From Zygnema circumcarinatum SAG 698-1b (Eukaryota; Plantae; Zygnematophyceae): DNA of 64,000 nt. Location: positions 248,001 to 312,000 of the forward strand of contig CM074819.1 in NCBI GenBank assembly GCA_037447605.1, read 5' to 3'. Positions 1-64,000 of the stretch are shown piece by piece. Position 1 is the first letter of the stretch. Every line of letters begins with the position of its first letter. Both the position numbers and the translations under genes were made by a program. The notes below the pieces were generated by a model that was given only the letters and a program-made list of their open reading frames with translations, had not been told where the DNA came from and ran no database searches.

Positions 1-377
1 TCAAATCAAGATAAGGAGGATTATTTAATAAGATGGTAAAAATATAATGAAGAAAACTACAAAGGTGTGCTAAAGGCACCAAATCTCTAAAATTCTGCTC
101 TGGTGATCAGAAAACCAGTAGGAAAAAGTGAAGCAAAGGGAGAAGGGGAAAAGTTATTGGGTATTTAGTTAGGTAGTCACTAACTAGGAAGTTTGTTACC
201 TCTTCTGCAGGTCGTATGTCTTCAAAAAAAGGTAAAGAAATAAGCTGGAAACCTGGGGNNNNNNNNNNTTTTTTTTAGAGCTTCAAGCATAGAGAAGTTT
301 CAGGTTTGTGTACACAACCCTAAAGAATCGCAAAAATGACGTGATCATTAATAGCAAAAAAAAATAATAGATATTAC

Positions 378-3300
378 CTTTCCAAACGCAACATCGCCGC
401 ATGTAGGGCCACAAAAGCACACACACTGCCCTTTATAGCCTGCTTCCAGCCAAGTTGCTTCCTAAGAATGAGAATGTGATCTCTTGAAAAAGGAAAAATC
501 CACCCAAAGAATGGAGCAATCTTCAAAAGGAATCTAATGAAAGTATGGTATAATCTTCAAAAGGAAAAGAATCTAGTGAAAGTATGGAGTAATCTTCATA
601 AGGAACGTCTCTGATGAAAGTATCGAGTAATCTCATGATTAGAAGGACTCACATTTTCGTCGGGATACAGAAATGTTGGTGGGCTTAGGTTGTAATAGTC
701 TCTCAAGCATGAAATTGGTTTGAATCCGAGCAATTGGAGGCCTGGATAGTTGGCCACTTTTTTCACCTCCTTCAGTTCCTCCGCTTTGAAGATCACTCGA
801 GCACTATAGCAACACGCAGACAAAAGAAACTCAACACAAAGAATTATTTTGGGAATTTAGAGGAAAAAAAAGCATAGTGAAATGGAGCCAGTTCGGCATT
901 GCAGGGAGAACAACCAATAAAAAACAATTGGCCAATATTGCCAGTTTCAAAGTAATTGGTCGAAGGAAAGTATTTGGATGGCCTATTCTGCGAGGTTCAA
1001 GTCAACTTAACTGAATTGAACACTTCACAACTCCAAAAATAAGAAAACATCCAGTAATTGTATAGCAACAAGGACAATGAAGTGGGTATGAATGAGCTTA
1101 AGATCAAGCTTGAGGTTCATATTCAAGCATGAAAGACTTCCTAGAAATTCAAAATGCGCATTTTCAGATGTTGTAGATCACGAACAGATTGCCAGATATT
1201 CTCCACAATGCAAATCTATGAGTTGGTAGTTGCCATTCGATTACTACCTGCCGTAGAACTGAACCCGTTTAACGGGCTCAGATAGAACGGCCCCTGTGTC
1301 CTGGCAGATGAAGGTAGTTTCTACCTGCGGAAAAGGAACAAGTTATAGCTTAAGAAGAGGAAGGGAAGGAGATAAAACGATAAGGAATAGTGAAAGAGAT
1401 AAGAAAAGAGGGAGTAGGGGGAGGGCGAGAGCGGAGAGGGGAGAGGGGAAGGGGGAGGAAGGGGGGAGAGGGGGGAAGAGATAGAGGGAGAGAGGGAGAG
1501 AGAAAGGGAGAGGATGTGGGAGCAGTCTCGCTGAGGATGGACAAGTTTCGACTCACCTTCACACGAGCATTATCGCTGGACCGGACATAGGTATCCTTTG
1601 CTGCCAAAAATGACCACAAGACATATTTTGTCATATAAAAATCCCTCCCTTTCCTTCATTCCACCCTCTCTCCCTCCTCTGTCCTTCAATCTGACCATCC
1701 CCCACACCACCCCCTCTCTGCAACCGATCAGAATGCAGAAGCCAGGTACAGGTGCCAAAAATGATAGGTTATTATGCTGACTTAAGCAAACATGCAGCGG
1801 AGTTTTTGTATCACCACGCTAAGGCCTCTCACTCAACTCTCCTCTCCATACCTTGTTCATTTTTGCACCTCACTTCCACCTCCCTCCCAACTCCTCTAGC
1901 CCGTCCCTCTGTCCCTACCCCTGTCTGAGAAACTATCTGTAAACTGAGAAGTCTGTACATGTGACTGCTAGAATAAACCACATAGTATGAGCTTTAGAAG
2001 CATTAAGGGTCTTAAGCCTCACCAAGAGTAGCATGTCGAATCAGAGCATAAGTTCGCATCGCAATTTCGATCTTATCGTTTAATCGCAAAGGAACTCGAG
2101 CAACCATTCTTTTCTTATAGATTTTTTTCCGTATTCGAGAATGTAGGTCTTCAGTCCTGCCAGAGACCCCCCCCAAAAACAAAAAAAATCAGCTTTCAGT
2201 AAAAAACTGTAACTATAACTGTTCTGTAAGTGAATTTTCCATACCCCATAAGATTGAATCAATGAAGAATGCAGATAAGGCTTAATTGAGTTTTTCACCC
2301 ACTTTCGAATAGAGGAGCTCATAAAGCTGGAAGTCTCATCCTCGTCTACTTGAACCATATCCTACACAACCCCCCCAAAATATTATTACCATTTAAATAG
2401 CGAAAAAAACATTTTCTCTATTGAGCTTGAACGGTTGGGAAAAACAGTGCTTGATAAAAAAAATTAACCTTTTTAAGGCAGTCTTCTTTAGCTCAATTAA
2501 TAAACAAAATTGTAGAACAGTTTACATATATTTTCTATCTCCTCCTCCTCCTCCTCCTCCTCCTCCTCCTCCTACTCCTACTCCTCCTCTCCTCTCTCCC
2601 CCTCCCCTCCTCTCCTCCAGCTACGGGAATACGCAGAACCAACAGACTTACTGCATAAAGAATCATTATGTTGAACTCCTCTCCCGGCCGATCCATCGGA
2701 AACAACTCCATTGCAATTCCAAGATCTTGGGCATCCTGAGAAAAAATTATCTTCTCAACACAATATCCAACAGCTCGTTCTACATAGCAGAAAAAAGCTC
2801 TAAGCTCCTGAGAAGGTGAGGGAACGAAAAAAGGGAGGAGAATTTCAAAATCCGAAGAGAAAAAAAATCCAAAGATATTAAGAAATTCAACACCTACCTT
2901 GGCCTTTTGAATTGTTGTTCTTCGCATATCTGATTTTACGAGTGGTTCCGCATCGCCAAAAGGATCGTCATTATTTGTAAACAACAATAGCCGCTTGTTT
3001 ACATTCTTTGCAGGGCTGGTAAAAGGAGAAAAAAATAGCCTCTAGGATTTAATTGTTTTTCTCGAAGGAAGAACAAGGCTTTGGCATTTCTATGGGTTTC
3101 GAACGGTTCAGGGACTCGTGAGACAATTTGGCTTTTATATTTTGAGCTAAGAAGTACAGAGAGAGACAAAGATAGGGAGACAGTGAGGGGGAGAGCGAGA
3201 GAGAGAGGGGGGGGGGGGAGAAAATGGCCGGGTCATACGTTCAGATAAAACTACAAAGATTTAGACTTAATGGTAAGCCGACTTTAGGGTGTAACAATCC

Positions 3301-5864
3301 GTACCCAGCTGTGAACATTGCTTGTGTCACCCATCTGCATTGAACAAAAGAGTGTTTAATTCAATGGCAAAGAAATATCATTCCTATAGATCGACAATAT
3401 TTGAAAGTCAGGAAATCGAACATCACAGTTCACTCATATCGCATTTTTGACACATCGAAACCTCTATTGAGCAATAACATACTCTTCAGAATGTAACTGT
3501 AACTGTTTTGGTTGGAACATGGAGCACCGTTCTACCTACAGTGCATTGTACCTGCAGACGGCAGACCCAAAGACCCCATAAAATAGCAATAAGTGTCTAT
3601 ATTATGGTTAAAACTAAAACCTATCGAACAAACAAAACGAGACCTGGTACTCAATTCTCCTCCAAGCCTGATATGTCGACATCAAACAATATCGAAAATA
3701 TCAAATTTGTTTCTGAAATCACGAGAACATCCTTTGAGAAAGAAAGCAAGGGAGAAAGAGAGAGCGAGAGAGAAGGAAGATGGACGAAGGAAAGTTTGAC
3801 TACTCAGCCCCCTCTAAAACCACGTTAAAGACGGTAAAATCGTCCGCAGAAGTTTTTCGAATGCTTGATCGTTAGAGCTGAATTCTGAATGCAATGTTTC
3901 TCAACATCTCAGCCATAAATTACCATCGTAAGTTAAAAGGTGCTCAGGCCTTACAATGGGTTTTCTATCGACCCCGATACAACGCCATATCTGCTTCCGA
4001 TATCCCGCTCAAATCTACCTGCAAGATATTGCAAAAAGGAAAGGTAAAAAAAAAAAACCCCACGAAAAAGTGGCCAAAAAGTAGTCCCTCCTTTCCCACC
4101 TACCCCTCCTCATCTCCCTACCCCCCCCTACCCTCTCCCTCCTACTCCCGCTCTTTGTACGATGTCCGCTGTTCTCCACCTGTTGTCTCCCCCCCACACC
4201 CCCTGGCTTACCCATTTCATCTCCCTACTCTCTCCCCTTCCCTCCCCTTCCTTCCCCTCACATCTCCAGCCTTCCGCCTCTTCCATCCCCCCGGCCCGCC
4301 TCCCGCCTCTCCCCTTCCTCTCCCACGCTTCTCCTCCCCCACCCTTCTCCTCTCTCATCCCCCCTCCCGCCTCTCCCCTCTCACATTCCCTACTAGCTCA
4401 CGCCTCCTTTCTTCCCCATCCTCCCACCCCTCTCCCGAATCAGGACCCAAGCAGTCACAGTAAGCAAGACTTGAGCTCACCTGCTACTGTGCTCAAATCC
4501 TTGATTAAGTGAATGGAGGGAGCAGCAAGCTCGCTCAGTACAAATACTCCTTCACTTTGTTGAATGCTCTTCTTCTCCCTCTGAATAAAGTCATCATCAC
4601 CAAATTCCGAAACTTCAGATATTTCTCTTTGGCAGGACGTTTTGAGGCTGAAAGAAATCCAGAGGCATAAGGCATAGAATTTTTGATGTGGGTAATCTGG
4701 TGCAGGTTGAATTTGTAGGATTTTATGGTTCGTGCCTCGACGGAGCAACGAATAGCAGAGCTCACCGTGTTGTAAAATGCAACACCGACTTGGTCGGCAT
4801 CGCGAGAAATAATGCGAGACTTCAAATCTTCGACCAAACAGTTCAAGATCGCCTCGAAATATGTCTTGGGCCTCGACTCCACATACTTCTGAAAGACACA
4901 GCACATTTTATCTAGCTTTTATGATTCCTAAAAAGTATGATAATGACTTTACCTCAATTGCAACAATGTGCTGAAAAAAAAAAGGTGGCATGAGGACCTT
5001 GACATTTTTCCTGCTCTCTCTTCCAACTCTCACATTCCCGTTCTTTCTACTTTCTTTATAAACCATTCAATCTCGTCCTTTAGTCTCTTTCCCAGTTTCA
5101 CTTTCTTCACAACCCATTTCCCCGCTTCGCTCACCACTCTCCCTCCACCTCCCACTCTCCAACTTCCTCTGCCCTTCTCAAAGACAAGCTCAGAATTGTA
5201 GAAACATACCTTCTGAGGCATTTGCAGAAACATGTCGGAGCTGCTGTCAATGAGGTAGACCACAAGCTCCTTCCACGTCGAATTATCCTGCCAGCAACCT
5301 CAACGTCGATAGAGAAGAAAGACGAAAATTCATGGCAGACAGAAATAAATCAGACATCCATTATCTCTTCTGAACATGCCTATACATGCCCGTCGCATGT
5401 ATTTTTGCCTACATACGTGCGAATGTAAGAATGCTTACTACAGCATCTCCAATACTATCAAGGTTCATCAATACTTCGACAAATGCATTGGACAAACGAA
5501 GGTTAAACACTGCAAGCACCAGGTATGTGTGGTTGTGCATCTGTCATGTTCATTACATGTGCTTTTATATCGTCATGTTTGAAATAGCTACAACTCAAAA
5601 CATATGTTACATATCTCTCAAGTGTCTAGGTATCCATATATTGAACGTCTTTACACATTGACATACAATATTGGCATTGGCATTAAAATACAGCTTTAAA
5701 CAAGCATAAGTCCAATCGCGCGTTCAGTACACATGCATGCCTGAGCTTCATCATAACAAGAGTTGCAAGCTGCGCCTAATCCTCACCTCGCCTGCCTCCC
5801 TCTCCTCCTCCTCTCCCTCCTCGTCTCCAAACAGGCTGTGCGGCGCATCCGCATCGCCAGCCAT
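378..5864 (-). CDS. KU70: Ku70 (XRCC6) NHEJ DNA end-binding protein; 15 exons in window, 3' part lies outside the window or in the gap
   Basis: Phase-consistent GT-AG exons: 5787-5864, 5210-5287, 4766-4888, 4481-4580, 3955-4018, 3540-3551, 3305-3334, 2898-3015, 2652-2735, 2303-2361, 2023-2156, 1557-1600, 1248-1324, 653-803, 378-439. Peptides ELVVYLIDSS, LLFTNNDDPFG, GLQLLGFKPISCLRDYYNLSPPTFLYPDE and GSVCAFVALHAAM match plant Ku70 motifs in order. Confidence 0.95.
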
Positions 5865-6483
5865 AGATGATACTGCAGAGATCAACTGCCTGGAGCTGCC
5901 TGCTTTTGACTTCAGGGCTTCCTTCAGGAAGACTTCCTACTCTCCTTTCCCTTTACTTCCTACTCTTTAGGGTCACAGAATAGAGTGAGCAGCAGCTGTG
6001 GAGCCTCCTCTAAGCCTTTTAAGCGGTCGGAAGCTGCCGATGGCGGAACCTGCAACGGTAACTTCTCAGAGGCATGGCCATGGGCATGGCCATCGAGCCA
6101 TGGGCATGGGGACGGCATGCATGGCATGGGAAAATCGTACCGTACGGACGAACTTTGGCACGGCATGATGGCATATGCAGTCACGGTATCAAATCTTGTG
6201 CAGCATGTGACATAGAAACGAATTCCTAGTTTTACTGTTTAACTGGTTACTTTACCATGTAGTGCAGTGTTGTGGGCAGGCATGGCGAGTACAGGCCACC
6301 ATACCCCGCTGCCATGTCCTGCCTTGAGCCGGCCATGTATGCCATGCCGAGAGCAACATGGCATGGCCTCCAGCATCATGCAGCTCTGAATTCCAGTATG
6401 AAATGCTGCCGCGAGGTCAGGAAGCGGCGCGCAGCTTGAGGTGCGTGGGAATAGGGGAGAGTTGCATGGGCAAAGTAGTATAA

Positions 6484-6725
6484 GGGTGAGGGTTGATTTT
6501 AGGGTTTACGGTAGGCTTGGGATGAGTTTTTGGGCGAGGGATTATGATGGGAGTTATCGTGGGTTGAGGTCAGGATTAGAACCTGAGTGGGTCCGAGTAA
6601 GGCAGGGCTAAGGGTAGGTTCGAGTAAAAGCGTTAGGGATAGTGGTTGGGTTAGGTCAGGTCCAAGGTTAGGGTTAGGGCTATGGTTAGGGTGTGGGATA
6701 AGGGTAGGGGCTAAGAGTTCGGGTT
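6484..6725 (+). repeat. Degenerate telomere-like (TTAGGG-type) 6-bp periodic tract upstream of the PDRG1 ATG
   Basis: Includes GGTTAGGGTTAGGGCTATGGTTAGGG and TTTTAGGGTTT; 6-bp periodicity over about 240 bp. Confidence 0.6.
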
Positions 6726-6968
6726 ATTGTGAGGGCCAGAAAGTGAGGAATTTTGAGCTGAAGTCTTATGTGTGAGACAATGAGCAGTAGCTGCCTCTCC
6801 CTTTCATAGCAGCAGGGTATGGGAGAGGACTGGCCCTCAGAGCAGCTCGCTTCCTTCATAGTTCATATGTAAGTTTGTTTTTGGGGAGTTGCGCTCAAAA
6901 AATGGCCGTACCTATGTTTTTGTATGCAGCTTCGCAAAGATTACAAAAGCTTGCATTTAATTGCAACC

Positions 6969-8046
6969 ATGGATCCGGCCATGCTTTCTCTCAAGGAGGA
7001 GCTTGCCACAGTTGAGCGAGCAGCCGAGCAGCTCCTGCTCGCCAAACGAAAGGCATGTGCGCCTTTTTCTTGCAAACTTACAATGCTAATGTTTAATCTT
7101 ACGACCATTCAAGAGGGGCCCAGTGTCGCCTAGATGCATTCAACAAAACATTCAGAATTTGTCGTGTTCACCATGAGCAATTCAGCAAGTTCAGACTGGC
7201 GTAGCTTTAGGAGCCAGAACACGAATAGCCTTGGTGTCTGCCTTCACAGTAGAGAAAGGACTGATGCTGAGAAATTCAGACTGCCAACTCTAAAGTCGTA
7301 GTAACTCTTAAGCCATAGAGCCAACATAGTAAGCTAAGAAACGGCATCATTTTTCTATAGAAAAAGAGTGCCAATCGGGCGTGGTTTGGCCCACTTTCTG
7401 TCTATTGCAGCTTGTGGAATACGATCGACATCGGAACGGCAACAGGGAAGCGCTAACTGCTCTGCGGAAGCTGGCCCGAAAGCCATCTTCTGAAGGGCAG
7501 CGGTTGGTGACGGAGGTCCCTCCCGCCTCAGAGGTGACGCGACAGCCGTGCCGCGTCTGCGGCGTTATTCCCCTGACCACACCCGCATGGATCGCATTTC
7601 CTGGAGGGGATTCCTTTGTGAGATCTCCATTTCATACTGTTCATTCAGTGATTGAGCGAGGTATTTCCTACCACCCTTAACCTCAGCGAGGACCTTCTGA
7701 CTATGTTAATGTTCTTTTGTGGTCTTTCGGGGACCTTGGAGACTCCTGAGCTTTTTAGGTTTTTTACTATGGGCTGCATGCGTGAAGAAAGTCATGTGGA
7801 GTACAGGGCAGAAGGTCTCCACTCATGCTTGAAACCCTAAATTTTTCAAAGCCTGAAAGCATGCATGGGCATGCAGAGCAAGAGCAGACAGAGATGGCCA
7901 TCAATGGCGCTCGAAGTGAAATGAAAGATAAGACCCTTTTGCTGTCTGAGAGCGGAGCCCTCGCCGACAAGGTCGGCCCAAGTCTGGTGAAGGCGTTTGT
8001 CACACTCAAGGACAGTTCGGGAGCAGCTGCAAGACGTGACTTGTAA
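6969..8046 (+). CDS. PDRG1: PDRG1 (p53 and DNA damage-regulated 1, prefoldin-like), 167 aa, 3 exons
   Basis: Exons 6969-7052, 7411-7660, 7877-8046. Peptides AEQLLLAKRK-LVEYDRHRNGNREALTALRK, CRVCG, WIAFPGGDSF..PFHTVH and LSESGALADKVGPSLVKAFVTLKD resemble plant PDRG1. Intron 1 requires a GC donor. Confidence 0.88.
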
Positions 8047-8845
8047 AAATGCATCCCTTAAAATTCTTAGGCTTTCTTTCTTACGTCTTTTTCCCCATTT
8101 CCCTGATCAACTGATCAATTATGGCTACTCGCTATGGGACCCACTGGCGACGATTATACGTAGACATTCTCTAGTATGGCAACATGGCTGGAAGGAATCT
8201 TGTGACAAGAATGCCTAACCTTCCTATGTAACTACTTGGAACCGCCTTTCCCAGTGGTTTCTCGTTCCAACAAGTTTGGACGTTAGACTTTTTGTTGAAC
8301 AAAGGCATCCGCCGTTCACCTCCCCGCGTGACGCGTGTGACGTCTGGCTTCCAACCGTAGACTATCGCAAGATCCAACGGCTCTGCATACGACTCAGGAA
8401 AGGAATTGCCACTGTGCCCACGGTGGCGATGCCATGAAAGGCACATGCACAACAACAAAGTAAAAACATGAAGCTAAAGGCAACAATTCCGCTATGATAT
8501 CTTTTTTCTTTCGTCCTCACATCCCTTTGTGACCATATGATTCCATGTAGTTCCCCATGTTGTTGTTGAACATGTATATTTCATGGCATGGCCATGCGTG
8601 AGATCAATGCCATATCCAAATATCCTTTTTTCAAACTCTCTCCATTCGTGCCCCTTGCGTCAGAAAGTTCTAAATCGAAGCTCGGATCCAATGAGAGGTC
8701 GATATGAACGCTGCTTTTGTTTCGGTTTCCCCTCGGCCTCCCCCCCCCCCCCCCTATCGCCACGTGCCAACCTCTCATTGGTTGATATCCGTTGAGGTAC
8801 ACGCTTACCTGAGAAGTGGGTTGAACTCGACTCACTTGACACACT

Positions 8846-8910
8846 GCCATGTAGGCTCCACGTATGCACCACGTAGATGCCACGTAGAAGCCACGTAGGC
8901 GCCACTTACC
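8846..8910 (+). promoter_or_regulatory. Six CCACGTAG-like (ACGT-core) motifs at an exact 11-bp period, about 330 bp upstream of the SPX-MFS ATG
   Basis: Motif starts at 8847, 8858, 8869, 8880, 8891, 8902. The regulatory role is inferred only. Confidence 0.45.
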
Positions 8911-9230
8911 TCGAAAATGGCGACTCGATTGGCGTTTGGCCCGGCGATACCAATCGGAATCGATACTAGATTCGTAGGACAACCATACAATGTTTGCCAC
9001 GTAGGCAGTTATGAACACGTAGCGTGACGCCATTGGCGAAGAAACGGATAAAAGGGCCACAGCGGAACTGCAGGGAATATCTTCTTCTCGGTTCGCGCAC
9101 ACACCTGCAGCCTGTGACTACGAAAGTGAGTAAAGTGACTAACCAGTCAAGCAGGACGACTGTAGTGGTTTGGAGAGGAAGAGGGAGAGAGGGAGAGAGG
9201 GAGGGAGAGCCACGAGTTCTGAGAGGCAGA

Positions 9231-11544
9231 ATGGTGCAGTTTGGGCACTACCTTTTGGCAAATCAAGTTCCAGGATGGGAAGAGTAAGTGTTTCTGCTAT
9301 ATTAAACTTTCCGAAATCTTTTTTTTAATTGAACCATCAAATCTATTTACTATTATCGTTATCTTTATTTTCTGAAGGAATTTTCTTTACCATTTGTTCT
9401 TCCACAACCGTATCGGACCCTATGAGCTCTATCTCTAACCCTAGCCGTAATCCTAACTCTATCCCTAACTTCAACTGTACCTCTGAATCTACCCCTAAAC
9501 CTAAACCTAGCCCTGAGCCTACTCCAATCCAAACCTGTCTTTGATTTTGAACCCTGGCCCTAACCTCAACCTCGTAATTTCAACTCTTATCTTAAGCTGA
9601 TCGTCACTCGTAACCCCATGGGCTGGCGGTGCACAGCTACTACATGGATTACAAGGAGCTCAAGAACACCATCAAAGTGTATGAAGGGCAGGCCAACGCT
9701 GCCACGGAGGACGAGCGCGACCGCATCATAAAAATCTTTTCGGAGCTCCTCGACTCGCAGGTGCTGGAACCAACCGTCATATGTTTCATCAATTCTGTAT
9801 GCCATGTCATATCCCTATGGAACTCCAGATACAAGCAACTGAAATGTGTGGTTAGTTTACTTGACACGCACAGTCAACAAGCATAGTGAAGTCTGGTCAA
9901 GCTTGATCAGACTAAGACGAGCGTGATGAGCTCCATATTCGACTCTCACACGTTTGGGGGCACTTCGCAGATAGAGAAGATGGTCCTCTTTTTTTTGGAG
10001 CGTCAAGGGCTGCTGGCAGCGCAGCTGCAGAGAATGAGAGAGAGCCGGTCAAGAATACAAAGTGGACGAGAGATTGTCTCGATATCGCAACTCATTAGTG
10101 AATACAGGTTTCAAAATTTTAAACTTATCAACATCAAGCCAATTTGCGATGCGTTGTGCCGTTGAATCACCTCGGGGAGTGGGGACTTATTCCGTTCAAG
10201 GAATAGGCACTGAGTCAAAGGACCTTCTCCTGACAAATCTTCCTTCACTCCTAACTAATTAACTGATTGCATGTGCAGAAGTGTAGCAGGGGAACTGCTG
10301 CAGCTCCTTCAGTTCATGGAGATAAATGCAACGGGTATCCGCAAGATATTGAAGAAATTCGATCGACGAGTGGGTCTGCGTCTTGGGGAGAAGTACATCG
10401 AGACTCGAACTACGCACCCTTACTCTCAACTGCAGCAAGTTTTCCGTCAAGTGGTAAGCAAAGCTCCATCTTTTCTCTTCTCTGATGGTTCATGCGCAGT
10501 CTCATATCTATTGTTTGTGTTAGTTGCTTCACCTCTCATGTACAATGCTGCTTGTTGTTGTTTCATTTGCAGGGTTTGGGTGCAATTTTGGGGACAATAA
10601 TGAGGAATTTAGCGGAGCTCCATGAAGAACAACAGATAAAGGAGCCTAGCATGAGGAGATTTTCGTCATTCAATTTGTTTACAAGGGGGCAAGTTCCGGC
10701 CTACCTTGTGGCGGAGGAGCCTCTCATTCAGGTATGCTCAGTACCTGTAAATACCTCCCTCTCCCTCTCCGTCTCCCACTCTCTCCCACACTCTCTCTAT
10801 TCACGTATCGTAATGTGGTTGATGTTATTTCGGGCGGTTCATTGTTCATTTTGTTGTTCATTATATTGCAGGAAATTCAAGCGGCTCAGCAGAAATTAAC
10901 TCAAGCCGTTAGCTTCAGCTCTTTTGTTGCAAATGGACTTTTGCTTCCCAAGCCACTTGAGACTCTTCCAGGGGTTCCCATTGAAGAAGAGGTGGAATAC
11001 GACTTCTGGTCCGTACAGATCAACCAGATCAACACTTTCCTGTACATGGTAAGCTCTACGTTCCAAAATTTTTCCAAAATTCAACTTACTTCCTAAATCA
11101 CAGATTCTTATCTTGTCAAACGACTGTCCTTCAGAAGATTTTCCAATGACAGGTTTCAATATTTTTTCTTTCGAAATTGAATGTTCTTGCAGGTGAACTA
11201 CTATATCATTGTTCCGACCTCTGATGAGTATGCTGAAATTCTGAAAGCGCCTGGATCCCTCTGCGGGATTATCATTGGTTCAATGCCATTCTGCGCCTTA
11301 ATATCAGCTCTTGTATACAGTAAATGGTCAAACAGATCATACAGGGAACCGTTATACATCAGTACAATTGTACTTATTGTTGGAAATTTGATGTATGCAA
11401 CAGCCTACGATTTTAATGCAGTGTGGTTACTTATGGCTGGACGAGCTCTAGCCGGGTAAGTTGTGATGGTGTTTTGACAGTTGTAATTCCGAGCGTTTAG
11501 TGTACGTTGGGATGCATGTTCACCTGGAAAATCTTCCTCTCCTA

Positions 11545-11606
<62 letters not shown>

Positions 11607-13978
11607 CTCTCTTCCATCTCTGCTGCCATCTCTTTCCTCTCCTTCTAGTCTTCTCTCATTGTTGTCGCACCCTCTTCCCCCTGCTGACGCCCTTGTGCGA
11701 TGACTTCACTGAGAGAAACGACGAGTTGGTGGGAGAGAAATCACAAGATAGTGGGAGAGAGAACCAACTGTTGCTTAATTTGCTTCATTCCGAGTCCCTT
11801 TCAGTCTGGGAGGCGCCCGGGCGATCAATCGGAGATATATTTCGGACCATGTCCCGATTAGGATGCGAACCTCCGCTTCTGCCGCTTTCGTCAGCGCGAG
11901 CGCTCTTGGAATGTCGGCAGGGCCCGCCATTGCGGGGCTCATGAATTCACTTGAACTCAAGGTGAGGGGGAAAGAGGGAGAGGAAGAGGGAGAGGGAGAG
12001 GGAGGGGAGGGGGAGGNNNNNNNNNNGAGGGACGAGAGGGGAGGGGTGGGTGGGGGGTGAAGGGGGAAGGAGGGGTGGGGTGGGGTGGGGGAGACGGGAG
12101 ATGGGCAGGGAGGGGAGGGGGTGGGAGGGAGGCGAGGGAAGGGGGGTGGAGGGAGGGGTGGGAGAGAGGGAGGGAGGGAGGGAGGGCGGGCTGGCTTTCG
12201 AGCGGGGTTTGGTAGTAATCCGTAATGAATCAAATTATATTAAGCAGTCGTCCCGTCATTTCCATGTGCAGGTGTTTGGGTTCACAATCAATGCAGTTAC
12301 TTCGCCAGGCTGGCTCATGATGGCTCTGTGGATGCTTTATCTGTTGGGTCTCGTCCTCTTCTTCAAAGAACCCCCCCACAAAGAACTGCCTGCTGTTCCT
12401 CTGAAAAAGTCAAAAAGCAAGAACGCAACTGAACAGATGGAAGATGGCGTTTCCATGCAGCAAGAGTTGGAGCAGCCTTTACTGTTAGCCGCTCCTATGG
12501 TAGGACCACCTCTCTTAACTTGAAACGACAGCTTTTCACTTACATGCGAAGTATAAAATGTCTCAAACCTGGATATAAAATATATATATATAGGTCATAG
12601 TTCTGGAAGTTTTAGCGATCTTAAATGCGGAACAGGTTCGAATGAACCTTTACCTTATCGGTATTAATGTTTGCATGGCCTAATGTACTTCAACTCGAAA
12701 CCAGTTAGTGCCCTAAAACCTGTAAGTATCTGAACTTATGGTGCTCTGTTTTGCTGACAGAATGAGTCCGAACATGACGACGATGATGACGATCGCATCC
12801 GACCGGTCGAAAGTTTGTCTGAACTCGGCCGAGAACTGACTGCGCCCGTTCAGGTCCTCCTTTTCATTTACTTCATGATCAAATTTTCTCAAGAAGTGCT
12901 CGTTTCGGAATCGAGTCTGGTCACCAAGTTCTACTTTGGATGGAACATCAACGATGTGAGTTCCTACGTTCGCAGTTCTCACAGTTAAGAGTTATGTTTG
13001 CAGTCGCAGAAGTAGACTTGAATGTAGTTTTAAACTGTGTTTTGACTGCTTCGCATCGTCAGATCGGGCGGGGTCGAGAGGGTTTCTGTTCAGACCCAAC
13101 CAAAATTTGCCCCCGTTTTCTTTTCAGATTGGAATTTTTTTGGCAGTACTTGGAGCGACTGTGCTGCCTATGAGCGCTTTTGTTGGAAACTATGTGAGCA
13201 ACCTTTTGGAGGATCGGTACGGACCCTATCCTTTACAGAAGGATGCTTTTTTTAAATAATTCAATAATCAGTTACCTACAGCACATCCCTACCATGCACG
13301 CTCATGCGGTAGAGGCACTGCTGGCTCTTCCAGTGGGTCATCATTGCTTATACGTTAGACTTTTGTTCATTTCTTTTCAAGTGTTTGAAGAGATGTGATG
13401 TTTGAAAAGTCTTTTGTTAACAATAAATTGATTCAATTCCAATGATTTGTGCTGCAGGCTTGTCTTAATTTGGACCCAAATATTCACGGGAATTGGGGTG
13501 CTCGGCATTTTGAACTACGGCTCCCTGATTGCGTTCTCCCACACTCAATATGTCTGCGCAGCTATCATTCTCTATGTTGCCGCCAATGTAACTGAAGGTG
13601 ATTTCCACATATTTCAAACACTAAACTTGTAATCTATGTAAATCACAGAACCTTTCAAAAAACCCAAGGGACCTTGAAGTCCATAGAAATCTTAAACTCC
13701 ATGACCATCCTCCTCGTGGAACTCGTTGTGCTGCCGCAGGTGTGAACATGGCCCTCCTCTCGAGAGTGATGTCGCCAGCGCTCGCCCGCGGCACCTTCAA
13801 CTGCGGCCTCCTCTCCACTGAAGCCGGAACCTTCGCGCGTGTTTTGGGAGACAGCCTCATCACTCTCACAGGGAACCTGGGGACCACTGTCATACTGAAC
13901 ATGACCATGCTTCCTGTCCTCGTCGTTGTTGTTATCTCCGTCATCTTGACAAGATGGCACTACTACTCTCTCTACTAA
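9231..13978 (+). CDS. PHT5: SPX-MFS vacuolar phosphate transporter (PHT5/VPT family), 13 exons
   Basis: Exons 9231-9283, 9637-9760, 9971-10107, 10279-10453, 10573-10731, 10872-11048, 11193-11455, 11805-11961, 12272-12499, 12761-12955, 13128-13216, 13458-13597, 13740-13978. SPX motifs [14 protein letters not shown] and [27 protein letters not shown]; MFS motifs [30 protein letters not shown] and [15 protein letters not shown]. Confidence 0.95.
9415..9575 (-). repeat. Degenerate telomere-like (CCCTAA-type) tract in SPX-MFS intron 1
   Basis: CTAACCCTAG, ATCCCTAAC, CCCTAAACCTAAACCTAG and GCCCTAACCTC with 6-bp periodicity. Confidence 0.55.
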
Positions 13979-15757
13979 AGAAGAGAGCTCCCCCTCCCCC
14001 TCTCTCTCTCTCGCTCTCACTCTCTCGGCCTTTCTCTCTCCTTAACTCTTTCTCCTCTGGTAGATTCTTCTCTCTCCACTCTTGCGCACCCCTGGAGTCC
14101 ATGGAAACCCTAATACATAGACCGCCTATATTCCACACAAACCTAGAAATCATGAAGACTCTGGTTCTTGCTTGCTCCTCGCACCGCCCTTACTTTGTCT
14201 CTGTCCTTTGGAGAGCCTTGTTCTCTACCTGCCTCTTTCTCCCCCTCTCAGCATTCTCATTTTGAAGGAGACTCCTCGCTTCCCCCCACACAGTCAACCT
14301 CATTTGTCTCCTCTCTCCTCCTCTCTCTCTTCTCCCTCATTCTTACACAAAGAAACGAGCGAAAGCATGATTGAGAGTTCCTTGTCCTACTCTAGCTTGT
14401 AAGTGTAGTTCATAGACATGATATGGGGCTTTTGGTGTGATTGTCATGAGATACAAAAAGAGAAGGAATAGCTAACGCGGGAACATGGAGATGGAGACAT
14501 TTTTTGCATCCTAAAATTGGGTAAGGATGCTTAATTTTTGAAAGGGAATTTCTTCTTTTGAAAAAACGAAAGGAGAAAGGGAAAAACGAATATAGGCGAC
14601 GCGGCACTAGCGGCGGGGTGCGGCGTCTTGGTGGCGCTTGGGACCTGCAATTGGCTGACCCTGACAAGGACCATGTTGATGTGCAATATATAGACTTTTT
14701 CTTGTCCCCCTTTCTTCCTAATAGAATCCATCGTACAACGAGGATATGTTCGATGCAATATTTAACTGAGTGTTGCTGTTTGTCTCCTCTCCCCTTCCCC
14801 CTCCCCCCCAATTCAACGAGACAGTGAAGCAATCTGCAAAAGCAGAAGAGCACGGCACTCTCCACGCAACAACGCAACAGCTAACGCAGTTTCCATTAAA
14901 CTAGAATATGTGTGGATATTACGACTGAAAACAAGAACAAAACAAGGCAAGACAATCAAAGACGACAAGACAACAAGAAGAAGATCAATCAAATATATTC
15001 ACTACTGTTCGCGGAAAATGGACTTACAATAGCACCCGAACCGTCCCATGTCACCCGCCCCTCCGATTCGCCGCTGTCTGCCTTATAATGTTGCCTGATG
15101 CAAAAAGGAGACATGCGCCGCTGGCAGAAATGCTCGCGCCGAGAATTCTCGCCTTCATCCCACAGCTCTCCATATTCCACACGTGTACCCGACACCCACC
15201 GCCACCCACCGCCACCATAAACTAACAGATGACGACTCCTGTTGTCGACAAAGCATCATTGAAGGAGGAGGCGGAGGCCATGGCTGGCGGGGTGGGAGGG
15301 AGGCCCGGTCAAGGGAGAGAGCTAGAGAAGCTGGGATTAAAGTGTAGAAGGAGCAGCGCTGGAAGGTGGGAAGGTGAAGGGCTCATGCAAACAAATGGAG
15401 ACCGACGGCGATTTTATCGTTTTGGCGGTACATGCAGTTTTGGCGGTACATGCAGTTTTGGCGCGCAGGTCCTTGCAACCGAACGGGCCTTTGAACCCTT
15501 CATGGGGCGGAGAGGCCTACCAGTACCCCCCCCTAATATTTTCGCCATGGTTTCGGCAAATATTGGGCGAAATCTTGGAATTTGAAAATATAAGAAAGTC
15601 CGTGTTAACAATAGGCGGGCGGTATTACAGTGTACTCGCGTTATAGTGACCATATCGGTCGCAACATATTTGTGTCACTATATCCGTTTATATTCGATTG
15701 TCACTTCACGTGTATAGTGATACTGTTATTACAGATGTTTCTCGCTGCAGACGTTTC

Positions 15758-16396
15758 TCCCTTTGTCTCCCTTTCTCTCCCTTTCTCTCTCTCTCTTTAT
15801 CTCCCTTTCTCGCCCTTTCTCTCCCTTTCTCGCCCTTTCTCTCCCTTTCTCGCCCTTTCTCGCCCTTTTTCTCCCTTTCTCTCCTTTTCTCGCCCTTTCT
15901 CTCCCTTCTTCTCCCTCTCTCCCTCTCTCTCTTGCTCGCCCTTTCTCGCCCTTTCTCTCCCTTTCTCGCCCTCTCTCGCCCTTTCTCTCCCTTTCTCGCC
16001 CTATTTCTCCCTTTCTCTCCCTTTCTCGCCCTTTCTCGCCCTTTCTCTCCCTTTCTCGCCCTTTCTCGCCCTTTCTCGCCCTTTCTCGCCCTTTCTCTCC
16101 CTTTCTCTCCCTTTCTCGCCCTTTCTCGCCCTTTCTCGCCCTTTCTCGCCCTTTCTCTCCCTTTCTCTCCCTTTCTCGCCCTTTCTCGCCCTTTCTCGCC
16201 CTTTCTCGCCCTTTCTCGCCCTTTCTCTCCCTTTCTCGCCCTTTCTCGCCCTTTCTCGCCCTTTCTCGCCCTTTCTCGCCCTTTCTCGCCCTTTCTCGCC
16301 CTTTCTCTCCCTTTCTCTCCCTTTCTCGCCCTTTCTCGCCCTTTCTCGCCCTTTCTCGCCCTTTCCCTCCCTTTCTCTCCCTTTCTCTCCCTTTCT
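15758..16396. repeat. 10-bp minisatellite (CTTTCTCGCC / CTTTCTCTCC variants), roughly 60 units
   Basis: Units fill the 10-base print columns exactly; two alternating variants. Confidence 0.95.
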
Positions 16397-16424
16397 AAGA
16401 GGGTCTACCGACGTCCTCGTCTAA

Positions 16425-16560
16425 TAGGGGGTGTCAAACTTAAAAGTTGTTCGTAAGTTTGATACCAGAATGAGTACTCCGGTGACATTGCGATCCCGCC
16501 TCGGCGGAGTACTTCCGAAACTTTCTTGTTCTAACATTTCATTAAGTCTGACACCCCCTA
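16425..16560. mobile_element. 136-bp MITE-like foldback with 18-bp terminal inverted repeats
   Basis: Left end TAGGGGGTGTCAAACTTA, right end TAAGTCTGACACCCCCTA (17/18 match); internal inverted pair GAGTACTCCG / CGGAGTACTT. No clear 8-bp TSD. Confidence 0.7.
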
Positions 16561-16922
16561 ATAAATGTAAACAGAGCTTGGTCTGCTGTTGGAAAGCCAC
16601 ATCTGAACTCGATGAATGGAATAAATGAATGCCACATATGCCCTCCCGATGAATGAGAGAGAAGACGGTACATTGAACTCACGATGAATGGTGGAAAGCA
16701 CGCACTGGTACGAGTTTTTGACGTCGCGGTTTGTGAGTGACTCGCCCTGCAGCAAGAAGAAGATGGACGGAGGGCGACGCGCACCGACGGAGCGAGCGGG
16801 TCGCTGAGGAGAGGAAAGGTCACGCGCGCCGCGCCCGTACGGACTGGTACTGTACGGACAGCAGACCGTACGGAACGGGCCGTAGAGGGGGACGAGGCGA
16901 GGCGAGGCGGGGCGAGGTAGCC

Positions 16923-19510
16923 ATGGCGGGGGGCGACGCCAAGGCGGGGCGCGCGGGGGGGCTGCTCTTCCAGCGCCGCGTCCTCTTCGGCCTCGACTCG
17001 CACGCCGCGCGCAGGTACTCTCTCTCTCTTTCTCTCCCATGCATTCGCGCGGCCTCCCTTCTCCATTCCATTTCTCTGTTTCAGTGATATATCTCCCTCT
17101 CCAAGCTGTTTTTATATTGGATCAATTACGAACGCTCTTCTATTATTATAAGATAACTCTTACCCCTAAATTTTTGCATCCAATGTGCCTGGATCACACA
17201 GCCATCTTAGATCACAGTCGAGAAAAGTCGAGTGTGCGTGCGTGAGTCAATGTGTGGAAGTGGGTCGAAGTGAATTCTTCATGCTTAGAGAGGAGAGAGA
17301 GAGCCTGGAGACTGTTGAAGGGAAGCAAGACGAGATGCAAGAGGAGGAGACATTGGAAGATATGGGGGAGAGGAACTCGAAAAGTGGAGGGAAGGTGGAT
17401 GAGGTAGGAGGGGAATAGGGCAACCGAAAGAGGGAGAGGTAGAGTCAGAGAAGGCTCTGAGCTCCTCTGTTATAGCGGATCCGCCTGTGTGTGTATGGCG
17501 TCTATGGATGAATGTCCCTTGATACCAATTGCCTTTCTGTTCATAGGGGGCTCCATGCAATGTCTGCCTTGCAGGTTCCCTCACACCCGCCTGATTACCG
17601 GAGGAATTGCTGTTATTTTCATCCTCTGTGCAATTTTAATCGTCGTGCGACCTAATGTATGTGTTTCTTCTCACCTAACGTCGGATTTTGATTCTCCTTG
17701 ATGCTCACTTCAGCACTCGACGGAATAAGGATTAAAGGACAGGAAGAGGAAATGCTTTTAGCTTGATCAATTAGCTGTCGTAGGAACCCGTGATAAAGGG
17801 AAAGCACTAGGAATGTGCTTTTCAGATACCACAACTTCTTCATGTTTTTTTTTGTTCATAATTCTTGTCTTTTATAATAGCGTTTGGGGCGCATTTTCCT
17901 GCAGACTTCATAAGACTTTTTCACAGTCCTTCCTTGTAGATTTTTTAAATTTCACTAGACTGCTGTCACGTTTCCACTGAAATGTCCGACCTGCGTACTT
18001 CCTCCCCCCTCCCCCCTCATCCTAAATTATTTGTCTAATTTAAGGGTGTCATAGCTTGGGGATTACGATTGGGCAGTAATCACAAAGATCTACCTGACCT
18101 AGGATTGCCCAATTCAATTACGTTCAGTCTGCTTTCTGCTGGGCAAGGTTGTTCTTCCTGGCTTGTGAAGGAGAGAATGCACAATTTCCCTTAATGTATA
18201 ATGGAAGTCTAAGCTCAAGGAAAGTGAAGTTAAAACCGGAAAGTGTTTCCATTCTTAATGACCTTATGGAAGTCTAAGCTCAAGGAAAGTGAAGTTAAAA
18301 CCGGAAAGTGTTTCCATTCTTAATGACCTTATGGAAGTCTAAGCTCAAGGAAAGTGAAGTTAAAACCGGAAAGTGTTTCCATTCTTAATGATCTTTCTGA
18401 GTCCTGGCCTCCCTCCGTCTCGTCCTCCTTTCAGAAGTTGTTTTCAATCGAGCACGCCACATCATTGCAGTCGGCCTTCAGCCAGTGTTTGCAGGGAGGC
18501 AGCCCCGCCCAGCCGAAGCGATTGATTGGGCCTCTGGATCCCATTTGCATGCGAGCCTCCGAACTGTCTGCTCCGGACGGGACGCTCAAAGTTACACGCA
18601 GCTTTGCGGAGCCGGAAAGGGAAAAGGTGGCATTTCACTTGTTTGTGAGAAACGCACGGAATATATCGGTTTTGTCGGTGGATGCCGTGTTCTATGCTCG
18701 CCTGCTCGGACCAGCGCTAGTGGTAGGCGAACAGCAAGAGGAAGTACAAAACGGCACAGTTACGTTCTTATTCGACGTACCATTTCCGGGGAAGTACAGG
18801 TGAGGAGGGAGAGATACTGACGTTATTTCAGTGCTTTTTTGCTTTTTAACTTTTGTGGAAAGGCGGTGGAGGGGTGAAATCCGTAAACCATTTCCCAGAA
18901 AGAGAGGAGATTGGCACTGTGTTCATCTTGGGTAGTGTGTTCGGCAGGAAAGTAGACGGTTGGCTCTGATCCAGAAACCTGGGGCTATTGCATGGGACAT
19001 GTCTGTATCAGGTTGGATGTATGGCTACTGTATGACAGCTTTGCGCATCAATTGGCAGCCTGGAATTCGGCAGAATTCAATCCCGATGTGAGAAGATTGA
19101 CTCTACCTAATGTCCTCTTCATCAGGGCCTCTAATCGCTGCATACTTGCAACATTGTGATCACTTCCTTTCCATTCCATGCTAGAACGAAAATGAATGGA
19201 AAAAGCAAAATGGGTGGTCCTCTGGGTCCTGTGGCTGTAACCGAGGCACATAGCAATGTTATTCTCCAGATGCGTTCCACGAGGCTGAATGTCATGCAAT
19301 GGCTGCTGCAGGATATCACGGCTTGCCTTACCAATTGCCATAACAGCGGACCATGGAACGTCCCTTTGGGTCCGTCGGAGGACTATGAGGGCTGCATGAA
19401 TGTATGCCGCGAACACTTCGGAGGGCCTCTCCTCGTCGAGCAGAGGAAGTCGCTGGAGGGTCTCGAAGCGGTCGGCGATAGCGACATCCTCAAGGTGATG
19501 TCCTGGTCGC

Positions 19511-19563
<53 letters not shown>

Positions 19564-21429
19564 AATGCCAGTGATGCTGGTGATGTTGATGTTGTGTTCG
19601 GTGCCCTCCAAACCTATTCGCATAGTGCAAGCGCTGGAATGTCAGTGATACAAGCCCGATCCTTGTGAAGGAAGAAAGTATTTACGTACTTTCTCGCATC
19701 AAATCTCACAATTGTTGCTTGTCGAGGTTGCAGCACAACGATGTGTGTGGCGTGGAAGGACATCCCGACCAGAGGGGGTTTTGGGTGAACGCGACCCTTC
19801 TCTGTGGGGACCCAAACGCAGCACTTGGGCTTGATCGCAAATGGCTCAAGTGCCGACAGAGTGTGATGCTCTGCCCAACATCAAGTTACTCCAACAGCAA
19901 AGAACGCCTCTGCAACAAGTGAGCCGTCTGCTTCAAGCTTAGAGTTGTCTTGCTGTCAGAGTATCTCCAGCGTTCATTGCTCCGTACCTCTCCGAATGTA
20001 TCGCAGATTTGTGAACATTGACAGTGTGGGGTAGGTATGAGGTCAGTAGAACTTGGGCAACACTGGATTATGGTTTCGAGGAGCTCCATATATTTGTGAC
20101 TTCTGCAGTGGAAACTTTGAGCTACGTGGGGATTGGGTTTAGCTAGGTTTACCCCGAAGGGTATGAATTGAGCCTTTTATGACTCGCACGTGGTTCTATG
20201 ACCCACATCTTTTCGCTGAAAGCTTTCACTCTCTAAATAGAGGATATGTCGAACGCTTCAACTGGATTTACGGAAATACCTTGACTTGTGTTTTTTTTTT
20301 TTATCAATTTCTGTTTTTTTCCTTCTTCCAACACAGTTCCATTGCCTGGCGGCCTCTCACGTGTCGACATGCATCATGGAGCTCAGGGAAGCTCCCCCAT
20401 GGCGCTGCCGAAGGGGCTCAGCTAAAGCTCCGAAGTCTTCAAGAATCGATCAACTTTTGTGGTGATTCCACAACTGGGGAGCTCCAAAAAATATGGAAGG
20501 ATACGTTTCCTAAACCTAATGGGAAGCAGGTGCGAGTGACCTATTTTTTCTTTCGCACTTTACTTCCTCCCTTGTCCTTGTCCGTATCGCAAGGAAAATG
20601 ACATTGATTTCACTCAAGTACGGTTATTCGAAATCTGCTCACCTTCCTTTCTTTTTCTGGGCAGTACAATCGATCGTGTCTGTCACCAGGCAAAGTGGAA
20701 AACCAGATTTTGTTTATGGGCAGCTGCGGCGATGGGGATTTGAGCACGCCGGCTTTGGCTTCCCAGCAGGTAACTCATCTGCAGCCCCTTTCTCCCATTT
20801 CGTAGTACAAGTGTGACTGTTTCTTCATTAGCTCTTTGGTTGTAATTTGCCTTCGCCCTAATGTTGTATGATGGGGCTTGTCGGGTCGATCAGAAGCACA
20901 AATTGGTGCAGTATTGCGTGGAGAGAATTGCTGAGCTCCCTCAGATTGCCAGATGGAAGATATTGATATGGAAGGCCAACCCTTCCACTCACCCCTACAC
21001 CGGTCCCTCCATTGACTGGAAATTCCATGGCTATCACGGTCAGCGCATGTTTTTGACTGCCAAACTAATTCAAGAGTACAATCGAGAGCTTCTCGAAATT
21101 CTCGAAAGGTTCGCCCACATCCATCTCTGCACCTTTCTTGTTGCTTCCTCTCTCCCCCTCCTTCCTTACTCCTTCCTTTCGCCCCCCCTCTTACCCCCTT
21201 CTGGTTCTGTGGAACTTGCAGAGCTGGGATTCGAGATAAACGATTTTACTTCCTTGATGAGTTTGCGATGACGGAAGCCGCTCGCGGATTCTCTACCGAT
21301 GCGTTGCATTACTTTTACAATGTGAGAGGAGACAACCTTGTTTTCGTTTATTCGGTGATGAATAGTATCGCCACGCTGCTTGTTCGCGCCATGCAGGACG
21401 GATTGCTGGAGGCCCCCATCAGCGCCTAG
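16923..21429 (+). CDS. NXPE/PC-esterase-like type II membrane SGNH-fold protein (putative glycan O-acetyltransferase/esterase), paralogue A
   Basis: Exons 16923-17014, 17575-17656 (TM LITGGIAVIFILCAILIVV), 18435-18799 (DAVFYARLLGP..NGTVTFLFDVPFPGKYR, Ig-like), 19012-19087, 19312-19494, 19734-19918, 20337-20529 (FCGDSTT), 20665-20769, 20894-21108, 21222-21429 (TDALHY). Phase-consistent and colinear with paralogue B. Confidence 0.8.
18201..18390. repeat. 65-bp unit repeated about 3 times, identical copies, in intron 2 of NXPE-like gene A
   Basis: ATGGAAGTCTAAGCTCAAGG... starts at 18201, 18266 and 18331. Confidence 0.9.
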
Positions 21430-22180
21430 CTTCTTGTTTGGAATAGGCTGCGGACAAGGTTGTACCTCGCATTCCGTTAGTCAAACTTCTTCCTGCAGAT
21501 GTGGTCGACCGCAGCAGAGAGAGGCGGCAAACTCATTGGTGACTGAAACTGGTCAAGGATTCTTTTTTGACGACTCACTCGTTCTGGAGATACTAAGGAG
21601 CCTATAAGTGAGGGGAAGAGTTCTTGTTTTAGGACCCCTCGTGTGGTATTCGTTCAGTTCACCACTTCACTCCAGGTAATTTTTTGTTGTAGACAAAAAA
21701 TTGTCAGGTCCAGTACGGCATAGGGAGTCAGGGCATTGGTAGGGTTTCGACATTGATGAAGGTAGTGATCGGTTGTTTCGTATAGTCAGAAAGTAGTCAG
21801 CTATGGTGCAAGTCGTTTCGCTTTTGAGCAGAGTCTGGTGAAAGCTGGTGTGGTCGTGATTACTTTTACAAAGAAGAAATCAACTTTCAATTTCTGTTCT
21901 TTTTTGTTTGGTTATTGCATCTTTATAAAATCCTTTCTTCACATATGTATTCACGAGCATCGACAAATCAAAGCATAAACTTGGAAGTTGACCGCCTCAA
22001 ACAGACAATAGGAGAATGAAAGTATGTTGACATACCGCTGCCAGAAAGATGGGCGACCTTTATCGAAGCTTGGCACAAACTATTAGACATAACAAAAACG
22101 CCACAAATAATGAAACGAATGCCTTCTGCCATGGCGCCTTCGGGGCAGAAATTGGACCTCTCTCGACTGACCCACCCCCG

Positions 22181-22640
22181 GGTCAGTGTTTCCTATACCG
22201 TAGTTGCCTCAGAGGACGCTCTGATTAGAGCTTGGAGACGGCGGCCGAGGCCACCGTAACTTTGCTACTGAGCCGTCCCTCGAGCTGCCGAGCTCTCCTT
22301 CTCGTCCTCCCCACCGCTGTCTGTCGGCAGAAGGCGCCCGCTCGTAAAGGAGGCCTTTGTGAGCGCGTGGCTGCCAGAAGAGCGATTGAAATCCACAAAT
22401 AGGCCGACCACTTCTGGCGGCGGTCTGACAAACGGAAGCCATGGATGTAGGCGAGCACGAGGTACACCAAGCTCTGGACGAGAGTGAAGTACCACGCGTA
22501 CCTGCACGCGCTCCTCGAGTCAGTTCCCGGCGAAGAGCTCGGGTTAGGTTTAGGGTTTGACATGGGAGGAAACAGAGCAGGCGGAAGGCGTGAAGGGAAA
22601 GGGATGGGCTTCACCCGAACTCTAGCTGTTTGAAGACAAA
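22181..22640 (-). pseudogene. Partial duplicate of the UTR2-like gene: exons 3-4 fused by deletion to the last exon
   Basis: High similarity to 27067-27409 and to 24419-24600. Junction CTCGTAAAGGAGGCC near 22345. A 1-nt deletion near 22365 and a lost exon-3 acceptor. Confidence 0.85.
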
Positions 22641-22699
22641 CAGCGTGTGACTTCTGCCGCGCAGTTCATCCCGTTAAGGCACGGAGAAGTGGTTTCTGG

Positions 22700-23750
22700 T
22701 TTCAATGTTATCCAAAAGAGAATTGATTGTCGGAGGAATTGTCGCTTTCTTCATTTTTACAAGTTATTTTGTGATTCAACCTCAGGTATGTGCTTCTTCT
22801 CACCATACCTTGTATTTCGATTCTCCTCCTCGCTCATTTCAGCAATCGACAGGATGAGGGTTAAAAAGGAAAGGACCAGGAAATTCTTTCAGATGGATCA
22901 ATTTTTTTTTGTCGTAGGAACCCGTGGTAAGGGGGGAAGTACTAGGACAGCGCTTTCGATACCATGATACATTTTTGTGCATTTTGTTTCTCATATGTGT
23001 TCACAGTTCTTGTCCTTTACACCAGCGTTTGAGGCGCATTTTCCTTCAGAAGTCATCAAACTTTCCAACGTGTAGACTTCTTAATCTAATGTGGCCGCTG
23101 TCACTTTTCCACTGGAATACCGACCTGCATACTCCCCCCTTCCCTCTCCTCCTTTATCCTAAATTATCTGTCTAATATTGGGATGTCATAGCTTGGGGGT
23201 TACGATTGGGCAGCATTCACAAAGATCCACCTGACCTAGGATTGCCCGATTCAATTACGTGCAGTCTGCTTTCTGCTGAGCAAGGTTGTTAATCCTGGCT
23301 TGTGAAAAAGAGAATGTATGATTTCCCTTGATTTATAATGGAAGACTGAGCTCAAGAACAGTTAAGTTATAGCTGTACAGGAGCGAATAGAACGACTTCT
23401 CAAAGAGCAAGAAAGTAACGAAAACAGCGGACAAGGCAATTCTCTTCGGGAGAAAATTAAAGCCATTGAAAGGCGCTTGCCGGAAGCGGCTTTTTGTGGG
23501 CCTAATCTTGACTTTGAAGGACGAGAAATATTGTTTTTTTTTGGTGGTCATTCTATCAACCTCCTTGAAATCACGTTTGATTCCTAATGATCTTTCTGAC
23601 TCCTGGCCTTCCTCCGTCTCTCCCACTTTCAGATGTTGTTTTCAATCGATCACGCCACATCATTGCAGTCGGCCTTTCGCCAGTGTTTTCATGGAGGCAG
23701 CCCCGCCCAGCCGAAGCGATTGATTGGGCCTTTGGACCCCATTTGCATGC
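22700..23750 (+). pseudogene. Partial, internally deleted duplicate of NXPE-like gene A
   Basis: TM-exon homologue (RELIVGGIVAFFIFTSYFVIQPQ|gt, ~22715-22787); intron similarity to 17660-18200; exon-3 start at 23631. Sequence then jumps from the equivalent of 18552 to the equivalent of 21570 (about 3 kb missing). Confidence 0.85.
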
Positions 23751-24418
23751 ACGACTCATTCGTTCTGAAGATATGGTGGCAGGAGCCTGTAAGTGAGGGG
23801 AAAAGTTCTTGTTTTAGGATCCCTCGTTTGGTATTCGTTCCTCCCCCCTCTCTCTCCCTAATCTCTTTTTCTCTATGACTCTCTCTCCGCCCCTCTCTTT
23901 CTCTGTCTCTCACCTTGCACTCACATTTTTTTTCTAATAAACAGAAATTTGTTGGGTATGTTACAGCATAGGGAGTTAGGGCATAGGTAGGTTTTCGGCA
24001 TTTACCTGAAGGTAATGACCGGTTGTTTCGTATAGTCAGAAAGTAGTCAGCTATGGTGCAAGTCGTTTCGCTTTTGGGCAGCGTCTGGTGAACGCTAGTG
24101 TGGTCATACTTACATTTACAAAGAAAAAATAAACTTACATTTTGTTTGGTTTGGTTATTAAATCTTTATATAACCCTTTCTCCACGTATATTTCGCGAGC
24201 ATCGACAAATTAAACCATAAACTTGAACGTCGATCATCATAAAAAAACGATGGGAGAATGAAAGTATGTTGACATACCGCTGCCAGAAAGATGGGCGACC
24301 TTTATTCGAAGGCACAAACTATTAGACATAACAAAAACGACACAAATAATGAAACGAATGCCTTCTGCCATGTCTCTTTTTGGGCAGAAATTGGACCTTC
24401 CTCGAACTGATCAATCCC

Positions 24419-27400
24419 CTAGTCGGTATTTTTCTCTAGTTGGCTCGGAGTCCTCTCTGAGACCTTGGAGATGGCTGCCGAGGACACCATTACGCCATTC
24501 CCCACAGTTCCGGAGCTCCTCAGAGCCGTCCCTCGAGGAGGCAAGCTCTCTTTCTCGTCCTTCCCACTGCTGTCGGCGGTAGGCACTCGCTCGTAAGTTT
24601 GAGGGGATGACTTTCTGGGTGGGATGGCCTTCATGCTCAAGGAACTCGCGATGAGAATGAACCCAATAAAATGGCCGAAAGTGAAAGGCTTCGTAAAAAT
24701 TATGTAGGAGAGTGCCAAGGTGAGGGCCTTCCTCAACGAGGTTACCTGGAAACATCAAGAGAGAGAGAGCAAGAGCTTATGGCTTACGTAGATTCTGACA
24801 TCTCTGGCATTGAACGCACAGGATTCGGTCGCAAGGATGCGAATGAATCGATGCAAAGTCGACTTACCACATAGGTTGTAGCGGCCCCAAACATGTATAT
24901 GAGTGTGAGGATAGCCAGCTGCCCTATGTATGTAGCCACGGCTGCTACAGCAGTGATGGGATACACAAGAGGATACTGCACCCTCTCCCAAGCCCGCCGT
25001 TTCTCACCTCCCCTGCCTGTCAGATTCCTCATTTTAGAAAGTCAACATTACAGTTAGCGCAAGGCATTCAGAAACGTCGATCCCAAGGCAAAGCGGACAG
25101 TAACCCAGAGATACAGACATCTTTTTCGCATCTGATAAATTACCCCCAAGCATATTAATGAATACATTTCCTGCAAAGCTGTCTGGGAAAAGCAAACAAA
25201 AGGAATCAACTTTGGTGGGGGAGAGGGGCCCGCGAATTCTCACCTTGAGACCGCTCTCCCAGGCCGTCGAGAGCTCGCCTGTCATCAAAAGCGGCGGAAG
25301 CAAAAAAGGAATCCCAACAACCGTGGTGCAGAAGAGCACTTCTTGCTGTATGCAGTTCTCCCCACCACCCACATTCCCCCCACCCCCAACCAAAAGGAAG
25401 AAAAGCAACAACATTGATAAGCAACCTTTGAACTGAGTTGAGCTGCATGCAGGCCAGGGCCAGGGCCAGTCAGTCCTAGGGCCAGTGAGTCTAGTGAGTG
25501 AGTCCTAGGGCCAGTGAGTCTAGTGAGTGAGTCCTAGGGCCAGTGAGTCTAGTGAGTGAGTCCTAGGGCCAGTGAGTCCTAGGGCCAGTGAGTCTAGTGA
25601 GTGAGTGAGTAGTCCTAGGCCAGTGAGTCTAGTGAGTGAGTCCTAGGGCCAGTGAGTCTAGTGAGTGAGTCCTAGGGCCAGTGAGTCTAGTGAGTGAGTC
25701 CTAGGGCCAGTGAGTCTAGTGAGTGAGTCCTAGGGCCAGTGAGTCTAGTGAGTGAGTCCTAGGGCCAGTGAGTCTAGTGAGTGAGTCCTAGGGCCAGTGA
25801 GTCTAGTGAGTGAGTCCTAGGGCCAGTGAGTCTAGTGAGTGAGTCCTAGGGTGAGTCCTAGGGTCACCTGCGAGAGCAGCGGGTCCGCCGCGAACATGCT
25901 CTCTTGGAGGTTGCCGAGGAACGCGTCGAACACGAGCGAGGACACGATCATGATGACGCCAGCGAGCTGTACGGTCGGGGCCGCGGACGCGTCCGCGAGC
26001 GTGAAGACGATGAGGCCGACGACGAGGACGACCGCCGACACGTACTCCCTCGCGGAGTACGTGCGGCGCTGCCCGGGGATGAACGCGCCCATCACCATCA
26101 CCGGGATCACCTGCGCGAGGGGAGGGGGAGGGGGAGGGGGAGGGGAGAGGGAGAGGGAGGAGAGGGAGAGGGGAGAGGAGAGGGGAGAGGGGAGAGGGAG
26201 AGGGGAGAGGGAGAGGGGAGAGGGGAGAGGGGAGAGGGAGAGGGGAGAGGGAGAGGGGGAGAGGGGAGGAGAGGGGAGAGGGAGAGGAGAGAGGGAGAGG
26301 GAGAGGAGAGAGGGAGAGGGAGAGGAGAGAGGGAGAGGGAGAGGGAGGGAAGAGAGGAAGAGAGGGAAGAGAAGGGGGAAGAGAGGGAAGAGAGGGAAGA
26401 GAGGGAAGAGAGGGAAGAGAGGGAAGAGAGGGAAGAGAGGGAAGAGAGGGAAGAGAGGGAAGAGAGGGAAGAGAGGGAAGAGAGAGGAGAGGGAGGAGGG
26501 GAGAGGGAGAGGGAGAGGAGAGGGAGAGGGGAGAGGAGAGGAGAGGAGAGGGGAGGGGAGAGGAGAGGGAGAGGGAGAGGGAGAGGAGAGGGAGAGGGGA
26601 GAGGGGAGAGGGAGAGGAGAGGGAGAGGAGGGAAGAGAGGGAGGGGGGGAAAAGAGTGGGAAGAGAGGGGAGGGGGGAAAAGAGAGGGAAGAGAGGGAAG
26701 AGAGGGAAGAGAGGGAAGAGAGGGAAGAGAGGGAAGAGAGGGAAGAGAGGGAAGAGAGTGAAGAGAGGGAAGAGAGGGAAGAGAGGGAAGAGAGGGAAGA
26801 GAGGGAAGAGAGGGAAGAGAGGGAAGAGAGGGAAGAGAGAGGAGAGGGGAGAGGGGAGAGGGGAGAGGGGAGAGGGAGAGGGAGAGGGAGAGTTTGAGGG
26901 GGGGTAGGGCTGCAGGGTTGTGGTCCCATTGGCTGGTCCCATTGGTTGCTCTCGGGGAAAACCCAAGAAGGACTCGAAATACAACCCTAAGCGACCCTAG
27001 AATTGAAAGGTTTGCAGCGTGTAGAAAATTTGGATGAGTTGTGAGTTGTGAGCGCGGCTGCCATACCTTGGACGATTTGAAAATGACCTGCGCCGGATAG
27101 TTAATGTATGACAAGGAGGCCTTTGTGAGCCCCGTGGTTCCCACAAGAGCGATTGAAATCCACAAATAGGCCGACCACTTCTGGCGGCGGTCTGACAAAC
27201 GGAAGCCATGGATGTAGGCGAGCACGAGGTACACCAAGCTCTGCACGAGAGTGAAGTACCACGCGTACCTGCACGCGCTCCTCGAGTCAGTTCCCGGCGA
27301 AGGGCGTTTTAGGGTTTAGGGGTTGACATGGGAGGAAACAGAGCAGCCGGAAGGCGTGAAGGGAAAGGGATGGGCTTCACCCGAACTCCAACTGTTTGAA

Positions 27401-28100
27401 GACAAACTCCTGCAGCGCGGTGGAAAAGCAGCCCAATTCCCACTCATCTCGTTAAAAAAAAAACGGGATAACAGAAACGGAATTGGTTGCCTAGTGGAGG
27501 AAGGAATTGTGAAACATGACGGATGGCAAACAAAGTACGACGGACTTTCTCTGCACAAGAGATCTGTGGAAGGCCACGACTGAAACATGAAGCCAGCAAG
27601 CCTGAAATGAAGTTGGAAACTTTTCCACATTTGACTGGACACGACAGAAAACTCTGAAAGAGTACCTCGCAGACCCCATTGAGAAGGAATCCGAAAAAGA
27701 CGGCGCTGCTGCACAAGAGGAGCTGACCCGTGCACCGATCCCACCCCCCAGGTAAGGCTTCTCTCAAATTTTTTTAACTATGCGAAACAATTCATGCACA
27801 AAAGACAGGGTTAAGCGAGGCAATGGGGAGAATTAAACTGAAGTTGAAACCAAACTCCCTGCAGAGCCAAGGGGCTCTTTGGAAGAAACGTGAATCGAAA
27901 CCCTACTTATTTCGCCAGAAGGATCGAGAAGCAGGGGGCAGAGCTAAGGTGGATCTGCATTGATTTTTGGGATCAAGAGATTCGGCTTGAACCTGAAACC
28001 ACCGAGGTTTGTTTCCGAGGTTAATTCCAAACATTTTGGTTTCCACCGGTTCTGGAAACTTCGTAACATCCGAAGGGGAGGCCATCGCCATGGTCGTCAT
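24419..28100 (-). CDS. UTR2: UAA-family nucleotide-sugar transporter, UTR2/UTR4 (SLC35B3-like), 391 aa, 8 exons
   Basis: Exons 27993-28100, 27666-27722, 27381-27409, 27067-27268, 25868-26110, 25244-25345, 24868-24975, 24419-24745. Motifs [55 protein letters not shown] and TSLRKALTLALSYIIFTKP. Confidence 0.93.
25469..25864. repeat. 29-bp tandem repeat (GTGAGTCCTAGGGCCAGTGAGTCTAGTGA), about 13-14 units, filling UTR2 intron 5
   Basis: Direct reading; begins immediately at the intron donor on the minus strand. Confidence 0.92.
26118..26893. repeat. GA-rich low-complexity tract (GGGAGA / GAGGGAAGA units) in UTR2 intron 4
   Basis: Direct reading. Confidence 0.9.
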
Positions 28101-29046
28101 GGCGCTTCCTTACACTCTGATCCCCTCCAAAAAAGAAGGAAACGAAAGGAAAAAAAATGAAGCTGGAGGGTAACAGAACCAGAAAAATGGTGGCATGCAA
28201 TTGATAAGGCATTGCAATCCGTCATCAAAGTCTGCTCGTAAAGCGCCTCTTCTTACGTCCAAACATTTTATCCTTTTCTGAGTGAACGGTGCACAATTTT
28301 CCCCAACCAGCCTTTCATTGGGAATGAAATGCTGAACAAGAATAGCCCCTGTCCTTTCTAAGGTGAAGGTATTTGCTAATATATTCCATACATTTCCATG
28401 TGGATCAATTAACTCAGTACCGTGCTAATATTTCATGTTTTTACGCGTGGGTGAAGTGTTTCAAGAGAGCACCCAAAGCTGGACTTTTACAAACCTTTTT
28501 TAATTCTTGAAATTCGAAACTTGAAAACAGCAATTACTCTAATGTCTACGCGGAAGTTCAGAAGATCCACCTTACAATGAGAGTCTAAAAAGTATCTCAT
28601 TTATGCATAAAGCTGACTAATCATTTGAAGTATGCAGTAAGAGGGCCCAAAGATCACGATAGAAAATTCAGGCAGAAACAAAAAAAACAATAAAAAAGTG
28701 TGAGCGTTCTAAAAGATACACATCCTAAATGCAGCATGCTTTCATGCCGACCGGGATCAGCTCTGCTTTGCACCTACACACATGCTTCCGTCCGCATCTG
28801 GTCGTTACACCACTTTCTCCCTCTCCCTCTCCCTCTCCCTCCCCGCTCTCCCTATCTCTTTACACATTCCCTCCCAGCTAAACGTCACAGAAAGGAACAC
28901 ATTGGCGTACAAATCGTAATGTGGGAGATGGATGCATCCCATTTTGGAGAATGCATGAAGAAGGAAGGTGACGAAGCATCAAGAAGCCATGGCTGCCGCA
29001 GCTCAATGAGAGGATATACCCAGAATTAGTCAATTCAGTTCCAGTT

Positions 29047-29900
29047 TCAGATCCCATTAAGCGAAAAGCGGCCCAGCATTGCCTCAAAAGGGCTGACTGG
29101 AAGAACTTTATTCAATACAGGTGCATGCTGAAGCAAAAAATGTTGATCAATCTGTCTCTCCCGATCCCAACTTTCCGTCTCCATCAGTTTCTGCCCCTCC
29201 CCCTCTCTCTATCTGCCCCCCACTCTCTCTCTCCCCACCCCTCTCTCTATCTGCCCCCCACTCTCTCTCTCCCCACCCCTCTCTCTCTTTCTCTCATCCC
29301 TCCTGCCAGCTGGGCGCAATCGATTCAAAAAATCCTTGAGCAGCAATTGCGCCCGTCGAAGAACTGAAGAGGCTCTTCAGGATCCAGTGGCGATACGGAG
29401 GGCGCGGATCCAAGCTCACCTTCGCGGATGGTCCGCAGGAAGAGGCGCGCGCCAAAGGTCGCTCAGCAGCCGCTCTTCCTGCCAACGTTCAAAACAGATC
29501 AGAGGGGATCAGCAAGACGCGCGAGAGAGAGAGGGGGGGGGGAAGAGAGAGAGAGAGGCAGAGAGGCAGAGGGAAGGAAGGAGACGGCAAGGACAAGGAG
29601 GAGGAGGACAAGAGTGGAGAGAAAGAGAGGGGAACAACGACAGAGGGGAAGGAAGGCAGCAGAGAAAGACCAAAGGGCGACTTTCTAACCCTAAAAGCCA
29701 AAATCTGATCCTCTCCGAAGCTACTCTTTCCTTCCCTCTACCCCCCTACTCACTCTCTCTCTCTCCCTCCCCGCGCCCATTCCCACCTCTGCAGACCTAC
29801 GGCTCGACGCCGCGGCAGAACGAAAGAGAGGAGGCGAGCGAGAGAGAGAGGAGGCGAGCGAGAGAGAGAGTAGTCCGCCTGGTCATCTGCAGGCTCGCAG
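29047..29900 (-). CDS. Possible small spliced gene of unknown function; start not resolved
   Basis: Phase-compatible canonical exons ...-29797, 29420-29478 and 29047-29127 give ..VLPRRRAVG-RAAAERPLARASSCGPSAK-HAPVLNKVLPVSPFEAMLGRFSLNGI*. No family recognised and no in-frame ATG found. Confidence 0.28.
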
Positions 29901-30108
29901 CGCGCGCCCTTGCGTCCTCGGAGCGCCCGCCAACTCGCCCTCTCTCCCTCCCTCCCTCTCGCTCCCCCGCGGGAGGCGGCCCAGCCTCTGCTCGCGGGAG
30001 GATGCGGAGCAGTTCCATGGGCCAACGGAGGGGAGCCTGTTCGACTGAACGGCGGCCGATTGCACGGCACCGCTGAAAGTGGACCTAGAAAAATATTCTT
30101 TGAAAAAA

Positions 30109-30704
30109 GGTAGGGGATTGCTAGATTCACACCTTTTTTGTCTATACAGACCTTTTTTCGCCGGGCAGATTTTATTTAAGAAAATGAAAAATGTTTATTT
30201 CACACCTTTTTTGTCTAGGCGCACTCCTTTTCCGCCGGGCAGAATTTATTTTTGAAAAAAAAGGATTTGAAGCCCTAAAAACGCATTTTATTTCCACACG
30301 CATTTAGGGGGAGTCATCAAGGTCTTTGACGCCCGGCTGCAGATCAAACGGTGATCTGCCGTTTTGCGATCTGCGAGGAAATCGACGGCTGGGAGTAACG
30401 CACGTGTGAAAGACGGACACCCGCGAACGCTCTCGTGGAGGACGGATCTTTCGCTCCGAGCGGATTCGGGCAGGCCGATATTTTTTTCCCTCAAAAAAAA
30501 ATTCACGGAGGCGGGGGATTAAAAATGGGGTGACGGGTTACCATTTTCCTTGTTTCGCAAAAATAGAATCTGCCGACGGAAGAAGGTGGGTATCGATTCC
30601 AGAAAGGTGTGAAAAAAGCATTTTCCGTTTTTAATCCTTTTTGAAATCTGCCCGGCCGGGAAGGGGTGTTTGGATCCGAAAAAGGGGTGGAAATAACACT
30701 ACCC
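30109..30704. mobile_element. Partial copy of the GGGTAGTG-TIR foldback family (right arm intact, left side degenerate subrepeats)
   Basis: 30330-30704 is closely similar to 39190-39573 and ends AATAACACTACCC. Confidence 0.75.
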
Positions 30705-31737
30705 AAAAAAAATGGCTGAAATGAATTCAGATATGGCATACGGTACGGAATTGGACTTTGACGCGTACGGACAAGAGCCGCGGCTGTACGGTACGACATG
30801 AAGCCGCCTAGCCGCACGTGCGGGATAATCTGGAGATTCTGGACCCGTCGGCCGACGTGCGCGCCGGGGCGTCAGAAAAGGAAGGTCTGTTTGTTTGCCG
30901 CTGCCCGGCAGGACGGGCAGCGGACGGCGGGCCTCTAGGGCTGGGGCTGGGAATGGGGCTAGGGCTGCGCTCGGGCTGGAGCTAGGGAGGCTCTAGCCGG
31001 CTGGCTGACGGCGAGTTCCGCGCCTGCAGTGCCGTGCCGCCGCTGATGGCGGGCAGCGCCAGAAACATTTTTGTGCCTGCGCTCCCGCCCGCCCGCCCGC
31101 CCGCCCGCCCGCCCGCCCGCCCGCTTACCGGACCGGGTTCGTCGCTCGCTCGTTCGCTTGTGACTGTCGCCTACGTGGCAGATCTTGGGCACCAACGATT
31201 GGTCCACGTGTCGCGCAGTCGTAACCGCTCGCGACGCCGCTCCGCCCGGACCGTACCGTGTCGAACCGTACGGTCGTTGGCGCTTTTCATGCTGAATTTG
31301 AGATCCGATTTTTGTCGTCCGTCCGTCCGGCCGTCGTCCAGTTTCGACTGCACAGGCATGGAAACACCGGACTGGCGCGCAGGGCCGATGCTGACGTCGG
31401 GGAAGCGCGCGCGGTTGGAGGGGCGTTTCGAAGTTTTGCGAAGTGGGTCGTCGATCCAAACTGTTCAGAAACCTAGTTTGCATAAATGACGTCGCCGGTG
31501 CCTCTTATGACGTCATATATTTAGCAGACCGAACCGCTGCGGCCGCGTGCTGACGTCGGCGAGTGGTCGACCTCAAAGGGCGGGAGCCACTGTACGGCGC
31601 GTCACACTGGCGGACGGACCGTACAGGAGTCCGTACAGAGTGACCGTACGGCGCGGCGAGATGGCGCCCGGGGAGGGCGGGGGGCGGGGGGCGAGGGCGC
31701 TGAGCGCCACGTGGCGCCTGACGGGGGGGGGGCGGCC

Positions 31738-34700
31738 ATGGGGGTCGACCTCGCGAGCGGGCGCGCGGGGACCGACCTCGGCAAGGCCAGGGCCTTCGCC
31801 GGGGACGGCAGGCGGTACGGGGGGGAGGGGGGGGAAAGGGAGGGTTAGGGTTAGGAGTTAGGGGGCGGGGGTAGTGGTAAGGTAGAGCCATGATGAGGGT
31901 CAGAGTGAGGGGAAGGGCTGGCCGAGGAGGATTAGGATCAGGGTGAGGTTCGCGAGAGTTTGGGTTTTTGAGTGGGGGAAATATGGAGAAGACGGGGGAT
32001 AAGGCTGGGAGTCGGAGGTAGGGTGAGGGGCAGAGGGGACGTAGGATTGGTAGAAGAGGCGAGGAGGGGGAGAATGGGTAGTGGACGAGGCGAGGGGAGG
32101 GAGGGAGAGGGAGTCGAGAGTGGGAAGGAGGACGGGAGGGTTGGAAGAGAGGAAGGAGGGGAAAACAGAAGGCGGCTGCTATGGACGTACGTACTGATGC
32201 TAATCTAGAGGATACTTAATTTCAAGAGAAAGAAAGACAAGGAACTGTTATCATTCTGTAAAATCTGGCATAATCTTGATTTATTTTTGCGTAGCTTAGA
32301 ATCTTTGAATCCTAGGAACGGTGTAATTCAAGATGTGGCGTCGTAATGAGCGATCTGGGGGACCTTCTGGCTGGGCAGACAAAAACTCTTCTTTATGCTC
32401 GTTCTCGCATTCGTCGCAACCAGTATTTGGTTCTCGTTGGTGCGCTTTCTCTCTTTCTTGTCTCCCCACCCCACCCCACCCCACCCCCTCCCCCCCTCTC
32501 TCTCTCTCGCTCTCTCCCTCTCTCTCGTTACTATCCTACAAACTGCGCTGCGAACGTGTCTCCTGCAAGCAACGGACAGTTTTCGCTTTTAATTTTGTCA
32601 AGTCTGAGGGGTTTGAAGCGGGGCTATGGGGGTTCAGTTGTGTCAGTGTAGCAGGAACTCATTAGACGGAAATGTGAAGGCGGAAATAAGCCAACTTCGC
32701 GAGCAGGTCTCGCTCCTGCGACGCTCCAAAGGGCCCCACTTTGTGATCTGTATGCAAAGATCAAAAGTGACGATTCCCGACGGATCCCTTCATACTCTTC
32801 CCCCTCAGCCCTTGTTAGATGGCAGAATGGATCTGCAAGATGCTTTTTCGGGGGAGTTTGGTTCAAAGGTTTTATTTCACCCACTCGATGCTAGAGGGGA
32901 GGTCCTTCAAATGGTCGACGCGGTGTTCTATGCGCGCCTTTCTGGACCGGCAATTGTAGTGGGGAAGCACAGTTCAAAGATGACAAATGGCTCAATCGCA
33001 TTTTATTTTAGGCCGCCTTTGCCCGGCAAGTACAGGTGGGCTCTTAACTCGTTGATGTTGATGTCTTTTGCTCTTGAATTAATGACGCTCTCTTGAATAT
33101 TCCCTCATACATTGATGTGGTTAAAAAAGGAGCTTCGGTGTTCTCGTGGCTAATGTCACCTTTGCCATTGCCTCTTATTTTGAATATGAATGGGTTTGCT
33201 CAACAGTCCACTGTCGATTTTTTGGCCCTTCCTTCGTAGCTTCTAGTTGGCCATGAATGTTAGTATTTGTTGTTCGTTGACAGGCTTGATATATGGCTAC
33301 TCTACGATCGCTACTCCCGGCAGTTGGCGGCGTGGGAGTCTGCAAACATAGAATCTCAGGTGGTCTCCACTACCATAAACCTGATTCATACTTGCAAAAG
33401 TGAGCTCATATTTTCGCCAAAAAACGAAATTGTCTCTGACCACTTTCTCAGCGCGACCTCCACGCTTTGGTTAGCTTACAAAATTCGATTCGTGACAACA
33501 TGTAGACGGTGTGACGTCAGCCTGACGGCAGCTTCTGCTCTCCCTCCCTCCCTCCGCAGGATGTGATCAACTGTCTGACGCAGTGCCACGACAGCGGGCC
33601 ATGGGAGGTGCCTCTAGGACGCGTCACCTTCTACGAAACCTGCATGAACAGCTGCAGAGAACATTTTGGAGGGCCGCAATTACTTGAACAGTCGAAGACG
33701 ATTGAGGGAATTTCTGTGGTCGGCAAACGCGTGTTTCCATCGGTATGTGTTGGAACGCTCTCGACGTTCGCAGTTTCAGAGTTCATTCACCATCAATGAC
33801 GTTTTGCAGAGGAATTGTTTCGGCTGCATATTTGGGTTAGCTTTTGTGCGTCACATGTCACCATATGTTTCGCGTTTGGGAAGGCCAAAGCCTGTACCTT
33901 ATCTGTCAACATTTTGTGACTGCATTGCCTGTTTGCCCCTTTCATGTGCATGGACTGATTTTACTCGTCTCCTCTATCGTGGGAATGCAATGTTCGGGGG
34001 TTCATGTAACGCAGGAGAAGCGGATATGCGGTCTCGAGATGGATGCGGAGCAGACAGGCTATTGGCTGGATGCGAATAAGTATTGCCGAAGACCTAATGA
34101 CGATTCAAAAGCGCAAATGGAGAAGTGGATAAAATGCCGTCAGTGGCTCGTGCTCTGCCCGCGGCAGGCCTACACCGACCCCCGCGAGCACATCTGCAAC
34201 AGGTGAGCGCTCCCTCTCCCCTCTCTCCTCTCTCTCTCTCGTCTCTTTCCTCTCTCTCTCTCCTCTTCCCTCTCTCTCTCCTCTCTCCTCTCTCTCCCCT
34301 CTCTCTCGCTCTCTCTCCTCTTCTCTCCGCTCGCTCTCAGAAGGGACAAGCGCTGTCTGCTCCTTTCTGTTCTGAGCCTCTCGCCGCTGTGGGGAGAAGG
34401 GCAGCTCTTTAGTGTGGCGACCAATAAACTGCCGCCACGCAGTTTGGACATCGATGGAGCTTCCCCATTCGACTGCCGAACATTATAGAAAGAACATTTC
34501 GAGGCTGAAGGAGAAACTGCGGTTCTATGGGGACTCGACTGTTCGTGAGCTCAGCGACATTTGGCGGATAGCATTTCCCACATTCAAAGAATTTCAGGTA
34601 AGTAAGCATTCACGCGCAGAGGTAGGGCGTGGACTGGCGTCACTGACTCAATTCATCAGCAATTTCAGAGACCAATTTTTTTAAGACTCATCACAAATGT

Positions 34701-35712
34701 CATTGGTGAACGGTTCGTCCTCCTCCCCGTGTTTTTTTTTTCCTCTTGCAGTATAACCGAACAGAATCCATCCTGAAAAAGGGTCCAGATCAGATATTGT
34801 TCATTGGAAGCTGTGGCCAAGCAGGAGCCTCGTGGCTCTCAACCATGAAGGTGAGGATGCTGCTGGGAGGTGGCATTATGGGGGCTCTAATTTCCTCCAT
34901 CAATTCTGAGGAGAAACTGTGTTACCAGAGATATCAGAGACCTCCGTTGAAGGAACACACACGATAGGCTTCCTCTCTGAACCTTCATAAGGTGTTTTTT
35001 TTTGTGACGAGATGCATGGCGGCGCCCTCATAAGGATTCCTGGCTGGGAATTGGAGGCAGATGCAAGACATCCAATCATGGTGCCGCGGAAATTTGTCGC
35101 GATTAGGAGAACGAGCGGATTGGAAGCTGCTTATATGGCGGAGCAGTCCGGCGGCCCACCCGTACTTGGGGCCGAGCATCAACCCCATGTTTGAAGGCTA
35201 CCATGGGCAGCGCATGTTCTTGACGTATCCCTTGGTGGAGCAGTTCAACTCCTTGTGTTTAGACATTTTGGCAAGGTCAGCCGATGGCTGCCCCCCCCCC
35301 CCCTCTCTCTCTCTCGCTCCCACTCTCTCCCTCTCTCTCTCTCATGTTCTATACCGGTCGTCCTTGTTATGAGGAGTGCAAGACAAGCAGCTGTCCACTT
35401 ACTGAGTGCGATATTTTCTATTGATTTTTGGATTGCGTGCGGTTACGTGTGCACAGGGCGGGGTTCATGGATCACCGATTTCTGTATTTGGACGAGTACG
35501 CGATCACGGAGCCGACAAAAGGAATGCAGACGGACGGGCTCCACGTGTACTACAACGCGCGGTCGCCGAACCTCGTGGTTCCCTGGACCGTCTTCAACAG
35601 CTTCTTGGCGCTCCTCGTGGAGGCCATCAGGAAAAAAATAATCGGCGGAAACCCGCAAAGCATCGGAATGGCATCATCGCCTCCGCAACAATCGGGCGGA
35701 GACACGGCGTAG
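31738..35712 (+). CDS. NXPE/PC-esterase-like SGNH-fold protein, paralogue B
   Basis: Likely exons 31738-31814, 32379-32439 (TM), ~32647-33036 (DAVFYARLSGP..NGSIAFYFRPPLPGKYR), then RLDIWLLYD, CLTQCHDSGPW..CMNSCREHFGG, KWIKCRQ..LCP, FYGDSTVRE, KLLIWRSSPAAHPYLGPSI..GYHGQRMFLT and QTDGLHVYY; stop at 35712. The first two exons are less certain. Confidence 0.8.
31838..31960 (+). repeat. Degenerate telomere-like tract in the first intron of NXPE-like gene B
   Basis: GGGTTAGGGTTAGGAGTTAGGG followed by 6-bp periodic G-rich variants. Confidence 0.5.
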
Positions 35713-35756
35713 GGATGGCCCTCCATGCCTTCGCTCCATTTTAAATAGGCCTTTTC

Positions 35757-36290
35757 ATTTTTCAAAAAAACGTGTACCGTAAAACCGAACAGGTTGAGAA
35801 ATTGAGAAACGAGTATACTTGATTTCTCGGTTCTCAATCGTTTTGTATAGGGTTGAACTTTGAATACTCGAGGTCGAAACTTTTTCAATTTAAGAAAGTG
35901 AAAAGTTTTAAAGAAAAAGATCGAAAACTCAACATGTTCGGTCGTGCGTGTGGATTCCAGTTTTTGTTTTATTTTTTGATGGTTCCGTGCAATTTGAGGT
36001 ATCCGGTAAAACTGGGCCTCGTTCTTTTTTGTACGACACTTCCCGCGGGCAGATCAACAATTTTTGTACGGTCAAGCGGGTCCACGCTCTCTGCGATCCA
36101 CTAAAATCTCATTGTTGATCGGTGGACCCGATGAAAACTCAAATTGAACACGAACGATAATTAACTGTTCAATGTTCAATTGGCTCTTCAAAAAAATTAA
36201 ATTGAGAAAAAATTTGAGGAATTCATTTCTCATTTCTCTAAGTGAATCGTGTTCACAAATGTAAGGTTTTTTTTTTGAGAAACTGGTTTT
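35757..36290. mobile_element. Old degenerate foldback / MITE-like inverted repeat
   Basis: Inverted patches such as TTTTTCAAAAAAA..GAGAAATTGAGAAAC versus ATTTCTCATTTCTC..TTTTTTTGAGAAA, and GATCAACAAT versus ATTGTTGATC near the centre. Ends are unclear. Confidence 0.4.
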
Positions 36291-36845
36291 GAAAGTTTTT
36301 TTTTTTTAAACGAAGCCAAAATCTTTAATTTCCATTCTTCTTCTCCTGTTCGGTTTTACAGTAGATATGACTGAATCCGGCTGAGCATGTGAATAATCCA
36401 AAATCTTTCTTTGCGGACATTTACTTGAGAGTTGTCGGGTTGCGCGTGTCTCATGTTGCACATGGACCAGCAGGGGCAGTGTGAGACCACCTGCCCGCCC
36501 GCGTCAAGACATGCATGCGTGCATGCATGGGCGTGCAGGGGGCACATGCATGGACACATTCGCTAGCGACAAAACCACGTCAGTCGGCTCTCGCCACGTC
36601 ATAGTGACCATGAACAATCCAACGCTTGCTCGCTCGCTCGCTGAACCGACACGCGCGCGCGCGCGCACTGGCTGGCTGGCTAGTTCGCATGCATGCCCAC
36701 ATGGCGCTGTTGCCAACTTGCAGCGCTCATGTTGTTAGATGGTTGTGGTAATGGTCATGGTTGTTGGTCATGGTCACGGTCATGGTCATGATCATTGTCA
36801 TGGTTATTCTGAACAAGAATGCGACCACCCCTCTTGCCTCGCCTC

Positions 36846-37206
36846 TATAGATCCGTATGTATCAAACGCGTGTATTAATACACTGTATAATACATGCGTA
36901 TTATACACCATTTTAAAAATACAGTGTATTTTATATGTATTTAACGTATTTTCTTTTGATTTCTCGCTAATTGAACAGAGATTGATTATTGGCCAACCAA
37001 CAACTCAACACGTGTGACGGGCCACACGTGTGACACGTGTGGCCGTATAGTTCCGTACACAGTTTTCGTACAGAAATTCCGTACGACTCTATGTCTGGTT
37101 GTACGGATGTTAACAGTTGCGTTCGGGTTTTATACAATGTAAAATACTGTATTAATACTGTATTATACATTGTATTAAACCTCAAAGTGTATAATACGGA
37201 TCTATA
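36846..37206. mobile_element. 361-bp hAT-like MITE with perfect 8-bp TSD CTCGCCTC
   Basis: TIR TATAGATCCGTAT / ATACGGATCTATA with subterminal TTAATACA(C/A)TGTATAATACA; TSD at 36838-36845 and 37207-37214. Confidence 0.8.
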
Positions 37207-37419
37207 CTCGCCTCGCTACCATATCGGGGTTCATATTGAATATTTCCGATACAGTATCCCTCCCGTATCGGTTCCGGCAGCATCGCACCCGATATATCGT
37301 CCCGACCGACCGACCGACCATCCAGCGCGTGTGCACCGTACGATCTGCAGCGGCACGGCGGCTGCCGTACAGACGACAAAAAGTCCATACTGTACAAGAA
37401 ATTTTTAGCGTTTTAGATT

Positions 37420-38440
37420 GGGTAGTGTTATTTCCACCCTTTTTTTTGGATCAAAAAACCCCTTCCCGGCCGGGCAGATTTTAAAAAGGCTTAAAAACGG
37501 AAAATGCTTTTCTCACACCTTCTTAGAATCGATACCCACCTTTTTCCGTCGACAGAATATATTTTTGCAAAAGGAAAATGATACCCGTCACCCCGTTTTG
37601 AATATCTCGTCCCTCTGATTGAGAGAAAAAAAATAATGTTAGGGCCTGCCCGAATCTGCTCGGACCGGAAGATCCGTCCGCCACGAGATCGTTCACTGGT
37701 GTCCGTCCTTTACACGTGTGGTGAACCTCAGCCGCCGATTCTCTTGCAAATCGCACCACGGTAGGTCACAGCCGGGCTCGGTCCCAGCGAATGGCACGTG
37801 CCCACGTGTCCCACTCAAACCGTATCGCACGGGCAAGTGCGCGCGTCCCTCGGCCCGAGATGACCGCCAGCCTGGGGCGGTTCGCCATTGACAACTGGCA
37901 ATCATAATCTGCCACGTGCTATTTTTATGACGTGGCAAATGTTTTTTTGGTCAAGGCAATCAACAAATTCAATTTGCGTTTCCTCGAAGTTGCGACCGTA
38001 CAACGTTTGTACAGACCCACTTTTGAGTCGGCTTTGGTGGGACACATGGGCACATCCCATTCGCTGGGACCGAGCCCGCTCTGTGATCTGCCGTGGTGCG
38101 ATCTACCAGAGAATCGACGGCGGAGGTTAACCGCAAGTGTGAGGGACGGCCACTCGCGAACGATCTCGTGGCGGACGGATCTTCCGGTCCGAGCAGATTC
38201 GGGCAGGCCCTAACATATGTTTTTCTCTCAAACAAAAAATCAGGGGGACGAGATATTCAAAATGCAGTGACGGGGTATCATTTTCCTTGTTTTGAAAAAA
38301 TAAAATCTGCCGACGGATAAAGGTTGGTATCTATTCTAAAAAGGTGCGAGGAAAGCATTTTCCGTTTTTAAGCCTTTTCAAAATCTGCCCGGCCGGGAAG
38401 GGTTGTTTTGATAAAAAATGGGGTGGAAATAACATAACCC
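37420..38440. mobile_element. ~1.0-kb foldback element, long TIRs starting GGGTAGTG, 8-bp TSD with one mismatch
   Basis: Arms are inverted copies meeting at GCCACGTG..TATGACGTGGC (~37915-37935); flanks TTTAGATT and GTTAGATT. Confidence 0.85.
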
Positions 38441-38629
38441 GTTAGATTTGAGAATTAGAACGCTTTAATATCTAAAAGTTTCAAACTCTTTTAGAACGTT
38501 CGTACGATTGTTGAGATTGTGCAACACATACGGTTTGTACGGCCCACGAAGTGGCGCTGGCCTGTCAGTGGCTGCCGGATGTTCGTACGATCGTACGATT
38601 CTCCGGCAAGTTTTAAGGCGTTTTATAAA

Positions 38630-39573
38630 GGGTAGTGATATTTCCACCCCTTTTTTGGATCCAAACACCCCTTCCCGGCCGGGCAGATTTCAAAAAGGAT
38701 TAAAAACGGAAAATGCTTTTTTCACACCTTTTTGGAATCGATACCCACCCTCCATCGGCAGATTTTATTTTTGCGAAACAAGGAAATAACCCGTCACCCC
38801 ATTTTGAATATCCCGCCTACCTGAATTTTTTTCACAATTGCGGTCAATCGCAGCCGTCGATTCCCTCGCAGATCGCAACACGGCAGATCAGTATTTGATC
38901 TGCAGCCGGGCTCGGTCACAGCGAATGGCACGTGCCCACGTATCCCGCCAAACTCGTCTCAAAGGTTTGTCCGTACAAATGTCGTACGGTCGAAACTTTT
39001 GAGGAACCCAATAATTCGTACATTGAGAGCTTGGACCAATCAAAGTTTTCCACGTCATAAATTTAACACGTGGCAGATGTTGATTGGCTGAGAGCTGACA
39101 ATGCACGAGATCTCGGGCCGGGGGACGCGCGCACTCGCACTTGCGATCCGGCTTTGGCGGGACTCGTGGGCGCTTTCCATTCGCTAAGATCGAGCCCGGC
39201 TGCAGATCGAACGGTGATCTGCAGTGGTGCGATCTGCGAGGGAAATCGACAGATGCGATTGACACGCACGTGTGAAGGACGGACACCCGCGAACGATCTC
39301 GTGGCGGACGGATCTTCCGCTCCGAGCGGATTCGGGCAGGCAGATATTTCTTTCCCTCAAAAAAAAAATTCAGGGAGGCGGGATACAGTATTCAAAATGC
39401 GGTGACGGGGTATCATTTTCCTTGGTTAGCAAAAATAAAATCAGCCGACGAAAGGTGGGTATCGATTCCAAAAAGGTGTGAAAAAAGCATTTTCCTTTTT
39501 TAATCCCTTTTGAAATCTGCCCGGCCGGGAAGGGGTGTTTGGATCCAAAAAAGGGGTGGAAATATCACTACCC
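38630..39573. mobile_element. 944-bp foldback element of the same family, perfect 8-bp TSD TTTATAAA
   Basis: Starts GGGTAGTGATATTTCCACCCC and ends GGGGTGGAAATATCACTACCC; TSD at 38622-38629 and 39574-39581; centre near 39060. Confidence 0.88.
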
Positions 39574-39594
39574 TTTATAAAACGGCCTGACTTT

Positions 39595-39975
39595 TAGGGT
39601 GGGGGTCCATCAGCGATTTTTCGCCGACGTGGAGGTACAGGCGTTGTTTTGGAGGATGATGTGGCGCCGTCGTGGCGCCGACTAGGACCGACGTGGAGGT
39701 ACAGGCGTAGTTCCCCAAAACATACCCCCTGAAAAAAATTCCCTAGAACTATGCCTGAGTTTTCCAATCGTGCGCCGCCGCGTGGCGTTGAAGATCCGTT
39801 CGAGATGCCACGGGGGTACGGCGGCCACGCTGGCGCACAGCCGCCAACGCGCCTTTGGCGACGCACGTACGGTAACCGCGGTGGGCCACGGTGGACGAGT
39901 AAGTGTGTCCACGTGGCGTCCGCTGATTGGCTCGCGCGACCTCTGATGGAACCCGCAATTCTCCCTTCATGACTC
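39595..39975. mobile_element. Non-autonomous element with TAGGG-type left TIR, cut by an assembly gap
   Basis: Starts TAGGGTGGGGGTCCATCAGCG; 39749-39975 is shared in direct orientation with 48955-49070. Confidence 0.55.
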
Positions 39976-39985
39976 NNNNNNNNNN
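39976..39985. other. Assembly gap (10 N); others at 259-268 and 12017-12026
   Basis: Runs of n; true gap lengths are unknown. Confidence 0.99.
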
Positions 39986-40271
39986 CGAAGCGTGGAGCGT
40001 ATTTGATGATGCCTCTTATCTAGTGAAGAAGAATGGATGTATTATAGGAGATGAAGAGCTTAAAAGGACAATATTTGCAGCGGAAACGACAATTGAAGAA
40101 GAAGAGGAACAAAGACGCGACATGCCTATAAAGCCAAGGTATGCTATTGGCTTTCTGCTTTCTGCTTTTCACTTTCTGCTTTCTGCTCTGTGCTTTCTGC
40201 TTTTTGCTTTTGGCTTTCTACTCTTCGCTTTTTGCTTTTGCTTCTCTCTCGTGATTCCCCCGCTTCGCCGC

Positions 40272-41792
40272 TAGACTCTGCATTCTTGCATTCCCGGGTG
40301 ATTCGCATTCTCTATTCTCGTGATTCTCGGTGATTTTGCTTTCTCGATTCTGCATTCTCGCATTCTCAAGATTCTGTATTCTGCATTCTCAGATTCTGTA
40401 TTCTCGTGATTCTCAGCATTCTCAAGATTCTCAGATTCTCGTGACTCTCAAGATTCTCCTCAGATTCTGCATTCTCGCGATTCTGCATTCTGTATTCTGC
40501 ATTCTCGACTTCTGTATTCGCGATTCTCAAGATTCTACATTCTCGCGAATCTACATTCTACATTCTCGCCATTGTTGGCTTCGCTCGCGATTCCCCGGTG
40601 ATTCCGTGATTTTGTACAAGTGTCGCCGTACTTGCATTCGGGTATTTTGTATTCTCGTGATTCTCGTATTCCCGCATTCCTCGCTTTTGGTTGGGCTTTC
40701 TTCAAATTAGGTACATTTTATGTCACTCTTTTCAAGAATTATTGAATTAAGGGTTTCTTTTCTCTCTGCTTTTGTGCGTATAACCATGTACCAAAGCCAC
40801 CATTAGTTTCTCAAGTGGTGTTGACTCAAAAATCTAATGAAGGCATCATAGCACGCCTGCACAAAAGCAATTTGTTGCTGGGTTTCGTTAAAACAGGGTC
40901 GAGTGCCGCCCACATCTCGAAAGAAATGGCAAGATTTTGGTTTTGGAGATTAGACACGGTACTCCGTTGAACGCAGTCCTTTAACCCCCAAAGACTTTGT
41001 CTAATAGTATTTTTGCATCAGAACATGCCCAAAAACTATCAACATTTTATAACACACACGATCACGATTCAGCGTAAAGTGTTTAAAACTGCAGTTCGTA
41101 AGTATACGCGGAGATCATGGCCCGCTTCTACCGATGAAAGACGACTCAGTAAGTTATCTTTTTGTTTCTTCTCGCTTCTCAAGATTCTCACAGATTCTGT
41201 AGATTTCCTCGCGATTCAAGATTCAAAGATTTTGCATTCTCGCGATTCTCGCATTCTCAAGATTCTCGATTCTCGCTTTCGTGATTCTCGCATTCTGCAT
41301 TCGCAGATTCTCAGATTAGATTCTCGGTGATCTTCTCGCGATTCTCGCGATTCTCGCAGATTCTCCGTGATTCTCGTGATTTTGTATTTTGCTTTCTCGA
41401 TTCTCAGATTCTCAGATTTTGTATTCCTCGTGATTCTCGGTGATTTTGCATTCTGCATTCCTCGCAGACTTCCTCGCGATTCTCGCGATTTTGTATTTTT
41501 GCATTCTCAGATTCTCGGTGATTCTCGCGATTCGGTGATTTTGCAATCTCAGATCGATTTTGCATTCTCAGATTCTCGTGATTTTGTACACCGCATTCTC
41601 GCATTCCGTATTCTCGATTCTGCATTCTCAGATTCTCATTTTGTATTCCTCGTGATTTTGCATTCTCGTGATTCTCGTGATTTTGCATTCTCGGGTGATT
41701 CTCGCATGCCGCAAAGATTTCCCCTCGCGACGCCGTGATTTCGCAGATTCTCGCGATTCTCCGTGATTCTCGCAGATTCTCGGTGATTCCCC
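40272..41792. repeat. Two degenerate (G)ATTCTC(G) microsatellite-like tracts (~40272-40690 and ~41165-41792)
   Basis: GATTCTCG, CATTCTC and GATTTTGC variants throughout; they generate spurious ILDSR-rich ORFs. Confidence 0.85.
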
Positions 41793-41932
41793 GTGACTTC
41801 AAGCAGTTGTTTGTCGCTTCTTTCCCTCTTTGTCGCCTCGACCTCCTTCTCTCCCTCCTTACTTGCTCTCCCCCTCCCCCCCCCTCCCTCCTCCTCCCTC
41901 TCTAAATGTCTTTTAGTTTTTTGTGTCTACAG

Positions 41933-44821
41933 GATGTTCATTGATCCTAAACGAGGGACTGTTAAGGATAAACTAGCGCTTTCAGACTTTCAAAAGTTAT
42001 TAAGGTATATGGGGTCATTCAACAACGAAACATATTTAAAGTATGGTAAGTATGGTAGCTACAGCAAAGGCAATGATGCTTCGAGGAGATGACCAAAGAT
42101 CAATTCGGTTGGTCGATCTATTTATTGATGATATGGCTACAACAGCTATTGGCCCATCTGAATGTACTGTCCTAGGTGTGGTGTCACGTGGGGGGAAAAA
42201 GAACTCGGGAGGAGCAGATCCGGAATTTTGCAGTCATGGATGGATATCAATAATGATATTTGTTCCACGTGTTCATTGTATCGTAAGAACCTCCTCCGTG
42301 ATCTTCGAGCAACTACCTTTTGGTGAGTCTAAACTTATCCAATCAACTATTATTTGTGTATTTTGTTTTATATTTTTGCACAAATGTATTGTTTTTATTG
42401 ACACGTTTGTTTGTTGATTTGCAGGTACAAAACCTTATTGTTTCCATCCAAAGACTCCACCCAGGTTGAAATGTGTAATGCGGAAGCACAAATCAAAAGT
42501 TCATGAAAAAATCATTGGAGCACTCCTAGGATCTCCGCTTGTTCAGAACCTTGCACATATTCCGTGGCGCGGCAGCAAGGGAATGTTTCGCGCACTCTTG
42601 TGGGTTTGATCAAATCCAGGTGGCAGGGAGGTGGGGCCAAGCTTCAAATAAATCCCTTGCAATCAATTACCTTTCTTCGATTGTCCCTCCCGTCTGTAGG
42701 GTGCTTGCAGGATTCAAAAAGGAAGGCGATGATTATTTTTTGGAGCGTTCTTGTCTTAAACCAAATGAAGCGCTTGTGAATATGGTTTTCCCATTTCTTC
42801 CCGACCTTGAAGCTATTGTACAGCAGGTAATATGTCATACTGCATGGATCTTTTGGCTGGAAGTCAAAGAAAGGGTGTGAAAGAGATTGAGGGGAGGGGA
42901 AAGGGTTAACGTTATGTGTTTTTATGGGTAGGTTACTCGTTGAGGGCCTTTTAAGTCTCGGAATCTTTCAGCAGGAGGCTTTGTGGACATGCTGCGTTAT
43001 TTTGCATGTGTTTTATTGCAAGATGCATCGTTCGCTCCACAAATTCCATTGTTCGCGAATCATCCATTCTTCCAACGGTGAGCAATGGGTATGGTCTTCC
43101 TTTCAAGGTTGTTACTGCTTTTTTTGTTGCTGGCCCTTTTGCACTTGCTGCTTTTAGTGCTCCTTTCTCTGCTTCTGCTGCTGCTGCTCCTGTTTCAGCT
43201 GTTTTTGCTATTGTTGAGAAAACACTGCTACAGCTGCTGTTGCTACTGCTGCTATGTTTTCTGCTGCGACTGCTTCTTTTTTTGCTTTTGTTGTGTTAAG
43301 TCACAAGTGGTGATGCTGTTGCCGCGGGCTGATTGGAGGTGAGCTGAGAGCAAGAAGGAGTGAAGGGGCTTCATTAACGGGTGAGGCGGACGTCAGCCTG
43401 TCTTGAGTAAGGTTGTTATTTCGAAGAAGTTCTCAATTTGGCGCAGAGCGCCAGGATCGAAAGGAGCAGCCAAGGAGGCCTCGGACAGATCCGCTAAGAC
43501 AACACACCATGGACTCGAACTATGGTGAGTAAAACCATGCTGCATCACCATCACCATCTCTTAGTGTGTAATAAACAAAATTGTATTGATATCCCTCATT
43601 ACAGTCCCATTTTCGCCACTAGTTGTATAGTTTTCAAGTGTCAACTTTTTTTGTTGATTTATGGGCAAAGAGCAATATTTGCAGGGGAGCAATGAACACC
43701 AGACACAAGTGGGACGACAAAGCCGGGGTGATGGCATGGACCAAAGGTCAGAGCTGGGAAGCGAAGGTAGAGGGGAGTACTTGCAAGGCGGCATGCAGGA
43801 AAGGACAGATGTGGGCAGAGAAGGCAGGGGCCAAGACATGCAAGGAGGCACGGGGCCAAGCATGGACGAGGAAATGAACGGTTGGGGCCAAGGCAGTCAA
43901 AGAGGCAGGGGAGCAAGCATGGACGAGGAAAGAAACGGTTGGGGCCAAGGCAGTCAAAGAGGCAGGGGAGCAAGCATGGACGAGGAAAGAAACGGTTGGG
44001 GCCAAGGCAGTCAAAGAGGCAGGGGAGCAAGCATGGACGAGGAAAGAAACGGTTGGGGCCAAGGCAGTCAAAGAGGCAGGGGAGCAAGCATGGACGAGGA
44101 AAGAAACGGTTGGGGCCAAGGCAGTCAAAGAGGCAGGGGAGCAAGCATGGACGAGGAAAGAAACGGTTGGGGCCAAGGCAGTCAGAGAGGCAGGCCAGGA
44201 ATGGGGCCAGGCATAGAGCCAGGAATGGGGCCAGGAATGGGGCGAGGAATGGGGCCAGGAATGGGGCCAGGAATGGGGCCAGGAATGGGGCCAGGAATGG
44301 GGCCAGGAATGGGGCCAGGAATGGGGCCAGCCATGGGGCCAGCCATGGGGCCAGCCATGGGGCCAGCCATGGGGCCAGGGGCTAAAGACGGTCAGGGACT
44401 TAGAGTGCATGTTGGGAAACAGTTAGATAGATATTTAGTCAGCATGCACACAGATGTACTTAGCTTGTGGAAGGAGTTCTGGATTGTCGGGCCAGAAGGA
44501 AAAAAGCCCATCATCGAATTGATGGCATTTTTTGGTGTGACGCGTTGGTACAGTGGTGGACGACAAGGAGAAAATAATCGGAAAAATGCTTGGTGGAATC
44601 GAATGTATCCTATTGTCATAGAAATTATATGGAGGATGGATGTGAGGGTGGTGAAGACGGTGAAAACTGCAGTGGCTGCATCGCCCTTCAATGATGAAGG
44701 GGCTGTCAGTCCAAAACCATTGATGGTTTGGTCCGGGCTTAAAAGGTGGGATGTTGTTAAAAGGGGGAACAGTGGGACTGGTCGTGAAGCTTTGGGGAAT
44801 GTTGGAAAAGAACCGGATTGA
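41933..44821 (+). mobile_element. Crypton-like tyrosine-recombinase DNA transposon gene (NDC10_II-like YR domain plus C-terminal GCR1_C-like domain), spliced and decayed
   Basis: FIDPKRGTVKD, MMLRGDDQRSIRLVDLF, RGGKKN, LHIFRGAAARE..QIQVAGRW..NYLSS..RVLAGFKK..YFLERSCLKPNEALVNMVFPFL, AGGFVDMLRYFACVLLQDA..NHPFF, and terminal exon 43685-44821 with VLSLWKEFWIVGPEGKKPIIEL..RW..RMYPIVIEI. A +1 frameshift near 42040 and an in-frame TAG at 42527. A further upstream exon is possible at 39986-40137. Confidence 0.8.
43861..44378 (+). repeat. In-frame coding tandem repeats: 57-bp unit x~6 (MDEERNGWGQGSQRGRGAS), then 12-bp unit x~15 (GPGM/GPAM)
   Basis: 57-bp units start at 43861, 43918, 43975, 44032, 44089, 44146; ATGGGGCCAGGA units from about 44200. 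Confidence 0.92.
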
Positions 44822-47800
44822 GCAAATGGCTTTTTGGAAAATGGTGTAAAGTAAAAAAAAGAATGATGTGTGGCTATAGTATAGCAGAGAAAAGGAAAAG
44901 GAAATAAAAGTAAATTAGAATGTCCAACTACATGCGGTAGAGATTTGCAGCGCTTCTTGGAGAAGGCCGCCATTGTTAAAGTAAGCTTCTTTGCCCACTT
45001 TTCTCCCCATGCATTTTATATTTTTCTTTTTCTTCATCAACTTGGTGATTGTTCTTCTTCTCCCTTCCTCCCTGCAACTTGCATCCCTTCATACCTCCCT
45101 GACATGAAAAAATCTGCTTTTAGGGTTTGTTAGGGTTCTTTTCTATCTCAATCCGTGTTCAGTTTTATGAAGTCATATTGCTTGACTTTAAAAAAAGCTT
45201 ATATTTGGTTTGGTGGTGACAGCAGTTCAGATTTCGGCGGCGGCCCACGTGTTGGTGGGAGAGCCTCGCCTCGCCTCGCCTGTAGAGTAGGGCCACACTC
45301 CTCTTCGGCTCGCGTGTACAAACCACAGGAGCTCCTCTGAAGGTGGGTATGGCCAACAATTATCTCTCTGGTCAATTGCCTGAGTATGATAAGGGGAAGT
45401 GAGTATTATCATCTGAAACCTTTCTTTTTTTTTTTTCTTTCTTTTTTGGAGAAGGTATTAGAGGTAGGGCCTATTACTGAGACGATGATATCAAAGCGCA
45501 CGCAGGGGATGGAGTTAATGGATGTGTTTGCTGGGAAATACAGGAACTATGGCGCAGCTTCACGGTGTGGGGCTAGTGCGGAAGCTCTTGCAGCTACTGT
45601 TTTGGGGATATTCCCCTTGTGTGGCTTTCCCCGCCACTGGCGCGTCATGGTGATCTGCTTCTGCCTCTTCTTCTGATGCTGTGAATGAGGTAAGCAGGCC
45701 TTTCTACCCCATTAATCTGAGACAGACTATCTCACATTAAACCGTAAAGGGAACAAGATCTTCTAGGTGTTGTGGCTCAGGCCCGCCAATGGCCAGGCAT
45801 GTGTTTAGTTCGTCCTAGAAATGTGGTGATGTGGAGCAGAGTGCTGTAAATAGTGAGTTCTCTCAATGAAGGGTGTTCCGGTGTTGGCTTCACCTCTAAC
45901 CATCCGGTCCCGTTAAAGTGCGATACGGCCGTTACATTTTTGTACCATACATCATTAAGCCCTTCCTGTCCGTCTATTCATCTTTTTAATAGCTGGAGGG
46001 TTCGCAGTATTTAATGTTGCTTTGGTGCTCACGTTGTTGTCCCTTAGCAGTTGCTGTTCGTCAGGATTCGTTTTTTCGGGAGCATATGACGAGCTTTTCT
46101 TCCCTCCTTCAAAAAAAACGAGGAGTCTTTTTTCCGGCCTCGCCTTCTCCAACAATGCTCTCTTGGGAAAGATCACCGAAAATGAATAACGTCTAAGAAG
46201 ACTCTGTCGTCACTTGCCATGAGAGCGCCCCCTTGCAAAGGCGGCTTTGAGGACAGTTTCGCTTCTTTCAAATTTGTTTTTTTTTTTTTTTTTTTTTTTT
46301 CTAAATATGCTCAGAGCGAGAGAAACGCTCGCTCTGAGCTTTGTTGTCAGTCAAATAGAATTCGCATGCTCGGAAGTGGGCAAGGCTTTGCCAGGACCCA
46401 AATTTGCACTGTGCATCCAATTGTGACTGAGAGCCGACTTTGTAAATAAACGGGTGGCAACTGAATGAAAGCGCCCCTTCTTCTTCCTCCTCTCTATTGA
46501 AAAGGTCCATATGGGGATCGTTTGTGGCCTTGGAAAATGTAGATGAGTTGAGAGCAAGGGAGAGGTAGCGAGGCAGGCCGGGGAGCAGGGGGGGGAGCGG
46601 AGCAGGTGGGGAAGCGGGGCAGGGAAGAAAGAGGGGTGAGAAGACGAGGGAGAAGAGAGACAAAGAGGGAGGGAGAGAAAGGGCGACAAACAAATACATA
46701 GATAAATATAGGGGTGGAGAGGGAGAGAGAGAGGGAGAGCGAGAGGGAGAGGGAGAGGGAGAAAAGTACATGTCGGCAAGCACCTGCCCTACAAGCTCCG
46801 TGGAGTTTTCTCCAACAGCAAAACACCTGCCGTACATCCCGTACACGACATCGCAATTGCTGCCGCCCGACTCAATCTGTACGGCGGACGACAAAGGGAC
46901 GGGGAGGGGAGGGAGAGAGGCAAGAGAGCCGACCCCAGGACGCTGTCGGGCGGTCTGCCATCCCCCCAAGACATGAGCGTCGGCTGGCAGCGCTGGTGCG
47001 CGCATTCCGCTAAAAATTGGGGGAAATTATTCCACTCACCGCCTCTCTATCGCGTCGCTCCAGTTGTCGAGCAAACGGAAGGTCGGAGTCGTCATGCAAG
47101 TGTGCGTAATTTAAATACAAACGACTGAATGTTTTCCCTTTTATACTCTTGTGCGGGCGTGCGTGGCCGTGCCAGACGACGATTCGGGGCAGTTGCAGGA
47201 CTGCATCGTACTCAGTACGGGACCGTACGTAGTTCTGAAATTAGAAATTGGACACCCCGAGTGTAGCAAGGCCCCAGCTGAACTGAGGGCTGAATTGTGC
47301 TCCACTAGTGAGAAATGGCCGACTTTGTAAATAAAAGGATAGGCTCTGGATGAAAGGCCATGTCAAACCTCAAGACATATGCTGGGGTCGTTTGTGAGAA
47401 TTTCAAACGCTTAGAGCAACGGAGAGGGAGGGAAGCAGAGAAAGGATAGAGGGAGAGGGAGGGATGGAAAGGCGGGATGAGGGAGAGGGAGGGAGGGAGG
47501 GTGGAGGGAGGGAGGGAGGGAGGGAGGGAGGGAGGGAGGGAGGGAGGGAGGGAAGGAGGGAGGGAGGAAGGGAGAGGGAGGCGACCTCGAGAGTGGACCC
47601 CTGGCCAGCCTCAGGAAGAGCGCCTCCCCCACCCACCCTACCTCCCCTTCCTTCCCCCCTTTCCCCTTCTTTCAGCATTTACTACTTCCTCCCTCTTTGT
47701 TACATTCCTTGGCATTGCATAACTGGGAACCACTGTCCATGGTCCTATCTCGCCATCACTTGCTGGTAAAACATGGGCGTCTGCGTGAGAGACCAAATTT

Positions 47801-48685
47801 TTCTTTTCGCCGATAGTCACATAAATAGAGCGAGAGATAGTGGGGAGGGGGGGGGGGGGGGGGGACGAGCAGCAGCAACCACAGCAGGCAAAAGGCAAAG
47901 AAACACAGCCTCACGGAACCAATCGCAACAAACACAATCCAAAAAAAAAAACCGCGCAACCCGACACAACCAAAGGCAAACGAACACAGCGAAGCACAAA
48001 CAAACACATACAAAACCAGACAGGTGCAATCTTATGCAAAACCATGCAATCAATCACAACCTCGCGCATCCGTATGCGAACAAACACACAAAATACATAT
48101 AAAGCGAAAGAACACAACTAAACACATGCATACACAATCACACGCAAACATACGCAACCAAATATGACCACACACAAGTAGACGTGAACAACCGCAACCA
48201 CACAACCAAACTCAAACGTAACACATGTTAGACAATGAATATTGCATGATTCCCTTTTCATGACTTTTGTGCCTTTGGGAAATGAATGACATGTGTGTGG
48301 ACACGACCAAAGAATCGCAAAACGCAGAGGAGCTAAGAGCGATTGGTAATGGAAGTGGCATTGAGCTCATGATGCCGAAGCCATGAAAAGTACGTGGAAA
48401 GGAGGTGGAAAGCTACGCCGAGGCACAACAACGCCTACGCTTACGCGTTTGGTACGAGTCTCCTGATAACCACATGGCTGTGTGCGAGGGTGGAACATGG
48501 GCGGTCGCGTGCGAGGCTTCCCTTGGCCGCGGGCCGCTCCGGTGCAGCCCGAAGCGCGGCGGCTACCGGCTACGGCTACGGCTACGCGTACGCTCGAGTT
48601 ACAGGTTACATGCTGCGGTTACGGCGGGGGCTACAGCGTGCGGGGGCTACGGTGTACGGACGCATAGAGCCCGAACTCGCGAGGA

Positions 48686-48729
48686 CTCCACGTAGGCACC
48701 ACGTAGGCGCCACATAGGCGCCACGTCGG
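48686..48729 (+). repeat. Second 11-bp-phased CCACGTAG array (4 copies)
   Basis: Motif starts at 48688, 48699, 48710, 48721; same spacing as 8847-8902. Confidence 0.6.
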
Positions 48730-48934
48730 ACAACCGATTCAGTCGTCGCATCGTGACCGCACATTGAGCGTGCGAAGCGAAATCGACGGCAGGCGGCGCG
48801 CTGCAGGAAGTTAGTGAAACTCTAGCTACTTTCGATCCCTGCAGCGAATGCGCACGTCCGTACCATGGTTTTCCGCTGCACCGAGCCGCGTTTTTTGCGG
48901 CCCCAACGCTGCAGGCACGTGTGGAGCATAGTGA

Positions 48935-49119
48935 ATACCCCGTTCTGGGGAACTACGCCTGAGTTTTCCAATCGTGCGCCGCCGCGTGGCGTTGAAGATC
49001 CGCTGATTGGCGTCCGTTGATTGGCTCGCGCGACCTCTGATGGAACCCGCAATTCTCCCTTCATGACTCATGATCCGATGTGGCGGTACAGGCAAACGCT
49101 GATGGACCCCCACCCCCTA
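48935..49119. mobile_element. Right-end copy of the TAGGG-TIR family seen at 39595
   Basis: Near-identical blocks CCTGAGTTTTCCAATCGTGCGCCGCCGCGTGGCGTTGAAGATCCG and GATTGGCTCGCGCGACCTCTGATGGAACCCGCAATTCTCCCTTCATGACTC; ends CGCTGATGGACCCCCACCCCCTA, the inverse of the 39595 terminus. Confidence 0.6.
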
Positions 49120-51404
49120 GTTGTGACCACCGACCAATGTCAAGTCGAATCTGCACTCGGTGTGGACGTGGCAGATTTCCATTGGAGGGTGCTCGCTGGC
49201 CTGACAGGTGACACCCGAACCACCCACTACCTGCCCCGCTCTGCCCGCCGGATGGATCTGCCCGTCCGAAAACTATTGATGAGGCTGCCCGCGCAAAGGT
49301 CCAAATTGCCCACCGCCCGCCCGTCCGTCTGACAGTGACAGTGCCAGTGCCAGTGCCCGGCGCCTCGCGGCGGGCACTGGCACGTGGCGCGGGCCCACGT
49401 GCGTGCGCGTCTCCCGCTGCGACCGCCCGCCTCGACTCCAGTCGGGCGGCGACCTCTGTTTCGCGCTCCGACCGGAGTGTCCCACCTGCCTGTCACCGCC
49501 CGCCCGCACGTGCGAGCCGGTTGCGAGTTGTCAACCCGCGGAACGCCGCTCCGCGCAGCTTGCGCCAACGAAAAACCGCCACGTGGCGTCAACGTGGCAC
49601 TTGCCAATCATCAAACAGCGAATGGTGAGGCTGCCCTCAAAATGTTTGGACTGCCCGAGTTCAGTTGCGCGGTCTGGTGTGCCACGTGGCGACATTTCGT
49701 TGGTCCGTGGGTTCCGTTTGAGACTGCCCCAGTTTCTATTCTCTACTGTTTCACGTGCCCGTCTCCACATGCCTACCGTACTGCACGTGCGAGCCTACGT
49801 CAGCGAAAGTTGCCGAGGGTGGAAAAAGGCGGACCGTTCTCGCGCGCACGCGCCGCCGGAGGGAGGACGGCGCCCGCCGTGCCATCCGTCCGTCCATCCA
49901 TCCGTCCGTCCGTCCGCGTCCGTCGGCGCTTTTTGCGAAACTGAGATCGACCTCTCCTCTCCGGCAGCCCGCGCCGTACGAAATTGAAAAAAGAAAAATT
50001 CGTTCCGTTTCTACACTTTTTTTGTTTTGGAAAAAGTGACGCGCGGGCGGGCGGGCCGGGGGAGGTCAGACCTGGACCGGCCTCTGCGGCGCTGCGGCCG
50101 CCACGTGGCGGCGCGTGGGGCGCGCGGTACGATGGCTGAGATTCTGGTTTACGGACGAGGTTGCTTGCGCTGACGTAGCATGGTTCGAGCAGGCCTGTGC
50201 GCCGCTCGTTCCAGTTTTTGAGCCGCGGAACACGCGGTTTGTGGTTTGCGGTTTGCAGTTTGCGGTTTGCAGTTTGCGGTTTGCAGTTTGCGGTTTGCGG
50301 TTTGCGGACCGCAGAACGGGAGGTGGCGCGCCGCGGGGGCAGCAGCGGCAGGGAGCCACGTACGCAGGTATCCTCACAAGCTCAAGAAGCCTGGAATGGG
50401 ATTATTTTGCATCAACTGAAACTGCGGGGACGGACGGTTGGCAGAGATCCAAATGTTTTCCTAATGCATTCAGATGTCAATCTGTTGTTGTTGTTGTGGT
50501 TGTGGTTGTAGCTGTGGTTGTGGTTGCGGTGCCTCCTTCCCTCCAAGACTTGCTTGACCTTCACACGGGTGGCCGCTAAAGCGCTTGAAATTGTTGTTAA
50601 GAAAAAGGGGAGTCCCCAGTCTGGGGGGTTTGAAATACATTGAAAATAATAATTTGAAGCAGAAGATTGTTCAATTTCTCGACCTGCTTGCCTCGATACG
50701 GCGACTCTCCTGCGGCGGATCGTGCCTTCACTCGTTCTGGTATCGAATTGGCGGAAGGCTCAAAGCACTCGGACCAACCGCCAGTAAAACTGCGAAATAC
50801 TGCCGTCATTTGAATATCAGAATGCGTACTCTTCTGAATAAAGCAATCCCCCTGCCCGAGAGTACTGCCTCTGCGTGCCAGTTCGCAGCAGAACTGGCGA
50901 ATAACTGCCCGTTCAACTGCGTTTCAACTGGCAACGCTAAACTGTCCAGATTTGACTTCAGATGTCGAGTACCACGCCCCGTACAGCGCGGTTTGTCTCG
51001 TAGCGCCGCACGTACGGCGCGGCCTCGCGGGATTCGGCCAGAACAGGTGCAGGCGGGAGAGGGAGGGAGGGAGGGAGGGAGAGAGGGAGAGAGGGAGAGA
51101 GGGAGAGAGAGAGAGGGCGAGAGAGAGGGAGGGAGGAGAGGGGTCGAGGGGCAGGAGCAGGGAGAGGGTGTCGCGCCGCATGTATGCGTGAGGCAGCCGG
51201 AGGCGGATTGTAGACTTCACGCTGCCATCGGCGTTTAGGATACTGCAGCCGTCGTTTGATCCGCGGGAGGTTGCGCGCTCTGAAGGCTTGGTGCGCAAGG
51301 CAGGGCCACGACTTCTTCCTTGTTTTTCCATTCGGATGCATTCCTTCCTGCACTTCTTGCTTTTTCTGGCGCGATCTTTTGTATGCCGGTTCCTGGAAAT
51401 GTAG

Positions 51405-54400
51405 ATCATTGCGAGGGGCGATCCAGGAGGTAAGGCGGGTTTTGGAATCCTCCTGTTTTTGAAGATCCTCTTGTCGATCAGCCTGTATTTGCTGCTGTAT
51501 GGATGTTGGTGAGCTGTTCTGGCGGTGCCTCTGTTGCAAGCATGAATGTCTTGATGGCGGCCTGGCAAGTTTATGAGGAACGGATTTCCCGTGCAGATCT
51601 TGAGCTGATACGTGTTTGGAAGAGCGCTTGTTGCTTATCTGTCACCCAGAGGAACAATGCTTCTGTTCAACGAGTGTCCCCTTTAGGCTCTCGTGCCCTC
51701 CTTCAGTATCTTCTCGCAAGAGATAGAATGATATAAGATCTCTCTCCGCCGCTTGACCCACTTCTACTGCTCAGCCTTTTCCTCTGTCATTTATTCCAAC
51801 CCTTGCTTTGCCTCCCTTTAATCTCCACCACTCTTGCTGCTTAGTTTTTTCTCTCTCTTGTTCTGTATGTGCCCCGGTTCCCCCCCCGTGCTCCCTTTTA
51901 GGCCAGGTCCTTTTGGTCGCATGTTCTACACTTCGGTCGCTTTTTTCCCTTTCCCTTTCTTCTTCTATTCATTAAATTCTCCCCCTTTTCTAGTTTGCGC
52001 CGGTCCTTTATTTCACTTTTCGTCACAGATTTTCCTAATCCTTGTTTTCCTGCATGATTCACCTTTAGTTCGAAATCTCTCGAGTCTTTACAGCTCTGTA
52101 GCCCTTCTGATTCTCTCGGAATCCATTGATTGTCCAATTCATTTTTGAAAAGTGATCCTGCACAGATTGCATGATACTGCCGATAATAGTACTCTTTGCT
52201 GCTGTTTTTCGGGCTCCTCGTTTGTTAAGAAATTTCTGATCTGGTGGTTCTATTCGAAAACAAACACGGTTACACGTCTTTCCCCTCTCGTATCCAAAGA
52301 AAATGTGGCTCAACTCAGCAGTAGCTCACAGTCTGTGTACTCTGTAGGTGTGCTTGATTGTCCATTATGTATGCATTGGACTGTATGGTTCGGTAGAGCA
52401 GCACTTTCTTGTTCTTGATCATTGACATTGGTTTTACTGTTTTGGTAAAGTTCGTCTGTTTCGTGTCATTGTATGAATTACGCCCTCAGCCATAACTCCT
52501 GTTATTAAAGCTCAAGAAAATAATTGTTTTGCATGGATGCAGGACAAAGCCTTATTCGTAAAGCACATTGATGTGGTAACCAATGACTCATTTGACTTTC
52601 CTCGTGGGAGGGACGCCAAGACGATGCATATGCACGTTTCTTACGATTGGAGTTCTAATGATGACATTCATGCCAAGAGTTCATGCTGGTAAGCTGCGTC
52701 ATAAAAAATCAAACTCATCTATACATGCATACATGGTTCAAAGCTCTGGAGGAGGCGTAGAGGTGATGGTGCTGGCATCTCGGATAGCTTGATTAGGATT
52801 TTACGGTTTTAGGGCTAGTTAGAATCTGCCTGAAATCGGCTTACCGGGCCCGTACTGTCAATTTTATCGTCGAATAATGCTGGCTATGTGCCAAAATTCA
52901 CTTGCAAGTTCTTACTGGCCAAAAGAAGTAGGGCTTGGGCTTTGTAGACTCGCACAGCTTCTTCAGATGCGCAAGACTCCGTGAAGTATTCACAGGAGGG
53001 TAGTTTTCCGATGTTTATGTCAGGTGGGGTTTGTGCTGAATAGGTAGTTGTTAAGCAAATGCTGTCCTGGAACTCCGACCAAATATGACTTGAAATACGA
53101 TGATTTAGACTCTCTCTTTCTCTCTCCCCCTCTCCGGCATCCTCCCGCCCCTGTTCTCCCTGGGAATGAAAGCCATCCTGACGAAGTTCGCATGCATGAG
53201 TAGCTGTAGATCTTCTACACGACTGACTCAAGCTTTATCCCAGCTGTCACTTAGTTAAACTGCTGGTGATGCGGTACTTTTTGTTGCCCGTAGACATAAG
53301 TTTACGTTGCACCCTTGTGCAGCTTCATGGTTGAGATTTTCATCTCGCAAGTATGTCGTAGGAAGGACATAATCAGAATTGAAAGTTATTTGAAAACCAT
53401 CCTCAACAAACCTGTTGCCTCATTCCGGAAAATTCAGCTGAGGGACGAATGCTGATCCTCCAAGGTTTCGTGAATAATGTTGTAGGGGCAACTATCTCGA
53501 AGACATATCTGTGTTCTTAATTGACGACCTTTTGTGTAAAACGCGCTGCAGGTTATTGCAACGTCATGCGAGATAAAAAGTTTACTGGGCGTGATTTGCC
53601 TCGAGGGCTTGTTCAAACAAAAGATACGGCAGCATGTTGTGTAGCATGCAGGCAGCGCAAGGAGTGTCGAGCATTTGTATTTGAAACCAAGGCCCGTTTA
53701 TGTACCCTCAAGTCTGTGCCAGATTTCAAAAAATTATTCGAAGAAAAGGGCTTCATGACAGGGGCAATTGGTGAGTTACATCCTGTTTTTAAACCATAAC
53801 TAGAATCTTCGTCAGTAATATATCCAATGTTTTCCTGAAAACGACTGTTTATGAAATACACACCTACGCACACAGATGTTGGCGGGTTTGGCTGTCGATG
53901 GAAGATTGTTCAATGCAACAAAAAAAAAAACATGCGAGTCTAGTCATATGTTTCCTGCAGAAGATGGTTCTCATTCAGGGCAAGTTGAATGGCTTGGAGG
54001 ATGACTGAACTTTCTCCTTCTCGTTCCCGTTTTCTACCTTGCTTCCCTTTCTGTTCTCCTTTTCCCAATCTCTGCTTCCACTTCTTTTTCCTTCTCGCCT
54101 TCTATTCTGCGACACGAAAGCCTCCCCTTTCCCATCGTGAGAAACCTGCCTCTCTCTGTGTCCTTGAACCCGTTTTTTGACTTCACCTGCCGCTCTGTTC
54201 CCTCGTCTGTTTCTCTGACTTCACTTGGACCCGCTTCCTGTGTTCTTCAGGGTATTGCAGGTTTCGCCGAGGCGCGGAGTATGCCGGCGATGTCCTCGGC
54301 ACTGTGAAGGCGACCAATCAGCACGACTGCTGCGCGCAGTGCAAGTCGCGGACCGGCTGCGTAGGGTTCACCTTCGTGCAGGGGTCTCGCTCGTGCACTC

Positions 54401-57400
54401 TCAAATCTACAGTTGGACCAGTGGTGATGAAGACATTCGGGAACAGATCTATATTTGGGGGAGTAGCAGGTGATACAAACGAGCCCCCCTCTTTTTGGCA
54501 TTAGTTTACTGGGCCAGCTTTTACTGTGTTTTGGGACAAAGGGTTGGTAGCAAATGGAAACTGTTTTTTCCTGACAAGGGTTCTCGCGCTTGAAGGGAAT
54601 TGTTGTTTTCTCCCCTCACTTGGGTTTTCTGGGAACTGTTCGCTTGCAATGGGAGTGTGTTCTCAGAGTATGAGCGAGATTTTGAACGAGCTCGGGAATG
54701 GAATGATACTACTGCCCGCCTCGATTATTGGTGGAGGAGACTTGAAAGAGATGGAGTGGCAACCGTCACACCCGAATTTCGGGAAACTTTGCAACTTCAA
54801 AAGTTTGTGCCATCTGGGCACACGCTGCACTTGTTTGTCCGCTACAGGTACTTCCACTACACAGGTCGTGGTCCAATTGCTAATCTTGTTTAACCCACCC
54901 CTTGCTGTGTTGTCAGTAATTTGGAAGTAAGAAAACCTGGTTGAGAACATGTGAGAATGCTGTGACTTTATTGACTTGTTTGAGTTCGGTTAACTCCACT
55001 TGATCCCGATGAAAGGTTTTTTTTCTGAGTCAGCGAAACTTTGCCGACCAATAATTTAATGATCTGGCGTTTATAATTAGCAATTTTTTGTCAGTACATT
55101 CCGCTACATTTTCCCGGACTTGCAGTCAGTTCCAGTTGACTCGAGTTCCTGAAGCTTTCTCGAAGGCAACAATAACCCTTATGCTTAGCCTGACACTAAG
55201 TGTGCCCTTCTTGCTTGCAGTGCTTATCGAGATTCATTGAATTCTTTCTATATTGTTGGGCTGGGAGCAAACAAGTTGATGGAAAAAATTGGAAAGCCGG
55301 TTACCAACTGTGCATGGTTACCGGGGAAGATAGACGACATCCTTACACTGGGCAACCTATAGTGAGTAAGCTGGTTTCCAGTTCTCTTCGTTTTAAGGTT
55401 GCCATCCACTGTTGGGAAAAGCATCTGTAAAGACTCCGCTACAGTCGATGTAAATCAGCTTTGCGATGAACGCCTTGAAATGCCTTAGTTCCTACCGCTT
55501 GTGCCCCCCGTGGTTTCTCGGAGAAGGCTTGCGCTTCAAAGTCATTTGCTATGGTGAACGATATGAACTGAAATCTAAAGAAGAACTATTTTCGTCTGTA
55601 CTAGGAGTTGTTCTGAGGGTGCAACTGCCAGTAATGACATCAAAGGCTAATCAGGCTCGATCCCATGACGTGTTCCTTTCGCAGTTCGTCCCCGCGCCTT
55701 GCGGTTACCTCGAAAGTGCTCATTCTGAAAGGCCACAGGAGAGACATCATGGAGACGGACTACCAGACTCTGGTAGTGAAGTGCACTTTTCTTGAGCCTG
55801 TTGGGGACATTCGCGGAGGCACCCTCTTCTTAAAGGTTCCCACTCACAAATGTGAGTTTTTGGAGACATCCTGTCACGATGACCTTTTCAAGTTAATGGT
55901 TGCTAACTGAGATTCAGGATGATAAGGGGTTAGTACGTAAAGGCTCAAGAAGAGTGTGAGGATTGGATAGGATGGTTTAAAAAATCTCAGTGCAAATCAA
56001 CTTGGGAAGTTTGGCGCGTTTTAAGCAACTGGAAAGATTGACTTTTGCCTTCATGATGAACTCCATTCAATAGGCTTTGAAAAACCCTGTTGATGGGTTG
56101 GTAGCTTGCCCCATTTGGCCCTGAGAAAATCGATGAACCTTCGCCCGACCCCAAACTATCCCTTTTTTTGTGCTGCTATTCGTCTTTGCAGTGGACGACG
56201 ATGCTGGAATCCCAGAAGAGGCGGAAATGGTCCCTGTGCTTCACGAGTCTTCGCTTGACGAGAATCTTTTCCGACCACCCGTTGTAGGCGAAGAGCCACA
56301 ATACCAATATCAACACATAATGTGTGGAGAACCGCTACGGAATGATGTGAATGCGTCCAATATTCGGGAGTGGGTCTTTTGGTACAAGGCGTTGTTCATG
56401 AACGACGTGCATTTTTTTATTTATTTGCCTGAAGAGATTACTGGTGAATTAGCCGATGTTCTTCAACATTTCGTCCATCGGAAGTTGATGACATTGATCG
56501 ACATCCGCGAGCAGGTTTCTTATGAAGGGTGGTACTACAACCAGGCGCTGTTTCTGAACGATTGCATTCATCGGTCGCGACACCGAGCAGAGTAAGTGAT
56601 TACTTCTGACTGCTTTCAGAGCAGTACATCGATTTGGGTTGCGTTTTCCCTTAGCACTCCTGCTATAACATGTGGATTCCTTTTCTTTTTTTCGATGAAT
56701 GAGTGGCTGGATGTTCTGTGAGACAGGTTTTTTCAACCCATTGCAAAAGTTGACTGTTTTTTTTTTATGCGTTGCAATTGCAGGTGGGCTTTCAATTTTG
56801 ACTACGACGAATTCGTGTATGTTTGGCAAAAAGGTGTCACAATCAAAGACGTGCTGCACAAGTACAAGGACAAACCCTACTTGTCGGTGGGATGCTGGGA
56901 CTACTCCGCAGGGCTGTGCATTCCGAAGGAGCGGGAGGGCCAATGGCAGATTGAACGCATGGTGTTCCGGAAGGAGAAGAAGAACTGCACGCGGGCACGC
57001 TGTTCCATGCACTCCGATCGCAGGAAATGGGCGGCGAATCTCAAGATGACCCTTGTGGTGAACATCCACTTTGTGTATGTGTTTGAGTCCCCTGTGGCCG
57101 GTCTTGTTCTGGACGACCATTTGGCATACATCAGGTGGTATTCGCCGATCAACTCAACAATAGGAGGCGTAGTTTTAGACGAGAACGTGCTATTTATGGC
57201 GCACTACCGAGGGCTGTGGAGAAACCAATGCAACGTTGTTGTCCGCCCAAGTTTCACCGCAAAATACGACCGATATGATCAGGATCTGGGCCTTGTGAGC
57301 CGGAAGTGGGACGGCGTGGAGAAGTACAAGATGGACCTGTCCGTGGCCCGGGTGGCGGGGCAGCTAGTGCAAGAGAACCACTGGGAGCACGTAGGCACCG

Positions 57401-57408
57401 AAGCGTAG
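51405..57408 (+). CDS. GT92 / GALS-like beta-1,4-galactan synthase homologue with two N-terminal PAN/Apple modules; 5' exons uncertain
   Basis: Phase-consistent exons 53552-53770 (PAN1), 54251-54469 (PAN2), 54667-54847, 55221-55361 (SAYRDSLNSFYIVGL..CAW), 55685-55851, 56192-56591 (MCGEPL..IREWVFWY, YEGWYYNQALFLNDCIHR) and 56784-57408 (WAFNFDYDEF..RRKW..VNIH). A candidate TM exon lies at 51405-51508 (GILLFLKILLSISLYLLLYG). Confidence 0.85.
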
Positions 57409-58504
57409 GGTTGTGTGGGCGAGCGGTAGAAGGGAGGGGGGAGGGAAGGTTCAGGATGTACTTTTGACTTGGCCCGAGCATTCAACGCACGCTCTGACGG
57501 GAGCAGTGCGGCGCGCTCCTGCTTCGGGAAGCTGTGCGGCTAAACGGGGGTGGCAGCACTGTGGGAGTGTGCGCAGGACAGGACAGGACAGGACAGGGTG
57601 GGGGCCTGACAGGGCCTGTCAGCAGAAAGTCGCGACTACGGAATGAGGAGGATGGCGCGGGTTGCATGCATGCATGCACGTGCGAGCATAATGGCGTAGA
57701 AACGTAGAGCTAGGATGTGTACGGAACGAGGCTAGACTAGGCTATTATCTCCATTGACAGAGACTGCAGGCTCACCTCTAGAAGCTGCTTGAAGTCACGT
57801 CGAGCTGCGGCCCCGCAGGAATAGGAGAGTGTCTCTGGTCGACTCCATTTGCAAGCGATTTTTTTTTTGTGGTTTTCGTCTTTTTGCCTGCGGCGTGTTG
57901 CTGGTCAACCTTGCGTTTTGCTGTTTCTGTCGTGGCGCGCACAAGGCGGCACTGAATTGCGAATGCGGCAGGCAGGCAGGCAGGGTGCCAGCCATGATGA
58001 TGATGATCAGCTCTTTGGGGCTCTCGCTGACCTCTTCTGTTTGGTCCGCGCTGAAGTTGCGCTTGTTCGCGCTGCCCGCGGCCGACTTCGCGTCCGTCCT
58101 ATGGAGCGAGGGAGCGGGTCGCGCAGGTCACGCTGGCTTCGACTTTGTTTCTCAGAGCGAGCAGTGCGAAACGGAGCGGGGACGCGAGCGAGCGAGCAGG
58201 CCGCCTCACCACCTCAACAGCCGCGGGGCTCTCCCTCCCTCCCTCCCTCCGCGCGATTTGATGTGATGTGCCGCACATCGATCTGCGACCTTCGCGGGTG
58301 CTTGGAGGGAGGGAGGGAGGGAGGGAGGGAGGGAGGGAGGGCTTGAAGCGGTGTTGAGCCGAGGCGTAGCGTTCCGCTCCGAGCTTTGTTCTTTTGTGCT
58401 TAGGTCCTTCGCGGGCAGTTGTCCCTCGTGGTTCCCCGTGCTGACTTTGTGATGGCCTCTCGCGATGACGTGAGATCAGCGGCCGATCCATCCGCCGCGG
58501 GCCG

Positions 58505-58650
58505 TCGGTGGATCCCTCATGAAAAGGCGCTTCTTGGATCCACTTCCGGCCGTACAATTCCACTTCTTCCTGGCCGGCGGTGGATCCCACATGACGAGGC
58601 GCTGGGCGGACCCACCGCCGGCCGTACAAGTCCACCTCCTTCGGGCCCCC
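58505..58650. repeat. Two diverged ~72-bp tandem units, possibly coding on the minus strand
   Basis: GGTGGATCCC(T/A)CATGA..GGCGCT..GGCCGTACAA(T/G)TCCAC; the minus frame gives VDLYGRRW..HVGST / VELYGRKW..HEGST. Confidence 0.4.
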
Positions 58651-60618
58651 CGCTCGCCAAGAACTACAGTACAGTAACGTCTAACGGCCGTCGGTCGTAC
58701 GGGTGCTCGTACGGCTGTTCGTACAGTACATCTGCGTGGAAAACGTCGGGCGCGCGCAGACGTACGGACAACGACGAGGCCAAGGGCCGCTCGCACGCAC
58801 GCACGGGACAGGACCGACCGGGCGGGCGGCCGGGCGGGTGGGCGGGCCTGCCTCTGAGCCTGAGTCTGAGCGTGAGCCTGAGCGCGTGCAAGTGGTTGTG
58901 GTGGTGGTGGTGGTGGTGGTGGTGGTGGCGGTGGAGGAGGAGGAGGTTCATGGCCGGGTGGATGATGGACAGGGGCTGCTGTTGCGGCAGGAGGAAGCTC
59001 AGGCTCTCGCGCCCTCTTGCGCTGTGAACAATGCGGGCGAGCCGAGCGAGCGATGGCGGAGAGAGCAGCGGCGGAGCAAATGCGGCAATGGCAGCGGGCG
59101 GAGAGACGCCAGCTGACTCGTTATTAGGGCTCTCGAGGCTCCTCCGGTGAGGGAGGTGGAGGAGGGAAGGCTGGAGGGGAAGGAAGGAGGAAGGGAGGGG
59201 CAGATGGCGATGATCGACGCGGAGAGGGACGAGGAAGATGTGGGAGACGAGGAAGCATCGCTGCACGGCGCCGAGAGTCGCAGCACGGAACCAGAGGTAG
59301 GCGTTGATGCTGTGGAGGGAGGCAGAGTGAGAGAGGAAGAAGGGGTAGGAGGGAAAGGAGGGCGAGGAGAGGGGGTGAAATTGTAAAGGGAGACAGGAGG
59401 GCGAGAACAAAATGAGAGGGTAAAAAAGGTAGAGAGAAGGGAAGGAGAGGGACGGAAGGGAGGGGAAGGAAAGCAGAGAGAATGGAAAAAAAAAGTAAAA
59501 GCGAAGTGGATGAGAGGAGCGAGAACGACGAGGGAGTGGCTGAGAAGGGGAGGAAGTGCAGATAGTTGGGGGAGAGTTGCGTTGGCAGGAGTACATTGAA
59601 AGGGAAATGAGACGAAGAGAGACTCTGGGAGGGTGTTAATTCGATTAATGAAAAGGAAGCATTCTAGTGGGGGTTGGGCGAGGGATGAAAGGTGCTGGAA
59701 CGAAGTGTGGGACGAGAATTAAATGGAGGTGGGGCCGGCCGCGGGAAGGAAAAGTGATGGAAAAGGAGATGGAGAAGCAGAAGCATGGGGACGAGGAGAG
59801 GTGGTTGGTTGGTTGGAAGAGAAATATACAGCCGGGAGCGAGCGAGCAACAGAAATAAGGAGCGGAAAGGTTGCAGGACGATGGAGAGAGGAGGAAGAGG
59901 GGGAGGAGGCAGGCAGGAAGCACGGAAACAGGGTACGAGAGGAAGAGGAAGTGATTGGCTTGATTGGGAGGTCGGCGGGAGGAGAGGAGCAGAGAGGAGG
60001 GCGAAATTGGATGGAATATTGGGGATGGAGATGACGAGAGGTGGAGGACGAAAGGACAGTTTTGGAAGGCACGAAGAGAGGTTAAGATGAAAGAAAAACA
60101 GAAAAAGTAAAGAGTTTTGAGGATGCAAGGGAGACAAAATGGGAGGATAAGGACGAGAAAAGGATGCAAGAATGAGGGAGAGGAAAGGAGGGAGAAGAAC
60201 GAAGGAAGAGAGCGGAAGTGGAGGGAGGGAGCAATTTACAGAGGGGAGTGGACGAAGGCAAGGAATGGAGGGGATGGCTGTGATTTTTCGATGCAAGAGA
60301 GGGGTTACTGTGTGTAGCCCGCCGGCATTTTGGTTGTTACCCTTTAGTTGACTTAACCAGCACAAATCTGTGCTTTTTTGTTTCGACATGTAGGTAGTAC
60401 AAATAGAGAGGGCATTGGCAAAGTCAGGTTTCAATGGCAGGAGACCTGGTTTTTCACCTACTCATACTTCTTTTATTGATGATGTATCACTTTAGCGTGC
60501 GAAAGCAGCACAACCTTGCTAGAGACGAAGCTTCTTATAAGCTGTTTGAAGGTGCTCTTTTGATATTGGTAGCATTGTACTAACAGTCCGTCTCTAATTT
60601 TTGTCCCACATGATCAGG

Positions 60619-63288
60619 ACTCACCATGGGATGAACAAGAGGAGCACGACGTTTTGGATGCCCTTCATATGGTTCAAATGGTTAGTTTTTTCTGAGCAGT
60701 AGCCGGTCTCGCATTCTCCATGTTCAGATCGAGACTCCTTTAGGGAGAAGCATATCGCTACACAGCGTCTGACTGCCATGCATTGCTTTGCTGTTGCAGT
60801 CCAAGGCTACGATTGCGGTGGGCCCAAGATGGAACCTTGATGGCTTCCTCGAAACCATGAGCAAGTTGTCACTAGCCCATGAAACGTTGGCAAAATATCA
60901 GAGTGCGGAGGGGGTAGAGATCGCCAAGACGCAGTTAGAAGTAGGACTCGCCAGTCTGGAGGAGGAGTTTGAAGATGCTCTTCGGAAACATAGGTGAGCC
61001 GAGAGGCGTGTGTTTCAGTGAACTTGCATGTCACAACATGGGTGAAAATGCATCTTTGCGGGGGTGGACTTTGTTCACCCCCCGTTTTTGTTTTCTTCCT
61101 GCTTATTTACACCAATGATTGGGCCGCTGCTCCTGCAGCAAACCCTTACATTACGAGCAGATGCAAGAGTTGGCCAAGTTGGACGGTGCTGCTATAATGG
61201 ACATTGGCTCGTGTCCCCCCCCCGCCTCGCCGGCCTCCTCTGAAGACGCGAGTGTTTCCACTCCCACAAGGAGTGCTCTTCTAGAATGGCTTCCAGCAAA
61301 TGCAGTGCCGTACCTCCATAGAATGGTGGCAGAAATGCATAAAAGGGGGGCGGGAAAACGCTGCATTGATTCGTACAAGTGAGGCCCTCACTCTTCCTTC
61401 TTCCTGTTCTGTGCTCCTCTTTCGGCTCCATTCTCAATTCTATTCAATTCGTGTTGTCAGAGCTGTCATGAGTTTTAAGGTTTTGGACCATTGCAGCATC
61501 GGCGTCTTTATTCCATTCATTTCCATTGCGGCTATGGGTTATTCTTGTTCTGTTTCGCAGACGAGTGAGGGCTTCTGCTTTAAAGCAGTGCATGGTAAAT
61601 ATGAACTTGAAGTTGCCGCCTGCTGCGGAGCTTGAGGAAGGACAGTGGCCCGAGGTGGAAGTGCTGATGAAGACGTGGATGCGCAACACAAACATTTTGG
61701 TAATTCTTCATTGTAGATTTCAATTTAAGCTGCCGAACAAAGTACTTTATTAGTGCTGGGCACCCTTTTCTCCTCTATTTTCTCTAATAAATCATGCTCA
61801 TATGCCTGTTCTTGAGGACGTCAATCTCCAGGTGAAGGTTCTGCTAGGAGGCGAAGCTGCATTGCTCAGACAAGTCCTGGAGGGACTCTGCGATGACCTG
61901 AGGGGTCCCTTGAGGGACCTCTGCGAGCAGGCCCACGTTTTGGAGTTTCTCCTTCTCTTGCTCCGAAGTGCGAGATTGATCGCGAGAGGCCGAAAACTCC
62001 CTGAACGGATTTTTGCGTTGTTGGACATGTACACCGTTATTCGCAAAGTGGAGTCAAGGGTACGGACATGCCGCTCCCAGTTAGGCAGTGCAGCGCTTTG
62101 TCTGGACATAACTTTCCGTTCCTTCCTTTTTTTTAAAGCAAGGGGCAGCATGCACCTTTTTGTCAGTTGGCTATGTTCTAAGCTGCTGTTCGTGGCTTTG
62201 CTCTTTCCCAGATATTTCTGATCGCGGGGGAGTCGGGGAATTCGGAAGTGAGAGACTTATTGTTAAAGATGCCGTTGACTTTATCGGAGGCAGCGTCTGC
62301 CACGTTTTCCGGATTTCGGCAAATATTGGACGACAGCTATGTGGCGAGTGCCCCTCGCCAGACCCCTTTCATCAGGTCCATCTTCGAACGCATCCGTTGA
62401 AAAAACTCTATTCTCCGCGTATTCTCATGTGTTTCTATGTATGAATGGTAGGTTTTGAAGCATAGCAGATTTGTAAGGCTTCGAATGAGCCTTGTCTCTT
62501 TCTCCTTTACTTCGCCTCACAATCTTTGTTTTTCCTCCCTTTATATCCCGCATTTTTCCTCCCTTCCCCTTTCTCCTCCCTCCCTCCCTCTTACAGAATG
62601 AGCTTGGCATTTGCCTCTTTGATTTCTGCTCACGTTTTCTGAGCTTGAAATTGTCGCGGAAACTGTTTTTTGTATGGCTAATTTATGTTTTGAGATCCTG
62701 TCCGTGGTTGCAGATTTCCCTGGAGGGCTCAAGTTTCAGAAGCGGAAGAAGTGCTGCCCCCTGATGGCAGTGTGCATGCGACGACGAGCTATGTGGTAAA
62801 TTATGTGAAGCCGTTCCTTTGCAGGTCAGCTCCTCACCTTCGCCCTTCCCTGCTTTTCAAGAATGCAGTTCCTGCACATGCGTCGTCAGGAGACGACGAG
62901 GGTTCGCAGATGCCTCCAAATACCCATCCACTCGTGTGGATTGATGAAAGTATTTTGGCGATGTGGGGAATGTGGTGTTGGCAGAGGTCGAGGACGAGAC
63001 CATGGAGCCCTTCTGGAGGAGCTGCTCAGCATTGAGGCTGCGAAGAGAGAGGGAGAGAGAGAGGGAGAGGGAGAGGGCGAGGGAGAAGGAGAGGGAGAGG
63101 GAGAGGGAAAGGGAGAGGGAGAGGGAGTGCGAGAGGGAGAGGAGGTGCGGTCCCTTGTGAGCGGCGAGTGCGGTGCGCTGCTGGGCGCGTTGGGGCGGTG
63201 CTTGGAGAGGTTGGCGAGGGGGAGTCAGGACGCGGCGCTGAGGGAACTCTTCCTCATGAACAACTGCAACTACGTGCAGCATGCCATG
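60619..63288 (+). CDS. EXO70: Exocyst subunit EXO70 (diverged); possible first exon 59031-59146; gene continues beyond the window
   Basis: Exons 60800-60993 (LASLEEEF), 61139-61378, 61561-61699 (WPEVEVLMKTWM), 61832-62059 (KLPERIFALLDMY), 62212-62375, 62714-62824 (DGSVHATTSYVVNYVK) and ending 63288 (QDAALRELFLMNNCNYV). Confidence 0.88.
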
Positions 63289-63304
63289 TGCGTGCCGCTT
63301 GCAT

Positions 63305-64000
63305 GGGGTGGAGGGAGAGGGAGAGAGGAGAGGAGAGAGAAGAGAGGAGAGAGGGGAGGGAGGGAGAGAGGAGAGAGGAGAGAGAGAGAGAGAGGAGAGA
63401 GAGAGAGGAGAGAGGAGAGAGGCGAGGGAGAGAGGAGAGAGGAGAGAGGGAGAGAGAGAGAGAGAGAGAGGAGAAGAAGCAGAGGAGAGGAGGAGAGGGA
63501 GAGACAGGAAAGGGAGAGGAGAGAGGAGAGAAAGAGGAGAGAGGAGAGAGGAGAGAGGAGAGAGGAGAGAGGGAGAGAGGGAGAGAGAGAGAGAGAGAGG
63601 AGAGAGGAGAGAGGAGAGAGGAGAGAGGAGAGAGGAGAGAGGGAGAGAGGGAGAGAGGAGAGAGGAGAGAGGAGAGAGAGAGAGGAGAGAGGAGAGAGGA
63701 GAGAGGAGAGAGAGAGAGAGGAGAGAGGAGAGAGGCGAGAGGAGAGAGGAGAGAGGAGAGAGGAGAGAGGAGAGAGGAGAGAGGAGAGGAGAGAGGAGAG
63801 AGGAGAGAGGAGAGAGGAGAGAGGAGAGAGGAGAGAGGAGAGAGGAGAGAGGAGAGAGGAGAGAGGAGAGGAGGAAAGAGAGGGAGAGAGGAGAGGAGAG
63901 AGGAGAGAGGAGAGAGGAGAGAGGAGAGAGGAGGAGGAGGAGAGGAGAGAGGGAGGAGAGAGAGAGGAGGAGAGGAGAGAGGAGAGGAGAGAGAGAGAGG
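63305..64000. repeat. (GAGAG)n low-complexity tract in an EXO70 intron
   Basis: Direct reading. Confidence 0.93.

Follow-up and report, generated by a model that had tools for sequence, protein, structure and literature searches.

The segment between positions 41933 and 44821 of the window (the whole 64-kb stretch of DNA that was analysed) is very probably the coding core of a CryptonF-type element. The copy appears to be old, fixed and single; it is a pseudogene in the window assembly, whereas public sequencing runs carry an expressed allele in which at least three of these mutations are absent. The multi-exon gene, on the + strand, would encode a tyrosine recombinase of the NDC10_II class (the R of box I and the K, then HxxR, W and Y). 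The recombinase would be followed by a conserved LLQDA segment, a low-complexity linker enlarged by in-frame tandem repeats and a GCR1_C-like domain at the C terminus. By analogy with characterised Cryptons, the encoded protein would be expected to cut the element out in circular form; both mobility and mechanism are taken here entirely from the family analogy.

Five colinear coding pieces (A to E), all on the + strand and located at 41933-43077 and 44447-44635, match CryptonF-type tyrosine recombinases. A three-frame reading of 41700-44900 found the R of MLRGD (MLRGDD) and the K of GGKKN in frame 1, and HIFR (H 42554, R 42563), the W of GRW and the Y of NYL in frame 2, with each motif lying where the original prediction had placed it (Table 1). 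The catalytic set R-K-HxxR-W-Y is complete, in order and on conserved profile columns, and in the window allele it is spread over three reading frames. The LLQDA segment comes after a short interruption downstream of the Y, and a WKEF...NNRKNAWWNR block is found approximately 1.4 kb beyond LLQDA, within an open frame of 386 aa (43661-44821).

A phmmer search of 1.84 billion representative proteins with the 116-aa catalytic piece returned 79 matches at an E value of 1e-3 or better, the best of which has an E value of 2e-14 and 43% identity. NDC10_II (PF16787) is present in 18 of the 20 matches scanned with Pfam and is accompanied by GCR1_C in 9 of those 18; one of the two matches without NDC10_II is a low-complexity false match. 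A family profile built from 28 of the longer phmmer matches was run on all stop-to-stop pieces in the six frames of the whole window. Exactly three pieces were significant, and these are colinear and on one strand: piece B (42040-42414, profile columns 144-219, E 1e-6), the catalytic piece C (42530-42877, columns 279-367, E 2.3e-30) and piece D (42944-43078, columns 374-415, E 3.5e-6). No other piece of the 64 kb fell below E 1 with this profile, the next best being at E 1.6. The profile also matches the solved structures of yeast Ndc10/Cbf2 (E 5e-16), and in Atlas (a protein language-model search) the 116-aa piece adjoins NDC10_II clusters with a score of 0.97 and 186 shared features. Pfam matched none of six separate window pieces, even at E 10, and a PDB search with piece C alone gave chance matches only. 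Word-indexed protein searches (with piece C, the 386-aa ORF and a 15-sequence profile) gave nothing useful and no names, no record corresponds exactly to the 386-aa ORF, and an Rfam scan of the window found nothing. On the strength of the profile, phmmer, Atlas and Ndc10-structure matches the recombinase reading is secure, and the predicted CryptonF-type (NDC10_II-class) tyrosine recombinase gene is borne out by the NDC10_II domains of its homologues and by the profile match to piece C rather than by a direct Pfam match.

The closest relatives are exon-sized fragments on metagenome contigs, namely L001 and L002 (ENA ERZ19570860 for L001) and L003 to L005 (JGI 3300045963, 3300046018 and 3300045919). 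All five window pieces match the L001 and L003-L005 contigs in order in tblastn, at 42-52% identity (piece A, 41940-42044, E 1.4e-7; piece B, E 3e-20 and 49% identity to L001; piece C, E 7e-22 and 43% identity; piece D, E 5e-4). These contigs resemble the window in piece order and in the positions and phases of two introns. They differ from it in GC content (0.39 and 0.54), and L003 lacks the tandem-repeat linker and has one more intron, within its C-terminal domain. In a maximum-likelihood tree computed from 105 columns of the catalytic block in 88 rows, which is poorly resolved overall, the window is sister to ten unnamed metagenomic fragments with support of 89/85, below the star threshold. 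The group formed by the window and these fragments stands apart from the clades of the only named relatives, Tilletia and Fusarium. No named green-lineage protein is among the homology matches, and a metagenome locus scan with a 3-sequence alignment gave 384 pattern matches, none of which was confirmed.

Table 1. Features of the CryptonF-type locus and its surroundings, in window coordinates.
Feature	Position	Strand	Remarks
Candidate 5' coding exon	39990..40137	+	Directly after a 10-N gap (39976-39985); ends at a GT donor
Presumed long intron(s), possibly hiding exons	40138..41932	+	Degenerate 7-9-nt repeats (GATTCTC-type); non-repeat island 40700-41150
Exon, pieces A and B (box I, R 42082, K 42196)	41933..42322	+	AG acceptor 41931-41932; RNA contig begins there
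Predicted intron, 102 nt, GTGAGT...CAG	42323..42424	+	Phase 2; splits the W codon of the family WY motif
Exon, piece C (HxxR 42554-42565, W 42632, Y 42668)	42425..42826	+	Profile E 2.3e-30; 79 phmmer matches
Intron, 105 nt, GT..AG, phase 0	42827..42931	+	RNA-verified (joint 42826>42932)
Exon, piece D (LLQDA 43013-43027)	42932..43077	+	Profile E 3.5e-6; RNA contig 42930-43077; GTGAGC donor at 43078
Intron(s) and small exon(s) with uncertain limits, CTG-rich low-complexity stretch	43078..43683	+	RNA joint 43077>43423, weak
Last large exon (repeat arrays, GCR1_C-like core 44447-44635, stop 44819-44821)	43684..44980	+	RNA contigs 43684-43905 and 44686-44980
Downstream spliced transcript parts	44981..46264	+	Introns 44981-45225/45230 and 45688-46048, GT..AG

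Evidence from RNA is provided by the Logan contigs of one RNA-labelled run (X20), which were aligned to 41850-47700. The contig that begins at the acceptor of the first recombinase exon carries 593 further nt upstream of 41931 that are absent from 41850-41930. Since the 80 bases preceding 41933 do not contain these nucleotides, upstream exons must exist. The candidate 5' exon weakly resembles the N-terminal exon of L003 (E 0.03, 35% identity across 26 aa) and has no Pfam match, and it is separated from position 41933 by 1.8 kb of degenerate repeats in which neither the family profile nor tblastn detected homology. This 26-aa match is the only trace of the N-terminal third of the protein that profile and tblastn searches gave.

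The intron between pieces C and D is covered by a spliced contig with a depth of 1317 and 125 nt on its shorter side. The predicted intron before piece C divides its W codon two bases before and one base after, and no spliced X20 contig extends over it. Both introns are common to L001 and L003, at identical position and phase and at 42-52% protein identity, and the conservation of introns between relatives so diverged speaks for long residence in hosts that splice introns. The spliceosomal introns that had been predicted are in this way upheld, one by RNA and two by positions conserved in L001 and L003. The structure downstream of piece D is less well defined. The joint at 43077>43423 has only 21 nt on one side and the window is without an AG at that acceptor; candidate splice sites in the same stretch are a donor at 43526 and acceptors at 43603 and 43683. 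Beyond the last large exon, the joints 44980>45226/45231 and 45687>46049 have depths of 1665-3237 and canonical + strand sites, and the exons that they connect have no recognisable coding content and no Pfam match. The C-terminal exon has a greater RNA depth than the recombinase exons have.

Piece E is colinear with the C terminus of L003 and L004 (41-44% identity, tblastn E 9e-9), which is located approximately 2 kb downstream of their recombinase. The C-terminal block is therefore part of the same gene family architecture. The domain itself may be GCR1_C-like, a weakly supported assignment from sequence comparison, and it is in GCR1_C position. On the full-length family profile, piece E aligns to the GCR1_C columns at E 2.7. 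Against a profile of 20 GCR1_C (PF12550) domains cut from homologues it scores 10.8 bits, a narrow margin over the maximum of 10.2 among 2000 self-shuffles, and hhalign of a two-sequence profile with 16 GCR1_C domains gives a probability of 57% (P 1e-4) over 32 columns. Pfam found no match in the C-terminal piece, its best Atlas score (0.76) is uninformative, and the AlphaFold2 model of the domain (pLDDT 62, pTM 0.43) is too poor for fold comparison. The predicted architecture of NDC10_II plus GCR1_C stands in its layout, as a C-terminal domain does follow LLQDA at the expected position, whereas the identification of that domain as GCR1_C is left weak by the hhalign result. The linker before the C-terminal core contains in-frame arrays of a 57-nt unit (6.5 copies, 43827-44194) and a 12-nt unit (15.6 copies, 44193-44379), with periods that are multiples of three. 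The 386-aa open frame was considered as a sign of selection and rejected because the arrays stay open in several frames on both strands.

Judged by its sequence, the window copy is a pseudogene: its reading frame is shifted three times and stopped twice, and it has lost one internal segment. A 1-nt frameshift is located near 42045, between ...ETYLKY and SMVATAK..., and, compared with the closest relative, about 10 aa are missing after GGKKNSGG. A second frameshift, near 42265, is deduced from a change of frame: the piece before it is in frame 1 while RDLRATTFW, which agrees with the alignment consensus PDF..R..WY...LL and is joined in phase to YKTLLFPS by splicing, is in frame 0. The remaining lesions are a frame break at 42490-42496, a TAG at 42527 and, three codons into the RNA-verified exon, a TGA in frame at 42941. 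The original prediction had listed a frameshift near 42040, a frame break near 42500 and the TAG, all of which were recovered, and had not included the TGA.

The allele in the sequencing runs differs from the window at several of these places. All four runs (three DNA runs and X20) have G instead of T at 42941, so that TGA reads GGA. The run allele has 2 nt fewer at 42525 and 1 nt fewer at 42538, which leaves the TAG out of frame with no new stop, and, to judge by the 16 loose letters before 42496, it has two fewer A in 42490-42496, the number that joins frame 0 to frame 2. In the stretch holding the 42045 frameshift, a single gap is all that separates the DNA and RNA contigs (41931/41935-42174) from the window, with no substitution. 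The run allele also has several indels relative to the window after 44641. These differences were read from 12 of the 84 indels and 40 of the 109 substitutions, hence the count of at least three absent lesions. Roughly 7% of positions differ between window and runs in the lesion stretch, and it is very unlikely that three or four differences would coincide with lesions by chance. From this we infer that at least three of the lesions arose in the lineage of the window and that the run allele is without them. Decay may thus be strain-specific, the gene being broken in the assembly and apparently not in other sequenced strains. The predicted decay applies to the window assembly; it does not extend in the same form to the run allele, which is transcribed and spliced. 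It is conceivable, though on balance doubtful, that the run strains hold an intact, transcribed and correctly spliced recombinase gene, in which case a live or recently silenced Crypton lineage, belonging to an intron-conserving clade visible only in metagenomes, would be present in a plant-lineage (streptophyte-type) host whose reference assembly holds a dead allele.

The locus is found in 20 runs drawn from nine studies, which all carry the label of a single organism and contain 33-57% of the sampled words of 41900-43800. Its depth was compared with that of its flanks in three DNA runs from three studies, and contig depth over the element was about 540 (flanks 420-530), about 146 (flanks 120-150) and about 1075 (flanks 740-1050). 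The flanks differ from the window by about 1-4% in the runs, like the locus itself, and run contigs over the element abut pieces identical to the window. Equal depth and equally diverged flanks therefore indicate a resident, single-copy orthologous locus in a diverged strain and not a contaminant, in agreement with the original prediction, which had argued against simple contamination. No second copy was found in the 64-kb window, and no further copies at 90% identity or more were detected, as judged by depth in the three DNA runs. With one copy in the window, at flank depth and present in all runs examined, the locus does not have the profile of a repeated or mobile element, and its status as a transposon would follow from the protein family alone. 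No terminal repeats, including long terminal repeats, were found around the locus. A DNA joint at 41886>44883 (run X4) was considered as an empty site and rejected as a low-complexity artefact, having 21 nt on one side and joining CT-rich to GA-rich sequence. The neighbouring exon at 56767-57405 encodes GT92 (Pfam E 0.0017; Atlas 0.94) and is part of a GT92 gene at 53.5-57.4 kb; the Atlas match confirms the family and points to no particular lineage.

One copy, no deeper than its flanks and occupying the same locus in diverged strains, is also what a domesticated Crypton-derived host gene would look like. Such a gene (compare yeast Ndc10/Gcr1 and animal WOC/ZMYM) would be retained by most strains, for DNA binding or recombination, and would have been lost in the assembled strain. 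The correct splicing of a transcript with many introns, the run allele without at least three of the window lesions and the greater RNA depth over the C-terminal exon all fit this explanation, which is nevertheless considered improbable because the catalytic set is fully kept, unlike that of the known domesticated CryptonF genes, in which it is lost (PMC3212892). In addition, the gene is dispensable in the assembled strain, and its conservation is seen only between strains that are 1-4% apart. Yeast Ndc10/Cbf2 and Gcr1 belong to the same protein family as the window gene, as the match to the Ndc10 structures indicates, but they have lost the catalytic residues and are essential, whereas the window gene retains the set and is dispensable in one strain.

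Assignment to another kind of tyrosine-recombinase element (a DIRS/Ngaro retroelement, a Starship captain or CryptonA/S) draws on the fact that Pfam named none of the pieces directly. It is very unlikely given that 18 of the 20 Pfam-scanned matches are NDC10_II, many of them also with GCR1_C, that DUF3435 and Phage_integrase clusters rank far below NDC10_II in the Atlas search with the catalytic piece and that the 19 flanking ORFs scanned contain no reverse transcriptase or RNase H. A fungal or oomycete contaminant, or a horizontal transfer from a fungus or oomycete in the very recent past, is scarcely credible even though every named relative is fungal (Tilletia, Fusarium), since the best identity in 1.84 billion proteins is 43%, the window falls outside the named fungal clades in the tree, locus and flanks are equally deep in three DNA runs, the sequence recurs in 20 runs of nine studies in contigs that abut identical flanks, and the GC content of the locus is 0.48 compared with 0.50 for the window.

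A CryptonF-type element at this locus would add a host to those recorded for a known kind of element and would belong to a clade otherwise seen only in metagenomes, in which intron positions are kept across more than 50% protein divergence. Cryptons are rare and patchy in distribution, and the literature searches turned up one characterised green-lineage case, the active CryptonF of Chlamydomonas. The known range of hosts would be widened by a resident expressed copy, as it would by membership of the metagenome-only clade, and such a copy would help in asking whether the Cryptons of green organisms were inherited vertically. With its broken reference allele and its apparently unbroken expressed allele, the locus offers a simple case in which to tell recent loss from continuing function.

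CryptonF elements have been described in fungi and oomycetes, and yeast Gcr1, Msn1/Hot1 and Cbf2/Ndc10 are host genes derived from them (PMC3212892). Terminal direct repeats of 6 bp are typical of the family (Goodwin 2003; Kojima & Jurka 2011, PMC3212892). No description of a Crypton in streptophytes, charophytes, Zygnematophyceae, bryophytes or land plants was found in the literature, of which one collection was covered. The literature (PMC3212892, PMC9977147) agrees with the original prediction in placing CryptonF in fungi, oomycetes and a chlorophyte. Like the fungal and oomycete elements, the window has an NDC10_II-class recombinase with R-K-HxxR-W-Y, a C-terminal domain at the GCR1_C position and introns. 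It differs from them in having about 40% identity or less in the catalytic block, in its position outside the named fungal clades, in a C-terminal domain too diverged for Pfam and in a linker expanded by the 57-nt and 12-nt arrays. CryptonF-1_cRei of Chlamydomonas reinhardtii, which has a CACCG terminus and a CAYCG target (PMC9977147), shares with the window a host of the green lineage (presumed for the window), introns and the arrangement of a tyrosine recombinase with GCR1_C (the window domain being GCR1_C-like), as compared by description only. By the same comparison, CryptonF-1_cRei is active, multi-copy and has been seen transposing (PMC9977147), whereas the window has a single fixed copy that is broken in the assembly.

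A single low-depth contig from run X4, one of three public DNA sequencing runs that carry an allele diverged from the assembled strain, joins position 41886 to 44883 and leaves out the 2996 nt between them, almost all of the coding region of the CryptonF-type recombinase gene. The joint is anchored by just 21 nt on one side and passes from CT-rich to GA-rich low-complexity sequence. An allele with an empty site may account for such a contig, but the joint is probably an artefact.

Among the contigs of the RNA-labelled run X20 there is a weakly supported joint at 42599-42700, which would remove 100 nt with GT..AG borders; its depth is 87, and one of its sides spans 24 nt. If this segment is spliced out, the active-site tryptophan and tyrosine are lost; the joint may represent a minor isoform or noise.

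Two repetitive features lie 5' of the exons with the catalytic residues (see the table). The degenerate repeats form two blocks that flank a non-repeat island (40700-41150), and the field apparently lies within an intron of the recombinase gene. The foldback-type element has inverted arms of 168 nt with 95% complementarity and a spacing of 630 nt. Nested in it are two more inverted pairs, one of 92 nt (85%) and one of 24 nt (96%).

Repetitive features upstream of the exons with the catalytic residues
Feature	Window position	Length	Description
Degenerate 7-9-nt repeats	40140-41800	~1.7 kb	GATTCTC and GCTTTCT types
Foldback-type element	38619-39584		just 5' of the assembly gap

Downstream of the last large exon, two of the three DNA runs show doubled depth over 45182-45377, and 45190-45269 is also matched by an unrelated contig of 7.5 kb, which together identify this segment as a dispersed repeat. 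RNA depth is also high here, and probably stems from other copies of the repeat. Farther along, 46358-46749 lacks DNA contigs in all three runs, with full-depth coverage on either side; this stretch is either a private insertion of the assembled strain or too diverged or repetitive for contigs to be placed. A 56-nt segment within it (46416-46471) has a 75% copy in the window at 47301-47356.

On the metagenome contig L007 (179-3934), a distant NDC10_II gene adjoins a LINE-like element encoding endonuclease, reverse transcriptase and RNase H, the two lying on opposite strands.
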